From Limnochordia bacterium (lineage in GTDB: Bacteria; Bacillota; Limnochordia; DTU080), in contig JBMNJG010000005.1 of the NCBI GenBank assembly GCA_050951545.1, forward strand, positions 128,001 through 192,000: a DNA stretch of 64,000 nt, written 5' to 3'. Position 1 is the first letter of the stretch; each line of letters starts with the position of its first letter. The translations under genes were made by a program, and so were the position numbers. Positions 1 through 64,000 of the stretch are shown here, one piece after another. Below the pieces are notes generated by a model. The model had not been told where the DNA came from and searched no databases. It worked only from the letters and a program-made list of their open reading frames with translations.

Positions 1-639
1 AACATCGGCGCCTTCCTTGCGACGAACGAGATCGACCCCGGCCAGAATGTTGGACCATTGGTCGTCTCCCCCCATCTCCAAGCGGCAACCGTACTTGCGG
101 AACAGCGCGAGGTAGTCGTAGGCTTGCATGAGCATGTAGTTAAACTCCAAAAACGAGAGCCCACGCTCCAATCGGGCCTTGAAGCACTCGAAGCTCAGCA
201 TGCGATTCACAGAGAAGTGCACGCCGATCTCACGGAGCACATCCACGTATTTCAAGTCCAAGAGCCAGTCTGCGTTGTCCACCATAAGAGCCTTGCCCGG
301 ACCGAAATCCAAAAAACGCGAGAGCTGCTGTCGGAAACGCTCCCCATTGGCTCGGATTTCCTCCCGCGAAAGCATCGGTCGCATGTCGGTCTTGCCGCTT
401 GGATCGCCCACCATGGTAGTACCACCACCCACCAGAGCAATGGGCCTGTGACCATGCCTTTGCATGTGCATCATAGCCATGATGGTCAGAAAATGACCGA
501 CGTGCAAGCTGTCAGCGGTGCAGTCGAAACCAACATAGAAGGTGACTGGCGAGTTTCCAAGCAACTCCCGCAGCGGCTCATCATGTGTCACCTGGGCTAC
601 GTAACCCCGCTCAAAAAGCACATCGAAAACGTTGCTCAT
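1..639 (-). CDS. tyrS: Tyrosyl-tRNA synthetase, N-terminal part (runs off window start)
   Basis: Not in ORF track. Manual translation from ATG 639 (SD GGGGAGG): [12 protein letters not shown]...[15 protein letters not shown]...[13 protein letters not shown]...[12 protein letters not shown]...GGDDQWSNI, i.e. class I HIGH motif plus TyrRS motifs. Confidence 0.97.
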
Positions 640-729
640 AGCTATATGGCCTCCCCCGTGCATTGTTGTCTACATTAGCGCCCCTCATGTACCCGCTTGG
701 ATGCGAGTATCCGAGCCCGCACGAAAACC

Positions 730-978
730 CCAAAAAAGAAAACCCCATCGCAAGGACGAGGGGCTCGTGGTACCACCTTGACTTCACGCCGTATGGCGCC
801 TCAGCCGGAAACATGCTTCCAGTCCGCTATAACGGGCGACCCGGCCTTGTCTACTCGAGTTCAACAGGCAGCTCCAGAAGGTAATTCGCCGTGTGCCGTG
901 CTGCCGACCTCGCACCCGAGCGGCCGACTCTCTGAGGCTGTAACCGACACCAGCTACTTTGTTTCCATCATAGCCTTT
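730..978 (-). promoter_or_regulatory. T-box riboswitch leader (Tyr specifier) with intrinsic terminator
   Basis: Minus strand: AGAGA and GGUGCGA stem-I motifs, specifier loop GAAU-UAC (UAC at 881-883), T-box AAGGUGGUACCACG (766-779), then hairpin + U-tract upstream of tyrS. Confidence 0.93.
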
Positions 979-983
979 CGTTC

Positions 984-1012
984 AGAGTACCACATTAGCC
1001 AATGGCCTTCAA
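984..1012 (-). promoter_or_regulatory. Sigma-A-like promoter for the tyrS leader
   Basis: TTGAAG-17 bp-TACTCT with extended -10 TG, immediately 5' of the T-box leader. Confidence 0.6.
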
Positions 1013-1426
1013 GCTCTGGAGGGAAGGTGGGTGCACACGTGAAATCGCGGCGAACACCCGTTCCTAATCATGCTGCCTCCCGCCTCTCCCAGAAATCGTC
1101 CCACTGTTCACCGTGGGAGTATGCTGCAACGTTTGGCATCTGCTGTGCCCCAAGTTGGCTCCAACGCATTCCAGATTGCCTGTGGCGCCTAACAACAACC
1201 TGCTTACAGGCGCTTTCTACGCATCCGCTGCCAATGGGGTAGCCAGCGGCCTCCAGCCTCGGATAAAGGGTTCATCTCCTCCTGCGAAGGTGCCTCTTGA
1301 GTGCGTGTCAACCCACGAGTAAATCTTACCGAAGACCGTATGGCTCGCTCACCAAAGATCTAACCCAACGCTTGTCTAAGTTAGAGCAGGCATAGGCTCA
1401 CGACTACTGCTACGGACTCTCTGGGA

Positions 1427-1454
1427 TGCATCGGTGGCCTCGGCCACCGATGCA
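1427..1454. repeat. Perfect 13-bp inverted repeat downstream of the HTH-nuclease gene
   Basis: TGCATCGGTGGCC-TC-GGCCACCGATGCA; no U-tract on either side. Confidence 0.85.
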
Positions 1455-1621
1455 GTTGGTGGGCCTTGGCCGATCAGTTGTTCAATCCTGTGGTGCATAG
1501 CCAGTGGGTTTAGCTCACGTTGCCGCTTCTGCACGATCGCCGGCGGCGGGTGGACGCGCACTAACATTGGCTGCACGGCTGATGTGAGCCCTGACGAAAC
1601 GGACAAGGCGACCCAGGGTGA

Positions 1622-2398
1622 TTACTCGTCTTGCTTTCTCTCAGATTGGCTGGCGGTTCCCCAGCCACGCTCATCTATTCTTTGCTGGTACTCACCGCAT
1701 CTACACTCGAGATAGTTGATGAGCCTCCGGTTGAAGTCCTGACCGCGCCGGAATGGCAGCCGCCTGTGAATCTTGCGCTCGATGATCTTGCAGGACAGCT
1801 CGTGAGCCTGAATCACGATCAGCTTGATCTTCTTCTTAGCGCAGATCTGCTGTTTGGTCTGGTCACGGCATTGCTGCTTATGGACCTGCTCAGCCGAATT
1901 CCCCTCAGTGACGCGGTAGTGTTGCGCCCCATTGAACTCCATGGCCGTATTGTGCAGGTAATAGAAGAGATCGACCTCCAGACGCTTGCCAGTTGCTGGG
2001 TTCCTCATGAAACCTGGGCGCATTCCGTCGTCGAAGTCAAGGCAATCGACAAGCGCCAAGAAGATAGCCTGCATGAGAGCCTCTCCGAGGTGCGTAGCGC
2101 GGTGGAGCTCATCCTGCACGTCTAGTATTTCTTTTACATTTCGCTTATCAACCGGGTTGTGGAGAGTGAAGCGAATCGGTGCCCGCTTGTGCGCCTGCTC
2201 CATCTCCAGCCAACCATGCTTGGCCAACTGACGAGCCGCGTGTTTGATGGTTTGGGGGCTCAGACTCATCCGGCCGGCTAACTCAGCGTATGTGAACTGC
2301 CTTTTGCGAGGTGGGTCCGTAGGTTTGGACAGCAGTAGGGCATAAACCAATTTGGCCTGTGCATGGATTTCAGTAGCCATGACTAGCTCGACAGGCAC
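1622..2398 (-). CDS. Winged-HTH + Vsr/DUF559-like (PD-(D/E)xK-fold) endonuclease; probably the C-terminal part of a frameshifted ~353-aa protein
   Basis: wHTH: FTYAELAGRMSLSPQTIKHAARQLAKHGWL. Nuclease-like motif: NPATGKRLEVDLF...AMEFNGAQHY...QQCRDQTKQQIC...IKLIVI. Confidence 0.75.
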   Translation of the reverse strand: MPVELVMATEIHAQAKLVYALLLSKPTDPPRKRQFTYAELAGRMSLSPQTIKHAARQLAKHGWLEMEQAHKRAPIRFTLHNPVDKRNVKEILDVQDELHRATHLGEALMQAIFLALVDCLDFDDGMRPGFMRNPATGKRLEVDLFYYLHNTAMEFNGAQHYRVTEGNSAEQVHKQQCRDQTKQQICAKKKIKLIVIQAHELSCKIIERKIHRRLPFRRGQDFNRRLINYLECRCGEYQQRIDERGWGTASQSERKQDE

Positions 2399-2682
2399 GG
2401 AGACCCTGTCCGGGGATGGCTTCTGTGCCGCGGTCTGGCTAGGCCCCGCCTAGCCGGTGGAGCAAACCAGCCCTCGGTGGTTAACTTGGCTGTCGCCCTG
2501 CGAACGGTAGGCCGGGACATACCCGTGCGCCGCCCCAGGCGGCTGGGCGAGAAAAGGAAGCTTTCCTCCAGCTGATCATCCATCGTTAAGGCCATCCAAA
2601 CGATCTTCTCGCTGGCTTTTAGCTCGCGAGTCAGTAGCAGTGAGAGCGGCACGTTCACCTCATCTACATAGAGAGAGTACAA
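2383..2682 (-). CDS. Winged-HTH domain; probably the N-terminal part of the same protein (frameshift at ~2386-2449)
   Basis: TTG 2682 follows SD GAGGTG. VNVPLSLLLTRELKASEKIVWMAL...SPSRLGRRTGMSRPTVRRATAKLTTEGWF aligns with VSVPVELVMATEIHAQAKLVYALL...GWL in the downstream frame. Confidence 0.7.
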   Translation of the reverse strand: MYSLYVDEVNVPLSLLLTRELKASEKIVWMALTMDDQLEESFLFSPSRLGRRTGMSRPTVRRATAKLTTEGWFAPPARRGLARPRHRSHPRTGSPCLSS

Positions 2683-2730
2683 GGGCCTCACCTCACACAA
2701 CGATCATGTGTTCGATTGTCTCGATGGGAT

Positions 2731-2757
2731 GTTCGGTACGTGAGGCCAGAATCCTTC
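2731..2757 (-). promoter_or_regulatory. Sigma-H-like promoter for the HTH-nuclease gene
   Basis: GAAGGA-N17-GAAC about 50 nt upstream of the start codon; the same motif recurs before other genes in this window. Confidence 0.45.
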
Positions 2758-2796
2758 CACAGCTTTCGCTGAAAACGCGCGCATTGCCGGCTAAGA

Positions 2797-2812
2797 CCCG
2801 GTGGCCACCGGG
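2797..2812. repeat. Perfect 16-bp palindrome between nuclease gene and array
   Basis: CCCGGTGGCCACCGGG. Confidence 0.85.
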
Positions 2813-2837
2813 AGTCGACAGCATTTCCCGCTCGGAT

Positions 2838-5050
2838 CATCGGCTGAGTGGGAAAAGGCTATCGACACTGTTCGGTTATGTACCGCCCGGTAGCTCCAGA
2901 AGGGCCACCAAGGCGGGAAAGCGTGCCTCTTTTGGGGGGAAATGAGCCCTTCGGGCGGTCAAAATGAGCAAAAAGGGCTCCGCGAAGGCCGCATCGCTGC
3001 ACTTTTACCACGTACATTGGGCCCGGGGGTTAATGAGGCGGCTCTTTTGCCATCGCGGTCGGATTCTTGGCCCCGACTCACATACCAATCCGGGTGCATC
3101 TGTCCGACTACCGAGCGAGTCTCGCGAGCGTGTCCATTGATCCGTCCATTCTCTTCCAAATGCACCGACCGGGATAACACCGAAGGGTCGGTCCGCAGAG
3201 GGACCCGAGTGAGCCCGCCGTGATCGCGCACTGGGGAGCTGACCCCATCGGCTGAGTGGGAAAAAGGCTATCGCTCACCGTTCGGTTATGTACTGCCCGG
3301 CAGCCCCAGAAGCGGAACCAAGGCGGGAAAGCGCGCTCTTAGGCGGGGAAATGAGCCCTTCGGGCGGTCAAAATGAGCAAAAAGGGCTCCGCGAAGGCCG
3401 CATCGCTGCACTTTTACCACGTACATTGGCCCCGGGGGTTAATGGGGCGGCTCTTTTGCCATCGCGGTCGGATTCTTGGCCCCGACTCACGTACCAATCC
3501 GGGTACATCTGTTCGACTACCGAGCGAGTCTCGCGAGCGTGTCCATTGATCCGTCCATTCTCTTCCAAATGCACCGACCGGGGCAACACCGAAGGGTCGG
3601 TCCGCAGAGGGACCCGAGTGAGCCCGCCGTGATCGCGCACTGGGGAGCTGACCCCATCGACTGAGTGGGAAAAAGGCTACCGCCACCGTCCGGTTATGTA
3701 CCGCCCAGTAGCCCCAGAAGGGCCACCAAGGCGGGAAAGCGTGCCCTTAGGCGGGGAAATGAGCCCTTCGGGCGGTCAAAATGAGCAAAAAGGGCTTCGC
3801 GAAGGCCGCATCGCTGCACTTTTACCACGTACATTGGCCCCGGGGGCTAATGAGGCGGCTCTTTTGCCATCGCGGTCGGATTCTTGGCCCCGACTCGCAT
3901 GCCAATGCGGGTGAATCCCGTCCGACTACCGAGCGAGTCTCGCGAGCGCGTCCATTGCATCCGTCCACCTTTTTCGAAATACACCGACCGGGGCAACACC
4001 GAAGGGTCGGTCCGCAGAGGGACCCGAGTGAGCCCGCCGTGATCGCGCACTGGGGAGCTGACCCCATCGACTGAGTGGGAAAAGGCAGTCACTACCGTTC
4101 GGTTATGTGCCGCCCAGTAGCCCCAGAAGGGCCACCAAGGCGAGAAAGGTGCGCTCTTAGGCGGGGAAATGAGCCCTTCGGGCGGTCAAAATGAGCAAAA
4201 AGGGCTCCGCGAAGGCCGCATCGCTGCACTTTTACCACGTACATTGGCCCCGGGGGTTAATGAGGCGGCTCTTTTGCCATCGCCGTCGGATCTTGGCCCC
4301 TACTCACGTACCAATCCGGGTGCATCTGTCCGACTACCGAGCCAGTCTCGCGAGCGCGTCCATGCATCCGTCCATTCTCTTCCAAATGCACCGACCGGGA
4401 TAACAGTGAAGGGTCGGTTCGCAGAGGGACCCGAGCGAGCCCGCTGTGATCGCGCACTGGGGAGCTGACCCCATCGACTGAGTGGGAAAAAGGTACCGTC
4501 ACCATCCGGTTATGTACCGCCCAGTAGCCCCAGAAGGGCCACCAAGGCGGGAAAGCGCTCTCTTTTGGGGGGAAAAGAGCCCTTCGGGCGGTCAAAATCG
4601 GCAAAAAGGGCTCCGCGAAGGCCGCATCGCTGCACTTTTACCACGTACATTGGGCCCGGGGGTTAATGAGGCGGCTCTCTTGCCATCGCCGTCGGATCTT
4701 GGTCCCTACTCGCATGCCAATGCGGGTAAATCCCGTCCGACTACCGAGCCAGTCTCGCGAGCGCGTCCATGCATCCGTCCATTCTCTTCCAAATGCACCG
4801 ACCGGGTTAACACTGAAGGGTCGGTTCGCAGAGGGACCCGAGCGAGCCCGCTGTGATCGCGCACTGGGGAGCTGACCCCATCGACTGAGTGGGAAAAAGG
4901 TACCGTCACCATCCGGTTATGTACCGCCCAGTAGCCCCAGAAGGGCCACCAAGGCGAGAAAGCGTGCCCTTAGGCGGCGAAAAGCACCCTTCAGGCTGTC
5001 CAAACCAGCCAGAAGGGCTTCGCGAAGGCCGCATCGCTAGGTTGTTACCA
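2838..5050. repeat. Tandem array of ~408-bp units (5 full + 1 partial, degenerate)
   Basis: Unit starts (CATCG[G/A]CTGAGTGGG) at 2838, 3246, 3655, 4065, 4472, 4879; periods 408/409/410/407/407. Units differ by scattered SNPs and small indels; there are no unique spacers. Confidence 0.97.
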
Positions 5051-5287
5051 CCAACCCAAGCGAACGCAGGGAGATTACCGCAGTTTTTGCGTGGCCCCAG
5101 GGAAGGTCCGTCGACTACCACCACCTATTAGTGTAGCCCCGATCCCGAAAAAAACACTGTGCCTACAGGTGTAAGAGTTTCCATGCGGAAATACCCTCAT
5201 AGTACGCGTATGTGACGATTCCAATGCACTGTCTGGCATCATCCGAGACCGGGCTACGCCACTAACGCTGTAGAAAGAAGGTAACAC

Positions 5288-6130
5288 TTGAGCATTCGCA
5301 TTGTGACCGACAGTTCCTGTGACCTCCCTGCTGAACTCGCCCAGGAGCTAGACATTGAGGTTGTGCCTCTAACCGTGATCATCGATGGCCAGGAGTACGT
5401 TGAGGGTGTGACCATGGATGCCTCGCGTTTTGCGCACGTGATGCGCAACAGCACGGAACTGCCCAAAACATCACAGCCGAGCCCGCATGCTTTTGCATCT
5501 GCCTTTGAGCGTGTGGCCACTACCGCGAATAAAGCTGCCGAGGTGCTGTGTATCACGCTTTCATCGAAGCTGTCTGGCACCTTCCAGTCGGCGTGCATGG
5601 CCCGCAAGTTCTTTCGAGGCACCGTGAATGTGATTGATTCGCGCTCGGGAACGCTCGGTCTGGGTCTCATGGCATTGGAAGCTAAACGCCTAGCCACCCT
5701 GGGACTCTCCCTTAGTGAGATCACAGAGAAGATCGAAGCCATGCGAGAGCAGATCTCCGTCTTCGTGAGCCTGGACACGCTGGAAAACGCGGTCAAGGGC
5801 GGCCGTGTGCGACGAGTCGAGGCCGCTGTGGCTCAGCTACTGCGCATGAAGATCTTTGTGCGCACCAAAGACGGTGAGGTAGTAGTCTGCGGAAAGGCAC
5901 GTGGACGCAAGAACATGCTTGCCGGTTTCCTCGAAGCGATGCAGACCAAGGCTGAAGATTACCGTGATCGTTTCGTAGGTATCACGCATGTTGATAACGT
6001 CGCCGATGCCCAAGTTCTAGCCGATGCGATTAGGCACCGCTTTAGCCCGGCCCGGATCATTATCGCTCCAATGGGCAGTACCATCGCTACCTATGCTGGA
6101 GTAGGAGCCTTGGCGCTGGCCTACTGGTAG
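5288..6130 (+). CDS. DegV/FakB family fatty-acid-binding protein
   Basis: IVTDSSCDLP, PKTSQPSP, LSSKLSGT, GGR motifs. Confidence 0.95.
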   Translation: MSIRIVTDSSCDLPAELAQELDIEVVPLTVIIDGQEYVEGVTMDASRFAHVMRNSTELPKTSQPSPHAFASAFERVATTANKAAEVLCITLSSKLSGTFQSACMARKFFRGTVNVIDSRSGTLGLGLMALEAKRLATLGLSLSEITEKIEAMREQISVFVSLDTLENAVKGGRVRRVEAAVAQLLRMKIFVRTKDGEVVVCGKARGRKNMLAGFLEAMQTKAEDYRDRFVGITHVDNVADAQVLADAIRHRFSPARIIIAPMGSTIATYAGVGALALAYW

Positions 6131-6151
6131 CCGCCACGACTGACTTCACGC

Positions 6152-6173
6152 AGACCGCCCCTACGGGCGGTCT
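6152..6173. terminator. Hairpin between convergent genes
   Basis: AGACCGCCC-CTAC-GGGCGGTCT. Confidence 0.55.
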
Positions 6174-6194
6174 TCCATGTTCTAACCCAGCCAG

Positions 6195-6965
6195 CTATCT
6201 GCCAAAGTAAGAAGCCAGCCCATCACGAATCCCTTCGCCCGCCAGGGTATGGTACCACTCGCTACACAGGAGCTTCTCCTCGTCTGCATTAGACAAGAAA
6301 CCAAGCTCCACCAGGACCGCTGGCATGGGCGCCTCAACGACAACGTAAAAGCCCTTTCTAATCGCACCTACACTGCGGCCACCCAGACGGTTAACCAAAG
6401 CATCTTGCACGCATTGCGCCAACCTGGGAGAGCCCCAGTAGTAGGTAGTTGTACCTGTGAGAGCGGGATTGGGGTTCCAATCATTGTGGATGCTGATGAA
6501 TACATCGGCCTTGGCCTGGGCCGCAATCCGAACCCGCTGCTGCAATCGATCAGACAGGGCCGCGCCCTGATCCAGCAACTCCAGATTGGGCTCATGATCG
6601 CCCTCCCGTGTGAGCACCACTCTCACACCCACCTCCTCCAATACTCGCTTGATGGCCAGGGCAGCGGCCAATGCATTGTCCTTCTCACGACTGCCGGCAA
6701 CTCCAATAGCCCCGGTTTCGGTCCCTCCGTGGCCCGGATCAATGGCCACGACCTTCCCCGATAGCACACGTGCCTGAGCCGCAATAGTGGCTGCTGGTGC
6801 GCGAGTAGAGGGTGATGCTTCCATGTCTGATACATCCGACTGCGCCTGGTCAGCGGGTACCGGAACAGACAGTTCGTCAACAGGCACGCCTGCCTGCAAT
6901 AGCGCGTACCAGATGAGAAGGAGGGCCAAGACTTTGGTTATGTTGCCCGGTTGTATGATGCCCAA
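6195..6965 (-). CDS. N-acetylmuramoyl-L-alanine amidase (Amidase_3), secreted or membrane-anchored
   Basis: IDPGHGG, EK, FISIHND, PAVLVELGFLSN; hydrophobic N-terminus. Confidence 0.93.
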   Translation of the reverse strand: MGIIQPGNITKVLALLLIWYALLQAGVPVDELSVPVPADQAQSDVSDMEASPSTRAPAATIAAQARVLSGKVVAIDPGHGGTETGAIGVAGSREKDNALAAALAIKRVLEEVGVRVVLTREGDHEPNLELLDQGAALSDRLQQRVRIAAQAKADVFISIHNDWNPNPALTGTTTYYWGSPRLAQCVQDALVNRLGGRSVGAIRKGFYVVVEAPMPAVLVELGFLSNADEEKLLCSEWYHTLAGEGIRDGLASYFGR

Positions 6966-7253
6966 GCTACTGGTCCTTTCCGCAGATCAACTGCAGCGAT
7001 GCTTCCGAGTAACACAACCGTTTGCGGAAACCACCATCATCCCCTACATGCAAACAACCCCGGCTGAGGAAGCAAATGCCTGGGCTGCCTGGTTAAGGTG
7101 CTCTGCATCACATTCACAAGCTTTCCCTGAGAAAGGTAGAAGCGCTGGTAAGGGGAGCACCAAGGCCGCCGGGCGCTCACACCAGAGCAAATGGAAGGTC
7201 GGGGATCATGATTCAACGGGCTCAGAAAATGGATACTTCGGGGCTTGTCTGGG

Positions 7254-8183
7254 TTACTCAGGCTCTGAAGCCCGAGACTGGCGAGAGGTGGGACGCGCGA
7301 GAACCTCAAAGCCTTCGCCCAAGACACTGCGAACATCCGAGATGATAACGAACGAGTGAGGATCCACCTCTGCCACCAGATCCGTCAGTTGCCTCAGCTC
7401 GCCCCGACTAACCACCACTAGCAGAAGACAACGCCCCTCTTGTGTATACATTCCCTTGCCTGCCAGTGCCGTAACGCCTCGACCTAACCGCACGAATACG
7501 GCTTCGCTCACGGCGGAGGCCTTGGCTGACTCGGTGACTACGAGCGCTTGACGTGCATAGGGAATCCCCTCTAGAACCACGTCAATCACGAAGCTAGCGG
7601 CAATAAGCGACATCAGACCATAGAGGGCTAGCTCGGGACTGAAAGCCAAGGCGGCAAGCAGCAGCACAACACCATCAGCCATGAGCAGGTAGGTACCGAA
7701 CCCCTGGCGTCCTGAGCGATGCTGCAGTAGCGAGGCAGCAACGTCCGTACCCCCAGTAGAACCCCCGCTGCGAAAGCAAAGACCCATCCCCACCCCTGAC
7801 AGCAGACCGCCGGAGATAGCCGCTAAGAGCGGATCACGCGTCAGAGGATGTACCAAAGGGGCTAAGGTATCGATGAACAGACTGACAAGCGACGCCCCGA
7901 GCACGGTCTTGATAGCCATGCGCCAACCAAGCATGATCACCGCCAACACGAGCAGAGGCACGTTAAGCGCCATGCTCACAGCACCAACTGGCAATCCCAC
8001 CCAGTGAAAGACGATCGTTGCCAGCCCGCTTACGCCTCCCGCAGCAATTCGATTGGGCACCAAGAACCAGTCAAGGGCTAAGGCTACAAGCAACGCCCCA
8101 AACACAATGAAGAACACATCCTGTAGGACTCTCGCCAAGCGTCTTAGCAAGGAACTCACCCCTTTCGTCCGCTTCTCCACCAT
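7254..8183 (-). CDS. YitT family membrane protein (DUF161/DUF2179)
   Basis: AAGGVSG, GGSTGGTD, RGVT...GMYT, VDPHSFV...VLGEGF; start moved to ATG 8183 after SD GGAGAGG. Confidence 0.92.
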   Translation of the reverse strand: MVEKRTKGVSSLLRRLARVLQDVFFIVFGALLVALALDWFLVPNRIAAGGVSGLATIVFHWVGLPVGAVSMALNVPLLVLAVIMLGWRMAIKTVLGASLVSLFIDTLAPLVHPLTRDPLLAAISGGLLSGVGMGLCFRSGGSTGGTDVAASLLQHRSGRQGFGTYLLMADGVVLLLAALAFSPELALYGLMSLIAASFVIDVVLEGIPYARQALVVTESAKASAVSEAVFVRLGRGVTALAGKGMYTQEGRCLLLVVVSRGELRQLTDLVAEVDPHSFVIISDVRSVLGEGFEVLARPTSRQSRASEPE

Positions 8184-8224
8184 TTCGCCAATCCTCTCCC
8201 GGGGCCTATCGACGCAGACGTCCC

Positions 8225-8845
8225 TCATTTGAACCTTCTCGGGCGCCCCTGCGCAGACTCCATACGACGAACATAGGCGCGCACACCGAAATAGAAGGGG
8301 ATCCATGATAGCTTCCACCAGGCCTTCCCCCGGCGTTGCCTCTTCTGTTGACGGGCAATCAAACTTAATCGTTCAGCGCGCCGTTCGTAGGCTAGACCAT
8401 GGTAGATGGCGATCAGGGCGCAGAATCGCAACGTATGCGACAGTAACGAGGCGGTCGCTGTCTGAAGGCTGAGATGAGCATAGCCCCACACCGCAGCCAG
8501 CACATCGGAGACCAGTGCCGCCAGAGCCCATACCACAGCGATTGGCAGCTGCAGAGAAGACTGCTTAGGCAAGTACTGAAGAAACAGTGTGCCTTCCACA
8601 AAGCGGGGCCCGGCGAACGTGACGAGACCGACGCCCACGAGTTTGGCTACGATCACATCCGCATTCCAGAAGTTGAGATGACGTCGAATGACCAGCTCAA
8701 TGGCTATAGCTATGGCAACACTCCATAGACCACCGCTGTAGAACAGTCCAAAAGCTCGCCACCCTGAAGCCAAAAAAAGACTCCCCCAGGTCAGAAGCAG
8801 CGTGCTCACCCACCACCACCCCGACCCCATGGCCATTGTGTGCAC
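8225..8845 (-). CDS. Hypothetical multi-pass membrane protein
   Basis: 206-aa ORF with several hydrophobic segments, SD-like sequence upstream, co-oriented with yitT. Confidence 0.6.
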   Translation of the reverse strand: MHTMAMGSGWWWVSTLLLTWGSLFLASGWRAFGLFYSGGLWSVAIAIAIELVIRRHLNFWNADVIVAKLVGVGLVTFAGPRFVEGTLFLQYLPKQSSLQLPIAVVWALAALVSDVLAAVWGYAHLSLQTATASLLSHTLRFCALIAIYHGLAYERRAERLSLIARQQKRQRRGKAWWKLSWIPFYFGVRAYVRRMESAQGRPRRFK

Positions 8846-9058
8846 CCCCTAAGTTCGCCAGGCACAAGCCCTCTTCCGCCATTTTATCCCGCTAGCGTAT
8901 CCCCTAGCCAGAATGCACAGCAACAACGAGAGATGCTTCACGTTTATGGGACAGCGGAAGAACGTACCAAGAAGGAAATCACCTACGTGGTGCAAAAGGT
9001 AGATAGACATCTCAGAGGCTCTGAAACCGTAGGCGGATGGGAAAGGGGACACGCTGTC

Positions 9059-9997
9059 ATGGATCCGATTGAGCAGTATCTGAAGGAGATTACCCCACGC
9101 CTTCCGCGCCATAAGCGACTGAATGTCCTGGCGGAACTGCGCCGCAACATTAATGATCGCATCGGCCAGCTCGAAAGCGAAGGCTACGAGTCAACGGCGG
9201 CCACGGTCAAGGTAGTGGCTGAGCTAGGTGACCCTAACGAACTGGCCGCTGAGTATGGGGGCGGCCGGGTGATCATCCCCGCCACCCGCTACCACATCTT
9301 CAAGGCTTCTGCTTCAGTGCTGGTCGGCCTGCATCTGCTGGCCACATGTGTCACCACCCTGATGGATGTGGACGTACTGCTGCTTTTTGTGCGCTTACCC
9401 AATCTACGAGGATGGTCAGCACATGAGGTGCTCTGGGTGCTAACCATACAGGTGTTGGCTGATATAGGTATCGTCACTTTGTTTTTCTGGTCTGCCGATC
9501 TGACGCTGCCCCGAAAGCTCGCAGGGATGGCGGTCCGCGCTCGGACAGCAGAGGCCAAACCGCATTGGTCAGGACTCATCCTTCCTCTGATTCTACTCGG
9601 CGTGTTCAACATATGGCGCAACGAGCTCTTTGTTCTGCAGACTGCAAATGCCGAGACCTGGTATGAGCTGCCCATTTTGAGTCCGGCGTTCATCCAAACC
9701 TACCTGTGGCCAGTAAACCTGGTGCTGCTGCTTGCCTTGGGGATACACACCTACAAGATCATCAGTGGACCTACGCTCGCTGCAGCATGTGCGGAACTGA
9801 TCTATCGCCTCTCCGCCTTCGCACTCACTGGTGCCTTGCTTGGCGTAGAAGAACCCTTTGAGCTCAACGTAGGTCAGCTTCAGTCACTAGAACCGGTACT
9901 GGTTGGGGTGTTTCGGTTGGTGTTGCTAGCCGCTATGTTCTCCAATGCATTCGCTACGTATAGGGCAGGAGCACGCGTGCTCGACCGCGTGAAATGA
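9059..9997 (+). CDS. Membrane protein with N-terminal HAAS / permease-prefix domain
   Basis: IEQYLKEI...ELRRNINDRI...ELGDPNELAAEY followed by several TM helices; ATG 9059 after AAGGGG. Confidence 0.75.
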   Translation: MDPIEQYLKEITPRLPRHKRLNVLAELRRNINDRIGQLESEGYESTAATVKVVAELGDPNELAAEYGGGRVIIPATRYHIFKASASVLVGLHLLATCVTTLMDVDVLLLFVRLPNLRGWSAHEVLWVLTIQVLADIGIVTLFFWSADLTLPRKLAGMAVRARTAEAKPHWSGLILPLILLGVFNIWRNELFVLQTANAETWYELPILSPAFIQTYLWPVNLVLLLALGIHTYKIISGPTLAAACAELIYRLSAFALTGALLGVEEPFELNVGQLQSLEPVLVGVFRLVLLAAMFSNAFATYRAGARVLDRVK

Positions 9998-10017
9998 GGC
10001 GAAGAGAGGTCTGACCA

Positions 10018-11172
10018 ATGTCCAGTCCGCGAACCACTGGGATCGCCCTTGTCGGCTATGGAGGGATCGGCAAAGTTCACGCTTTCGCATACAAAGCGCT
10101 GGCGTTGTTTTACCGCCAGTTGCCGCTGCATCCCAGCCTAGCCTGGGTCGCAGTGCGCCGAATGGAGAGCGGGATTTCGGCGCAAAAGGAGATCGGCTTC
10201 TCAAACCTCAGCACAGACTACACGGAAGCAGTATCGGCCGCCGATGTCGACATCGTGGACTGCTGCACTCCCAATCACCTGCATGCCCCGGTTATCTTGG
10301 CTGCACTTGCGGCTGGGAAGCACGTCTACTGTGAGAAACCCCTTGCCATGGACGTGAATGAGGCCCGCACGATGCTTCGGGCTGCCGAAGAAGCGGGCGT
10401 GGTTCATCAAGTCGCCTTCAACTACCGCTTCGTCCCAGCGGTATGGCGAGCAAAGCAGCTCATTGCAGCAGGTCGATTGGGCGAGATCTATGGTTTCCGC
10501 TTCCTGTATCTGCACTCCGGGTACACAGACAAAGCTCGACCGCTCTCATGGCGTCTGCAGAAGGCATCCGGAGGTTCGGGAGCCCTGGGTGATCTGGGTT
10601 CGCATGTGATCGACATGAGTCGCTACCTTCTTGGCGAGTACGCGGCAGTCTCTGCCACTTTGCACACCTATATCAAGACGCGCCCGCTACCTACCGCCCC
10701 TCATCTCTCGGGTGCGGTCGATGTAGACGACATCTTCCTATGTCAGGTGCAGCTGGCAGGCGGGGCAGTGGGCACCATTGAGGCTTCACGCATGGCCACC
10801 GGATCCAACGATGACCTGCGCTTTGAGATTCACGGATCGTTGGGCGCCCTACGCTTCAACCTTATGGATCCAAACTGGCTCGAGTTCTATGATGCCACCA
10901 AGCCACGTGAGCCGTTGGGCGGTGAGCGCGGCTTTACGCGTATCGAGACCGCTGGCCGCTATCCGGAGCCCTCCTGCTTTCCATCGGCTCGGGCACCAGT
11001 AGGCTGGCTACGCTTCCACATAGCCAGTCAATATGACCTGCTTTGCCGCGTAGCGGGCCAAGAGGCACACGGGGCCACCTTTGTCGATGCCCTTCGCGTA
11101 CAGGAAATCATGGCCGCCATCGAGAAGTCCTCACAGACAGGAGCTTGGGTGACGGTGTCACACGCCACATAG
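10018..11172 (+). CDS. Gfo/Idh/MocA family oxidoreductase
   Basis: GYGGIG, TPNHLH, GKHVYCEKP, GALGDLGSH. Confidence 0.93.
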   Translation: MSSPRTTGIALVGYGGIGKVHAFAYKALALFYRQLPLHPSLAWVAVRRMESGISAQKEIGFSNLSTDYTEAVSAADVDIVDCCTPNHLHAPVILAALAAGKHVYCEKPLAMDVNEARTMLRAAEEAGVVHQVAFNYRFVPAVWRAKQLIAAGRLGEIYGFRFLYLHSGYTDKARPLSWRLQKASGGSGALGDLGSHVIDMSRYLLGEYAAVSATLHTYIKTRPLPTAPHLSGAVDVDDIFLCQVQLAGGAVGTIEASRMATGSNDDLRFEIHGSLGALRFNLMDPNWLEFYDATKPREPLGGERGFTRIETAGRYPEPSCFPSARAPVGWLRFHIASQYDLLCRVAGQEAHGATFVDALRVQEIMAAIEKSSQTGAWVTVSHAT

Positions 11173-11176
11173 GCCT

Positions 11177-11749
11177 CTAGCTTCTTCCGAGACGCTTTCT
11201 GCCCCGTGACAAGCCGCTTTCCCACCAAGCCAAGATCCGCGCTACCCGATAGACGATCATGTTTGCGTGTTTTATCGCCGGGCCTTTTCCCAGCGCCTTT
11301 CCGGCGACTGTCAGCGTGGACACAATCGGCGCCATAATGACAATCAAAAGAGGCTTCTGCAAAGATGCCACCAGCATCGCTCCCATAGCACCACTGAGCG
11401 TACCAGCGACATCTCCGACGAGGTCGTTGCAGAAGTTCGAGACTTCTCCCGCCCTTCTGACTAACCTGACCGCGTGGCTGGCGCCAAAGACCCTCTTGGC
11501 TGCCATGGCATGAAATGGTGATTCGTGGGCTGAGACTACTGCGGTGCCGATGATATCAAAAAGAATGCCGATAAGGATGACGATAAGGAGAAGCACGACG
11601 GAGATGAAGGGTGAGACTGCCTCCAAGAATCCCCTGGTTGCCCCACTGACAAAAAACGTTACCACAAAGGTTGAGACCGCAATGAGCCAGATCCTGTGGT
11701 ACCCTTGATTTATATGCCCGGAAATCCTTCGACGTTGCCTCATCGACAT
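11177..11749 (-). CDS. oapA: OLE-associated protein A (DUF21-like membrane protein)
   Basis: GILFDIIG, PFHAMAAKRV.GA, SNFCNDLVGD (DxxGD), TVAGKALGK; directly downstream of the OLE RNA. Confidence 0.9.
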   Translation of the reverse strand: MSMRQRRRISGHINQGYHRIWLIAVSTFVVTFFVSGATRGFLEAVSPFISVVLLLIVILIGILFDIIGTAVVSAHESPFHAMAAKRVFGASHAVRLVRRAGEVSNFCNDLVGDVAGTLSGAMGAMLVASLQKPLLIVIMAPIVSTLTVAGKALGKGPAIKHANMIVYRVARILAWWESGLSRGRKRLGRS

Positions 11750-11821
11750 GAGCGCCTCTCATTCATGTGCTCGTGGCGGGGCAACCTGGAGGCTTTTGCA
11801 CTGACTCCACAAAAAGACGAA

Positions 11822-12413
11822 AGGTAGTGGCAGCCAGACGAGTAAATATTGTGGCTTAGGTCCAGTAGGTTTTCCCAACAGAACACTGGTGCGTTGCCGC
11901 CTCCAGCGGTTCCCCTTTCAGCCCTGCTCTGGCTTGCGCCAGGACTGGATTACCACTTAGTCCACACTGCAATCCCCGAATGACTTGCCCATCGAGCAAC
12001 AGCCTAGGAGATTTCCTCAACACCACAGGCCATATCCTAGCCTCTCTTGCAGGGCGGGTTTCAAGCGGAAAGCTTCGAGGATGATCCAGAAATCTCCGCT
12101 ATCCCAATCGCCCCACTCAAGGCAGGCTACTCTGCACCCCACGCAGCTCAAGATACTTGCGCATTACTCACTACATCGCGTGCAGGTTCCTCTTCCATGC
12201 CGTAGAAGGCGCAAGCTCCACGCACATGGATCTCCACGGAGCAGGGTCAACGCCTACATGCCGTTGTAGATCGCCCTAACTCCTTAACCCTCAGCACCAC
12301 CCCCGACTGGGCGTCGAAAGCCAGCACCAAGGACTTCATCGATGTGCCCCTGACGGATTCTTAGGCCCGCCTTCAGATATGGAAGCAGTGACTAGGATAC
12401 TGCACCACTACCT
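11822..12413 (-). ncRNA. ole: OLE (ornate, large, extremophilic) RNA, ~590 nt
   Basis: 5' part GUGCAGUAUCCUAGUCA...GAAGGCGGGCCUAAGAAUCCG...GGGCACAUCGAUGAAGUCCUUGGUGCUGGC; 3' part GGAAAACCUACUGGACCUAAGCCACAA; ends pair (AGGUAGUGG/CCACUACCU); followed by oapA. Confidence 0.93.
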
Positions 12414-12427
12414 CTCGAATTACGTTC

Positions 12428-12456
12428 ATTATAGCCCTATCACGAGTGCGATGCAA
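12428..12456 (-). promoter_or_regulatory. Sigma-A promoter of ole-oapA
   Basis: TTGCAT-17 bp-TATAAT just upstream of the OLE 5' end. Confidence 0.8.
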
Positions 12457-12673
12457 TGAGGCTGGTCAGCGGTCGTTCAGCCAGCACACGACATGAGCGT
12501 AGACAAAAAAGGTGTCACAGTTGGCAGGAACCACGCCCCGAACAGCCAAACTCAAGTATGTCTCGACAATGGCTCAAAACGCCATCGTCGGTACATATCA
12601 CCTTCGGCCCCTAAGAGGCCGTCATGTTACAATATGATGACGTCGTATTTTTGATCTGGGGAGGCTCGGGGCG

Positions 12674-13024
12674 ATGAGGCGGCTGAGCAAAAAAGACCTC
12701 AGCTTTCTTTTCATAGTTCTATGTGCGTTAACGCTTGCCGTGACATCCATAGAAACCCTCGCCCTGACTAATCCTGTAGCTGGCCGTGAAGAGGCCGAGT
12801 TGGGGTTTCTCCCTCAAGCAGGCACACTGTTCATCCTCGAAAACAGCTTCAAGAATGAACCGCTTCCCTTGCGTCCGGTACTGGTCATGGCTGGGATGGC
12901 TGTCTGTGCGATTCTAGCTACCCATGGTCATTGTATCGGTTACTTCCCCGCACCTACCTCATTGCCGACGGATTACCGGCTCTTTTTTTTGCTGCCCGTC
13001 TTTAACAGCAAATTCAAAGATTGA
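12674..13024 (+). CDS. Leader ORF upstream of secDF; candidate secretion-monitor arrest peptide
   Basis: SD GGGAGG; signal-like N-terminus MRRLSKK + hydrophobic stretch; second hydrophobic segment; C-terminus RLFFLLPVFNSKFKD; possible extended -10 TG-n-TACAAT at 12625-12633. Confidence 0.7.
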   Translation: MRRLSKKDLSFLFIVLCALTLAVTSIETLALTNPVAGREEAELGFLPQAGTLFILENSFKNEPLPLRPVLVMAGMAVCAILATHGHCIGYFPAPTSLPTDYRLFFLLPVFNSKFKD

Positions 13025-13089
13025 TCCCTTGTAGCCGTCACCACTTCACGCCTTCTTGTCTTACATGTACACACCACTAAGGGGGATTA
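13022..13089 (+). promoter_or_regulatory. Putative anti-SD hairpin sequestering the secDF ribosome-binding site
   Basis: UGAUCCCUUGUAG (13022-13034, includes the leader stop codon) can pair with CUAAGGGGGAUUA (13077-13089): 12 of 13 pairs counting G-U. Confidence 0.6.
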
Positions 13090-13091
13090 GC

Positions 13092-15171
13092 ATGATTCCA
13101 AAGAATGAACGTTGGAAGGCTATTGCTATTCTGGTGCTCGTCGTCGTTGGTGCCATAGCCATTTGGCAGCGCCCACTTCATCTTGGACTGGATCTGCGAG
13201 GCGGCACCAGTATCTTACTCGAAGCCGATAGCGAGGGCCGTGCTCTAGAGAGCGGCACGATGGAGCAACTGATTGGGGTAGTCGAACGGCGCGTCAACCA
13301 GCTAGGATTGACCGAGAGTGTCGTCCAACGCCGAGGCACTGATCGCATCGCGGTGGAGCTGCCTGGCTATGATGATCAGGACGCTGCGATAGCAGCCTTA
13401 GGTAAGACCGCCCTACTGACCATGAGCGATGAGCATGGCAACGTAATCATCACTGGTGCTGAGCTCAAAGAAGCTACCCTCTCAAGAGACAACTATGGGC
13501 GTCCCGCGGTCGCTGTAACCTTCCGCCCTGATGGCGCTACGAAGTTTGCCACCTTTACTCGGGCGAATGTGGGCAGGGCACTTGTCATCCGCTTGGATGA
13601 CGATATCCTTTCCACAGCTGTCATCCAGGAGCCTATCACAGATGGTCGGGGCCAGATTAGCGGCCGCTTCTCTATCGACGAGGCCAAGGAGCTGACAGCG
13701 TTGCTTCGAGCTGGTGCCCTACCCGTTCCGGTCAGGGTGGTTGAGGCGCATACAGTCGGCCCCAGCTTGGGTGAGGCATCTGTGCAGCAAAGCCTCCAAG
13801 CCGCCATTATCGGGTTGATCGGTACCGTCGTCTTCATGATTCTCGCGTACCGCGGTCTAGGTCTCGTGGCGGCTCGTTGCCCTCTGCATCTACGCCGTGT
13901 TGGTGGCTGGTGGACTCATGGGCATGGGCGCCGTGCTTACCCTGCCTGGTATCGCGGGCCTGATGCTCTCAATCGGCATGGCCGTAGACGGCAACGTGTT
14001 GGTCTTTGAGCGGGCCAAGGAGGAGTATAAGAATACCAACAGCGTCTACGCAGCCATACGCAAGGGCTATGAGCGAGCGTTTTCAGCCATCGTTGACTCT
14101 AACGTGACCACATTACTGGCTGCACTGATCTTGTTCTTCTTGTCCGCAGGCGCTGTCCGAGGCTTTGCTATCACTCTGGGCATCGGTGTACTCGCTAGCT
14201 TCATCACTGCCGTTACAGCCTCGCGCATTCTGACCTACATCCTAGCTGGCATCGGAATGCAAGAACGCCCTGCGGCCATGGGCCTCACCACGAAATTTAG
14301 GTCCACTAACTGGAACGTGGTGCGACGCCGTGGCCTGTGGTTCGGCATTTCCGGCCTGCTGATTCTCATCAGCTTGTTCTCTTTAGTAACGAAAGGTCTT
14401 GACTACGGTCTGGATTTCGCGGGCGGTACGCTGGTGGAAGTGCAGACCAACCGCAGCCTGAACTTGTCGGAGATCGAGAGCCATACAGCAGACGTGGGCA
14501 TCACTAATGTCTTGATCCAGCCTAGCACACAATCGTTCTCACTCAAAGGCAAGGATCTCTCCAAAGAGGATGTCCAGAAGTTGGTCAGCGAGCTCGAGGA
14601 GGACGGCCTGGAGCCGCACCTGATTCGACAAGAGTATGTAGGTCCCTCTATCGGCAGCGAGGTGCGGCAGAAAGCTGTGTTGGCGCTGCTACTCGCTTTG
14701 ATCGGACAGATCATCTACGTCAGCATCCGCTTTGAGTGGCGTTTTGCCATCTCGGCTGTGGCGGCCCTGTTCCACGATGTACTGCTACTGGTAGGGCTCT
14801 TCTCGATTCTACAGCTAGAGATCGATGGGACCTTCGTTGCAGCTCTACTAACGATCGTCGGTTACTCCATCAACGATACCGTGGTTATCTTTGATCGTAT
14901 CAGGGAGAACCGAAAGCTTATGCGAGATGCGCAGTGGCCCGATCTGGTGAATAGTTCCATCACCCAGACGATGTCCCGCTCGCTCAACACAGGTCTGTCG
15001 ACGCTGATCGTCTTGGCTGCACTGCTGTTCTTGGGTGGAGACACCCTGTTTAGCTTCGCCTTGGCCCTCTTCACTGGTGTTGTCGTGGGTACCTACTCGT
15101 CAGTCTTTGTCGTCGGTCCCCTGGTTGCTGTCTGGCATGACAACACACACAGGAGGCAAAAAAGGGCCTAG
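13092..15171 (+). CDS. secDF: Protein translocase subunit SecDF (fused), one +1 frameshift near 13874
   Basis: LGLDLRGG, VGPSLG, LTLPGIAG..IGMAVDGNV.FER, GLDFAGG, GYSINDTVVIFDRIRE. Removing one base joins the two ORFs into ~692 aa (GLVAAVALCIYAVLV). Confidence 0.93.
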
Positions 15172-15198
15172 GCTATCACGAAGTGCAACCCAGATGGG

Positions 15199-15227
15199 AA
15201 GGGGACGCTGGTCGTCCCCTTTTCTTT
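15199..15227 (+). terminator. Rho-independent terminator after secDF
   Basis: AAGGGGACG-CTGGT-CGTCCCCTT followed by TTCTTT. Confidence 0.85.
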
Positions 15228-15320
15228 GCAGGAGATCACGCCGGGTTTCATGACGGGTGCCTGTTGATGTAGTGGTCTCTTTCGGGCATAATGAGGACGA
15301 TATGAAGGGACGGGTTTACT

Positions 15321-16949
15321 ATGCCAACATCCAGAGGATCTCAACGCCCACCTGCTCGCAGACCGCGTAGCGAGGACGCGCAGCGAGCCCTTCCACGCAG
15401 ATCCCCACACTCTGCTCCTGTCGAGCCGTCCCAGCTGATGCAAGACTACATAGATCAATTGGTCACCGCTCGGGGGGCCGAGCTCCTTGGTGTGGCCCAG
15501 CAGATGGCCCGCCACGGTAGCGATGCGATCTCAGCGGTCGACCGTCTTCTCAACTCGCGTAACAAGCACTTGCGCCTGGCCGGAACCCTTGTCCTCAGCC
15601 ACGTCGGACACCCCAGGGCAGTCCCCGGGCTAGTCCATGCCCTACAGGATGATGACAACGCCGTTCGCCTCCAAGCCGCCGCAGGTTTGGGTAACCACAA
15701 GACGCGCCAAGCACGCCATGCCCTCTTTACTGCCTTCCCCGACAGATCACCAAGCATATCCGTAGCGCTTCTACGCTCTATGGAGAAGATGATGACGCCC
15801 GAGATGGCGGATGCACTGCAGGCCATGGAACGTCAGAGACTCGCGCCTCGCGTCCGCACTGAGATCGAACAGATTCTGGCGCGTAGCCAAGTGAGAAGCC
15901 GAGGCCAGCAGAAGCGCCATTCTGACTCGAAGGTGGAGCGCAAGGCCAAAGCAAAACAGCCGCCCTTAGCGTCTGCTCCTTGGTTGCGCCTGCTGCCAGG
16001 AGGGCGGTGCGTGGGTCGGGTAGTTCCCGGTCTCGAGGACACCGTCGCCACCGTTCTGACTTGGCGCATACCCAGTGCTCATGTCATCGACGCCAAAGAT
16101 GGACTGGTCCGCTTTTCCGTTGATAAGGGCGACATGTCGCGACTCGTGCAAGCGCGGTTGCTTAAGTCGGTGTCACTGAACCTGGAGCGCGCACCTGGCG
16201 TAGATCTTGTAGAGGACCGAAACCTTATCAATCCCCTCTACGCCTTTGCCCATGCCAAGGGGCTGCAGTCACTGGTCATCACTGGCGATATCTCCTCAGT
16301 CGATGCGCGGGTACTGGGACAGCTGTTGGGTCTGCGTAGCGCCAGACCTCCTGGCTACGCCGATACGCTGCGCCTACACATCACATCACCCGAGGTATTC
16401 GTAGAGTTTTTGGCCCCCGACGACTACCCAGCCCTCCGAAACATGACGCCCATATCAAGAGCCTTGGCGGCCTGTCTGGCCGCGCTTACGGTCTCTGGTC
16501 CGACAGACGTCTTCTGTGATCCCTTCTGTGGAGATGGGTCGGTAGTTGTCGAACGCAGTCTGCTGGGCCCCTGGAGCAAAGCCTATGCGTATGATCTGGA
16601 TGCTACACACTTGCAGACAGCACAACATGCCTGGAGAGTCTTGGCTTCCCTAGGAGACAACCCGGTTGGATCGACGCAGTTCACCACCTGGCAGCAGACG
16701 AGACTCCCTCTTGACTCCACCACTGTGGATGCCATGGCCGCGATTTTGAGCCCCGAGATGAATGATGTGCTTCTCCCTCGCCATATCGCGGAAATATCCC
16801 GTGTGCTCCGAGCTGGCGGCCGGGCAGCCTTCCTTACGGCGGATAGCACTCGCCTAGCTGAGCGTCTTCAGGGTAGCGAGCTCGCCATTCGTCAGACGAT
16901 TGCTGTGGGTGATCCCCTCATAGGTGAGATCGTCGTACTGGTCAAATGA
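15321..16949 (+). CDS. HEAT-repeat protein fused to a UPF0020/Trm14-like methyltransferase-fold domain
   Basis: HEAT/PBS-lyase-like repeats (LVHALQDDDNAVRLQAAAGLG); C-terminal FCDPFCGDGS, YAYDLD, RVLRAGG. Confidence 0.75.
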   Translation: MPTSRGSQRPPARRPRSEDAQRALPRRSPHSAPVEPSQLMQDYIDQLVTARGAELLGVAQQMARHGSDAISAVDRLLNSRNKHLRLAGTLVLSHVGHPRAVPGLVHALQDDDNAVRLQAAAGLGNHKTRQARHALFTAFPDRSPSISVALLRSMEKMMTPEMADALQAMERQRLAPRVRTEIEQILARSQVRSRGQQKRHSDSKVERKAKAKQPPLASAPWLRLLPGGRCVGRVVPGLEDTVATVLTWRIPSAHVIDAKDGLVRFSVDKGDMSRLVQARLLKSVSLNLERAPGVDLVEDRNLINPLYAFAHAKGLQSLVITGDISSVDARVLGQLLGLRSARPPGYADTLRLHITSPEVFVEFLAPDDYPALRNMTPISRALAACLAALTVSGPTDVFCDPFCGDGSVVVERSLLGPWSKAYAYDLDATHLQTAQHAWRVLASLGDNPVGSTQFTTWQQTRLPLDSTTVDAMAAILSPEMNDVLLPRHIAEISRVLRAGGRAAFLTADSTRLAERLQGSELAIRQTIAVGDPLIGEIVVLVK

Positions 16950-17010
16950 AAAAAAGGCCGTGGCATGGGCACTCTCGTTGCAGAGTGAGCGCCCATTTCC
17001 ATGGCCTTTT
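16949..17010. terminator. Long bidirectional terminator between convergent genes
   Basis: AAAAGGCCGTGG...CCATGGCCTTTT with inner arms ATGGGC/GCCCAT and CACTCT/AGAGTG. Confidence 0.75.
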
Positions 17011-17015
17011 CGCTT

Positions 17016-18207
17016 TCAGACCGCCTTCTCTCCGCCAATCCACACACTGCACACACGCGATTGCACGTCAAAGGGATGTCCCGACCACAGCACCAAATCG
17101 GCGTCTTTCCCTGGTTCGATGCTGCCTAGCCGCGATTCCAGTCCCAGAATGCGCGCTGGGTTAATCGTCAAGGCGGCAAGGACCTTCTCCTCCGCCATGC
17201 CAGCCTTCATGACCAGAGCACCCACCATCGGCAGGTGTTCAATAGGTACCACAGGATGGTCCGTCGTCAGAGCCACGAGCACTCCGGCGTCTGCCAGGGT
17301 TCCTGGGAGTGGAGAAGCTCTTGTCCCTTACCTCGATCTTGGATCGTGAACTCAGGGTGGGCCCCACGATCGCGGGTACCCCTCTCTCAGCTAAGAAAGC
17401 TGCAATCTTATGCCCTTCGGTGCAGTGCTCGATGACGATGCGTACGCCGTACTCCTCAGCAATACGTATGGCAGTAACGATATCATCTGCCCGATGCGCA
17501 TGGGCCCGCAAAGGCACTTCACCCCGAATGACTGGCAGCAACGCCTCAAGCTTGAGATCCGTTTCGCACTGGTCGCCCTTCTCAGCTGCTCGAGCCCTCT
17601 TCTCGCCATAGTCTCTAGCTTTGGTCAACCATTCGCGCAGTAAAGCCGCAGTAGCCATGCGCGTAGAAGGTGCCTTGTCCTTTGCACGGTATACTCTTTT
17701 GGGATTCTCGCCAAAGGCAATCTTCATACCCACTCTGTCTGCAACAAGCATCTCGTCAACGATATTGCCCCGCGTATGGACCACAGCAGCTGCCCCACCA
17801 ATGACATTAGCGCTTCCTGGTACCACACAGACGGCCGTTACTCCGCCGTGCAGAGCATCTTGCACTCCAGTTTCGTGAGGATTTATACCATCAATCGCTC
17901 TCATATCTGGTGTGACGGAGCTTGTGGTCTCGTTGTAGTCTGCACCCTCCCAGCCGAGCCCCTGCTCGTGAATTCCGAGATGCGAATGAGCGTCAATGAT
18001 TCCGGGCATAAGCACGCCACCTTGGCCATCTACAACCTCAACTCGGCCAGCCGATAGGGCTGCTTCAACCTGCGGACCAAGAGCACTGGCACCTTGCGCA
18101 CTTAGAGCTCCTACAGCGATGATCTTGCCGTCTTCCCAAGCGACCGCGCCTTTGACGATAGGGGTAGACGTGATGGGATAGACGGTGACGTTTTGGACCA
18201 AGAACAC
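17016..18207 (-). CDS. Metal-dependent amidohydrolase, one +1 frameshift near 17306
   Basis: PGIIDAHSHLG, HAHRADD, IEHCTEG in one ORF; TTDHPV, GSIEPGKDADLV in the next frame; deleting one C restores STPGTLADAGV. Confidence 0.88.
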
Positions 18208-18361
18208 AGCAACCACCTCTGCTTTCCGTAACACATTCTCATTAATCCTACTACTACACCATTAGTGGAGTAACCTCCCCTGCCTCGTGCATAGGTTGGT
18301 GAAGGAGGGCGAACCACTGTGCTAGAAACATGAGTGTACGTACAGAAGGAGGCCACGTGCT

Positions 18362-19312
18362 GTGAGAACGAACCGAAACGCACTGTTGGTACCATCCATC
18401 TGTTTATTAACCCTGCTTCTTCTGATCGGATCGTGTGCAGCATTGGCTGCAGAAGTGGCTGTTACCGAAACAACCACGCAAGTGCAGGTCGGTCGTGACA
18501 TCGTTATCCCAGCAGACACGGTTGCGGCAGGCGATGTCGTTGCCGTCTTGGGCAGCATTGACATCCTCGGCGAGGTGCATGGCAACGCCGTCGCCGTCGG
18601 GGGAAGCATTAGCGTCAATGGCCCCGTAAAAGGTGATGTCGTCAGCGTAGGTGGCATGGTGCGTCTGGGTGCTGACGCCGTTGTGGACGGAGAGGTGACG
18701 GCCATAGGTGGCGGAGTTGACCGCAACCGGGCCGCCCGCGTCTCTGGTACCATAAACAGCATCGGCATCGGTGAGGTCTTTCGACACCCCCGCCTACGCC
18801 TAAACCTGGGCCGCTGGCGTTGGTGGTCACCGTATGCCGCTGTCAGCTACCTTCTGTATGTGTTGGGCCTCTACGCCTTGGCATTACTCGTCATAGCGCT
18901 CGTACCTTCCCATGTAGCGAGTGTGAGCAGGGCCATCGAGATCGAGTGGCGTCGCGCCCTGTTTTTGGGCCTGATGGCACTGCTGCTGATCGGCCCAGTT
19001 ACGATCGTCGTAGCTATCACCATCATCGGCATCCCACTGGCCCTTCTTATCTGGCTCGGCTTCATTCTGGCCAAGATACTGGGCTACGCGGCCTTTGTCT
19101 CTTATCTGGGAAGCAGAATAGCTGGGAGCGAAAGAAACCTTCATCGACTGGCCCAACTCGCTATCGGCGTGGCTGTCCTGGCCCTTGTACGCTACGTGCC
19201 TCTTCTAGGACCCGTTGCTAGCTTCTTTGTAACCTTAGTCACCCTTGGCGCAGTGCTCGATACCCGATTCGGCACCAACCGCCCCTGGTTGCCGCCTCGT
19301 CAGACTGAGTAG
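18362..19312 (+). CDS. Secreted beta-helix (bactofilin/polymer-forming-like) domain + multi-TM membrane protein
   Basis: Signal peptide, repeats of G.V.GDV..VGG, then TM region with ITIIGIPL. Confidence 0.75.
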   Translation: MRTNRNALLVPSICLLTLLLLIGSCAALAAEVAVTETTTQVQVGRDIVIPADTVAAGDVVAVLGSIDILGEVHGNAVAVGGSISVNGPVKGDVVSVGGMVRLGADAVVDGEVTAIGGGVDRNRAARVSGTINSIGIGEVFRHPRLRLNLGRWRWWSPYAAVSYLLYVLGLYALALLVIALVPSHVASVSRAIEIEWRRALFLGLMALLLIGPVTIVVAITIIGIPLALLIWLGFILAKILGYAAFVSYLGSRIAGSERNLHRLAQLAIGVAVLALVRYVPLLGPVASFFVTLVTLGAVLDTRFGTNRPWLPPRQTE

Positions 19313-19318
19313 CACGCG

Positions 19319-19735
19319 ATGCGCTGGCAACGCAGACTCAGAAGGCTGCATCTGCAATCGTTCCGCTTCAAAGGCGGCAAGCTACTTCACATAGGCCTTG
19401 AGCCGGATGAAGGGATCCAAGCGCTAGGGCGGGATTTTGTCTCTATTCGGCGTGAAGACCGGCTTTACGTGATTCCCTACAGAGCGCTTCTTTTGGCGCG
19501 CGGGACTCTTCGGGTCAATCCCAATCCAAGCGTGTCCATTACCCTGCGACAGCAACTCGTACAGTGGATAGACCCAAAGAGCAGTCTCTGGCACTACTTC
19601 ATCTCCCGACGCGGCAGACTTTTGAGAGGCGCTGTGATGGCCGTAAGCCAAAGGGGCGTATGGATTCGCGGACCCGAACACCTTCATCTGCTTCGGTGGC
19701 GAATTCTCGGGGCTGCAGTTGAGATACTGGAATAG
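19319..19735 (+). CDS. Hypothetical basic protein
   Basis: 138-aa ORF tightly following the previous gene; no recognised motif. Confidence 0.5.
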   Translation: MRWQRRLRRLHLQSFRFKGGKLLHIGLEPDEGIQALGRDFVSIRREDRLYVIPYRALLLARGTLRVNPNPSVSITLRQQLVQWIDPKSSLWHYFISRRGRLLRGAVMAVSQRGVWIRGPEHLHLLRWRILGAAVEILE

Positions 19736-19753
19736 ATAGACGTGGGTCTGGGG

Positions 19754-20449
19754 CTACTTGGCCTCCACCGAGTCAGCCTCCAAGCTCTTGTGCAACTGAT
19801 ACGCCAAGGACATGAGACTATCACTGAGGTGGACATGCTCTAGAAGCACTGCAGGCGGTACCTGTAGGCGGCGAGGAGCGAAGTTCCACAGGGCGCGGAC
19901 ACCATTGCTCACCAAGACGTCAGCCACTTCCTGTGCAGCACCTGCAGGCACGGTTAGCACCCCTATATCGATCCTGTGGCACTGCAAGTAGCCTGCCAGG
20001 TCAGCAATGGGCATCACCTCAATGCCTGCCACTCTGCTTCCCACGACACTTCGATCGACATCGAAAATGGCCACGATATGAAACCCGCGCCGCCGAAAAC
20101 CCTCATAGGCCGCAAGCGCTTGACCCAGATGCCCCGCTCCTACCAACACCAACTTGTGCTTCTGCGTAAGTCCCAGAATGACGGTAATGATCTGGAAGAG
20201 CTCGTCTACTCGGTAACCGTAGCCGTGATGACCGAAACTACCAAAATGGCTCAGGTCTTGTCGCAGCTGCGACGCTGTAACACCCATATGTGCACTAAGG
20301 TCTGCTGATGAGATCCGTTCTACACCGCTCATAATCAGTCCATGCAAAAATCGGTAGTACATTGGCAACCGCTGAGCAACGCGGGTGGGTACCGTGGTAT
20401 TCTTTCTGATCTCAGGCATTTCGTCTCGCTTCGTATCGCCCCCGCCCAT
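19754..20449 (-). CDS. rex: Redox-sensing transcriptional repressor Rex (canonical type)
   Basis: RLPMYYR, RQDLSHFG.FG..GYGY, VGAGHLG, WNFAP; SD AAGGAGG. Confidence 0.95.
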   Translation of the reverse strand: MGGGDTKRDEMPEIRKNTTVPTRVAQRLPMYYRFLHGLIMSGVERISSADLSAHMGVTASQLRQDLSHFGSFGHHGYGYRVDELFQIITVILGLTQKHKLVLVGAGHLGQALAAYEGFRRRGFHIVAIFDVDRSVVGSRVAGIEVMPIADLAGYLQCHRIDIGVLTVPAGAAQEVADVLVSNGVRALWNFAPRRLQVPPAVLLEHVHLSDSLMSLAYQLHKSLEADSVEAK

Positions 20450-20484
20450 GTGCCTACCTCCTTGATTGATGACACCACGCTCTG

Positions 20485-21282
20485 CTACGTTCGAAGCCCA
20501 CAGGCCCTGCGCAGCAGCTGGCGCAGATCCTCGAGTGTCCCCGTGAGATCAGGAACCAACTCGGTCTGAGAAGGAGCAGAGGAAGGTTCGAGCTGCAGTA
20601 ACGGTTCCTCGATAGCATGAGCAGTGACTCGCTCCGCCTCTATTTCCTCCTCCGTCATAGCCGGACGCTCACCCGTCACCAAGAACGTCTTCATACCCAC
20701 GAGCTGCGCGGATAAATCGTTTGCAGGGTCATTGCCTACCATTAAGCAGGCACTGGCCTTCAATCCCAGATGCTGTGCGATCTCGGCGAAATACCCCGGC
20801 TGGGGTTTGCTGTAGTGCATGTTTTCAAGACTCGTCACAAGATCCCACGCTATGTCCTCAAGCCCGCCCCAGGCCAAGCGCTGCTGAATGGCGCTCTTGG
20901 GAAACACCGAATTGGTGGCCAAAACTACGCGCAAACCCAGATCAGCAGCCTCTTGTACAACCTCGCGAGCCCCTCGAGCAGGTCGAGCGAACCGACCCAA
21001 GCGAGCGTACTCCCCAGCGTAGTAATCCGCGAAGATGGACATGTCTGCAGGTAGATCCAGGGCTGTGAAAAAGTGATCAGCAAAGCGATCAATAACCAGC
21101 TGTTCACCATCATCAGCACCCATAAGATGCAGCGTCGAATCCACGATCTGCCGCCGAACGTGTTCTGGTGACAACGCAGTGGGAAAGCACTCTGCCACGT
21201 CCCTGAAGTACGTTCTCATGAGCCTCGCGTTGTCTGCTATAATCAGCGTGTCATCCAAGTCGAACAGCACGGCTTGCCACAT
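20485..21282 (-). CDS. HAD-superfamily hydrolase
   Basis: FDLDDTL, LATN, SKP, MVGND...D; ATG 21282 after GGAGG. Confidence 0.9.
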   Translation of the reverse strand: MWQAVLFDLDDTLIIADNARLMRTYFRDVAECFPTALSPEHVRRQIVDSTLHLMGADDGEQLVIDRFADHFFTALDLPADMSIFADYYAGEYARLGRFARPARGAREVVQEAADLGLRVVLATNSVFPKSAIQQRLAWGGLEDIAWDLVTSLENMHYSKPQPGYFAEIAQHLGLKASACLMVGNDPANDLSAQLVGMKTFLVTGERPAMTEEEIEAERVTAHAIEEPLLQLEPSSAPSQTELVPDLTGTLEDLRQLLRRACGLRT

Positions 21283-21372
21283 TACACACGAACCTCCACA
21301 TTTCGCTTTCGAGAGCTCTCTATAGATTGGTGCGGCTAGCTTTCGAGCCAGCCGCACCAACACAAACCAACA

Positions 21373-22713
21373 CTACAGGAGTGCATACGGTTCTGGAAGG
21401 GCGCCCTTGTGCGATGGATCAAACCACAGCAACAGGTCCTTCTCAGCTTCCCACAGCTCCTCAAACATCTCGCGTATCTTGCCTAACGGCAGTATGGCCG
21501 CAGTGAGCGGATCGAGAGCGCAGGCATGGAACGCCGCCTCCCGGTCGCGTTCGAGCACGGCCTTGACTGCCAGCTCTTGCACCGCCACGTTTGAACGGTT
21601 TAGCGCAGCCAGTTGCGGAGGCAGGTCGCCGACGTAACACGGATGTACCCCTCTGCTATCAGTCATACAGGGCACTTCCACACAACAGCCCTGCGGCAGG
21701 TTCGTAATCAGGCCAGTGTTCATCACGTTGCCGTTAAAGGAGAAGGGCACGTTAGTCAACACTGCCTCCATGATGGCACTGGTATACTCGCGTGAGCGCC
21801 TCAACTCGCCCACGGGCAGATTCTCGTCGCCTGTCACGCCAGTGTCCCTCATCCAAGCGCGCACAGAGGGAGGCCCATCGGGCACCTCCCTCAGCGTCAG
21901 ACCAAACTCCGCCATCTCCTCTGCTGTTTTGCGAAAGTAGGGCATATACTCGGAGTCGTGTGGACTGCTCTCCGTAGGGAAATACCCGAAATGCTTCATG
22001 ATCTCAAATCGCACTTTCTCTTTTGCCAGCAGCTCGGGCTGCTCCATGGCCTTCCAGATCAGCGGGTAAAGATCGTCGTTGCCTCGTCTAAACTCCAGGA
22101 ACCAAGCGAGATGGTTGATCCCAGCACACCAGTAGGAGACCTCTTCGTAGGGCACTCCGATAGCGCGAGAGAGCATCATGGCGGTGCCCTGCACGCCATG
22201 GCACAAGCCTACATTGCGCACACCCGAATCAACCGAATGCAGCCACGTAAGCATCGCCATGGGATTCGTATGATTCAACACGAGTGCTTCAGGGCAGAGT
22301 TCCTCGATGTCACGGTAGAATTGGTGTTGCACAGGTCCGGTCCGCAGGAAGCGAAACACCGCTCCCACGCTTGTTGTATCAGCAACAGACTGTTCGATGC
22401 CGTACTTACGCGGAATCTCGATCTCGGCCTTGTAGGGATGGCCGTAGTAGGCCCCCCCGCCGACAGAGATGGACGTGATCACGAAATCGGCACCGGGCAA
22501 TAGCTCCCGGCGATCCGTGCTGGCAACGACTTTGGTCGGTAGGTTGTAGCGCTCTGCCGTTCGCTGCACATAACTTCGAACTTTCTCCAGTCTGCCCGCA
22601 TGGACGTCGCATAGACAGATAGTAGCGTCTTGAAGGACCTCCCGAGACATGATATCAATCGACAGCCTACCGCCAAAACCGCTTCCCGCACCGATGATCA
22701 CAACTTTGGTCAA
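21373..22713 (-). CDS. melA: GH4 alpha-galactosidase/alpha-glucosidase
   Basis: IIGAGS, TNPM, GLCHGVQ, AGINH, TESS.H.SEY, CVEVPC. Confidence 0.88.
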   Translation of the reverse strand: MTKVVIIGAGSGFGGRLSIDIMSREVLQDATICLCDVHAGRLEKVRSYVQRTAERYNLPTKVVASTDRRELLPGADFVITSISVGGGAYYGHPYKAEIEIPRKYGIEQSVADTTSVGAVFRFLRTGPVQHQFYRDIEELCPEALVLNHTNPMAMLTWLHSVDSGVRNVGLCHGVQGTAMMLSRAIGVPYEEVSYWCAGINHLAWFLEFRRGNDDLYPLIWKAMEQPELLAKEKVRFEIMKHFGYFPTESSPHDSEYMPYFRKTAEEMAEFGLTLREVPDGPPSVRAWMRDTGVTGDENLPVGELRRSREYTSAIMEAVLTNVPFSFNGNVMNTGLITNLPQGCCVEVPCMTDSRGVHPCYVGDLPPQLAALNRSNVAVQELAVKAVLERDREAAFHACALDPLTAAILPLGKIREMFEELWEAEKDLLLWFDPSHKGALPEPYALL

Positions 22714-22769
22714 CTGGATCCCCCATTTCCCTGGTGCCTGTTCCGCCTAGGGTGTATCTAGTGGTTATG

Positions 22770-23873
22770 CTAGACTGGAAGAACGGTGGATCTTGACTTC
22801 TCAACTACCTCGGCCGCACTGACCTCGCGGCCCAGAGCTTGAGACATGTAGATTCCTTCACTGATTTGGGCTACTTTCAGTGCCAGTGCAGCGGTGGGCA
22901 GAAGCGGCACACGGCCTCGCAAGGCGGCTACCCAATGGTGCTGAGAACTATCGTATGAGTCGTAATCAGCGGTCCAGCGATGCCAGCGGTAGTCTGCGCC
23001 GTTTACGTCAACCTGTGCAGAGACCTCGATGTCTGCTTGTGTGGTGAAGTAGGTCAAAGGATTGAGTTTCAGACCGCCTTTGGCACCCAGAATCTTGCTA
23101 GACTCAGAATCCTCGTAATGGATGGCCCAGCTCTCCTCAATAGCCAGGCTGATACCCCCTGCCAGACGAGCAAAACCGACCCCTAGCTCCTCCACACTGT
23201 AGCCAGCGCGGCGAGCGGGCTCCTCGTACATATCAATCTCCTGGTGTGTAGCCCCGGTTACGGTCTCCACATCCGGATTGCCAAGCAGATCCAGTACCTG
23301 AGCGAGGTGGTAGACTCCCATGTCAAAAAGTGCCCCGCCTCCAGATTCCGCCCTCTGCACAAATGGAGGCGTACCATAGCCATCCACATACACCCGACCA
23401 CGGCGACGGAAACCATGCGAACGCGCATAGTATATCTTGCCCAGCAGACCCTCCTGGATCATCCGCTTGGCTGCCTTGTGCTCCTTGCTGTATAGGGTGC
23501 TCAGCTGAATGTGCAGCATCCTATCAGTGCGTTTGGCCGCTTCCATCATGGCCCTAGCATCATAGTAGGAGCCAGCCATAGGTTTCTCGCAGTAGACGTG
23601 CTTGCCTGCCTCTAACGCGGCGATAGTGATGGGAGCGTGCTTGTTGTTGTGGACACATACGTCGACTGCCTGTACATCATCCATGGCCAAAATGCGCCGA
23701 AAGTCTGTGAATACATTAGGAATACCGTTTGCCGCCGCCACTCGCTGCGCCTCAGGAGCATCGATATCGGCTACCGCCACTACGTTAACCCCTGGTATCC
23801 CAGCGTAATTCCTGATGTGAGACTTACCGATCATCCCCGTACCTACCACGCCAATACGGACCTCATCTGTCAT
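22770..23873 (-). CDS. Gfo/Idh/MocA family oxidoreductase
   Basis: GTGMIG, GKHVYCEKP, GGALFDMGVYH. Confidence 0.92.
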   Translation of the reverse strand: MTDEVRIGVVGTGMIGKSHIRNYAGIPGVNVVAVADIDAPEAQRVAAANGIPNVFTDFRRILAMDDVQAVDVCVHNNKHAPITIAALEAGKHVYCEKPMAGSYYDARAMMEAAKRTDRMLHIQLSTLYSKEHKAAKRMIQEGLLGKIYYARSHGFRRRGRVYVDGYGTPPFVQRAESGGGALFDMGVYHLAQVLDLLGNPDVETVTGATHQEIDMYEEPARRAGYSVEELGVGFARLAGGISLAIEESWAIHYEDSESSKILGAKGGLKLNPLTYFTTQADIEVSAQVDVNGADYRWHRWTADYDSYDSSQHHWVAALRGRVPLLPTAALALKVAQISEGIYMSQALGREVSAAEVVEKSRSTVLPV

Positions 23874-24156
23874 GGGTTTTGTTCCCCCTCCGCTTTGAGA
23901 TAGCTCAACAGCCTGATGCCTTCATCACATCCACTCGTGTGGGCCAGTCTACGTTGTCATTCGACTGAACAGTGCTGGATCCTTGACATTTCCCTTTCGT
24001 GCATGGCGGATCTTGCCTGACCGCAAAGGTTTTCGGTATGAAGTGGCGCATGTATAAAGTAGCAGTAGCAAGCTCTGGTCACATACGGCGAACACTGAGA
24101 GTGGCCGTCCAAGGCCACCAACATGCCCGCACAGCGTAACTTTTCTGGGGAGGTCG

Positions 24157-25950
24157 ATGCTGGTGACGAATACGTTTGGACTCATCGGAAGCCTGCCTAA
24201 GGTGGGCATCCGCCCGACCATTGACGGGCGAAGGCAAGGTGTACGCGAATCGCTCGAACAGCAAACCATGGGTATGGCTCAATCAGTTGCTCAGCTTATC
24301 TCCAGCAGCCTTCACTATCCGGACGGTACGCCGGTACAATGTGTCATAGCCGATACGTGCATTGGTGGCGTAGCCGAAGCCGCACTATGTGAGAACAAAT
24401 TCCAGCGCACAGGCGTAGGCCTTTCGATCACCGTTACCCCCTGTTGGTGCTACGGTACAGAGACCATTGATATGGACCCACTACGGCCCAAAGCCATCTG
24501 GGGCTTTAATGGCACCGAACGACCAGGTGCAGTCTACTTGGCCGCCGCGCTGGCTGGTCACAACCAGAAAGGCCTACCCGCCTTTTCGATCTACGGCCGT
24601 GATGTCCAAGATGCTGACGACCCGCAGATCCCTGGCGATGTCGTTGATAAGCTTCTGCTCTTCACCAAGGCTGGACTAGCCACAGCGATCATGCGAGGCA
24701 AGTCGTATCTTTCCATTGGCAGCGTCTCCATGGGGATAGCGGGCTCGATGGTAGATGACAGCTTCTTCTACGAGTACCTGGGCATGCGTAACGAGTATGT
24801 CGACATGACGGAGCTGAAGAGACGCCTAGACCGTCAGATCTACGACAAGCAGGAGTTTGAGAAGGCCCTGAGCTGGGTGAAACGCCACTGCAAAGAGGGG
24901 CCTGACCGCAACTCCGCTGCTTCCATGCGCACGCGCGAGCAAAAGGACGAAGACTGGCAGACGTCTGTCAAGATGGCCTTGATTGCTCGAGACCTTATGG
25001 TAGGCAGTCCACGGCTAGCTGAACTCGGTTTCGTTGAAGAGAGCATGGGGCACAACGCTATCGCTGCAGGGTTCCAAGGGCAACGGCAGTGGACGGATCA
25101 CCTGCCGAACGGTGATTTCATGGAAGCCATCTTGAACTCGTCGTTCGACTGGAATGGCATACGAAGGCCTTTCATTCTAGCCACGGAGAATGACTCCCTA
25201 AACGGTGCAGCCATGCTATTTGGCTACTTGCTCACCAACACGGCTCAGATTTTCTGCGACGTGCGCACCTACTGGAGTCCGCAGGCTGTAGAAAGAGTCA
25301 CTGGCGAGCGTCTGACTGGCCTCGCCGCAGGCGGTATCATCCATCTCACCAACTCTGGGGCCGCCGCTCTCGATGGCACTGGTGAACAGCAACTAGATGG
25401 GCAACCCGTTATTAAGCCATTCTGGCAGATCACTGAGCAGGAAATGGAGGCCTGTTTGCAGGCGACGACATGGGGCCCCGCCGTGACCGAGTACTTCCGG
25501 GGAGGTGGCTTCAGCTCCACGTTCACGACCCGCGGCGGCATGCCCATGACGATGTCCCGAGTAAACATCGTCAGAGGTCTCGGACCTGTGTTGCAGATTG
25601 CTGAAGGATACAGCGTGAATCTACCGGACCGCGTCCACGACACCCTCTATCAACGAACTGATCCCAGCTGGCCGACCACTTGGTTTGCCCCCAGGGTAGA
25701 CGGGAAACACGCTTTCCGTGATGTCTATAGCATGATGAGCAACTGGGGCGCCAATCATTGCGCTCTCTCCTATGGGCACATCGGCCCAGAGCTCATTACC
25801 CTCGCCTCACTGCTACGCATACCGGTCTCCATGCACAATGTGGATGACCAACGGATCTTTCGGCCCTCCGCCTGGGCTGCGTTTGGCACGCGAGATCTCG
25901 AAGGCGCAGACTATCGTGCCTGTGCCAGCTTGGGTCCTTTGTACGGATAA
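24157..25950 (+). CDS. fucI: L-fucose/D-arabinose isomerase
   Basis: [48 protein letters not shown]. Confidence 0.97.
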
Positions 25951-26049
25951 CGCGGGCGATGGTTTGGCGAAATCCCGTCGCAATGGAAGGAATCCCCGGA
26001 TAGGCGACTAATACTACGTTGTGAAGCAAAATACTGAAAGGGGCGTTGG

Positions 26050-26709
26050 GTGATGAAACGGTTGACCAGGGTAGTTGCAGCATTGAGCCTCGCACTGTGT
26101 CTGGTTTTAGCTTTGGGTGCCTTTGCTGCAGCGGCGAATCTCGAGATGACGGTTCCAAAGGTAAAGAAGGCTCCGGCGATCGACGGCAAGCTTAGCGATG
26201 CAGCCTGGCTCGAGGCCAGCATCAAGGGCGGTAAGACGGTAGTAGACCTTGACAACAATGGGATCATGCTGACAGAGTATCCTCGCATTGCCTACATCTG
26301 CTACGACGACACGGCTCTCTACATCGCTTTCAGGATTTTCGCGCCGGACGTGAACAAGCTCATGACCACGGCGGGCAGCGTCTGGTCCAACGATGAGGTC
26401 GAGATCTTCCTAGAGCCAAACAAGAAGGGCGCCTACACACAGTGGGGAATCGACGCGGGCGGCGTGCTCGATAGCAGCGACGCCTCGAAGAAGATTGAGC
26501 ATGCCATTTCCAAATCTGGTATCATCTGGAACGTGGAGACGGCCATCCCCTGGAAGACCGTTGGCGTCACGCCTAAGGTCGGCGACAAGTGGGGGCTCAA
26601 CTTCTGCGGACACCAGATTGCTGCTGGCGCAGTTTGGGTTTGTTGGAACTGCACCTTTGGTGGCTTCCACAATCCCGGTGGGTTTGGCACAATCGTTTTC
26701 GGCGACTGA
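26050..26709 (+). CDS. Secreted CBM9-like/DOMON sugar-binding domain protein (paralog 1)
   Basis: Signal peptide; APAIDGKLSDAAW, YDDTALY, NDEVEIFL, VETAIPW, FHNP..FG. Confidence 0.8.
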   Translation: MMKRLTRVVAALSLALCLVLALGAFAAAANLEMTVPKVKKAPAIDGKLSDAAWLEASIKGGKTVVDLDNNGIMLTEYPRIAYICYDDTALYIAFRIFAPDVNKLMTTAGSVWSNDEVEIFLEPNKKGAYTQWGIDAGGVLDSSDASKKIEHAISKSGIIWNVETAIPWKTVGVTPKVGDKWGLNFCGHQIAAGAVWVCWNCTFGGFHNPGGFGTIVFGD

Positions 26710-26762
26710 TCCTCCAGCACATAGGCAGATGAACGCACTTTTTCGGTAGTTCCCGGAAACCC

Positions 26763-26798
26763 CGTGGTGCCTCGACGAAAGAAGGTCGAGGCACCACG
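26763..26798. repeat. Perfect 14-bp inverted repeat between the two CBM9-like genes
   Basis: CGTGGTGCCTCGAC-GAAAGAAG-GTCGAGGCACCACG. Confidence 0.8.
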
Positions 26799-26880
26799 TT
26801 ACCTGGATTTACAGGCAGGAAAACTCTAGCACGTGAAGAACTTGCCATCGCAGTTCAAAATAGGAGAGGGGCGTTTCGTT

Positions 26881-27522
26881 GTGAAGAGATCAACAGTAGT
26901 GCTTCTCGTCTTGACGTTAGCTCTGGCCTTCAGTGCCATTGCTTCCGCTGCCACACCCAATCTCGAACTGGTCATCCCAAAGGCGAAGGCGGCTCCAAAG
27001 ATTGACGGCAAGTTGAACGACGCTGCTTGGCTCAATGCCAGCATCAACGGCGGTAAGGTAGTCATCGACGTTGATAACACGGGTTCATGGATCGTAGACT
27101 ATCCCCGCGTAGGCTACCTGACCTACGATGCCGACGCCCTGTATGTCGCTTTTAGGATCTTTGCCCCCGATGTCACCAAGCTGCTGACCACCGATCCCAG
27201 CTGGTGGAACAATGATGAGATCGAGATCTTCCTCGATCCCAATCAGAAGGGCTTGGCTACGCAGTTTGGCGTTACCGCTGGCGGTCAGACCAACAGCGAT
27301 GCGATCAAAGCGGCCATCGATAAGTCCGGCATCCGTTGGACGGTGGAGGTAGCCATTCCCTGGGGCGCTGTCAACGCCAAGGCTCCCGCAGTCGGCGACA
27401 AGTGGGGCCTGAACCTCACTGGTCACCAGATCGCGGCGGGTACGTCATGGGTAGCCTGGAACACCACCTATGGTGCATTCAACAATCCAAGCAAGTTCGG
27501 TGTCGTCACCTTCGGTAACTAA
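26881..27522 (+). CDS. Secreted CBM9-like/DOMON sugar-binding domain protein (paralog 2)
   Basis: GTG 26881 after GGAGAGGGG; colinear with paralog 1 (APKIDGKLNDAAW, VGDKWGLN..GHQIAAG). Confidence 0.8.
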   Translation: MKRSTVVLLVLTLALAFSAIASAATPNLELVIPKAKAAPKIDGKLNDAAWLNASINGGKVVIDVDNTGSWIVDYPRVGYLTYDADALYVAFRIFAPDVTKLLTTDPSWWNNDEIEIFLDPNQKGLATQFGVTAGGQTNSDAIKAAIDKSGIRWTVEVAIPWGAVNAKAPAVGDKWGLNLTGHQIAAGTSWVAWNTTYGAFNNPSKFGVVTFGN

Positions 27523-27667
27523 GAGACGTAGAGTAAGAGCCTGCTCTCGGGGCGCCCCGGGCATCATGCCCGAGGCGCCTTGCCTTACCACAGCAGGAAA
27601 ATCCACCTCCCGAGAGTAATATTGCGTGAAGGAACGCAGTGAGCACTCTGATGAGAGGGAAGACGTG

Positions 27668-28948
27668 ATGTGTAGAGCAACCGCAAAACCCCACATGAAG
27701 CTCATCTGCACGGGCCTCCTGCTGCTAGCCGCTCTGGTGGTGCTCCCGGCGTCACGGGTTTTCTCCACTTCAGCCCCTCCTGTTTATGTCCGTGTACGTC
27801 TCACAAGTACCTTTCCAGTGCAGCTGAAACCGAATGTGCCGTCTACTTTGTTACTCGATAATAGCGAAATCGAGACCGCACCAGGAGAAGAGATTGTCGT
27901 TACCTGCACCTCGTCAGGGCTAGAGGTTTTTTTCCAGGGCAAGGTCATCCCAGTCAGATGGATGACCCTCAAGCCCCAATCAATGCCTCCTGCTAACCAG
28001 CCAGCACTGGCTCATGGCGTAAGGATCAACGGCGGTCATCTCTATCGCGGGGCCATGGAAGCCCTCACGTACAACGGCCAACCGCTGCTTATTAACGTAG
28101 TCCCGATGAATGACTACCTTTACGGAGTTCTAGGCGCCGAGATGCCCTTGAGTTGGCCTACGGAAGCTCTCAAGGCACAGGCTGTAGCGTCTCGCACCTA
28201 CGCGCTCTACCATACCTTCTACCGCGGCCCCAATGATCCCACGCCCTGGGACGTCGGCGATACCCAAGACTCCCAGGTCTACTGCGGCACCAGTAAAGAG
28301 AGCCCCAGGGCATACGAGGCGGTACGACTCACTGACCGGGAGGTGCTCGTCTACAACGGGCCTGATCCCAACTACCAGGGCAAACTGATCGACGCTGTCT
28401 TTCACTCCACCAGCCCCGGGCGCACGTTCAATGCCGAGGATGTATGGTCTTCGTACCGCCCCTACCTACGCGCTCGCGACGATGCGCTCTTCTCTCAGGT
28501 CTCCCCCCGCTTCTCTTGGGGTCGGGAGTTTGTCATCTCCATCTCAGCCTTAGCTTCGTGTCTCGGCATGAGCCAGATTACGCTGTTGACCCCAGTGTTC
28601 AGTGGAGACGATGCTCACCGTTACACCGCTAGTGGTGATGGAACGGTGAAAACCTTCACGAAAGAACAGCTACGCAAGTGGTTTAACCTGCCCAGCCCAG
28701 CCTTCGAGCTGAAGACCATTAACGGCCAGCCCATCGACGGACCCACACCACCGGGGGAGAAACTCGCGGCTGTCGCGGGAAAAGGATATGGTCATGGCGT
28801 GGGCCTGTCGCAGTACGGCGCCAAAGCGATGGCGGATGCTGGCTGGTCCTACAAGAGGATTCTCACCTACTACTATACCGACGTGCAAGTGATACCCTAC
28901 CGGTTGTGGGGGATGCGCTTGCCCAAGGATCACCCTGGCCGAGAGTGA
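27668..28948 (+). CDS. SpoIID/LytB domain protein
   Basis: YRG, YLYGVLGAEM, EALKAQAVASRTYA, SQVY, GYGHGVGLSQYGA; exact start uncertain. Confidence 0.92.
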   Translation: MCRATAKPHMKLICTGLLLLAALVVLPASRVFSTSAPPVYVRVRLTSTFPVQLKPNVPSTLLLDNSEIETAPGEEIVVTCTSSGLEVFFQGKVIPVRWMTLKPQSMPPANQPALAHGVRINGGHLYRGAMEALTYNGQPLLINVVPMNDYLYGVLGAEMPLSWPTEALKAQAVASRTYALYHTFYRGPNDPTPWDVGDTQDSQVYCGTSKESPRAYEAVRLTDREVLVYNGPDPNYQGKLIDAVFHSTSPGRTFNAEDVWSSYRPYLRARDDALFSQVSPRFSWGREFVISISALASCLGMSQITLLTPVFSGDDAHRYTASGDGTVKTFTKEQLRKWFNLPSPAFELKTINGQPIDGPTPPGEKLAAVAGKGYGHGVGLSQYGAKAMADAGWSYKRILTYYYTDVQVIPYRLWGMRLPKDHPGRE

Positions 28949-28951
28949 CCC

Positions 28952-30676
28952 CTAGGCGGTCGCCGGATGTGAGCGATGCAGCCCGGCATAAATGCCCCCT
29001 TTTTCGAGCAGCTGGTCATGCGTTCCCATCTCCTGCACTCTGCCATCCTCCATGACTACGATTCGATCGGCATCACGAATGGTAGAGAGCCGATGCGCAA
29101 TGACCACGGTCGTTCTTCCCTCCGAAAGCTTCTCCAGCGACTGCTGTATCTGGCGTTCTGTCACGTTATCCAACGCTGAAGTAGCCTCGTCGAGTATCAG
29201 AATAGGCGGGTTCTTGAGAAAGACGCGGGCAATAGAAATGCGTTGTTTTTGGCCACCCGACAGCTTGACTCCGTGTTCCCCGACATTCGAGTCGTAGCCA
29301 TCGGGTAGGGTATTAATGAACTCATCAATGCTGGCGTTTCTTGCGGCTTCCATCATCTGTTCTTCCGTAGCGTCGGGCCTACCATACATGATGTTTTCGC
29401 GGATAGTGCCACTAAAAAGGAAAACATCCTGCTGCACTAGCCCAATGCTCTCACGCAGGGCCTTCAGCCGAATATCCCTCACATCCGTACCGTCGAGTAG
29501 GATCTGACCCGAGGTCACATCGTAAAAACGCGGAATCAGGCGCGCCAAGGTAGTCTTCCCGCCACCCGACGAACCGACCAAGGCGACCGTTTCCCCGGGG
29601 TGAATGGAAAGGCTCACGTTATGAAGCACTTGCTCACTTGTCTCATACTCAAACGAGACGTCAACAATCTCGATGTGCCCCTCCACATGGGAGGGTACCT
29701 GAGCGTACGAGCGGTCCACGACTAGGGGCTTTTCGGCCATCAGCTCCACAAAACGCTCAAAACCAGTCATCCCCAACTCGTACTGCTGTACGAAGTTGGT
29801 CAGCTGCCGGATAGGCTGCAAGAAGTAGCTGACGAACATGAGGTAGGCGGTGAGATCAGCATAGTCGATAGTGCCATGGTGGACGTAGAGACCACCAGCT
29901 CCAAGCACCATGATGTTGAACATATTGGAGAGGAAATCGAGCCCTGAAGAGTACTCAGCCATCCGCCGAAAAGCTTGTTCCCGAGCGACGCGGAACGAGT
30001 TGTTCGCCGTCTGGAACCTACTGATCTCGAATTCCTCGTTCGTAAAGCTCTTGGCCTCCCGTACGCCCGCCAGGCTGTTCTCCAGATCGGCGTTGATCAA
30101 TGCTACCTCTTCGCGTTCGCGCCGAAAGGCTTCATTCATTCTCTTGCGCCGGGTCAGCGCAAACCACGCGAAAACAGGCACAAAGGCAAAGACGATCAAG
30201 GTCAACTGGGCGTTGATGTGCATCAAGTACGAAAAAGAGCCCACCAGCATCAGTGTGGCGAGGAAGATATCCTCAGGTCCATGGTGTGCCAGCTCAGAGA
30301 CATCACGCAGATCGTTGACAATGCGCGACATGAGGTAGCCAACCCGGGTACTATCAAAGAAACTGCAGTCAAGCGTCTGTAGATGTTTGAACAAATCCCG
30401 GCGCATAGCGAACTCCATGCGCACCCCCACGACATGGCCCCAGTAGTTGACCACGTATTGGAGAACTAACCGAACTAGATATAGCCCCATAAGAGCAAAT
30501 GACCATCGAATCATCAGCTCTATCTGTCCGTTGGGGATGAATTCCTTCATGAACCGACGGGTCATGATGGGAAACAGTAGACTCAAGCCAGCAATACCAG
30601 TAGCGCATACCATGTCTAGCAGAAACAACTTCCACGCATACCGGTAGTAGTAGACGAACTTCCTTACCTTCTCCAC
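28952..30676 (-). CDS. ABC exporter, fused permease/ATP-binding
   Basis: Multi-TM N-terminal half; GSSGGGKT, LSGGQKQR, ILDEATSALD. Confidence 0.95.
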   Translation of the reverse strand: MEKVRKFVYYYRYAWKLFLLDMVCATGIAGLSLLFPIMTRRFMKEFIPNGQIELMIRWSFALMGLYLVRLVLQYVVNYWGHVVGVRMEFAMRRDLFKHLQTLDCSFFDSTRVGYLMSRIVNDLRDVSELAHHGPEDIFLATLMLVGSFSYLMHINAQLTLIVFAFVPVFAWFALTRRKRMNEAFRREREEVALINADLENSLAGVREAKSFTNEEFEISRFQTANNSFRVAREQAFRRMAEYSSGLDFLSNMFNIMVLGAGGLYVHHGTIDYADLTAYLMFVSYFLQPIRQLTNFVQQYELGMTGFERFVELMAEKPLVVDRSYAQVPSHVEGHIEIVDVSFEYETSEQVLHNVSLSIHPGETVALVGSSGGGKTTLARLIPRFYDVTSGQILLDGTDVRDIRLKALRESIGLVQQDVFLFSGTIRENIMYGRPDATEEQMMEAARNASIDEFINTLPDGYDSNVGEHGVKLSGGQKQRISIARVFLKNPPILILDEATSALDNVTERQIQQSLEKLSEGRTTVVIAHRLSTIRDADRIVVMEDGRVQEMGTHDQLLEKGGIYAGLHRSHPATA

Positions 30677-30716
30677 AGCATCAAGCCCCTCCGAATTCTA
30701 TTTTCACAACCCGCCG

Positions 30717-32174
30717 TCAACGCACCGACGATCGTCTTCGCCAAGTCAACGGCAGAAAGAGAACCATCACAGCGAAGATCTCCAGACGGCCTACCAACAT
30801 GAGCACACTGAGTAGCACTTTCGCCGACGCTGGCAAGGCGGCGTAGTTACCATGCGGACCCACGATACCGAAGCCAGGCCCCACGTTCCCAAGGGTTGCT
30901 GCTACGGACGATGCTGCACTCAACGGCTCAAGACCATATCCAGCCATGGCCAGCATCCCCAGCAGGAAGACAATCAGATAGGCCGCGACAAACCCCAACG
31001 CAGAACTAACCACCCGCTCGTCAACCACCTCTCCATCAAGGGTAACGTAGCGCACCGCCCGAGGGTGAACTAGCCGCAGCAATTCCCTGTACACGTACTT
31101 CACCACAACAATTACCCGGACAACCTTGATCGCTCCTCCCGTTGAGCCAGCACTGCCCCCCACAAACATGAGTAGCAGCAACAGCAAGCGTGACAATGAG
31201 GGCCAGGTGGCAAAGTTCGCTGACGAAAAACCTGTAGTAGTCATGATAGACGCCACCTGAAAACTGCCGAGTCGAGCCGCCTTTACCAGGCCAACACCCA
31301 GCTGACTCCAGAGATTCAACGTTACCAAGAGACTGCCTATCAGCAAGATCCCCAGATAGACCAAGAACTCCTCACTGCGCAAGAAACTACGCCGCGACCC
31401 AGTCCTCAAGAACCGATAGTGAATCGCGAAATTGGTGCCAGCAAGCACCATGAAAACGAGGATCACCATCTCTATATAGGGGTTCTGAAAGCTCTCGACG
31501 CTGAGGTTGCGACTTGAGAAGCCTCCCGTACCCATGGTACTGAAAGCATGGACTGTGGCTTCGAACAGGCTCATGTTGCCGATGACAAGCAGCAGGGTCA
31601 GAATCAAGGTCAGCCCGGCGTACATCCCCCACAGCACCCTGGCAGTCTGGCGAATACGCGGTCTGAGGCGTTCCGAAACCAATCCGGGCACCTCTGCCTC
31701 AAACAGCTGGCGGCCACTCACCCCAAGTTTGGGCAATACGGCAACAGACAGAACAACAAAGCCCATACCGCCCAACCAATGCAGAAGACTTCGCCACAGG
31801 ATTGTGGCCCTGGGTACCCCTTCTACACCGGCAAAGACGGTTGCCCCGGCAGTGGTTATCCCAGACATAGCCTCGAAAACCCCATCAACGTAAGTGGGCA
31901 GACTCCCCGAAAGCCAGAAAGGCATCCCCCCCAGCAGTGCTACCAGCATCCAGCCGAGCGTGACAATGGCAAAGGCTTCCTTGTGCAGGACGTCATCATC
32001 TCTGCCATAGTGGCCCAGAACCACACCAGCAACAACAGCTACCGCCGCACTTACGGCAAACGGGATTGCATCGGGTTCCCGACAGACCAACGCAACAAGA
32101 AGGGGCACCAACATCGTCGCCCCTAGAAAGCGTAACAACGAACCCAAAACTTGACTGATGGCATGGATGTTCAT
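30717..32174 (-). CDS. trkH: Trk potassium uptake membrane protein
   Basis: FEAMSGITTAG, WLGGMG, TGGFS, TTTGF, GSTGGAIK, NVGPG. Confidence 0.95.
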   Translation of the reverse strand: MNIHAISQVLGSLLRFLGATMLVPLLVALVCREPDAIPFAVSAAVAVVAGVVLGHYGRDDDVLHKEAFAIVTLGWMLVALLGGMPFWLSGSLPTYVDGVFEAMSGITTAGATVFAGVEGVPRATILWRSLLHWLGGMGFVVLSVAVLPKLGVSGRQLFEAEVPGLVSERLRPRIRQTARVLWGMYAGLTLILTLLLVIGNMSLFEATVHAFSTMGTGGFSSRNLSVESFQNPYIEMVILVFMVLAGTNFAIHYRFLRTGSRRSFLRSEEFLVYLGILLIGSLLVTLNLWSQLGVGLVKAARLGSFQVASIMTTTGFSSANFATWPSLSRLLLLLLMFVGGSAGSTGGAIKVVRVIVVVKYVYRELLRLVHPRAVRYVTLDGEVVDERVVSSALGFVAAYLIVFLLGMLAMAGYGLEPLSAASSVAATLGNVGPGFGIVGPHGNYAALPASAKVLLSVLMLVGRLEIFAVMVLFLPLTWRRRSSVR

Positions 32175-33571
32175 GTACAGAAAGACCCCTCAAAACCTTG
32201 CTTTCGACTGTCGACATTCTTGCGTCCCTGGAAGAACACGGCCACATCGTCAACTGCATCCGCAGCCGAGAAGACAATCACCCGATCCCCTGAAAGGACG
32301 CGAGACTCGCCATTGGGAATGATCACATCGCCCGACCGGACAATGGCACCGACTAGCGCCTTCTTGGGGAAATCAACCTCACGCAGCCTGCGATTCGCAA
32401 TGCGACAGCCCTCGGTAACACAAAACTCCAGCGTCTCTGCACCACCCTGGAGAAGAGTCATGGAGATGATCTCGCATTCCCTAACCAGACGTAATACCGA
32501 ACTGACCATCAGCAAGCGAGGAACCACCACGGCATCAGCCCCGGCTTTCGTCGCCAACGGCGCATAATCCTCACGCGATATCTTCGTGATCACCTCCGAC
32601 ACCCCCAGCTCTTTCAACAGCATGGTTGCGAGAAGATTGGTGTGGTCTTCGCCAGCCACTGTCACGAAAGCGTCGAGGGTGGATGCGCCTTCATCGCGCA
32701 ACACATCGATCTTTGTGGCGTCACCGTGAATCACCAGCAGCTGCGGCAGGTGTTTTGCGAGCCTCTCCGCAACTGGCGCATCCTTCTCGAAGAGCGCAAC
32801 AGATAGACTGGGCCGTCTCTTAGAAACCAACATATCAACCAGGTACTGTCCAATCCGACTGCCACCTACGATACCTACAGTCTTGATCTGCTGAACAGGG
32901 GGTCCGATGAATGCCCGAATCTCACGAAAATCCTTGGTACGACCCACGATGAAAACCCGATCTTCGGCTCGCACAACGCTATCGCCTCTGGGGATCTCGA
33001 GCTCATCGCCCCTATCAACAGCAACCAAGAGACAGTCAGGCAGCGAGCACTCTGCTAGCGCACGCCCAACTATTGGTGACTGTTCGTCGACCTTTAGCCC
33101 CAACATGAAAACGCGGCCATCTGCAAAGTACTCGATATCGCTGGCCGCAGGAACTGCAAGGAGGCGCAGAATCTCCTGGGCAGCCAAGCGCTCCGGGTTG
33201 ATAATGAGATCGATACCCAGACGCTGTAGCGAAAGGCTGTGGGAAGTATCAACGGTGTATTCGGGGTTGCGAATCCGAGCTACGCAGACGGGTACCCCGT
33301 ACTGCTTCCCTGTCATGCAGGCGATCATGTTCACTTCGTCAACATCCGTTACTGCGACTAGAATGCCAGCCCGATCTGCACCAGCTTCATCCAACACCGC
33401 AGTGCTCGCCCCATTGCCGTAGAGCGTCATGATATCGAGACGTTCGCCTATTTCACGTAGGGCCTCTGCGTCTTTGTCTATGACAATGATATCGTGCCCT
33501 TCCCGCGAGAGCCTAAAGGCTATCTCGAAACCAACATCTCCGGCTCCAATGACAATGATCTTCAAACGCAA
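32171..33571 (-). CDS. trkA: Trk potassium uptake regulatory protein
   Basis: Two RCK units (IGAGDVG; IVGGSRIG), ~465 aa, coupled to trkH. Confidence 0.95.
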   Translation of the reverse strand: MRLKIIVIGAGDVGFEIAFRLSREGHDIIVIDKDAEALREIGERLDIMTLYGNGASTAVLDEAGADRAGILVAVTDVDEVNMIACMTGKQYGVPVCVARIRNPEYTVDTSHSLSLQRLGIDLIINPERLAAQEILRLLAVPAASDIEYFADGRVFMLGLKVDEQSPIVGRALAECSLPDCLLVAVDRGDELEIPRGDSVVRAEDRVFIVGRTKDFREIRAFIGPPVQQIKTVGIVGGSRIGQYLVDMLVSKRRPSLSVALFEKDAPVAERLAKHLPQLLVIHGDATKIDVLRDEGASTLDAFVTVAGEDHTNLLATMLLKELGVSEVITKISREDYAPLATKAGADAVVVPRLLMVSSVLRLVRECEIISMTLLQGGAETLEFCVTEGCRIANRRLREVDFPKKALVGAIVRSGDVIIPNGESRVLSGDRVIVFSAADAVDDVAVFFQGRKNVDSRKQGFEGSFCT

Positions 33572-33770
33572 GCTCCTTTAGTAATCGCATAGTCCATAGC
33601 GTTCGTCGCGGCCGCTCAAGCTCCTGTAAGCTACTTCTATGTAGGTCCAGGGATTCGCTGACGGAAGCCTATCTGCTATACTAATAAGGTGGCAAGAGCA
33701 TAATCTATGTAGCTTCGGCCGTATGGCCTGAGTGTGGTTCGCAGAGGATTTTCAAAGGGAGTTGCCGCTT

Positions 33771-35447
33771 ATGAGTGAGCCAACCGCCAAACCATCCCAT
33801 TTCATCCAGGACATTGTCGATGAGGATATGAGAACGAATCGCTATGGCGGACGGGTACATACACGTTTTCCGCCGGAGCCTAATGGCTACTTACACATTG
33901 GTCATGCCAAGGCCATCTGCCTGGATTTCGGTGTGGCCGCTGCCAACGACGGCCTGTGCAACCTACGCTTCGACGATACAAACCCCATCAAGGAAGAGGA
34001 GGAGTATGTGCAGTCGATTATTGAGGATGTGCGCTGGCTCGGCTTCGATTGGGGTGACCGTCTCTACTATGCCTCGGATTACTTCGAGCAGATGTATGAG
34101 TACGCGTTAGTGCTGATCAGAAAAGGATTAGCCTATGTGTGCGACCTGTGCCCGGATGAGATACGTGAGTATCGGGGCACGCTTACCGAACCGGGACGCA
34201 ATAGCCCGTATCGTGAGCGGTCTGTCGAGGAGAACCTTGATCTGTTCCAGCGCATGCGAGCCGGCGAGTTCCCTGACGGCAGCCGCGTCCTGAGAGCCAA
34301 GATTGACATGGCCTCACCCAACATTAACATGCGAGATCCGGTGATATATCGTATCTTGCGAGCCACTCACCACCGTACCGGTGACGACTGGTGCATCTAT
34401 CCTATGTACGATTACGCTCACCCGATATCGGACGCCCTAGAGGGCATCACACACTCACTGTGCACACTTGAGTTTGAAGACCACCGTCCTCTCTACGACT
34501 GGTTTCTTGAGATGCTGGAGTTCCCTTCACCGCCTCAGCAGATCGAGTTCGCTCGTCTGTTTCTAAGCCATACCCTCACGAGTAAACGCAAGTTACGACA
34601 GCTTATTGAGTCAGGCTATGTCGAGGGTTGGGACGATCCTCGCATGCCCACGCTCTCCGGCGTACGCAGGCGTGGTTATACACCCGAAGCCATTCACGAC
34701 CTGTGCAACCGGGTTGGCGTGGCCAAGAACAACAGCGTCATCGATCTCGCTATTCTTGAACAGTGTATTCGTGAGGATCTCAATAAGCGAGCTCAAAGAG
34801 TCATGGCTGTCCTCAGGCCCCTAAGGGTAGTCATTACCAACTATCCCGAGGGCCAAACTGAGGAACTGGACACTGAGAACAATCCCGAGGACCCGGATGC
34901 CGGGACCCGCACTATCCCGTTCTCGCGTGTGATCTATATTGAGCACGAGGATTTCATGGAGGATCCGCCCCGCAAATTCTACCGCCTAGCCCCAGGGCGT
35001 GAGGTCCGATTGAAGAGCGCCTACATTATCAAGTGTGAGGAAGTCATCAAGGACCCAGAGACTGGCGAGATCATCGAGCTGCGCTGCACTTACGATCCCG
35101 AAAGCCGCAGCGGTAGCGTCTCTGGCGGACGCAGAGTGCGCAGCACTGTACATTGGGTCTCAGCAGCTCACGCGCTTAAGGCCGAGGTGCACATGTATAG
35201 CCCCCTCTTTCTGACACGCGATCCTGAGGAAGGCGGCGATTTCCTGGCCAACCTCAATCCTCACTCTCTCGAGGTCATCACAGGTTGCCTCGTGGAGCCG
35301 AGCCTGGCCACAGCAGGTCCGGGCGATCGCTTTCAGTTCTTGAGACAAGGCTACTTCTGCATTGATACCAGTGCCCGAGAAGGGCAGCTGCTGTTTAACC
35401 GCATTGTCTCACTGCGAGACACCTGGGCTAAGGTAAGCCGCCAGTAA
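33771..35447 (+). CDS. glnS: Glutaminyl-tRNA synthetase
   Basis: [53 protein letters not shown]; ATG 33771 preferred. Confidence 0.96.
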
Positions 35448-35498
35448 GTGGAAAGGTCCAGGCACCCATCCGGGGAGCCTGGACCACCTAGCTGAAGG

Positions 35499-36272
35499 CT
35501 ACAGATGACGATAGCGACCTCTTGTGCGAGGTTCCGGAATGCCTCTGTCTTGATCAGCCTCTTTGCCATGCCCTGTCTCTACGTTGGCACTAATCCAGGT
35601 GGCCACTTTCTTTTGCTGCGAGCGCAACCGAGCCGCGGCCTCGATGGCGATGGCGTTCACAATAGCGGCTCCCGTGATAGTACTCAAAGGTCCCATACGG
35701 CAACCCGCATCATCCACGTCCACAAGAGCATCACCGTAGGGCGCACCGTTATCGATCAGAATGTCGACCACTTCAAACAGACGTTTCCCGGACGGGTCAC
35801 GCGAGACAACCTGCGTAGAGTGCGCGAGTGAAGTAATCCCGATCGTAGTGATCTTGCGTTCCTGGGCCACACGAGCCATCTCTACTGGCAGAGCGTTACG
35901 TCCCGAGTTGGAGGCAATCATCAAGACATCCTGGGATGTGATCCCCCGATGGTCCATGAGAGTCCTCGCATAACCTGGCAGACGCTCAAGATAAGAGCTT
36001 TGCAGTGCCGACTCGTGCAACATCAGACCGCTCTCCAAGATGGGGACTACCGATACCAACCCTCCGGCCCGATAGAAAGCCTCTTCAGCAAGCATATGCG
36101 AGTGACCAGTACCAAAAAGATACCAGAGTCCCCCGTCTGCCATGGCCTGGGCCACTGCTACCCCCGCCTCGGCAATAGCTTCCTGTTGCGTCCTCGCCAA
36201 CCACTCCAGCCGTTCGTTTACCTTCTGGAGGTACGCTTGGGTGTTTCGCGATAGAGGATTTGTGTAGGTCAT
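35499..36272 (-). CDS. Single SIS-domain sugar-phosphate isomerase-like protein
   Basis: FGTGHSH..AEE.FYRAGGL, SNSGRN, DNGAPYGDA. Confidence 0.9.
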   Translation of the reverse strand: MTYTNPLSRNTQAYLQKVNERLEWLARTQQEAIAEAGVAVAQAMADGGLWYLFGTGHSHMLAEEAFYRAGGLVSVVPILESGLMLHESALQSSYLERLPGYARTLMDHRGITSQDVLMIASNSGRNALPVEMARVAQERKITTIGITSLAHSTQVVSRDPSGKRLFEVVDILIDNGAPYGDALVDVDDAGCRMGPLSTITGAAIVNAIAIEAAARLRSQQKKVATWISANVETGHGKEADQDRGIPEPRTRGRYRHL

Positions 36273-36277
36273 GCCGC

Positions 36278-37315
36278 TTATCGAGCCCCCTTCTCTCCTG
36301 GCCCGAGACCAGGCATACGCGATCGGAGCTTGGCCACGACTGACTCGGGCACCTCAAGCCCCCAGAGTGTTGCTGACGATGCCTTTGCCGCCTGTCCGAG
36401 TCTCCACGCATGCAGGGCAGCCCCAGCCACAGGAGCTAAGACAGGCTCATGCACCTCGGCTCGGATCCTGCGCCGAGCAATGTCGTCCGTGAAGCAACGC
36501 CGGAGAGTATCCGAACGGAAAACACCGCCAGAGAATGAGATGCGGACCTTGGGCCAGTCCAGACAGCCCAGACGGCGAGCGACCGCTTCCACCGCCCCTG
36601 CGAGCTCCTCGGCGGCTTTCTCGAGCAGTCCCTTGGCTGTAGGGTCACCCAGCGCTGCCGCCACTTCGATCGCTGGCGCAAGCTGAGCAATGTCGCTGGG
36701 CGCACGCTCCTCCATATAGACCCAGTCACGCACTGCATAGCAATCAGGCAGCTCGAGCTTACTCAACACAGCGGTTGTCAGCGCGGTGAGAGGTCCGCGT
36801 CCGTCCTCCGCCTTGCATACGGCACGCAAGGCTTCCTTTCCGAGCCAATACGCGCTGCCTTCATCCCCTATTCGCCAACCCCAACCACTAGCCCCGGCAC
36901 GACGTCCGGCTGCGTCACGTCCATAGGCGATGGCCCCTGTACCAGCCGTGACCACAATGCCCGCCTGCCCTCCCAGAGCTCCCTCCAGCGCCATGACAGC
37001 ATCACTATCGAAGACGATCGGTAGTGACCATACGGACTCCGGCAGAAGCCGCCGTGCGGTCCCCAGATCGCCAGGCTCCTCCAGGCCGCTGCTACCAAAG
37101 GCGACAGCGCTTGGCTGTAGACGCTGTTCCTGCAGCGCCTCTTCTACTGCTTCAGCAATCGAGGCGCGGGCGACGACTTCGCCGAGAGAGACATGGTTGG
37201 CTGCTCCACCTCTACCTATGCCGAGCACGTCACCGGCCCCAGAGATAGCTATGGCTAGGGTATGCGTACCGCCCGCGTCAATTCCCAGATAGACTTGTTC
37301 TGATTCTCGTGTCAT
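36278..37315 (-). CDS. BadF/BadG/BcrA/BcrD ATPase family sugar kinase (GlcNAc-kinase-like)
   Basis: GIDAGGT, AGTGAIA, GWGWRIGDEGS, SGGVF. Confidence 0.9.
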   Translation of the reverse strand: MTRESEQVYLGIDAGGTHTLAIAISGAGDVLGIGRGGAANHVSLGEVVARASIAEAVEEALQEQRLQPSAVAFGSSGLEEPGDLGTARRLLPESVWSLPIVFDSDAVMALEGALGGQAGIVVTAGTGAIAYGRDAAGRRAGASGWGWRIGDEGSAYWLGKEALRAVCKAEDGRGPLTALTTAVLSKLELPDCYAVRDWVYMEERAPSDIAQLAPAIEVAAALGDPTAKGLLEKAAEELAGAVEAVARRLGCLDWPKVRISFSGGVFRSDTLRRCFTDDIARRRIRAEVHEPVLAPVAGAALHAWRLGQAAKASSATLWGLEVPESVVAKLRSRMPGLGPGEKGAR

Positions 37316-37355
37316 GCTGGATTATCCCTTCGCCAATCAGTTGGCATTGCTAGAC

Positions 37356-38621
37356 TCAGTCAGATAGCCCGGCGTAGCCCATGCCTCGCCGCGAACGCCG
37401 ACCCACGAGTTGCTCGCGTCCTTCCCACAGTTTGGCCACCGCGGTCACGATGTCATCCATATCTTCCTTAGTTCCCAGAAGTATCGATTGGGTCAGCCAC
37501 ACAGCCTCCGAACTCGCCTTCTCTGTTACGGACAAGAACAGCTGCTGGTAGTCAACGCGTGCCAACTGATCGCCAATCCCCTCCCATGCAGCCGGACACG
37601 ACTGCCCAAAGGGGATAAACGCTGGATCACGGTATAGCGGCAGGTAGCCACGCGAACACGGAATCCCTTCGGCGGACAATGCCTCGAGGAAGACATTCAG
37701 CGGGATACCCCATACCGATGCGTCAAAGCGGAAGACAAACAAGTGATATGCGTGACGTGTAGTACGCTCGTCTCGCTTCAGCGGACGAATGCCTTCGATC
37801 TCGCTTAACTTCTCGGCCAAGTAGATCCCGTTTTCGTTACGCAGGCGAGTCTGCTCATCGAGTCGCTTCATCTGAGATAGCAGAAGTGCTGCCTGCATCT
37901 CAGTCATCCGCAGATTGTAGCCAAGAACCCTACGGGCACCCGACCCGCCTTCCCAACGACCGCAGTTGCGATAGGCCAGGCACATATTCGCCAACAGCTC
38001 GTTGCAGGAGACGATCATGCCTCCTTCTCCGGAGGCTAGGTTCTTGGACGCCTGGAAAGAAAACGTCCCCAGATCGCCATAGGATCCGACGCCGCGCCCT
38101 TTCCACTGTGCTCCGTGTGCTTGAGCCGCGTCTTCGAGCAGTGCCAGTTTGTGCCGCTTGGCGATCTCACCCAAGCGATCGAGATCCGCTGGATGTCCCG
38201 CCACGTGAACAGGTACGATGCACGCTGTACGAGGTGTGATTGCAGCCTCCGCTGCCTCCGGATCCATGCAGTAGGTATCGGGATCGATATCTACCATAAC
38301 AGGCACAGCACCAGCCTGCAGAACCGAGGAGGCAGTGGCGATAAACGTATAGGCAGGGATGAGCACCTCATCACCCGGACCCACACCCAGCGCAATCAAA
38401 GCGAGTAACAAGCTTACAGTGCCATTGCATGTAACCACACCGTAAGGCGCATCTTGATAGGCTGCAAACCGTTTCTCGAACTCGGAGATATTCCTGCCCC
38501 CAAGTCCCCAGATACCGCTGCGAATAACGTCAGCAACTGCCTGCGCATCGCTTTCGTCATGAATAGGCCAACTTGGGAACCGCTTCTGCCGTACGGGAGT
38601 TCCTCCTGTAAGTGCCAGCAT
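37356..38621 (-). CDS. DegT/DnrJ/EryC1/StrS aminotransferase (RifK/aminocyclitol-aminotransferase-like)
   Basis: FPSWP, NGT, EDAAQAHGA, FSFQASKN...GEGG, NLRMTEMQAA; ATG 38621. Confidence 0.9.
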   Translation of the reverse strand: MLALTGGTPVRQKRFPSWPIHDESDAQAVADVIRSGIWGLGGRNISEFEKRFAAYQDAPYGVVTCNGTVSLLLALIALGVGPGDEVLIPAYTFIATASSVLQAGAVPVMVDIDPDTYCMDPEAAEAAITPRTACIVPVHVAGHPADLDRLGEIAKRHKLALLEDAAQAHGAQWKGRGVGSYGDLGTFSFQASKNLASGEGGMIVSCNELLANMCLAYRNCGRWEGGSGARRVLGYNLRMTEMQAALLLSQMKRLDEQTRLRNENGIYLAEKLSEIEGIRPLKRDERTTRHAYHLFVFRFDASVWGIPLNVFLEALSAEGIPCSRGYLPLYRDPAFIPFGQSCPAAWEGIGDQLARVDYQQLFLSVTEKASSEAVWLTQSILLGTKEDMDDIVTAVAKLWEGREQLVGRRSRRGMGYAGLSD

Positions 38622-38746
38622 CTCAGTGTCGCCTCCCTTAGGACTGTTAATATAGTATACTAACAGTGGTTCGGTTCGACACCTCCTCACCATTCTCCTT
38701 CGCGAAAAATGACCTTGTCAGTCTTTTGCTGATCTTTTTTTCAGCC

Positions 38747-39943
38747 TCAGCCAAGGGAGTTGGAGTAGGGCGTGAGCCCTTCTAGAATGACTGGCAACAG
38801 CAGACCCGCGGTACCAGAAACACCCGTATGTGCGTGCATGCCCGCCAAGCGTAGTTCCGCTTGGCTTGCAGCTGGCTCGAGCGACCTCTGGTGAAGGCTT
38901 TTGCGCAATAGAGGGTAGAAGACCCCGGGGTAGGCCGCTATCTCTCCGCCTACAAGAATCAGATCGGGATTCAGCAGGTTGACCAAAGCGGCCAAGCCCA
39001 TGCTTAGGTGATCGGCCATCTCTTGACACGCCTGTCGTGCGCAGACATCGCCCTCTTGGGCACCCTTAGCGACATCCTCAGGCGAAGTGCCCCTAAACCC
39101 CAGCTCTTGAGCCCGGCGGAGCAAAGCTGGCCAAGAGGCCACAGTCTCCAGACAGCCACGGCGTCCGCAGGCACATAGTCGTCCATCGGCCATCACAGGA
39201 ATGTGACCTATCTCTCCTACCAAGCCTGACGTACCGCGGTAGATATCGCCATTGAGGAAAAGCCCAGCCCCCACACCCGTACCGATGTAGCAATAGACCA
39301 CGTTGCGCCCGCTCCAATCGGCCTGGTCCCGATCTTGCTCAGCCACGAGTCGCACATTCACATCGCCGTCTATGCGCACGGGGAGCCGATAGCGCAGCTC
39401 CAGCTCGGCCTGCAGAGGTAGGTTGACTACATCAAATACCGTAGATTTGTGCACGATGCCGCGTTCGCTGTCCACAAGCCCCGAAATCGCTACGCCAATG
39501 CCCCCGACCTGCAACCCCCTGCGCTTGGCTAGGGCTAACAACTGGTCTATCTCCGGACAGACGGTCCCTAACAGATCCGTTGTGCCTACGGTAGAACCAT
39601 AGATTGGCTCGCCATACAGCTCGCCCTTCAGGTCAACGAGCCCAGCCTCAAAGCGCACGTCACTAAGGTCGATGCCCACGACATAGCGAAAATCGCGCTT
39701 GAATTTCAGCAGGCGCGGCTTTGGCCCTGTCTGAGCCTCACCAGCGCCTGCCGCGACCACTACGCCCATCGCCTCGAACTCGCGAATGAGGATGGAGACG
39801 GTCGCCTTGCTTAGCCGTGTCCGAGTTACGACATCTGAACGCGAAAGAGGCCCGTGATCCCTAATAAGCTTCAATATAGTGACGCTGTTATGCTCCCTGA
39901 TGTCGCGCTGCTTGCGACCTCGAAACGGGTTTGCCCCTCTCAT
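38747..39943 (-). CDS. ROK family transcriptional repressor (NagC/XylR-like)
   Basis: N-terminal HTH (SRSDVVTRTRLSKATVS), GTGVGAG, GEIGH, CACGRRGCLE. Confidence 0.93.
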   Translation of the reverse strand: MRGANPFRGRKQRDIREHNSVTILKLIRDHGPLSRSDVVTRTRLSKATVSILIREFEAMGVVVAAGAGEAQTGPKPRLLKFKRDFRYVVGIDLSDVRFEAGLVDLKGELYGEPIYGSTVGTTDLLGTVCPEIDQLLALAKRRGLQVGGIGVAISGLVDSERGIVHKSTVFDVVNLPLQAELELRYRLPVRIDGDVNVRLVAEQDRDQADWSGRNVVYCYIGTGVGAGLFLNGDIYRGTSGLVGEIGHIPVMADGRLCACGRRGCLETVASWPALLRRAQELGFRGTSPEDVAKGAQEGDVCARQACQEMADHLSMGLAALVNLLNPDLILVGGEIAAYPGVFYPLLRKSLHQRSLEPAASQAELRLAGMHAHTGVSGTAGLLLPVILEGLTPYSNSLG

Positions 39944-39945
39944 GC

Positions 39946-40818
39946 TCACGAACGTCCCTGCCCCCAGAAAAAGAGTGCCAGGGTATCGGGGCCGGAGTGG
40001 GCACCCACCGCTGGACCAATGGCTGCCACAATGCACTCTCGCACCTGCACCTTCTCACGAATCCGAGCCTCCAGATGACGAGCATCAGCTTCGCAATCGC
40101 CGTGACTGATCGCAATAGTCTGCTCGGCAGGATCGACAATCCTCTCTACAAGGCGCTGGCAGAGCTCTTCTACAGATTTGCGACGTCCACGTACCTTACA
40201 CCAGGGTACTAGGCACCCTTCTTCATCCACACGTAAGACTGGTTTCACCTGTAACAGCGAACCAACTGCGCTGGCGAGATGCGAGACCCGCCCTCCGCGG
40301 CGAAGATACTCAAGATCGTCTACTGTGAACCAGTGGTTCATGCGCAGCTTGTTCGCCTCTACCCATTGGACCACCGCGTGCAAAGATGCTCCCTGCTTGA
40401 CCAACCGGGCCGCCTCTAAGACTACAAGGCCAAAACCCATTGACGCGCTCAGTGAGTCGACAATGCGTATCTCCGCATCAGGCCGGTCTCGCAAGACCGT
40501 CTTGCGAGCCAGAACCGCTGCGTTGAGCGTACCAGAGAGCGCAGAGGAAAAACCGATATACAGGACATCATGGCCACTGTCGAGGCTTTCTAGAAACAGG
40601 GTAGTGAACTGATTAGCGATCACTTGCGAAGTCGTAGCCAGGCCCCCAGCGCGCAAGTCGTCGTAGAAGGCCGAGGCCTCTCGCGTCACCCATGAGTCGT
40701 CGGGGTACGATGCACCTGCGATCGTGTAGCTCATAGGGGCAACCAGTATCCCATATTGTTCACGAATGGCTACTGGCAAGTCGCAACAAGAGTCCGTGAT
40801 GATCTGGATCGGGTTCAT
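39946..40818 (-). CDS. DegV/FakB family protein (second paralog)
   Basis: ITDSCCDLP, TTSQV, FSSALSGT, LRRGGR, GAHSGP. Confidence 0.95.
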   Translation of the reverse strand: MNPIQIITDSCCDLPVAIREQYGILVAPMSYTIAGASYPDDSWVTREASAFYDDLRAGGLATTSQVIANQFTTLFLESLDSGHDVLYIGFSSALSGTLNAAVLARKTVLRDRPDAEIRIVDSLSASMGFGLVVLEAARLVKQGASLHAVVQWVEANKLRMNHWFTVDDLEYLRRGGRVSHLASAVGSLLQVKPVLRVDEEGCLVPWCKVRGRRKSVEELCQRLVERIVDPAEQTIAISHGDCEADARHLEARIREKVQVRECIVAAIGPAVGAHSGPDTLALFFWGQGRS

Positions 40819-40999
40819 ATCTACCCAGTCACTCCCGCAAGAGCTTTGTATGTGCTACTGCTGTATCAGCTACGCCGCAAGCTTCAATACTCCTGCTTAA
40901 CGAGTGGGAAGCAGGAACGATGGTGCGAACAGCGAAGCGGTCTTTACATCCACAACTCCCAGCCTAAGCTGCATCAGGGTATTCAGGAAGGAGAGAGCC

Positions 41000-42085
41000 A
41001 TGGCTGTTACAGATCAGCTTACCTTCCGGGTTTATATCGGTACGTACACCCAAGGCGAAAGCAAAGGCATCTACGTCTATCGTTTTGATGGTTCCACTGG
41101 CAGCTGGCAGTTGCAGAGCGTTACACCGGATCAACAGAGTCCTGCTTTCCTGGCCATTCATCCCAACAGGCGCTTCTTGTACGCCGTCAACGAGGTCCGT
41201 GACTTCGCAGGCCGCACAAGCGGGGCTGTCTCAGCGTATGCCATCGAAGATGCCACTGGTAACTTACACCGACTCAACCAACAAGCAAGCATGGGCCCGG
41301 GGCCATGTCACCTGAGTGTCGATCCCACCGGACGCTGCGTGCTGGTAGCCAACTACGGCGGTGGTAGTGTTGCTCTGCTACCAATCAATGAAGACGGCTC
41401 TCTGAAAGAGGCTACATGCTTCATCCAGCATGAAGGACGGGGCTCAGACCCCAAACGCCAAACGGCCCCTCATGCGCACAGCATCCTGTGCGATCCACAG
41501 GGGCGCTTCGCCCTGGCGGCAGACTTGGGGTTAGACAAGATAATGATCTATGAGCTCGACCTCATCGGAGGTAAGCTCATGGCGCACACTCCGCCGTGGG
41601 CTGCCCTCCGACCGGGAGCCGGACCGCGACACTCCGTCTTCCATTCTAACGGCCGATTTCTCTATGTGATCAACGAACTGGATTCCACAATCACGGTGTT
41701 CGCTTACCGCGCAGAAGAAGGGGAGCTCACTTCGCTCCAGACAGTCTCCACTCTCCCCACAGGGTTCTCCGAAACGAACTACTGCGCTGATATCCACATC
41801 CATCCATCGGGTCGCTATCTCTATGGCTCTAACCGCGGACATGACAGCATCGTTAGCTATCGTGTGGATCCTGCCACAGGTCTTCTCGGCGCAACGGCTC
41901 ACTATTCCACACATGGGCGCACACCGCGTGGCTTTGCCATTGATCCAAGCGGAGCTTTCCTGGTCGCCGCCAATCAAGACAGTGACAACATTGTGGCCTT
42001 TCGCATCGATGAGCAGACTGGAGCGCTGCAGCTACACGGTGAGCCAACGCGGGTTCCCAGCCCCGTATGTGTGAAGATTCCCTGA
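41000..42085 (+). CDS. pgl: 6-phosphogluconolactonase (7-bladed beta-propeller lactonase)
   Basis: IGTYT, ANYGGG, PHAH, ADLGLD, GAGPRH, SNRGHDS, PRGF. Confidence 0.88.
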   Translation: MAVTDQLTFRVYIGTYTQGESKGIYVYRFDGSTGSWQLQSVTPDQQSPAFLAIHPNRRFLYAVNEVRDFAGRTSGAVSAYAIEDATGNLHRLNQQASMGPGPCHLSVDPTGRCVLVANYGGGSVALLPINEDGSLKEATCFIQHEGRGSDPKRQTAPHAHSILCDPQGRFALAADLGLDKIMIYELDLIGGKLMAHTPPWAALRPGAGPRHSVFHSNGRFLYVINELDSTITVFAYRAEEGELTSLQTVSTLPTGFSETNYCADIHIHPSGRYLYGSNRGHDSIVSYRVDPATGLLGATAHYSTHGRTPRGFAIDPSGAFLVAANQDSDNIVAFRIDEQTGALQLHGEPTRVPSPVCVKIP

Positions 42086-42138
42086 TCAGCGCCTGCCGAT
42101 GATGCAGCGTGGAAGGATTGCCAGAAGGAGTGTTGGCC

Positions 42139-43737
42139 GTGCGCCTCAAGTTCTGTGGTGCCGCACAGACAGTTACCGGATCATCGTTCCTAGTCTCAGT
42201 AGCAGATCGCCATATTCTCATCGACTGCGGCCTCTACCAAGGTAGCAAGGCTCTGCAAGAACGCAACTATGGGCCGTTCCCATTCAGTCCTAACGAGATC
42301 GATGCCGTAGTGCTCACGCATGCCCATATCGATCACAGCGGTCTGCTCCCCAAGCTAGTCAAGCAGGGCTTTAGGGGGCCCATCTACGCCACCGAACCGA
42401 CCAAGGATCTCTGTTCGATTATGTTAGCCGACAGCGCTCACATCCAAGAGACGGAGGTGGAGCGCAAAAACCGCAAGCTGGCCCGGCAGGACAAACCCCT
42501 ACTTACCCCAATCTACACCGTAGCGGATGCGCAAGCGACCATGGAGCAATTTGAGGCTGTAGAGTACTACCGCAGGGTCGCCCTTTTCCCCAATGTAGTG
42601 GCTGTGCTGCGCCCATCGGGGCATATGCTCGGCGCTGCACTGATAGAGCTGCATGTGTTGGAGGGTGACGAGCGAACCACGCTACTGTTCACCGGCGATC
42701 TCGGGGCCACAGACCGCCCGATCGTGCCCGATCCTGAGAAACCGGGAGGTCCTGACTTTGTCATTATGGAGGCCACCTATGGTGACAGAGAACGCCAGGA
42801 ACCCGAAGACAGTTACGCGCAACTGGCCCGCATTATCAAAGACACGTTCCGTCGTGGCGGGAACGTCATCATTCCAGCCTTTGCCGTGGAACGCACCCAG
42901 GATCTGCTCTACGGGCTCAATCGACTCATCCATAGAGGAGCGTTGGCACCACAGCATGTCTACGTCGACAGCCCGCTTGCCGTCGAGGCAACCCGGGTCT
43001 TTGCCCGCCATGTCGATCTGTTTGACGAAGAGGCTCAACGCTTCCGCCACATAACCGGCGATGTGCCCATTCATTTTCCCAATCTGCACTTCGTGCATAC
43101 GCCTCAGGAGTCCATGCAGCTCAACCGTATCAAGAGCGGCGCCGTGATCATCTCTGCCAGCGGCATGTGCACCGCAGGACGCATCAAGCATCACCTTAAG
43201 CACAACCTTTGGCGCCCGGAGTCCTCTGTGGTATTTGTGGGATACCAAGCCCAAGGAAGCCTCGGTAGGCAGATCGTCGATGGAGAACCGCTGGTGCGCA
43301 TCCATGGAGAGTACGTGAAGGTTCGAGCACAAATTCACCAGCTCGAGGGCTTCTCTGCACACGCTGATCAACGGGAACTCGTGGAGTGGGTAACCCACCT
43401 GGAACGCTGTCCACGAGCCGTCTTCCTAGTTCACGGTGAGGAAAGCGCTCTCTCGACGCTGCAGGAGCTACTTCGCCGCAAGCTGGGTGTGCCAATCGAG
43501 GTACCAGCCCATCTTTCAGAGTATACTCTTGCCGAGACATCTACCCAGATTGACTGTGGCAGAGCCGCTCGCGCGGTCCAGCCCACACTCTGGTCTACGA
43601 CTCGTCAGCTTGTAGACGTGCTCCGGGAGCTCGAACGTGCTGACATACCTACAGAGGAGCTTACAGCTTTTCTGGCTCAGGCTGAGGCCCTACGCCAGGA
43701 GGCCGCCCGTACTCTGCGGGATGGGACAGCCGCCTGA
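42139..43737 (+). CDS. MBL-fold beta-CASP ribonuclease
   Basis: GAAQTVTGS, THAHIDHSG, GHMLG, TGDLG, FAVERTQ, SAHAD, VHGE. Confidence 0.93.
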   Translation: MRLKFCGAAQTVTGSSFLVSVADRHILIDCGLYQGSKALQERNYGPFPFSPNEIDAVVLTHAHIDHSGLLPKLVKQGFRGPIYATEPTKDLCSIMLADSAHIQETEVERKNRKLARQDKPLLTPIYTVADAQATMEQFEAVEYYRRVALFPNVVAVLRPSGHMLGAALIELHVLEGDERTTLLFTGDLGATDRPIVPDPEKPGGPDFVIMEATYGDRERQEPEDSYAQLARIIKDTFRRGGNVIIPAFAVERTQDLLYGLNRLIHRGALAPQHVYVDSPLAVEATRVFARHVDLFDEEAQRFRHITGDVPIHFPNLHFVHTPQESMQLNRIKSGAVIISASGMCTAGRIKHHLKHNLWRPESSVVFVGYQAQGSLGRQIVDGEPLVRIHGEYVKVRAQIHQLEGFSAHADQRELVEWVTHLERCPRAVFLVHGEESALSTLQELLRRKLGVPIEVPAHLSEYTLAETSTQIDCGRAARAVQPTLWSTTRQLVDVLRELERADIPTEELTAFLAQAEALRQEAARTLRDGTAA

Positions 43738-43758
43738 TGTCTTTCGCATGTCCGCGAG

Positions 43759-43792
43759 CACAGGATCCGTCCCCAAGGCGACGGATCCTGTG
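43759..43792. terminator. Hairpin between convergent genes
   Basis: CACAGGATCCGTC-N8-GACGGATCCTGTG. Confidence 0.65.
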
Positions 43793-43805
43793 TTCCACCT
43801 AGACT

Positions 43806-44093
43806 CTAGCTTTTCTTGGCACTCTGTGTTGTTTCTGCACGGCTGATCTTGGGAACTGACGGGGTTGAGCCCCGCCCCTTGTCGTGGAAGGTCTTACAGC
43901 ACGTCGCCATGCAAGTGTGAGCTGAAGTGCTCCCTATCTCGGATGCTACCTCCATCATGGTGGTAGCATCGACATGCTCAGGTGCTTTGCTGGCCCCGGC
44001 ATCACTTGTTACCAGAATCTCTTTGGCCAGACAGAGATTCCCCGTCTCCCAATAGTAGCAGTTCTCTACTGTGCAGTGGATATGCTGCGGCAA
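43806..44093 (-). CDS. DUF1540-like small Cys-rich protein
   Basis: IHCTVENCYYW...C.A.EI.V...TCCKTF; TTG 44093 after GAGGGGG. Confidence 0.75.
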   Translation of the reverse strand: MPQHIHCTVENCYYWETGNLCLAKEILVTSDAGASKAPEHVDATTMMEVASEIGSTSAHTCMATCCKTFHDKGRGSTPSVPKISRAETTQSAKKS

Positions 44094-44162
44094 CCAGACT
44101 ACCCCCTCTGCTCTGATCTCCATTCTAGAATGAGCGTTGGAGGGCAGCATTATGCCAGGCAA

Positions 44163-44546
44163 CTAGCGCAGCGTCGCGATGCAGTCTATCTCAACGTCAA
44201 AGCCCGGCAACTGTGCGCCGACAGTGGTGCGGCATGGATAGGGTTCATGAAAAAACTCCCGGTAGACCTCATTAAACGACTGAAAGTGTCGCATATCGCT
44301 GAGATAGGCGTTGACCTTCACCACCAGCGTAAGATCAGAACCAGCGGCTTCCAGAATGGCCTTCACGTTTCTCAGCGTCTGGCGTACCTGGTCTTGTATC
44401 GATCCCTCAATCTGCTTACCAGTGGCCGGATCGAGAGGACCTTGACCCGACACGAATAGAAGATCACCCACCTTGAGCCCCTGCGAGTATGGGCCGGCAC
44501 CGCGAGGCGCTCCCTGGGCGATAACGAGTTCCTTCACATGTATCAC
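44163..44546 (-). CDS. ridA: RidA/YjgF enamine deaminase
   Basis: GPYSQG, SGQ, NEVY..FF..PYP.R, VEIDCIA. Confidence 0.92.
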   Translation of the reverse strand: MIHVKELVIAQGAPRGAGPYSQGLKVGDLLFVSGQGPLDPATGKQIEGSIQDQVRQTLRNVKAILEAAGSDLTLVVKVNAYLSDMRHFQSFNEVYREFFHEPYPCRTTVGAQLPGFDVEIDCIATLR

Positions 44547-44714
44547 ATCCCTTGCTTATTTCATAGCACTCGGTCAGACTACATCTTCCTCCTCCTTGCG
44601 AGCTGTACCTGCCCCTGAATCACAGTAAATTTCTCTCCACAACCCCAATCAGGAAGGTACAACCGTAAGGAGCGAGAATAAGGATGGCGTTAAAGGAGTG
44701 GGATCGATCGTAGA

Positions 44715-45800
44715 ATGGTAAAGCTGGAATCGGTCAGCAAGATGTTTGGCGATTTTCTCGCCGTAAACAACTTATCTTTGGACGTCGCAGAGGGCGAGTT
44801 TCTCACTTTGTTGGGTCCAAGCGGCTGCGGAAAAACCACAACACTGAGACTGATCGCTGGCTTTGAGCAACCGACATCCGGACGCGTCCATATTGGTAAT
44901 ACCCTCGTCAACGATGTTCCTCCTTTTCGCCGCGATGTGAACACCGTCTTTCAGAACTATGCTCTCTTCCCACACCTCACGGTATACGAAAATGTCGCCT
45001 TTGGCTTGCGTCTGAAAAAAGCCAGTCGAGCTACCATTGAAGAGCGTGTGCGCTGGGCCCTAGACCTGGTCAAACTGGGAAGCCTAGGTGCGCGTAGACC
45101 GCGCCAACTCTCTGGTGGCCAGCAGCAGCGAGTAGCTCTGGCGCGGGCACTGGTGTGCCATCCCAAAGTGCTACTGCTCGATGAACCCTTGGGAGCACTC
45201 GATCTGAAGATGCGCAAGACCATGCAGATCGAACTGAAAGCTCTGCAACGCCAACTGGGTGTGACGTTTATCTATGTCACCCATGACCAAGAAGAAGCCT
45301 TGGCCATGTCCGACCGGATAGCAGTCATGGACGCTGGCATCGTGCATCAACTAGACACCGCAGCCGTCATCTATGAGTACCCACGCACCCGTTTTGTGGC
45401 CGATTTCATTGGCGAGGCCAACCTTCTTCAGGCCCGTGTAGCAGAGATCACCCCACAAACCGCGTGGCTCGAGGTGCACGGCCAACGCTTGCCATGTGCG
45501 CCTTGCGAAGGTGTACGCCCGAACCAGGAAGTGTGGCTTATGCTTAGACCGGAGTATATTCGAGTTCGATCAGCTCAGCACGCCCGCCAAGCAGTTGCCA
45601 CAGAGAGTGCCGCTGTTGTCAGCGGAGTGCTTCGCGAGATTGTCTATCTGGGAGCTACGCTCAAAGCCATCGTAGAGATTGGCAAGGGTTTGAGCATCAC
45701 GGCTGCTAGGTTAAGCAGTTCGAGTGTGGCCACTATCGCCCCTGGCTCCACCGTGCAACTTCACTGGCCTTCTTCTGCTGGCCACATCCTAACCCAGTAG
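44715..45800 (+). CDS. potA: Spermidine/putrescine ABC transporter ATPase
   Basis: GPSGCGKTT, RDVNTVFQNYALFPH, LSGGQQQR. Confidence 0.92.
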   Translation: MVKLESVSKMFGDFLAVNNLSLDVAEGEFLTLLGPSGCGKTTTLRLIAGFEQPTSGRVHIGNTLVNDVPPFRRDVNTVFQNYALFPHLTVYENVAFGLRLKKASRATIEERVRWALDLVKLGSLGARRPRQLSGGQQQRVALARALVCHPKVLLLDEPLGALDLKMRKTMQIELKALQRQLGVTFIYVTHDQEEALAMSDRIAVMDAGIVHQLDTAAVIYEYPRTRFVADFIGEANLLQARVAEITPQTAWLEVHGQRLPCAPCEGVRPNQEVWLMLRPEYIRVRSAQHARQAVATESAAVVSGVLREIVYLGATLKAIVEIGKGLSITAARLSSSSVATIAPGSTVQLHWPSSAGHILTQ

Positions 45801-45813
45801 GAGTGGATGCTCA

Positions 45814-46716
45814 ATGGCTGTTCTGCCGCAGCTTCGCCGGCAGCGAAGACGCCCCGACGAACCCACTGGCGAAATCGCTGGCGGGGCGCGCCACCGCGTC
45901 ATGCTCCTATTGCCAGGAGTGGTCTGGCTCGTTATCTTTGGTATTCTACCGCTGGCCCTGGTGGTCTTATATAGCTTTGCCCACCGCGGGACCTATGGTG
46001 GCATAGAGATCACCTGGACGCTTGAAAACTACGCCCGTCTGGCAGATCGTCTGTATCTGGCTATTCTGTGGCGTTCGTTCGTGTTTGCCCTGGCCACCAC
46101 CGTCCTTTGCCTCCTTTTGGGCTACCCATTGGCTTATGCTATTGCCTCATCGCCGGAGCCTGTCAAGAACCGGCTGCTACTCCTCATGATCGTGCCCTTT
46201 TGGACGAACTTCCTAATACGTACCTACGCCTGGATTATCATCCTGCGTGGTCAGGGTTTGATCAACGGGCTTCTGATGCACTTGGGGTTGATAAATGAAC
46301 CGCTTAAGATGCTGTATACGCCAGGAGCAGTATTGCTCGGCTTCGTCTACAACTGGCTGCCTTTCATGGTGTTGCCTCTGTATGCTTCATTGGAGAAGAT
46401 TGACCGCTCTTATATTGAAGCAGCTATGGATCTCGGTGCCCGCGGCAAAGCGATTCTCGCCCGAGTTATTCTGCCACTGTCGCTACCAGGTATCGCTGCT
46501 GGTTGCATCTTGGTCTTTATTCCCGCCTTGGCTATGTTCGCCATTCCGGATCTTCTCGGTGGCGCGCGCACGATGCTCGTAGGCAACCTCATCAAGAACC
46601 AGTTTCTTTCGGCACGCAACTGGCCATTTGGCTCCGCGGCATCGGTCTTTCTCATGGTAATCATGTTAATCGCTCTCTTCATCTACAGGCACGTCCTGCA
46701 AAGAACGCAAGGGTAA
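45814..46716 (+). CDS. potB: Spermidine/putrescine ABC permease
   Basis: PFWTNFLIRTYAW, LPFMVLPLY, EAAMDLGA, NWPFGSA. Confidence 0.92.
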   Translation: MAVLPQLRRQRRRPDEPTGEIAGGARHRVMLLLPGVVWLVIFGILPLALVVLYSFAHRGTYGGIEITWTLENYARLADRLYLAILWRSFVFALATTVLCLLLGYPLAYAIASSPEPVKNRLLLLMIVPFWTNFLIRTYAWIIILRGQGLINGLLMHLGLINEPLKMLYTPGAVLLGFVYNWLPFMVLPLYASLEKIDRSYIEAAMDLGARGKAILARVILPLSLPGIAAGCILVFIPALAMFAIPDLLGGARTMLVGNLIKNQFLSARNWPFGSAASVFLMVIMLIALFIYRHVLQRTQG

Positions 46717-46731
46717 GGGGAGGTGTGATCT

Positions 46732-47499
46732 GTGTCGCGACGCTGCTTGTGGGTCTATGTCACACTGGGCTACCTCTTCTTATACCTGCCCATTGCTGTG
46801 CTCGTGGTCTTCTCCTTCAATGCCTCCCGCTTTAATGTCAACTGGGAGGGCTTCACCTTGGCATGGTACGCCAAGCTTGGCACCAATGCCAATATCCTGG
46901 CAGCGGCCAGCAACAGCCTTGTCATCGCCTGTGTAAGTACCGTCCTTTCCACTGTACTCGGCACGAATCTGGCTCTGGGCATGCACCGGAACACCACCTG
47001 GCTTCGTCCCATCACGGAGTTCTTGGTTTACGTGCCAGTTATCGTTCCCGAGACTGTCATGGGCATTTCGCTTCTGGCCTTCTTCGTCCTCACAGGCATT
47101 CGGCTGGGTCTGGTCTCGGTGGTTATCTCCCATGTGGCCTTCTGCGCCCCCTTCGTTGCGCTGATTGTGCAAGCGAGACTCGACGGCTTTGACGATTCGC
47201 TGGTCGAGGCCGCCCTCGATCTAGGCGCCACCGAATGGCAGGCACTCTACAGGGTCATCCTGCCGATAGCCGCCCCGGGGATTCTTGCTGGAGCCCTGCT
47301 GGCCTTCACCATGTCCTTGGATGATTTCATCGTTACGTTTTTCACGGCTGGTCCGGGTTCTACCACTCTGCCGCTCTATATCTTCTCTATGGTCAAATTT
47401 GGGATCTCTCCCGAGATAAACGCCCTATGTACCGTGCTTCTTGTTGTCACGGCCGTCGCGATCGTGGCCTACGACAAGCTGGTTCGCATACGTGACTAG
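46732..47499 (+). CDS. potC: Spermidine/putrescine ABC permease
   Basis: FLYLPI..SFN, EAALDLGA, SLDDF, PEINAL. Confidence 0.92.
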   Translation: MSRRCLWVYVTLGYLFLYLPIAVLVVFSFNASRFNVNWEGFTLAWYAKLGTNANILAAASNSLVIACVSTVLSTVLGTNLALGMHRNTTWLRPITEFLVYVPVIVPETVMGISLLAFFVLTGIRLGLVSVVISHVAFCAPFVALIVQARLDGFDDSLVEAALDLGATEWQALYRVILPIAAPGILAGALLAFTMSLDDFIVTFFTAGPGSTTLPLYIFSMVKFGISPEINALCTVLLVVTAVAIVAYDKLVRIRD

Positions 47500-47547
47500 T
47501 AGCCTGCGCCGCCTGCGCAGAGGGTTGATTTTAGGAGGCTTATTCCT

Positions 47548-48603
47548 ATGAAAAGACTGTTCGGACGGTGGACTGTGCCTTTGGTGGTGTTGGTGGTTGC
47601 TGCGGCGATCGTGGTGCCCCGGGCTATGCGTAGCCGCCGCTTGCCAGAACTGAACCTCTTCAACTGGACCGAGTACATGCCACAGGAGATACTGGATGCT
47701 TTTGCCAAGGAGTTTCGAGTCAGGATCAACTATGACACCTATTCGAGCAACGAAGAGATGCTGGCCAAACTGACCGCTGGTGCCGCAGGTTACGATATTA
47801 TCGTCCCCTCAGATTACATGGTCTCTGTGCTCTTGAAGCAGGGTCTGCTCGAACCCCTTGATAAGCAGGCTCTCACCAACTGGGGCAACCTTGATCCGGA
47901 CTTCCTCAATCTGGAGTTTGACCCGAGCAACCGCTACAGCGTCCCCTACATGTGGGGTACGGTTGGTCTCGCGGTTAATACCACCTTCGTCAAAGAGACG
48001 ATCACCAAATGGGGAGACCTGTGGGACCCGAAATACAAGGGCCGCATCGTGTTACCGGATGATCCACGGGAGATCATCGGGATGGGTCTACAGGTTACAG
48101 GCAAGTCACGCAACAGCACTGAGCCAAAAGATCTGGAGGCGGCCAAGCAGAAGCTGCGGGATCTGATGCCTTCTGTTAAGGCCTTCGACAGCGACAGCCC
48201 CAAGTCGCTTCTGCTCTCAGGGGAAGTGCATCTAGGCATGGTATGGAACGGGGAAGCTGTGTTGGCAGCTGTAGAAAACCCGAAGATCATCTACGTACTG
48301 CCCGCTGAGGGCGGGGGGATATGGATGGACACCCTGGCCATCCCCAAGTCCGCGAAGAACAAGAAACTGGCCCACGAGTTCATCAACTTCATGCTACGGC
48401 CCGAGATCAGTGCACGGCTATCTGAAGCCTTTCCCTATGGGAACCCAAATAAGGCCTCGCACGCACTTACTGATCCTGGTATCTTGAGCAATCCAGCTGC
48501 CTATCCTTCGGCCTCAGCTCTCAGGAAAGCAGAATGGCTTACGGACGTAGGCGAGGCTACAGTGCTATATGATAGAATCTGGACAGAGCTTAAGGGCCAG
48601 TAA
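47548..48603 (+). CDS. potD: Spermidine/putrescine-binding protein
   Basis: NWTEY, SNEEM, YDIIVPSDY, PYMWGT, WNGEA, WMD. Confidence 0.92.
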   Translation: MKRLFGRWTVPLVVLVVAAAIVVPRAMRSRRLPELNLFNWTEYMPQEILDAFAKEFRVRINYDTYSSNEEMLAKLTAGAAGYDIIVPSDYMVSVLLKQGLLEPLDKQALTNWGNLDPDFLNLEFDPSNRYSVPYMWGTVGLAVNTTFVKETITKWGDLWDPKYKGRIVLPDDPREIIGMGLQVTGKSRNSTEPKDLEAAKQKLRDLMPSVKAFDSDSPKSLLLSGEVHLGMVWNGEAVLAAVENPKIIYVLPAEGGGIWMDTLAIPKSAKNKKLAHEFINFMLRPEISARLSEAFPYGNPNKASHALTDPGILSNPAAYPSASALRKAEWLTDVGEATVLYDRIWTELKGQ

Positions 48604-48649
48604 CGCGATGACGGGCGCCCAGCGTAGGGCGCCCACTTGTTCTTCCTCT

Positions 48650-48910
48650 CTAGTTCTTAAAGTGCTTGGCGTTCTTCTCGATGAAGGACTGCCACTCTTC
48701 GGGCACTTCATCCTCAGGGAAAATAGCCTGCACTGGGCACTCGGCGGCACAAGCTCCACACTCGATGCACTCATCAGGATCAATAAAGAGCTGCTCCGCC
48801 TCCTCGAAGCCATCCTCGTCCTTCATGGGATGGATGGCCTCTACCGGGCACACCTCTGAACACGCTGTGTCTTTGACACCAATGCACGGCTCGCAGATGA
48901 CATATGCCAT
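48650..48910 (-). CDS. 7Fe-type ([3Fe-4S][4Fe-4S]) ferredoxin
   Basis: YVICEPCIGVKD.AC..VCP...IDPDECIECGAC...CPV.AIFPEDEVPEEW. Confidence 0.9.
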   Translation of the reverse strand: MAYVICEPCIGVKDTACSEVCPVEAIHPMKDEDGFEEAEQLFIDPDECIECGACAAECPVQAIFPEDEVPEEWQSFIEKNAKHFKN

Positions 48911-49044
48911 TTCGTGATCCTCCTTCGTTAGTTACGATTATTCGCCCCGCAACTCGCTGTCCCTTCGTGTTGAGGAATAAACAGGAGCCACGTGTCCACC
49001 GCCGTATTATAACATTTAGCTATGCTCCGTAGGAGAGATGCCAT

Positions 49045-49776
49045 ATGGGTTTCTGGAACGAGTTCCGCCCAACACGACCCCACCAATGGGACGGCTCGCT
49101 AACCGATGTACGAACCGCGCGTTTTGAGGGCCTCGTCGCCTACGGTGAGCCCGTCTTTGTGGCCAAAGCTGGCGCACTGGCTGGGGCAATCGTGACCGTT
49201 ATTCTGCGCTTCTTCCCCCTCAGTCCTGTCCGCCATAGCACGTTCCTCTTCTCCGTGGCCTTTTTCTCGGTGCTTGGGGCACTGCTGGCTCTGTGGCGAC
49301 GCCAGGCCCTGCTGAAGGAGAAGCGTTACCGGCTGTTCAACCGTGACTTTCTTCCCCACACGCTGTTTACCTATGCCTTTATCCCTTTTCTGCCGATGCT
49401 ATACATGTTCATTCTACCCGACATCTCTGAAGACGTGAGCTCTAGCCTCGACACGTTTACTGGCGGCGGGATACTCCTACTCATGACATTCTGGACTGGT
49501 GCGGTCTTCGATTACCTATGGGAGGCATTCCACAACTTTAGTTTGATCCGCCTTGGGCGAAGCAACCCTGACCACATCGGCAAGCTGACCCTGCGTCGCT
49601 GGATCATGCAAGAGGAAGCATTGCATCAGTTCCATCTTGACGATCTAAGCTATTGCGACGGCCACGTGGTGGTAAAAGGCTGGTTCGAAGACCCCAGCGA
49701 GCTTCGCCGGAAGCTCCTGTTGTTGGATTTTGTCACAGAGGCCAAGATAGACCAGCAAGACGAGCCGCCGCTATAG
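49045..49776 (+). CDS. Hypothetical 4-TM membrane protein
   Basis: SD AGGAG, TATTAT -10-like sequence upstream, four hydrophobic segments. Confidence 0.7.
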   Translation: MGFWNEFRPTRPHQWDGSLTDVRTARFEGLVAYGEPVFVAKAGALAGAIVTVILRFFPLSPVRHSTFLFSVAFFSVLGALLALWRRQALLKEKRYRLFNRDFLPHTLFTYAFIPFLPMLYMFILPDISEDVSSSLDTFTGGGILLLMTFWTGAVFDYLWEAFHNFSLIRLGRSNPDHIGKLTLRRWIMQEEALHQFHLDDLSYCDGHVVVKGWFEDPSELRRKLLLLDFVTEAKIDQQDEPPL

Positions 49777-49813
49777 AAATGGCCGCTCGTCTCGCTACTG
49801 TATGCCATGCATG

Positions 49814-50503
49814 TTACCTTGTCAGGTAGTGCTGCAGAGTCGCCAAACCTGCAGCCAGGTCTTCGTTGCGTACCACAATTTCAGACGGTACGACAAGGCT
49901 AACCGGGGCGAAATTCCAGATGGCCATGATGCCAGCCTCGACCATCGTATCGGCCACCGCTTGCGCCTCCGCATCTGGCACCGTGATAATCCCCAACTGA
50001 ATGCGAAGCCGTTGTACCAGATCTCCGAGCTTATCTACGGGCAAGATGGCCTGCCCTCCACTCCGCGCTCCCGGAAGCGGCTGCCCAACCTTGGCCTCAT
50101 CCGCATCAAACACAGCCACAATCTCTATTCCATAGGCGCGGAATCCTGAGTACCCACACAGCGCCAAGCCTAGCTTGCCAGCACCTACCAGCACCGCATC
50201 GGTGATATTGTTGAACCCCAGTACATCCTCCAAGCGCTGTAGTAAATCCGCCGCCTTATACCCCAGTCCTGGGCGTCCCTTCCCCCATACGCAACTCAGG
50301 TCGCGACGCACTTGGGCATCGTCGATCTGCAACCGTCGTCCCAGCTCCGAACTGGCAACATAAGCTTCGCCGGACTTCACCACTGCTGCCACAACTCGGT
50401 AATACGCGGGCAGCCGCTCCAGTGTAGGGCGAGGTAAGGCGACTGACTCTTGGCTCAAGCGCTCTACACTCTTGCTTTCATCCGCTGCCTGCTGTGGACT
50501 CAC
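49814..50503 (-). CDS. rex: Rex-family repressor, hydrogenase-operon-associated paralog
   Basis: RLPAYYR, QVRRDLS...GRPGLGY, VGAGKLG, WNFAP; overlaps the hydA stop codon. Confidence 0.9.
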   Translation of the reverse strand: MSPQQAADESKSVERLSQESVALPRPTLERLPAYYRVVAAVVKSGEAYVASSELGRRLQIDDAQVRRDLSCVWGKGRPGLGYKAADLLQRLEDVLGFNNITDAVLVGAGKLGLALCGYSGFRAYGIEIVAVFDADEAKVGQPLPGARSGGQAILPVDKLGDLVQRLRIQLGIITVPDAEAQAVADTMVEAGIMAIWNFAPVSLVVPSEIVVRNEDLAAGLATLQHYLTR

Positions 50504-52548
50504 TCGCTTGTCTCACTCCTTGTCGCTTTCAGAGCGTCCATGATCTCCCTCATCACATCGTCAGTCTTGCTGGGAGAAAGTCCTCCTAGCATCTTTCCTC
50601 CCACACGCACTGAAGGTGCACCAGCACAGTTTTCGAGGCAAAACGCAGCCCGCAGATCGACCCGGTCCGCATAGCCTGAGTTCTCCAAGCGCTTGGTGAG
50701 ATCTGCCAGGATCTGGCCCGACCCCTTGACAAAACAGCACGTCCCTACACAGACCTCTACATCCACCTTCTGCTCAGTTGACTGACCGCACAGTACCGGT
50801 ATCCCATCTGACTGGATGCGCCGCCTCTGGACGTATCCAGTGTGTAGGGCCTCATGCGCAGCAATACCGCCTACGTCTCCGAGCCATTTCCCGTACATAG
50901 AGGCCACCAAGGGATTCTCCTGCGCCTTGCGGAGCTGTAGAGCAGTATCAACCCTGTAGATACCGCCTGCCCGCTTCTTCCGCAGATCAGGTGACGACGT
51001 GCCAGGCTGACCTCCACCGCCAATACAGCCACCGGGGCAAGCCATGACCTCTACGATATCGTAGTGCACTTCGCCATCTTGTAGTTGGCGGATGATCTCC
51101 TTGGCACGAGACAACGTATGCGTTACACAGACTCGGACCTCTTGACCAGCCACCGTTACGGCAGCCTCCCGCACGCCAGCCTGTCCACGCACTTCCTGGA
51201 AGTTGACCTGTGACAATTCTTCACCAGTGAGAACGTAGTTCGCCGAGCGCAATACCGCCTCAGCTACACCGCCCGTTACGCCGAAGATCACACCCGCACC
51301 CGTGGTGAAGCCAAAAGGCATGTCCAGCGAATCATCTTCGAGTTCAGCGAAGCTGATACCTGCCTCCTTGATCATGTGCCCGATCTCTTGCGTGGTCAGC
51401 ACAAGATCTACATCACGAACTCCGTCATGACTAAACTCCGGTCTCTCCGCCTCGAACTTCTTTGCGGTACAAGGCATGATAGAGATCACATAGAGATCCT
51501 GCGGCTCTATGCCCAGCTCACGCGCGTAGTAACGTTTGGCCAACGAGCCAAACATCTGCTGCGGGGAGCGACAGCTCGACAGGTTCGGCAACAGCTCCGG
51601 ATGGTACTGCTCTGCATACTTCACCCAAGCGGGACAGCAGGAGGTAAACTGCGGCAACCGCTCCTTTTTCTGCAGCCGACCGATGAACTCAGTGGTCTCT
51701 TCCATCGCGGTGAGATCCGCAGCAAAGCTGGTGTCGAAGACCTTGTCGAACCCCAGCATCCGCAACGCCGTTACCAGCTTGCCTAAGCTGAGTTCTCCGG
51801 GCTTCATGCCGAAGAGCTCGCCCACGCTAACCCGCACCGCAGGGGCAATCTGAGCCAACACGATCTTCGTCTTGTCATGGATGGCTCCCCAAGCCTTATC
51901 CGTCTCCGACTTCACGATAAGTGCACCCGTCGGACAGACCGCCACACACTGCCCGCAGTTCACGCACTCCACATCGGCCAGATTCTTGCCGAATGCTGGC
52001 GTGACCACCGTCTTGGAGCCTCGATGGGCGAAATCCAAAGCCCCTATGCCCTGAACCTCCTGACACACTCTTACACAGTCACCGCAGAGAATGCATCGGT
52101 TGGGGTTGCGCACGATCGCCGGACTTGACAAGTCCAGTGGCATTTTCTCATCGCGCTTACCAAAACGCACAGTATCGATGTGGTAGCGTTGCGAGAGATC
52201 CTGAAGCTTGCACGACCCACTTTTGCTGCATGTCGTGCACTCGCGATCGTGGTTTGCCAGTAGCAACTCCAAAGCGATGCGCCGTATCTTCTGTACCCTA
52301 GGCGTATGAGTCTTGATCACCATGTTCGGCGCAGGTGGCGTGCTGCAGCTGGCCAGTATCTTGCCGTCCTCAGTCTCAACGAGGCACTGCCGACAAGCTC
52401 CATAAGCCGATAGCTCCGAGTGGTAGCAGAAGGTAGGCAACTCAATACCCGCCTTGCGTATCACTTCTAGGAGGTTGGGCTCGCCCTCTATCGCTACTTG
52501 TCGGCCGTCGACGGTGATTGTGGCCTTCTGGTTGTCTGATCTGCCCAT
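50500..52548 (-). CDS. hydA: Bifurcating [FeFe]-hydrogenase catalytic subunit (group A3) with C-terminal thioredoxin-like [2Fe-2S]
   Basis: H-cluster motifs TSCCPAW, MPCTAKKFE, EVMACPGGCIGGGGQP; N-terminal FeS domains; C-terminal CVGTCC...CLENC. Confidence 0.95.
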   Translation of the reverse strand: MGRSDNQKATITVDGRQVAIEGEPNLLEVIRKAGIELPTFCYHSELSAYGACRQCLVETEDGKILASCSTPPAPNMVIKTHTPRVQKIRRIALELLLANHDRECTTCSKSGSCKLQDLSQRYHIDTVRFGKRDEKMPLDLSSPAIVRNPNRCILCGDCVRVCQEVQGIGALDFAHRGSKTVVTPAFGKNLADVECVNCGQCVAVCPTGALIVKSETDKAWGAIHDKTKIVLAQIAPAVRVSVGELFGMKPGELSLGKLVTALRMLGFDKVFDTSFAADLTAMEETTEFIGRLQKKERLPQFTSCCPAWVKYAEQYHPELLPNLSSCRSPQQMFGSLAKRYYARELGIEPQDLYVISIMPCTAKKFEAERPEFSHDGVRDVDLVLTTQEIGHMIKEAGISFAELEDDSLDMPFGFTTGAGVIFGVTGGVAEAVLRSANYVLTGEELSQVNFQEVRGQAGVREAAVTVAGQEVRVCVTHTLSRAKEIIRQLQDGEVHYDIVEVMACPGGCIGGGGQPGTSSPDLRKKRAGGIYRVDTALQLRKAQENPLVASMYGKWLGDVGGIAAHEALHTGYVQRRRIQSDGIPVLCGQSTEQKVDVEVCVGTCCFVKGSGQILADLTKRLENSGYADRVDLRAAFCLENCAGAPSVRVGGKMLGGLSPSKTDDVMREIMDALKATRSETSE

Positions 52549-54452
52549 TAGACGACCTCCTCAATGGCATCAAATCGGCAAGCCTCTACACAGGCGCCGC
52601 AGCGTATACACTTTTCCGGATCAATGGTGAAGGGCTCCTTGATCTTGCCCGAGATAGCCCCCGCCGGGCACACACGAGCACAGCGACCACAACCCTTGCA
52701 CAACTCTGCCATGATTCTGTAGATCTTGAGCGCCTCGCACACATGCGCGGGACAGCGATGGTTCTCGACGTGTGCCAAATACTCCGAACGAAAGTGCTTC
52801 ATCGTGGTGAGTACCGGATTGGGCGCTGTCTTACCCAGACCGCAGAGAGAGCCCTCTTTTACCGCGCACCCCAGCTCGTCCAGAAGGTTGAGATCACTGG
52901 GCCGGCCCTCTCCGATGACGATCCTCTCAAGAATGTCGAGCATCCGACGAGTGCCCTCACGACACAGAACACACTTGCCACAGGACTCATTCTGTGTGAA
53001 ACCCATGAAGAAACGGGCTACATCCACCATACAGGTGTCGTCGTCCATCACTACCAAACCGCCCGAACCGATCATAGCCCCAGCCTTCTGCAACGAGTCG
53101 TAGTCCAAGGGCAGGTCTAAGTGTTCTTTGGTGAGGCACCCTCCTGAGGGTCCTCCGATCTGGACCGCCTTAAACTCCTTACCCTGACGAACACCGCCTC
53201 CAATGTCGAACACAACCTCGCGCAGGGTCAACCCCATGGGTACCTCAATGAGTCCCGTGTTGGCCACATCGCCAGTGAGAGCAAACGTCTTGGTACCGGG
53301 GCTCTGCTCGGAACCGTACTGCTTGAAGCTCTCCGCTCCATGCAGGACGATATAAGGCACAGCGGCCAGAGTCTCGACGTTGTTGATCACTGTGGGTTTT
53401 CCCCACAATCCCTTCTGAGCCGGGAACGGTGGTTTGGGCCTAGGCATACCCCGCTCGCCTTCGACGGAGGCAATGAGGGCACTCTCTTCTCCACAGACAA
53501 AGGCTCCGGCCCCTTCCTTGATGTGAAGCTCAAAGGAGAAGTCGGTTCCTAGGATGTTCTTGCCCAACAGCCCGTGAGCCCGCGCCTGGTCCAAAGCGCG
53601 GTACAGGCGCTTCACCGCCAGAGGGTACTCTGCTCTGACGTAGATATAACCTTCGGCCGCCCCGACTGCATAGCCAGCGATGAGCAGGCCCTCCACAATG
53701 CGGTGTGGGTCACCCTCCATGACCGAGCGGTCCATAAACGCGCCCGGGTCGCCCTCGTCACCATTGCAGATGACGTACTTCACATCCGCGGGCTCCTGTC
53801 TAGCAGCTGCCCACTTGCGCGCTGTGGGAAAGCCAGCCCCGCCTCGACCACGCAGCTTCGAAGCGGCGATCTCATCGATCACCTGCTGCGGGGTCATCTC
53901 GAGCACAGCCTTGGCCAGGGCCGCGTATCCGTCATAGGCGAAATACTCATTGATATCATCAGGATCCAAGTGACCGCAGTTTGCCAGTGTCAACCGCGTC
54001 TGACGAGCATAGAAAGGTATCTCATCTTGACGGGCAAAGCGCTTTTCCGTTACGGGATGCTTGTAGAGCAAGCGCTCGACTACCTCACCACGCTGGACAG
54101 TGCAGGCAATGATTTCATCGACATCCTCGGGCTTCACCTTGCAGTACAACAGCCCTGACGGTTCAAAACGGACCAACGGCCCCATTTCACAGAAGCCATG
54201 GCAACCGCTGTGCTTCAAAGCAACACCCTGACCGATCCACGCCTCGCCGCCACACAAATCGCCTTCATGTAGCACCACATCGGCCACATCATTGACATCG
54301 CGCAGCTTCTCACTCAAGCGCTCGTATACGTCAAGTGCACCATTGGCCACGCAACCTGTCCCCGCACATACCAGAATCCGCAAGCGACAGTTGTGCACAG
54401 CCGCCTTAGCAGCTGCAGCATGCTCTTTCAAGACAGCCATCGAATCGATCAA
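52548..54452 (-). CDS. hydB: NuoF-like diaphorase subunit
   Basis: GRGGAGFP, NGDEGDPGAFMD, GAGAFVCGEE, CGKC..C, C-terminal 2x[4Fe-4S]. Confidence 0.93.
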   Translation of the reverse strand: MIDSMAVLKEHAAAAKAAVHNCRLRILVCAGTGCVANGALDVYERLSEKLRDVNDVADVVLHEGDLCGGEAWIGQGVALKHSGCHGFCEMGPLVRFEPSGLLYCKVKPEDVDEIIACTVQRGEVVERLLYKHPVTEKRFARQDEIPFYARQTRLTLANCGHLDPDDINEYFAYDGYAALAKAVLEMTPQQVIDEIAASKLRGRGGAGFPTARKWAAARQEPADVKYVICNGDEGDPGAFMDRSVMEGDPHRIVEGLLIAGYAVGAAEGYIYVRAEYPLAVKRLYRALDQARAHGLLGKNILGTDFSFELHIKEGAGAFVCGEESALIASVEGERGMPRPKPPFPAQKGLWGKPTVINNVETLAAVPYIVLHGAESFKQYGSEQSPGTKTFALTGDVANTGLIEVPMGLTLREVVFDIGGGVRQGKEFKAVQIGGPSGGCLTKEHLDLPLDYDSLQKAGAMIGSGGLVVMDDDTCMVDVARFFMGFTQNESCGKCVLCREGTRRMLDILERIVIGEGRPSDLNLLDELGCAVKEGSLCGLGKTAPNPVLTTMKHFRSEYLAHVENHRCPAHVCEALKIYRIMAELCKGCGRCARVCPAGAISGKIKEPFTIDPEKCIRCGACVEACRFDAIEEVV

Positions 54453-54976
54453 GCCACCTCGCCACCTTCCCGCTTCATGATCTCATCCAGAATAATGTCG
54501 ACCGCCTCTGGCGTCATCTGACCATGGATCTGGTCGTTGATCATCAGCACGGGAGCAAGACCACAAGCCCCCAGGCATGAGACCGTCTCCACAGTGAACA
54601 GACCGTCCCTCGTGGTTTTCATGCCCTCTGCGAGACCGAGTTTTTCACGGATGGCCTTGAGAACAGGCATCGAGCGCCGCACGTGACAGGCCGTACCGTC
54701 ACAGACACGGATCACGTACTTCCCCTTAGGCTCTAGCGCGAACTGAGCGTAGAATGTGGCCACCCCGAAAACTGTCGCCGGAGGAATCTCAAGCACCGTA
54801 CCCACATAGGTCAAGATGTCTTCGGGCAAGTAGTGGTAGATCTCCTGAATTCGTTGCAGTATAGGTATCAGCGAGGCTTTCTTACACCCATACGTCTCAA
54901 TGGCTCTGTTGACTTGCTCCAGTTGGAGCCGATCACCGTTGGCCGTTCCGTTTTGCCTATCGACTGCCAGTGCCAT
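54449..54976 (-). CDS. hydC: NuoE-like [2Fe-2S] subunit
   Basis: VATFY, CDGTAC, CLGACGLAP. Confidence 0.93.
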   Translation of the reverse strand: MALAVDRQNGTANGDRLQLEQVNRAIETYGCKKASLIPILQRIQEIYHYLPEDILTYVGTVLEIPPATVFGVATFYAQFALEPKGKYVIRVCDGTACHVRRSMPVLKAIREKLGLAEGMKTTRDGLFTVETVSCLGACGLAPVLMINDQIHGQMTPEAVDIILDEIMKREGGEVA

Positions 54977-54997
54977 CGCCCTCCGCCCTTTCTTCGA

Positions 54998-56176
54998 TTA
55001 GAAGCAGGTTGTCGTCACATGCTTGCCTTGCGCAACCAACTCTCGCCGTAGCTCTTCGATCACCTGAAACTTCAACGCCAGCCGTCCCCCCAAGCTCGGG
55101 TTCTGATGTGCAGGGTTGATCGCCCGGCCTATGACAAAATGAACATCATCCGCCTTTGCGAGCAGCCGCGCCAAGCGGTAGGGAGCTTCTTTCCGCTCGC
55201 TCAGTGGCTTGCCACTCTTGAGAAGGTCCAAGGCGCGACTTATGGTGATAATGCCTTCAGTTGTGAGGTTGACGCCTGGCATATGGGCCAACGGCGGTTC
55301 CTCAGGCCCTATAGTGTCGAGATCCACACGCAGAGGAACCTGCCATTCCCTGGCGATCAGACTGGCCGTCGTACCCCCGCAGACCACTCTGACTCCCCCG
55401 GCTTCACGCAACAGCTCTGCCACAGTGACATCATCCTTGGGGTTCTCGGGAGGGCCCACGACCATCGTCAACGAACTAGGCCGCCGCGGCCTCATGACGA
55501 GCACAGTCGCGTCATCGCCGGGCTTGTCCTCGTACAAATGCCTGCACGTCTTCTCCACCCGGCGAGCTAGATTCAGCGCCGTCTCTTGATGCACCGAATT
55601 TCGGCGCACGTACTCGGCCACGTTATCCCAGCGCCACCCCAAAGGGATTAGCCCGCCGATGCCGGCATGCACTACACCGTCGCTCACTATCACCAGAAAA
55701 TCATCCTCCTCAAGCTGCACCGATGCTTCGGTTACTGCATGATCCCCGATCCGGCGCGCACACCGCTCCAGTTCCACAAACTCGCCATCACGCACCAGAA
55801 TCGCAGGAGGATTATCAAACTCAGCCAGATACGCAGCCCGTCCCGCCTCGACAACGACTATCGTAAACGTCGAGTAGGCTAGATTGCGCACTTTGCACAC
55901 TGGTAACGTACTGCTGAGCGTATCTACCACCGCATCAAGCGGCAAGCCCTTGTCGAACAGCGTCGCCGCAATACGAGTCGTCATGGTCGACAGGATGCTG
56001 GCTTTCACTCCACTCCCTAAGCCATCAGCGAGCACTGCAATCGTGGCGTCACCCCGAGAGACAATCTGCGTGCTGTCGCCACACAACTCCTCACCAGCCT
56101 TGGGCATGCTCACCACAGCGTGCTCGATCACAGTCTCACGTTGCTGATCTGAGGGAAGCACGGCCATCTGGCTCAT
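54998..56176 (-). CDS. SpoIIE/PP2C-type Ser/Thr phosphatase (HfsC-like)
   Basis: LCGD, DGLGSGVKA, SDG, PGDDAT, AINPAHQNP. Confidence 0.9.
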   Translation of the reverse strand: MSQMAVLPSDQQRETVIEHAVVSMPKAGEELCGDSTQIVSRGDATIAVLADGLGSGVKASILSTMTTRIAATLFDKGLPLDAVVDTLSSTLPVCKVRNLAYSTFTIVVVEAGRAAYLAEFDNPPAILVRDGEFVELERCARRIGDHAVTEASVQLEEDDFLVIVSDGVVHAGIGGLIPLGWRWDNVAEYVRRNSVHQETALNLARRVEKTCRHLYEDKPGDDATVLVMRPRRPSSLTMVVGPPENPKDDVTVAELLREAGGVRVVCGGTTASLIAREWQVPLRVDLDTIGPEEPPLAHMPGVNLTTEGIITISRALDLLKSGKPLSERKEAPYRLARLLAKADDVHFVIGRAINPAHQNPSLGGRLALKFQVIEELRRELVAQGKHVTTTCF

Positions 56177-57897
56177 GAGCGACCCCCACTTCCCTGAAAA
56201 AGCTCCATGAGCTGTGTGAGAATTGCCTTTGTCTCGGCTGTCGTCTCTCCAAGCAATCCGGCGATCTCTTGGGCTACTCGCATCTGCTTGTCGATCACTT
56301 CCTGAGCCCGTTCCAGCGAGGCTTCCTTGAGATCGGCGAAATGCTCTTGCCGCTTGGTCTCCTCCGTAATATCCGAGAGCATTATGATCACTAGGTCGTT
56401 CTTGCTGTCGTAAACGAGGTGTTCCCGAATTACCCGGTCCTGCTTCTCAAGGCGTACGACTGCCGAAGCTGATGCTTGGCGAGCAAAGACGCTCTCGACA
56501 CGACTCGGATCGCCAAGCCGCCACAGCGGGCGACCCACATGCTCGGCCGCTTGACATCCCCAAATGCGCTCTGCCGCTGGGTTGAAAGCCAGCACGTGCA
56601 GTTCGCGGTTGACCACCACGATGCCCGTGGGGGTGGCCGCAATGGTTACGTCAGCCATTGACTCCGCCTTGCGACGCATATAGGGAATGCACATCTCGCG
56701 CTCTGCCATACCCTGATACACCGCCACAGCTTTCTCTCGACAGGAGTCGTATCCGCAGGCGCCGCAGTTTAGCTCATCCTCCGGCTCACGCTTCCCGATG
56801 CTCGCCAGAATCGCCCGAACCTCTTCTTCCGATGGCTGAGGCAGATGCAGACGCTGGTCTTCGTAGCCGCGAGTCAGATCCACTTCACCGTACTTCACGG
56901 AACCCATGGGACGCCGTGGAAGCGAATGCCTGGCATAGGCTCGCACTTTGCGGGCGCGACGGTACACGGGTATATCCGACTCTACTCCAGGTCCACCCAC
57001 ACAGCCCTCATCGCAGGCCATCAGCTCCACCATCTTGGCGGGCATCCCATGACAGGGGATGTCTGTCAGAAGCTCCGCACACTGCGTAATCCCTGTGACC
57101 ACAAGGACGTCGTTGTCCTCAGGATCTGCCCCATTCGCCAACAGGGGCACCATCCCGCCGGGCAGCGGGAAACGACGCTGGTCCGCTACCTCGTTGGCGG
57201 AAACTGAGGCGACAAAGGTGTCGAACGGCTCAGGCTCTAGCTCCTCCCACTGTGGTAAGAGACGCGTTAGAAATTCTTTCAGCTCCGCGAAAGTGAGCAC
57301 AGCATCAACGGCCCCGGAAAGACCCCTTTCGCGCATCTCCTTTTTCTTGGCGATACAGGGGCCGACGAATACCACCCTCGTATCGGCGCCTAAGACCCTT
57401 TTTGCGGTCCGACCATGTGCAATCATCGGTGACACCACATCAGCCAGATGTGGTAACACGCCAGGGTAATAGTGGGTGATCAGATTCACGACGGCAGGGC
57501 AACAGCTCGAGATCACACTGCCCAACGCTTCAGCCCGTTCCCAATGGCGCTGACTCACCCAGCGGGTGACCTCGGAGGTCTCCGCCACCGCATGCGCCCC
57601 CAAGCGACGCAACGCTGCAGCTACGACCCCTGGTTCAGAGGTGAAAGCGGCTGCCAGACTAGGAGCCAAGCTAAAGGCCACTCGCCCTTGCGCCAGATAG
57701 GCCTCCACACGTTCGCCATGCTGCTCCACCTGCTTGGCGCCCTGCGGACAAGCTGCTACACAGGCTCCGTCTAGAATGCAGAGCTCCTCCACCACCTCGG
57801 CATGGCCTACGTTGACACGAATCGCCTTGACCGGACAGGCGCGTACGCAAGCGTAACAGTCATGACAGTTGGCCACGTTGGTCCACAAAACTGGCAG
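56173..57897 (-). CDS. hydS: Sensory [FeFe]-hydrogenase (group C, HydS/HfsB-like) with FeS and PAS domains
   Basis: N-terminal 2x[4Fe-4S]; SSCCP, GPCIAKKKE, ELMAC..GCVGGP; LNCGACGY..C; PAS; KQMRVAQEIAGLLGETTAETK. Start is CTG 57897 or TTG 57888. Confidence 0.9.
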   Translation of the reverse strand: MPVLWTNVANCHDCYACVRACPVKAIRVNVGHAEVVEELCILDGACVAACPQGAKQVEQHGERVEAYLAQGRVAFSLAPSLAAAFTSEPGVVAAALRRLGAHAVAETSEVTRWVSQRHWERAEALGSVISSCCPAVVNLITHYYPGVLPHLADVVSPMIAHGRTAKRVLGADTRVVFVGPCIAKKKEMRERGLSGAVDAVLTFAELKEFLTRLLPQWEELEPEPFDTFVASVSANEVADQRRFPLPGGMVPLLANGADPEDNDVLVVTGITQCAELLTDIPCHGMPAKMVELMACDEGCVGGPGVESDIPVYRRARKVRAYARHSLPRRPMGSVKYGEVDLTRGYEDQRLHLPQPSEEEVRAILASIGKREPEDELNCGACGYDSCREKAVAVYQGMAEREMCIPYMRRKAESMADVTIAATPTGIVVVNRELHVLAFNPAAERIWGCQAAEHVGRPLWRLGDPSRVESVFARQASASAVVRLEKQDRVIREHLVYDSKNDLVIIMLSDITEETKRQEHFADLKEASLERAQEVIDKQMRVAQEIAGLLGETTAETKAILTQLMELFQGSGGRS

Positions 57898-57900
57898 CGT

Positions 57901-58152
57901 CTACACCCCCAGATGCGGCTTGATATGCTCGGCGAAAAACTGATCTACATCCTGCGGCAGCACGGCAGGAAACACTGTCTCGCCCACACGTACAGTGACC
58001 CCTTTCCCGCATGCACCGAGGCAGAAACTGCCACTCAGATCGACATGATCCTCGGCTCCATGCGCGGCCACCAGCTCTTGCAGACGCTGAATCACTTCAT
58101 ATGAACCCTTGAGATGGCATGAGCTGCCCACACAGACAATGATCTCGATCAT
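57901..58152 (-). CDS. Small thioredoxin-like [2Fe-2S] protein (HfsA-like)
   Basis: VCVGSSCHLKGS...FCLGAC; ATG 58152 after GAGGT. Confidence 0.9.
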   Translation of the reverse strand: MIEIIVCVGSSCHLKGSYEVIQRLQELVAAHGAEDHVDLSGSFCLGACGKGVTVRVGETVFPAVLPQDVDQFFAEHIKPHLGV

Positions 58153-58283
58153 ACTACCTCTCTCACCACACCCTCGAACGCTGTTTGAGTTAAGCAAATA
58201 ACGCAATCAACAGTGTGCTGATCGATGCACTGGTCACCATTCGTCCTTAGCTGGTGCTTTGGCAGCGACGAACGGGCCGCACT

Positions 58284-58301
58284 TCGTGATATTTTTCACT
58301 A
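58284..58301. promoter_or_regulatory. Putative Rex operator
   Basis: TCGTGATATTTTTCACTA vs consensus TTGTGA-W6-TCACAA (2 mismatches), overlapping the predicted start site. Confidence 0.65.
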
Positions 58302-58303
58302 TC

Positions 58304-58332
58304 ACTCTACCACAGCATGCCATGCTGGGCAA
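58304..58332 (-). promoter_or_regulatory. Sigma-A-like promoter of the hydrogenase operon
   Basis: TTGCCC-17 bp-TAGAGT with extended -10 TG. Confidence 0.5.
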
Positions 58333-58467
58333 TAGAGCGAGAGCCCTTGGATGCAAGGCAAAACATTCTGACTTTTATCGGGCTATGGGTGGGAACTAAG
58401 AGGGATGAAAAAGGCAGCATAGACGGCGGGCAAGCGAGCCCCTATGCTGCCCCGAGGCAGTTATCTG

Positions 58468-59694
58468 TCAGGCCTTGGCGAAGTGGGTCGCTACCTTCGT
58501 GATAGCTTCGATAGTCTCGTCGATATCCTGGTCACTGTGGAACTCGTTAATAGGAAGTCTGCACGAAGTGGCTAGGACTTCTTCCGCCACGGGGCAGGCT
58601 CCCATGGCGTATTCAACGTCGGCGTGTACGCCCACAAATGGCCAGCGTGTGTTCTTTAGCACCTGGTGCTTCGTGAGGATATCGTAGCAGTACACGGGAC
58701 GAGGGATATACCCTGCGCTGCAAGAGACGCCTTCTGCCCGCACCGCTGCGGCGAACTCATCTCTTGAGATGCCCAAGGTTTTCTCATCGACCCGCAACAT
58801 GTAAAACCAGTAGGTGCCCCAACCCCCTGGCGTGATCTGGTGGGGGTAGATACCCCGCAGGCTGGCAATACCTGCAGTAAGCCTGTCACCTAGAGCGTTG
58901 CGGCGCTCACATATCCAACGAAGCTTCTGCAGCTGAGCGAGGCCGACAGCCCCTTGGAGCTCAGTCATGCGGTAGTTGGCGGCCAGCCACTCGGGGTCTC
59001 GGCCAGAACCATCCCGATGATAATGCTTGTCGGCATAGTAGGCAGCATGCCGAGCGAGCTCCGGATCAGCAGTAATGACCAGACCACCATCACCAGCGGA
59101 AATATGCTTGTAGTCGTTCAAGCTGAAACAGCCCATGGCACCCATGGTGCCAACCAAACGTCCCTTGTAGGTAGCCAAGTAACTCTGAGCGCAGTCCTCG
59201 ATCACCGGAATGCCATGGCGCTCGGCCAAAGACATGATAGCGTCCATGTCGCAGGGGTTTCCCGCCAGATGCACAACCAGAATAGCTTTGGTTCGAGAGG
59301 TGATCTTGGCTTCGATAGAAGCCGCATCCATATTGTAGGTATGTGCGTCCACGTCCGCGAAAACTGGGATCGCGCCTTGAAATAGAATACCCACCAGCGT
59401 CCCCATATCCGTGATGGGTGAGGTGATCACCTCATCACCAGCCCCGACACCTATCGTGGCAATCGCCACGTGAATCGACGCCGTACCGGAACTGGTAGCA
59501 ATGCAGTGCTCTACCCCATGCATCTTAGCGAAAGCGCCACATAGCTGTTTGACCTTCTTGCCCGACCAGTAGAAAAGCGTGTTCTGCGCTAGCGCCTCCT
59601 CGAGCTGCGCCAGCTCTTCCTGGCCAAACCTCTTACCTGTGCCATACGGAACAGTTTTGGCCTTCGGGCCGCCGTGAATTGCCAACTTCTGCAT
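58468..59694 (-). CDS. DegT/DnrJ/EryC1/StrS aminotransferase
   Basis: SSGT, EDCAQS, FSLNDYKH...GDGG, NYRMTELQGA. Confidence 0.9.
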   Translation of the reverse strand: MQKLAIHGGPKAKTVPYGTGKRFGQEELAQLEEALAQNTLFYWSGKKVKQLCGAFAKMHGVEHCIATSSGTASIHVAIATIGVGAGDEVITSPITDMGTLVGILFQGAIPVFADVDAHTYNMDAASIEAKITSRTKAILVVHLAGNPCDMDAIMSLAERHGIPVIEDCAQSYLATYKGRLVGTMGAMGCFSLNDYKHISAGDGGLVITADPELARHAAYYADKHYHRDGSGRDPEWLAANYRMTELQGAVGLAQLQKLRWICERRNALGDRLTAGIASLRGIYPHQITPGGWGTYWFYMLRVDEKTLGISRDEFAAAVRAEGVSCSAGYIPRPVYCYDILTKHQVLKNTRWPFVGVHADVEYAMGACPVAEEVLATSCRLPINEFHSDQDIDETIEAITKVATHFAKA

Positions 59695-59721
59695 TGTAGC
59701 CCCCCTTAGCTATTCCATCGC

Positions 59722-60375
59722 TTATCTCATCATCTCCCGGCCCTCTATGACCGTCGCGTACACGGCCTCAGCGATGAGCAAATGCCCAAGCATGTTGGGG
59801 TGTACCGGCTCTGGGCAATAGACGTCGGGATCGTTGAAACGCAGATGGTGCTGGAAGATGTCGTGCATCCGCACCAACATCGTGCCGTACTTCTGACTCA
59901 GCCTGTGAACGGTATCAATATAGTGCGGCAGATGCTCCAGAACCTGGCTGGGGAAGCTGTTGCCTGATCGGTCAGTGCTGTTATAAAAGGGATCGATAAG
60001 CAGAATGGGACATGAGAAAGCTCGCTTTGTGCGTTCCAGTAGGTCGTGGTACACTTCGGCGAAAAGCTGTGGATCCACGGCTCCCGGTGACTTCCGTAGG
60101 TAGCTGTGTACATCGTTGATCCCGATCTTGATCGAAAGGAAATCTGGGTCTTGCTGGAGCACGTCCTCTTGCCAACGCTTCTGCAGGTCTGTGACCCGAT
60201 TGCCCCCGATGCCCTGGTTAAGGTAGTTAAGCTGTAGCTCGGGATGTCGAACTGTCATCAGCATGGAGAAAAGCTTGACGTAACCGTTGCCCAAAGGAGC
60301 CTCGGCACCCCTGCGACCGCAGTCAGTGATGCTGTTGCCTATGAACAGAAGCGTTTGGCCACTCTTCAGCTGCAT
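59722..60375 (-). CDS. SGNH/GDSL hydrolase (esterase)
   Basis: FIGNSITD, GIGGN, IGIND, EPVHP. Confidence 0.88.
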   Translation of the reverse strand: MQLKSGQTLLFIGNSITDCGRRGAEAPLGNGYVKLFSMLMTVRHPELQLNYLNQGIGGNRVTDLQKRWQEDVLQQDPDFLSIKIGINDVHSYLRKSPGAVDPQLFAEVYHDLLERTKRAFSCPILLIDPFYNSTDRSGNSFPSQVLEHLPHYIDTVHRLSQKYGTMLVRMHDIFQHHLRFNDPDVYCPEPVHPNMLGHLLIAEAVYATVIEGREMMR

Positions 60376-60683
60376 TCTGCCATCCCTCTCGTGCTGTAGT
60401 ATACTCTAGTTCGACCCCGTAACCATACGCGCCTTCCAGCATATCCGCGGAAACCTCTCTACGGTCTTCTGCCACTAGCGGAGCCCGATGTGATCTGTTT
60501 CCAGGAGGTACGGCTGCACGCTGCACGCTGATCGCGACTCCAACAACCACGCGGAACAGCTCGCTGCATATGCATACGTAGCAGGGAATAGCTGGCAGCC
60601 CACTGGCATCATAGGTCGCCGAGCGAACTTTCTGCATGTGCTTGAGCGACGGAGGCCTGTGATCCCCGTCGCTCATTTCTACA

Positions 60684-62300
60684 CTACTCGCCTCGGACCT
60701 CGAATCCATAGACCGCCACAGCGGCCCAACGCGCACTGATCCCACCAAGATGGGGCTGGAATTCCCCCACCTGTGCAGGCAGGTCAACTACCGCCTCGAT
60801 GAGACCATCTATCGCCAAAGCCACCCGGCCCGCCTCGTAGACTACGGCAAGCCGATGGTCGTTCCCGTCGTTATACAGATCACCGATGGCGCCTTGGCAC
60901 AACAGCACCTGCTCGTCTTGGCTGTCTGAGAACGAAATCTGCACGTGATTGGTGTCCTTGAGCCCTCCGCCCATCCAGTAACCACAGCGCAGATGCCGTC
61001 CTTGTCTATCTTGCAGGACGAGCTCAAAACCACCGGGCTCTGTACCAAACTCTCCTGTGAAACGGTACTCGGCCGTCAGTGTCGTGACCCCCTGTCCCCC
61101 ATGGGGCAGGTCGAGAAAGGCCGTGGCATTCGTGGGGCTATACTTTGACCTCCAAGCACTGACGGGTGGGCGCTTCAGATCACTAAGCCTGGTCCGGGCA
61201 AACCAGATAATGCCTCCCTGTGGAGCAGGCATTGTCTCATACAGCACCGTGCCCACGGTCTCACTATCGATCTGAGTGGCTGCCGGATAGGAGCGATCTC
61301 CGCTCAAACTGGCATCGAACACATCGATGCTTGATACCACTTGCCAGCTTGCGCCATGATCCTCCGACACTACCTGCCTTTCGTTGCGTCGCTCGCGAAA
61401 CGAGAAGGTCACGAGAAGACGCCCGTCATGCAACCTGATGATGTCAGGCGGGGTAGATTGCGAGGGGATGCTGGAGGGCCGCGGCGGCTGCCAGCTTCGC
61501 CCACCATCATACGATTCAGTTTGCCACAGAAACGGGTCTGTGTTAGAGCGGATGAGGGCCACTAATCGTCCGTCAGCGGCCTGAGTCAAAGCCCATTCGT
61601 CGCTCACGTTTCTTTGACCCACTGGAGTGACTGGCAAGACCTCGCTGGTGCCATCCTCAGGATGGAAGATCCCGAGGTAGGCTGCTTTCGCCGTACTGAT
61701 ACAGTCATACATGGGCACGAGCCACTCCACCCGCCCATCCGATGTATGCGCTTCCAGAGGGCTGCTGCGCGTACGCAAGAGAGCGTTCTCACCGATTCTC
61801 ACAGGTGATGTCCACGCCCGCCCCTCGTCGCTGCTCGTAGCCAGAAAGACACCGAAGTCTTGGGCCTGCCAGTACTTGTTCCAGACGTGCACGATTCGCC
61901 CATCGGCAGCGCACATCAGCGCTGAATTGCGGTCATCAAGACTGGGATCATCATAGATCAGCCACGGCTGTGACCAACTGTGTCCCCCATCGAGGCTCTC
62001 CGCCATCATGACGCGGCCATCCGTTAACTGCTGGCCTCCGGCATGTGTCAGGCCGTCGCGATAGACCACCAGAAGTCGGCCCTGATTTGTCCGACATATT
62101 CCTGGGAAGGCCACGTGCCGAGAACTTACCACCACGGGGGTCTTCTCCCTGTTCTCCTCAGAACAGGGAGTAGGCAGCGACTCCCAACCTGTACTGTGCA
62201 CGAAGCTCACTGGCCAGGGAAGGGCCCTACCTTTGACGGAAGCCGCCTCAGCTAGTTTGATCAGATGGGCTGTAGATAGGGGATTGGCCGACTGGGTCAT
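60684..62300 (-). CDS. BNR/Asp-box beta-propeller (sialidase-like) glycosidase with C-terminal beta-sandwich
   Basis: Four Asp boxes: SLDGGHSW, SSDEGRAW, SYDGGRSW, SEDHGASW; AFP and SYP motifs. Confidence 0.8.
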   Translation of the reverse strand: MTQSANPLSTAHLIKLAEAASVKGRALPWPVSFVHSTGWESLPTPCSEENREKTPVVVSSRHVAFPGICRTNQGRLLVVYRDGLTHAGGQQLTDGRVMMAESLDGGHSWSQPWLIYDDPSLDDRNSALMCAADGRIVHVWNKYWQAQDFGVFLATSSDEGRAWTSPVRIGENALLRTRSSPLEAHTSDGRVEWLVPMYDCISTAKAAYLGIFHPEDGTSEVLPVTPVGQRNVSDEWALTQAADGRLVALIRSNTDPFLWQTESYDGGRSWQPPRPSSIPSQSTPPDIIRLHDGRLLVTFSFRERRNERQVVSEDHGASWQVVSSIDVFDASLSGDRSYPAATQIDSETVGTVLYETMPAPQGGIIWFARTRLSDLKRPPVSAWRSKYSPTNATAFLDLPHGGQGVTTLTAEYRFTGEFGTEPGGFELVLQDRQGRHLRCGYWMGGGLKDTNHVQISFSDSQDEQVLLCQGAIGDLYNDGNDHRLAVVYEAGRVALAIDGLIEAVVDLPAQVGEFQPHLGGISARWAAVAVYGFEVRGE

Positions 62301-62315
62301 CTTCGGATCTTCCTT

Positions 62316-63572
62316 TCAGGGGATTCCCAAGGCTGCCTTCAGGTCTGTTTCGGCATCCGCTATCGCCTGGTTGACCGTCACTGACTGGTTCACGGCCTTA
62401 CCCACCATCGAACCTAGGATACCGAACACCCGATCAGTGGGCACGGTTGGCAGCCTATCCCCGTAGGTGAGTTCCTCGGCAAACAGACGTCGTAGCGGTT
62501 CGCCGCGCAATATCTGCTGATAGGTCTTGTGGGCCATTGATGAGCGGCGTACGGGTAAATAACCGGAGATTGCAGACCACTTGGCGTTGGCTTCTGTGTT
62601 GGTCATCCAGTCGACGAAACGCCAAGCGGCCGCCTCGCGCTGGGGATTCGTCTTGACTATGACCACAGACTCCCCACCGGCAGACGAATAGCGCGCTTTT
62701 CTCTGCGGTTGGGCCACTGCCCCGAGGTTGGTCGTACCGAGAGTCGCATACTGCGGCAGACGATAGCTTCCCTGTACCTCAAAGCCCAACAGACCATTGG
62801 CAAACCCCGTCTGCCATCCCCCTGTGGGCATCGGTGCTATCTGATAGGTGTGGAGAATATCTACCATAAACTGCAGTGCTTCTACCGCTTCAGGCTTGTT
62901 GATGGTGACTTGCTTGCCATCTGCAGAGAGCACCCGTCCGCCAGCGGCGCCGAGGAAATCAATGAAGTGCCGCCAGTCGTTGACAGTGCTAAAGGCGTAG
63001 CGATCAGGAGGGCTAGCGATTTTCTTGCACTGACGAATGAAGTCATCCCATGTCCAGTTCTCTGGTGGATCAGCAACCCCGTACTGATTCAGAATATCCC
63101 TGTTATAGAACATGAGCATGTTATTCGTGTCAAAGGGCAGGCAATACGCGGAGCCTTCATGCTTGCTGGTCTCCCACAGTGCGGGGAAGAAATCTCGGCT
63201 ATAGGCTTCCAGTTTGCCCTCCCTTTTCATGATCTCCTGGAGATTAACGAGGACTCCCTGGTGGGCATAGGCGGCGACAGATATCCAGTTCATCCAGACC
63301 ACGTCAGGCGGGACACCCGCCGCTATCGTTACGGGAAGCTTCTGCGACCAACCACTCTCTAGCACAGTCTCCACCTGTATGTCAGCATGCTCTTGGTTAA
63401 ACTCTTCTGCCAGGCCCTTGACGTTCTCGAAGTTTGGCCCTGCCACATAGAACCAGAAGGTCAGAGGGACAGGCGAAGAGCATGCGGTAACTACAAGACC
63501 TAGCATCGTACAGACCGCTACAACCAACGCCAAGCTGGCTTTCTTTTCTCCTACCTCGTAGGGCTGCATCAC
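62316..63572 (-). CDS. Sugar ABC transporter substrate-binding lipoprotein
   Basis: Lipobox VTAC, AAG.PPDV, FYNRD, WTWDD, AAWRFVDW, GYLPVR. Confidence 0.9.
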   Translation of the reverse strand: MMQPYEVGEKKASLALVVAVCTMLGLVVTACSSPVPLTFWFYVAGPNFENVKGLAEEFNQEHADIQVETVLESGWSQKLPVTIAAGVPPDVVWMNWISVAAYAHQGVLVNLQEIMKREGKLEAYSRDFFPALWETSKHEGSAYCLPFDTNNMLMFYNRDILNQYGVADPPENWTWDDFIRQCKKIASPPDRYAFSTVNDWRHFIDFLGAAGGRVLSADGKQVTINKPEAVEALQFMVDILHTYQIAPMPTGGWQTGFANGLLGFEVQGSYRLPQYATLGTTNLGAVAQPQRKARYSSAGGESVVIVKTNPQREAAAWRFVDWMTNTEANAKWSAISGYLPVRRSSMAHKTYQQILRGEPLRRLFAEELTYGDRLPTVPTDRVFGILGSMVGKAVNQSVTVNQAIADAETDLKAALGIP

Positions 63573-63637
63573 ATTTCCACCCTCTCTTTTGTAGTGGCTC
63601 CTGGTCTGGCCCTGATCTAGCCTCGTTCAATCGTCTG

Positions 63638-64000
63638 TCAGCCGATGTCCACCCCCCCATCCATATTCACCTGAGGCTGCTTCCCCCACGCTCCGTGGTA
63701 GCGCCACAGATGCCGCAACAGAATTCCCTGCGCATCAGCCAGATCGCTGGCAGCCAGAGCGTCTCGCATCTGAAGGTGTTCCTGAGCGAACAGTCGTCTT
63801 TGCGCAGGTGTCGTGACTATCCGGTTACGCGGATGCGAGAAGAAATCCTCAATGACCTTGGCCAGCTCCAGAATGATGGTGTTCCCCGCCAGTACGAGGA
63901 GCGTCCGGTGATACTCCATGTCTAGCTTCATGAACAGCGGAGGGGCGAAGATCGCCTTCTCCATCTCCGCCAAGATCTCGTCGAGCTGTGTCAAGCCTTG
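63638..64000 (-). CDS. FadR/GntR regulator, C-terminal FCD domain (runs off window end)
   Basis: D..YHRTL...AGN, EH..M.DAL...D...A...L.RH. Confidence 0.75.
   Translation of the reverse strand, partial: QGLTQLDEILAEMEKAIFAPPLFMKLDMEYHRTLLVLAGNTIILELAKVIEDFFSHPRNRIVTTPAQRRLFAQEHLQMRDALAASDLADAQGILLRHLWRYHGAWGKQPQVNMDGGVDIG

Follow-up and report, generated by a model that had tools for sequence, protein, structure and literature searches.

Transposons are classed by the chemistry of their transposases, and only a handful of classes are known. Inverted ends accompanied by a 9-bp duplication of the target are a hallmark of DDE transposition. In Tn7, the restriction-enzyme-like PD-(D/E)XK nuclease TnsA, which bears a winged helix, acts together with the DDE protein TnsB. 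Elements of the IS200/IS605 and IS110 types have RNAs next to one of their ends. Homing endonuclease genes, by contrast, spread by break repair at a cognate target, without target duplication. In eukaryotes, transposons such as Foldback elements, MITEs and Helitrons give rise to internal satellites. We know of no transposition chemistry for a lone Vsr-type nuclease.

The locus described here lies in a 64,000-nt stretch of the genome of a Limnochordia bacterium (GCA_050951545.1, contig JBMNJG010000005.1, positions 128,001–192,000; hereafter the window, with position 1 as its first nucleotide). Like insertion sequences, the element found there is multicopy, carries a single gene between sharp, imperfect inverted ends with 9-bp duplications, inserts between genes and has internally deleted derivatives. 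It differs from them in that its protein has no transposase match in Pfam or NCBIfam and in that it adds a satellite of 0.6–2.4 kb. The protein resembles the Vsr/DUF559/DUF2726 clade of PD-(D/E)XK nucleases, which includes I-Bth0305I, in its fold and in its PHROG homing-endonuclease families. Unlike that clade, the nuclease of the element is fused to two winged helices and stands in no mismatch-repair context, and in contrast to homing endonuclease genes, the copies occupy unrelated sites with duplications rather than one cognate site, intron or intein.

RepE and Pi likewise carry two winged helices in tandem on a single chain and stand beside direct repeats, but the units here are 5 to 20 times the length of an iteron, and the protein has a nuclease domain and no plasmid location. 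A PD-(D/E)XK nuclease and a winged helix within a transposon recall TnsA of Tn7, whereas the element lacks a second gene, the domain order is reversed, and neither Pfam nor the fold comparison gives a sequence or fold match to TnsA. Unlike a CRISPR array, the entire 409-bp unit repeats, at 87% mean identity and with no unique part, and Pfam identifies no Cas family in the 40 window ORFs of at least 220 aa. An initial annotation of this DNA, made from the sequence alone, had reported the window to be free of integrase, transposase, RT and cas genes, which holds to the extent of these 40 further ORFs. In the arrangement of its array the element is like the Foldback, MITE and Helitron satellites, in that the array lies inside the element by one end and varies in copy number; the difference is the prokaryotic host. 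An internal satellite is unusual for bacteria, and literature searches returned no bacterial example of one and nothing on such an element.

A multicopy insertion between tyrS and degV

Positions 1029–5098 of the window are one insertion of a multicopy transposable element, and not a single-locus system. This complete copy (family A; 4070 bp) consists of a left end, the gene, a spacer, the array and a right end. Homology to the other genomic copies begins at 1025–1034 and ends at 5094–5104, and the copy is bounded by identical 9-bp target-site duplications, AGGGAAGGT, on the left (1020–1028) and on the right (5099–5107). Eight copies have both ends on one contig; the duplication is perfect in five of them, matches at 8 of 9 positions in one and is mismatched in two. 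A ninth pair, also matching at 8 of 9 positions, links contigs C16 and C11 across an array. When 11 left flanks were compared with 9 right flanks, all against all, matches of at least 7 of 9 positions were confined to cognate pairs.

The left end is sharp in 9 copies and the right boundary in 15 copies or fragments. The left terminal inverted repeat (1029–1065, plus strand) starts with GGGTGCACACG and aligns with the reverse-complemented right end (5039–5098, plus strand), which holds the right inverted repeat and closes with GCGTGGCCCC. The repeats are imperfect and extend over about 37 nt, with a local alignment score of 20 that was reached by 3 of 300 shuffles. The left-end region (1029–1621) was delimited by copy multiplicity along the sequence and by an alignment of 9 copies. 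Its first 220 nt or so, from 1029 to about 1250, are 96–98% conserved among copies; a mosaic stretch with variable deletions then runs to the stop codon of the gene, and the 9-copy alignment reveals no open frame common to all copies.

The insertion is flanked by tyrS (1–663, minus strand) and degV (5288–6130, plus strand), with a T-box at 749–980 (minus strand) that scores 82.4 bits, under the Rfam cut-off of 93. The gene does lie between the tyrS leader and degV, as the initial annotation had it; the implied fixed system at this locus gives way to one insertion, with inverted ends and 9-bp duplications, of an element whose many copies occupy unrelated intergenic sites. A tyrS–degV site empty of the element, as envisaged earlier, is present in a genome of the same genus (G002), where some 350 bp separate the two genes; because the intergenic sequence itself has diverged, the precise empty site is not visible there.

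A blastn search with one unit, proposed earlier for this genome and its relatives, was productive in the former, where 83 matches fall into 25 loci and add up to 27.3 kb (0.75% of the genome); of the relatives, 0 of 40 contain the 409-bp unit. Fifteen of the 25 array loci adjoin a full-length family-A gene, three adjoin gene remnants and seven are without a gene. Conversely, all 15 full-length family-A genes (13 intact and 2 frameshifted) stand beside an array, which establishes the linkage of gene and array and agrees with the earlier proposal that the two belong together as a selfish module. The element is present about 16 times in this bacterium, and its arrays break the assembly at no fewer than three contig ends. 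A derivative that has lost the gene (the C12 copy) keeps both ends and the target duplication. The boundaries, target duplications and copy number of the element are established by these observations, and the gene and the array unit very probably belong to a mobile element.

Three diverged sister families, with 47–55% protein identity to family A, are also multicopy (families B, C and D, with 4, 7 and 2 copies, respectively), and this type of gene is all that the four families have in common. Families B and C carry arrays as well, with unit lengths of 94 bp or about 255–282 bp. The right end of family B is similar to that of family A, and family C carries a single repeat module at its left end, oriented like its array; target duplications and inverted ends were sought in both families and none was defined. 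A blastn-short scan found end-like sequences only in these elements and their remnants, and none around other genes. At 58 loci of other genera, the homologues had no family-A end motifs nearby, and neither the right-end nor the left-end pattern was found in JGI metagenome contigs.

The gene and the predicted fold of its product

The gene (1622–2700, minus strand) encodes two winged helices (WH1 and WH2) followed by a Vsr-like nuclease domain and is the only conserved ORF between the element ends, as judged by copy multiplicity and the alignment of copies. The window copy is frameshifted, with one T missing after 2443, and is read as two overlapping minus-strand ORFs (1622–2398, 258 aa; 2383–2700, 105 aa). 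Thirteen other genomic copies have one uninterrupted frame of 359 aa, and the contigs of all four runs carry an extra T after 2443, the point of the frame change. Among 13 gene copies, the mean nucleotide identity is 98.2%, with pS of 0.049, pN of 0.0085 and pN/pS of 0.17 over 78 pairs; the gene is under purifying selection. RNA-library contigs of runs X16 and X17 cover the gene (1671–2563) and hardly any of the array; being contigs, they are uninformative on the level or absence of transcription, and carried-over DNA may have contributed to them.

The two winged helices share homology with one another (28% identity over 68 aa, E 4e-9), as the initial annotation had recognised, and Pfam HTH_36 matches two stretches of the protein. 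The C-terminal D..E.NG.QHY..RD..K motif described earlier is also present, as D252, E263-F-N-G-x-Q-H-Y, R287-D288 and K291, and shows little or no variation among 103 relatives. Among the candidate active-site residues, D252, E263, H269 and D288 are at least 90% conserved in these 103 sequences, and K291 is invariant.

The AlphaFold model has a pLDDT of 90.1. Its C-terminal domain (residues 210–325) was matched to Vsr (1cw0_A; Z 8.1, rmsd 2.9, 103 residues aligned), to I-Bth0305I (3r3p_B; Z 7.7, 93 residues aligned of a 98-residue chain) and to 3hrl_A (Z 7.6), and the tandem winged helices to the Pi initiator (2nra_C; Z 7.7, 164 residues aligned), where a Z near 8 is middling on the tool's own scale. 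The three nuclease entries, 1cw0, 3r3p and 3hrl, are those given as structures of the Vsr/DUF559/DUF2726 clade in PMC3424549. The rows for RepE54 have probabilities of 0.94–0.98 and TM values of 0.41–0.43 on the target, and a Foldseek search with the whole model gave no match at E ≤ 0.001. The predicted fold is that of two Rep-initiator-like winged helices joined to a PD-(D/E)XK domain of the Vsr/homing-endonuclease type, and the Vsr/DUF559-type assignment made earlier from the motif is recovered here by fold (Z 8.1 to 1cw0).

Matches in PHROG include replication initiators at E 1e-7 to 1e-11 and families of homing endonucleases at E 1e-8 to 1e-11. No transposase family was matched; Pfam (E ≤ 10) and NCBIfam (E ≤ 1) gave only helix-turn-helix and chance-level rows. 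The DUF559 and Vsr profiles are absent from the Pfam matches listed, and the DUF2726 profile matches 11 of 103 relatives (best E 4.2e-5) and not the family-A protein.

An exhaustive profile search for the protein gave 241 clusters at 50% identity (E ≤ 1e-30), compared with only 4 proteins from a word-indexed search. Of 400 other genomes sampled from the phylum, 23 encode a member of the family, and all named members examined are annotated as "hypothetical". Loci of other genera were gathered with a 10-sequence alignment as the query. A long-period repeat lies within 600 bp of the gene at 6 of these 58 loci, whereas beyond 2 kb, a range with about nine times as much sequence, 5 loci have such a repeat, which is the enrichment of adjacent long tandem repeats that the initial annotation had predicted for homologues. 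At 46 of the 58 loci there is no repeat with a period of at least 50 within 6 kb.

The array and its unit

The array occupies 2838–5038 (the plus strand being used for numbering only) and comprises five full units of 407–410 bp and a partial unit (unit positions 1–175). TRF assigns it a period of 409, 5.4 copies, 91% matches and a score of 3529, in agreement with the unit length and number first reported. The gap between the gene start and the array had been put at about 155 bp and is 137 bp (2701–2837). This spacer shows no similarity to the unit, and its mean identity between copies is 92% pairwise, or 87% by MAFFT.

Every array begins at unit position 1 and stops near position 175, and the arrays hold between 1.4 and 5.9 units, each of about 408 bp. 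Unit identity is 86.5% between arrays and 89% within arrays, compared with 98% for the gene; the array is the fastest-diverging part of the element and diverges several times faster than the adjoining gene. Through its share of the genome, its breaks in the assembly and this fast divergence, the satellite is therefore a tractable case for the origin and turnover of arrays in mobile DNA.

A block of about 45 nt in each unit (unit columns 132–177, for example at 3377–3422) is more conserved, with a diversity of 0.063 compared with 0.134 over the whole unit. This block also closes the partial unit at the end of the array, some 60 nt from the right end, and is the sole part common to the units of families A and B (46 nt at 78%). 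The A–B unit alignment over it extends for 71 nt, with a score reached by 0 of 200 shuffles. No similarity was detected between the unit and the right and left ends (scores reached by 167, 119 and 146 of 300 shuffles); neither end of the element resembles the unit, and therefore no common binding site is demonstrated. A unit motif that appeared by eye to recur in the left ends of family A was rejected, since 111 and 189 of 200 shuffles reach its scores.

Possible roles of the protein and the array

We regard the locus, with moderate confidence, as a new IS-like element of Limnochordia-type Bacillota in which the nuclease is the mobility enzyme and the array is a subterminal satellite of binding sites. 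Recognition of element DNA would fall to the winged helices, and the nuclease would cut the element ends and open the target with a 9-bp stagger. The array would act as a multiplied subterminal binding platform, whose working part may be the conserved 45-nt or so block of every unit and whose copy number would shift by unequal recombination between units. The two parts of this reading differ in strength: we give even odds to the protein being the element's own mobility enzyme, and for the array we only tentatively prefer a binding platform to a neutral satellite. Equally tentative is the wider proposal that the protein could represent a new prokaryotic transposase class, with inverted repeats and 9-bp duplications and without a DDE, HUH, serine or tyrosine enzyme, in an element that would keep up a subterminal satellite whose protein-binding units diversify rapidly; such an array would be the bacterial equivalent of the satellites borne by eukaryotic transposons. 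A role of the protein as the mobility enzyme, if true, adds a class of transposon and offers a compact, sequence-directed enzyme for DNA cutting and insertion to study. Several results weigh against the preferred reading: the mismatched duplications of two of the eight single-contig copies, the failure to define duplications or inverted ends in families B and C, the missing family-A end motifs and, at most loci, missing repeats beside homologues of other genera, the dissimilarity of unit and ends, the fast divergence of the array, which suits a neutral satellite too, and the middling fold scores.

The best-surviving alternative, itself rather unlikely, concerns the array, which may be a functionless neutral satellite that arose from a 175-bp direct repeat and is resized by unequal recombination or slippage. 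Such an origin is consistent with arrays that all start at unit position 1 and end near 175, with their variable copy number, with units far less alike than the gene, and with the lack of arrays beside most homologues elsewhere. The array boundaries in particular fit ordinary unequal recombination as well as they fit tandem amplification driven by the protein. Against it, arrays recur with unrelated unit lengths, both in three of the four families here and next to some homologues from other genera, and one block of the unit shows half the diversity of the rest and is conserved in both family A and family B.

For the enzyme, it is unlikely that the element is non-autonomous, with an unlinked transposase (DDE, for example) acting on the inverted ends and the winged-helix nuclease carried as homing, addiction, regulatory or defence cargo. 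The inverted ends and the 9-bp duplication point to DDE transposition, a lone Vsr-type nuclease is unlike known transposases, and the gene-less C12 copy has both ends and the duplication. Nevertheless, end-like sequences were never found around another gene, four diverged multicopy families share nothing but this gene, and purifying selection acts on it across 13 copies. PADLOC, moreover, gives only weak helix-turn-helix matches.

The preferred reading of an IS-like element is also to be set against an iteron-like origin, at which the winged-helix protein would bind the direct repeats, nick them and replicate an excised or circular element. The resemblance of the tandem winged helices to iteron-bound Pi and RepE, the PHROG matches to replication initiators and the position of the gene beside direct repeats are in its favour. 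It is nonetheless highly improbable: the units are 94–409 bp long compared with about 20 bp for iterons, the full-length protein matches 0 of 72,556 plasmid records, the four phage records that were matched cover 29% of the protein at most, and all copies are chromosomal with target duplications.

Least probable of all is an RNA role, in which transcripts of the array would be processed into structured or guide RNAs of unit length as partners of the nuclease, as the initial annotation had suggested for RNAs of about 400 nt: the array does lie within the element beside one end, as do the RNAs of IS200/IS605 and IS110, and one 76-nt piece of an RNA-library contig falls on it, but a scan of 600–5300 gave no Rfam match (gathering score or E ≤ 1), the folding z-scores of the two strands (+0.46 and +0.43) are no better than those of shuffles, RNAalifold on 54 units with shuffle and slide controls detects no excess of compensatory changes (plus strand, 8 double-changed pairs against a shuffle mean of 6.3, with 30 of 200 shuffles reaching 8; minus strand, 5 against 5.5), promoter-like sites are not in excess, and Pfam finds no RNA-binding domain in the protein. 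The description of the repeats as structured finds no support in the same folding and covariation results.

A coding repeat was also considered and rejected. Unit lengths do not come in multiples of 3, and in every frame the longest stretch free of stops covers a median of 65–82 of about 136 codons. In the variation among units, whose counts are non-independent, one codon phase is mildly in excess (817 compared with 658 and 688).

The locus between tyrS and degV

Over the window's first 9 kb, Tandem Repeats Finder (TRF) detects a single array at 2838–5038, with a period of 409 bp, 5.4 copies and 91% matches, which confirms the tandem repeats reported beside the gene in the initial annotation. 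The array is located 137 bp from two overlapping minus-strand ORFs, 1622–2398 (258 aa) and 2383–2700 (105 aa), and the region is flanked by tyrS (1–663, minus strand) and degV (5288–6130, plus strand). The T-box leader of tyrS is found at 749–980 on the minus strand, with a score of 82.4 bits that lies below the Rfam gathering score of 93. Contigs from all four sequencing runs aligned to the window carry a T after position 2443 that the window copy lacks, which indicates that this gene copy has either a genuine break or an assembly fault there. The 40 further window ORFs of at least 220 aa match housekeeping families only in Pfam, and the absence of transposase, integrase, reverse transcriptase and Cas genes noted previously holds for this set.

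A multicopy mobile element with inverted ends and target duplications

The array and gene, described between tyrS and degV, are not confined to that locus in the genome (3.64 Mb in 16 contigs). One ~408-bp unit gave 84 matches in a first search, and BLASTN gave 83 hits at 25 loci, totaling 27.3 kb or 0.75% of the genome. Most arrays consist of whole units followed by the first 160–175 bases of the next unit. Near-identical gene copies (97–98% at the protein level, tblastn with the two ORF products) adjoin the arrays: 15 of the 25 loci lie beside a full-length gene, 3 beside a gene remnant and 7 without a gene. One of these seven lies where contig C11 begins and is part of the copy that opens contig C16. 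The gene census comprises 13 intact copies (359 aa), in which both window ORFs form one continuous frame, two frameshifted copies (the window copy and C5:33887) and short remnants. No match to the unit was found in the 40 relatives searched.

The repeated region is a mobile element with inverted ends, 9-bp target duplications, one gene under selection and an internal satellite. When window positions 1–6000 are compared with the genome, homology to other copies starts at 1025–1034 and stops at 5094–5104. In 15 copies or fragments, homology ends sharply on the right and gives way to unrelated DNA; a sharp left boundary is seen in 9–10 copies. Reverse-complemented, the right end aligns to the left end over ~37 nt, with a score reached by only 3 of 300 shuffles. 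In the window copy, the same nine bases, AGGGAAGGT, lie outside both ends, at 1020–1028 and 5099–5107. Among the eight copies with both ends on one contig, all of which sit between ORFs of at least 200 aa, the duplication is perfect in five, 8/9 in one and non-matching in two. A pattern search picked out 11 left and 9 right flanks, and in an all-against-all comparison no non-cognate pair among them matched at 7/9 or better. A cross-contig pair (left end C16:2332, right end C11:1508) has a duplication of 8/9. Both contigs begin inside arrays (C16:1–2332 and C11:1–1508), and because the outer flanks match at 8/9, their starts are the halves of one element with the assembly gap in its array, which shows that the assembly breaks within an array. 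C14 likewise begins beside an element.

The search for an empty tyrS-degV site in relatives succeeded in part. In a relative of the same genus (G002), tyrS and degV are ~350 bp apart and the element is absent; divergence of the intergenic DNA obscures the precise empty site. Within the window, the element's left end is ~50 nt upstream of the T-box leader and beside the putative tyrS promoter, ~14 nt upstream of it as read from the sequence.

The window copy (family A) is composed of a left-end module of ~220 nt (1029 to ~1250), 96–98% conserved between copies, a mosaic stretch that is variably deleted (~1250–1621), the gene (1622–2700, minus strand), a spacer (2701–2837), the array (2838–5038) and the right end (5039–5098). 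The gene alone is kept, and no second ORF is retained among copies. Copies with internal gene deletions retain both ends, and the copy on C12 retains the duplication too. Part of the copies end in a shorter alternative left end. The copy at C7:454878–458153 has both left-end types with 130 nt of unique sequence between them. Its duplication corresponds to the outer of the two, as would be expected of end-recognising transposition. A right-end-like sequence occurs ~15 nt from the short-type left end in the left part of some copies (C16:2000–2332, C7:457613–457720 and C7:660050–660170), which could stem from a nested insertion or be left over from joined ends. A lone left-end-like fragment of ~100 nt, with gene and array absent, is located at C11:77413–77513 (minus strand). 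End-like sequences occur nowhere else in the genome beyond these elements and remnants.

A winged-helix protein with a Vsr-like nuclease domain

The two winged helices predicted at the outset are indeed homologues of one another (28% identity over 68 aa; E 4e-9). In Pfam and NCBIfam, only winged-helix families are recognized, with HTH_36 matching two stretches (E 4.7e-9), and no nuclease or transposase profile matches the protein. The AlphaFold model, built on a 103-sequence alignment, has a pLDDT of 90.1 and a pTM of 0.85. In this model, residues 210–325 resemble Vsr (1cw0_A; Z 8.1, rmsd 2.9 over 103 residues), the catalytic domain of the homing endonuclease I-Bth0305I (3r3p_B; Z 7.7) and a DUF559-type protein (3hrl_A; Z 7.6), and fold comparison thus supports the Vsr/DUF559-like C-terminal domain proposed earlier, with Z values of 7.6–8.1 for the predicted structure. 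A review (PMC3424549) groups Vsr, DUF559 and DUF2726 in one PD-(D/E)XK clade and gives the same three structures for it. The DUF2726 profile matches 11 of the 103 relatives. Residues 17–191 of the model resemble the Pi initiator on iteron DNA (2nra_C; Z 7.7, 164 residues); RepE54 is returned by Foldseek with a probability of 0.94–0.98, yet with an E value of ~0.05–0.12. In PHROGs, homing and intron-encoded nucleases match the C-terminal domain, and phage replication initiators match the N-terminal part.

The C-terminal motif named in the initial annotation is present and conserved: across the 103 relatives, K291 does not vary, and D252, E263, G266, Q268, H269, R287 and D288 each reach at least 90% conservation. 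The 13 intact copies (78 pairs) show purifying selection, with a pS of 0.049, a pN of 0.0085 and a ratio of 0.17.

Sister families and distribution

Three diverged families of the gene are found in the same genome. Family B (four copies, 54–55% protein identity to A) has ~255–282-bp units in ~3 copies downstream of the gene, detected by TRF beside two of the four. Family C (seven copies, one broken; 47–49% identity) has 94- or 104-bp units, 2–4.6 copies, also downstream, and family D (two copies, 46–47%) has no TRF array. The right ends of families A and B are alike, and their units have a 71-nt block in common, with a score reached by none of 200 shuffles. Inverted ends and duplications were sought for families B and C, and none could be defined; at its left end, family C carries one repeat module, oriented like its array.

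A word-indexed search returned four relatives of the protein. When 1.84 billion representatives were searched exhaustively with a profile, 8308 proteins matched at E ≤0.001, of which 241 reached E ≤1e-30, and many were full length. Ten relatives that were checked are unnamed or annotated as "hypothetical protein" and come mostly from short contigs, and the ESM Atlas clusters are unnamed and from Bacillota. A match occurs in 14 of 41 genomes (this genome and 40 relatives, E ≤1e-20), often in several copies, and in 23 of 400 other sampled genomes of the phylum (E ≤1e-30). Neither genome of the same genus, one in 280 contigs and 95% complete and the other in 380 contigs and 91% complete, has a match. 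Named records with the gene are from Limnochordia, Symbiobacteriaceae, Thermaerobacter and unclassified Bacillota metagenome bins. Plasmid records gave no matches to the protein, and four Staphylococcus phages matched in the nuclease domain only.

Homologues elsewhere were examined for nearby long repeats, as the initial annotation proposed, and a minority have one. A tandem repeat with a period of at least 50 occurs within ~6 kb of 12 of the 58 loci from other genomes, in six of them within 600 bp of the gene, and 46 have none within ~6 kb; among the relatives' loci, 3 of 20 have such a repeat. Alignment reveals two-copy upstream repeats at further copies in one relative (G009). These counts indicate that the link between gene and array is recurrent, not obligatory.

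Proposed mobility enzyme

We infer that the protein is the mobility enzyme of the element, because it is the sole feature common to four multicopy families, its gene is kept intact under selection, the end-like sequences are confined to the element, and the protein joins a conserved nuclease site to predicted sequence-specific DNA binding. To duplicate 9 bp of target, the cut must be staggered by 9 nt, which a dimer of a nicking Vsr-type domain could produce. The main rival explanation is that a transposase acting in trans moves the element. The element is an insertion sequence, and what sets it apart from known insertion sequences is the enzyme candidate together with the long-period internal satellite. 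Nothing like it was found in the literature searched, and it may possibly represent a new class of transposase.

Divergence of the array and a conserved block

Unit identity is 89.5% between adjacent units, 88.7% between non-adjacent units of the same array and 86.4–86.7% between arrays, whatever the position, and for only 16 of the 54 units is the closest relative in the same array. Mean identity between copies declines from the gene (98.5%) through the spacer (92%) and the first unit (90%) to the second unit (87%), which indicates that array and spacer outpace the synonymous sites of the gene several-fold; in element pairs with genes 99.0–99.5% identical, the gene-proximal units are just 87–95% alike. 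Possible causes are reshuffling of old unit variants, homogenisation of the genes by gene conversion, and error-prone repair at the array. The substitution spectrum is symmetric and unremarkable.

Diversity is uneven along the unit (0.134 overall), being 0.063 in columns 132–177, 0.061 in columns 375–408 and 0.177 in columns 250–345. Columns 132–177 are the block common to family B. Because the terminal partial unit finishes with this block as well, ~60 nt short of the right end, an array of n units holds n+1 copies of it. Most simply, the array would be a subterminal multiplication of this putative protein-binding block, with a copy number that would change by unequal exchange; a neutral satellite is almost equally probable. 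The proposal of ~400-nt structured RNAs is unsupported, since the array is unmatched in Rfam, which rejects a known RNA, one unit has folding z values of +0.46 and +0.43 on the two strands against dinucleotide shuffles, and 54 full-length units (mean pairwise identity 86.6%) form weak RNAalifold structures on both strands with no excess of covariation (two-sided changes on the plus strand, 8 versus a column-shuffled mean of 6.3; on the minus strand, 5 versus 5.5). A coding array was also rejected, and promoter-like and terminator-like sites in the array are at background level only. Contigs of two RNA libraries, which are no measure of transcription, fall on the gene and hardly on the array.

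Other features of the genome and window

TRF detects CRISPR-like runs with periods of 61–67 bp and 65–87% match at C6:153894–159109, C16:153015–157743 and C9:15169–16945, and a family A fragment (a unit with 65 gene codons) directly follows the first, at C6:159496–159833. Very long-period repeats at C4:141547–147253 (1480 bp × 3.9, 95%) and C7:358071–361578 (1218 bp × 2.9, 81%) show no relationship to the 409-bp unit in blastn. In the window, a full-length OLE (ornate large extremophilic) RNA is located at 11811–12424 on the minus strand (439 bits, model positions 1–616 of 616), 6.7 kb from the element and without evident link to it. On the plus strand, secDF is divided into two ORFs that overlap by 113 nt, with the SecD head domains at 13056–14009 and the SecD/SecF C-terminal domain at 13897–15171, and this split (13056–15171) could reflect a frameshift or an error in the assembly.
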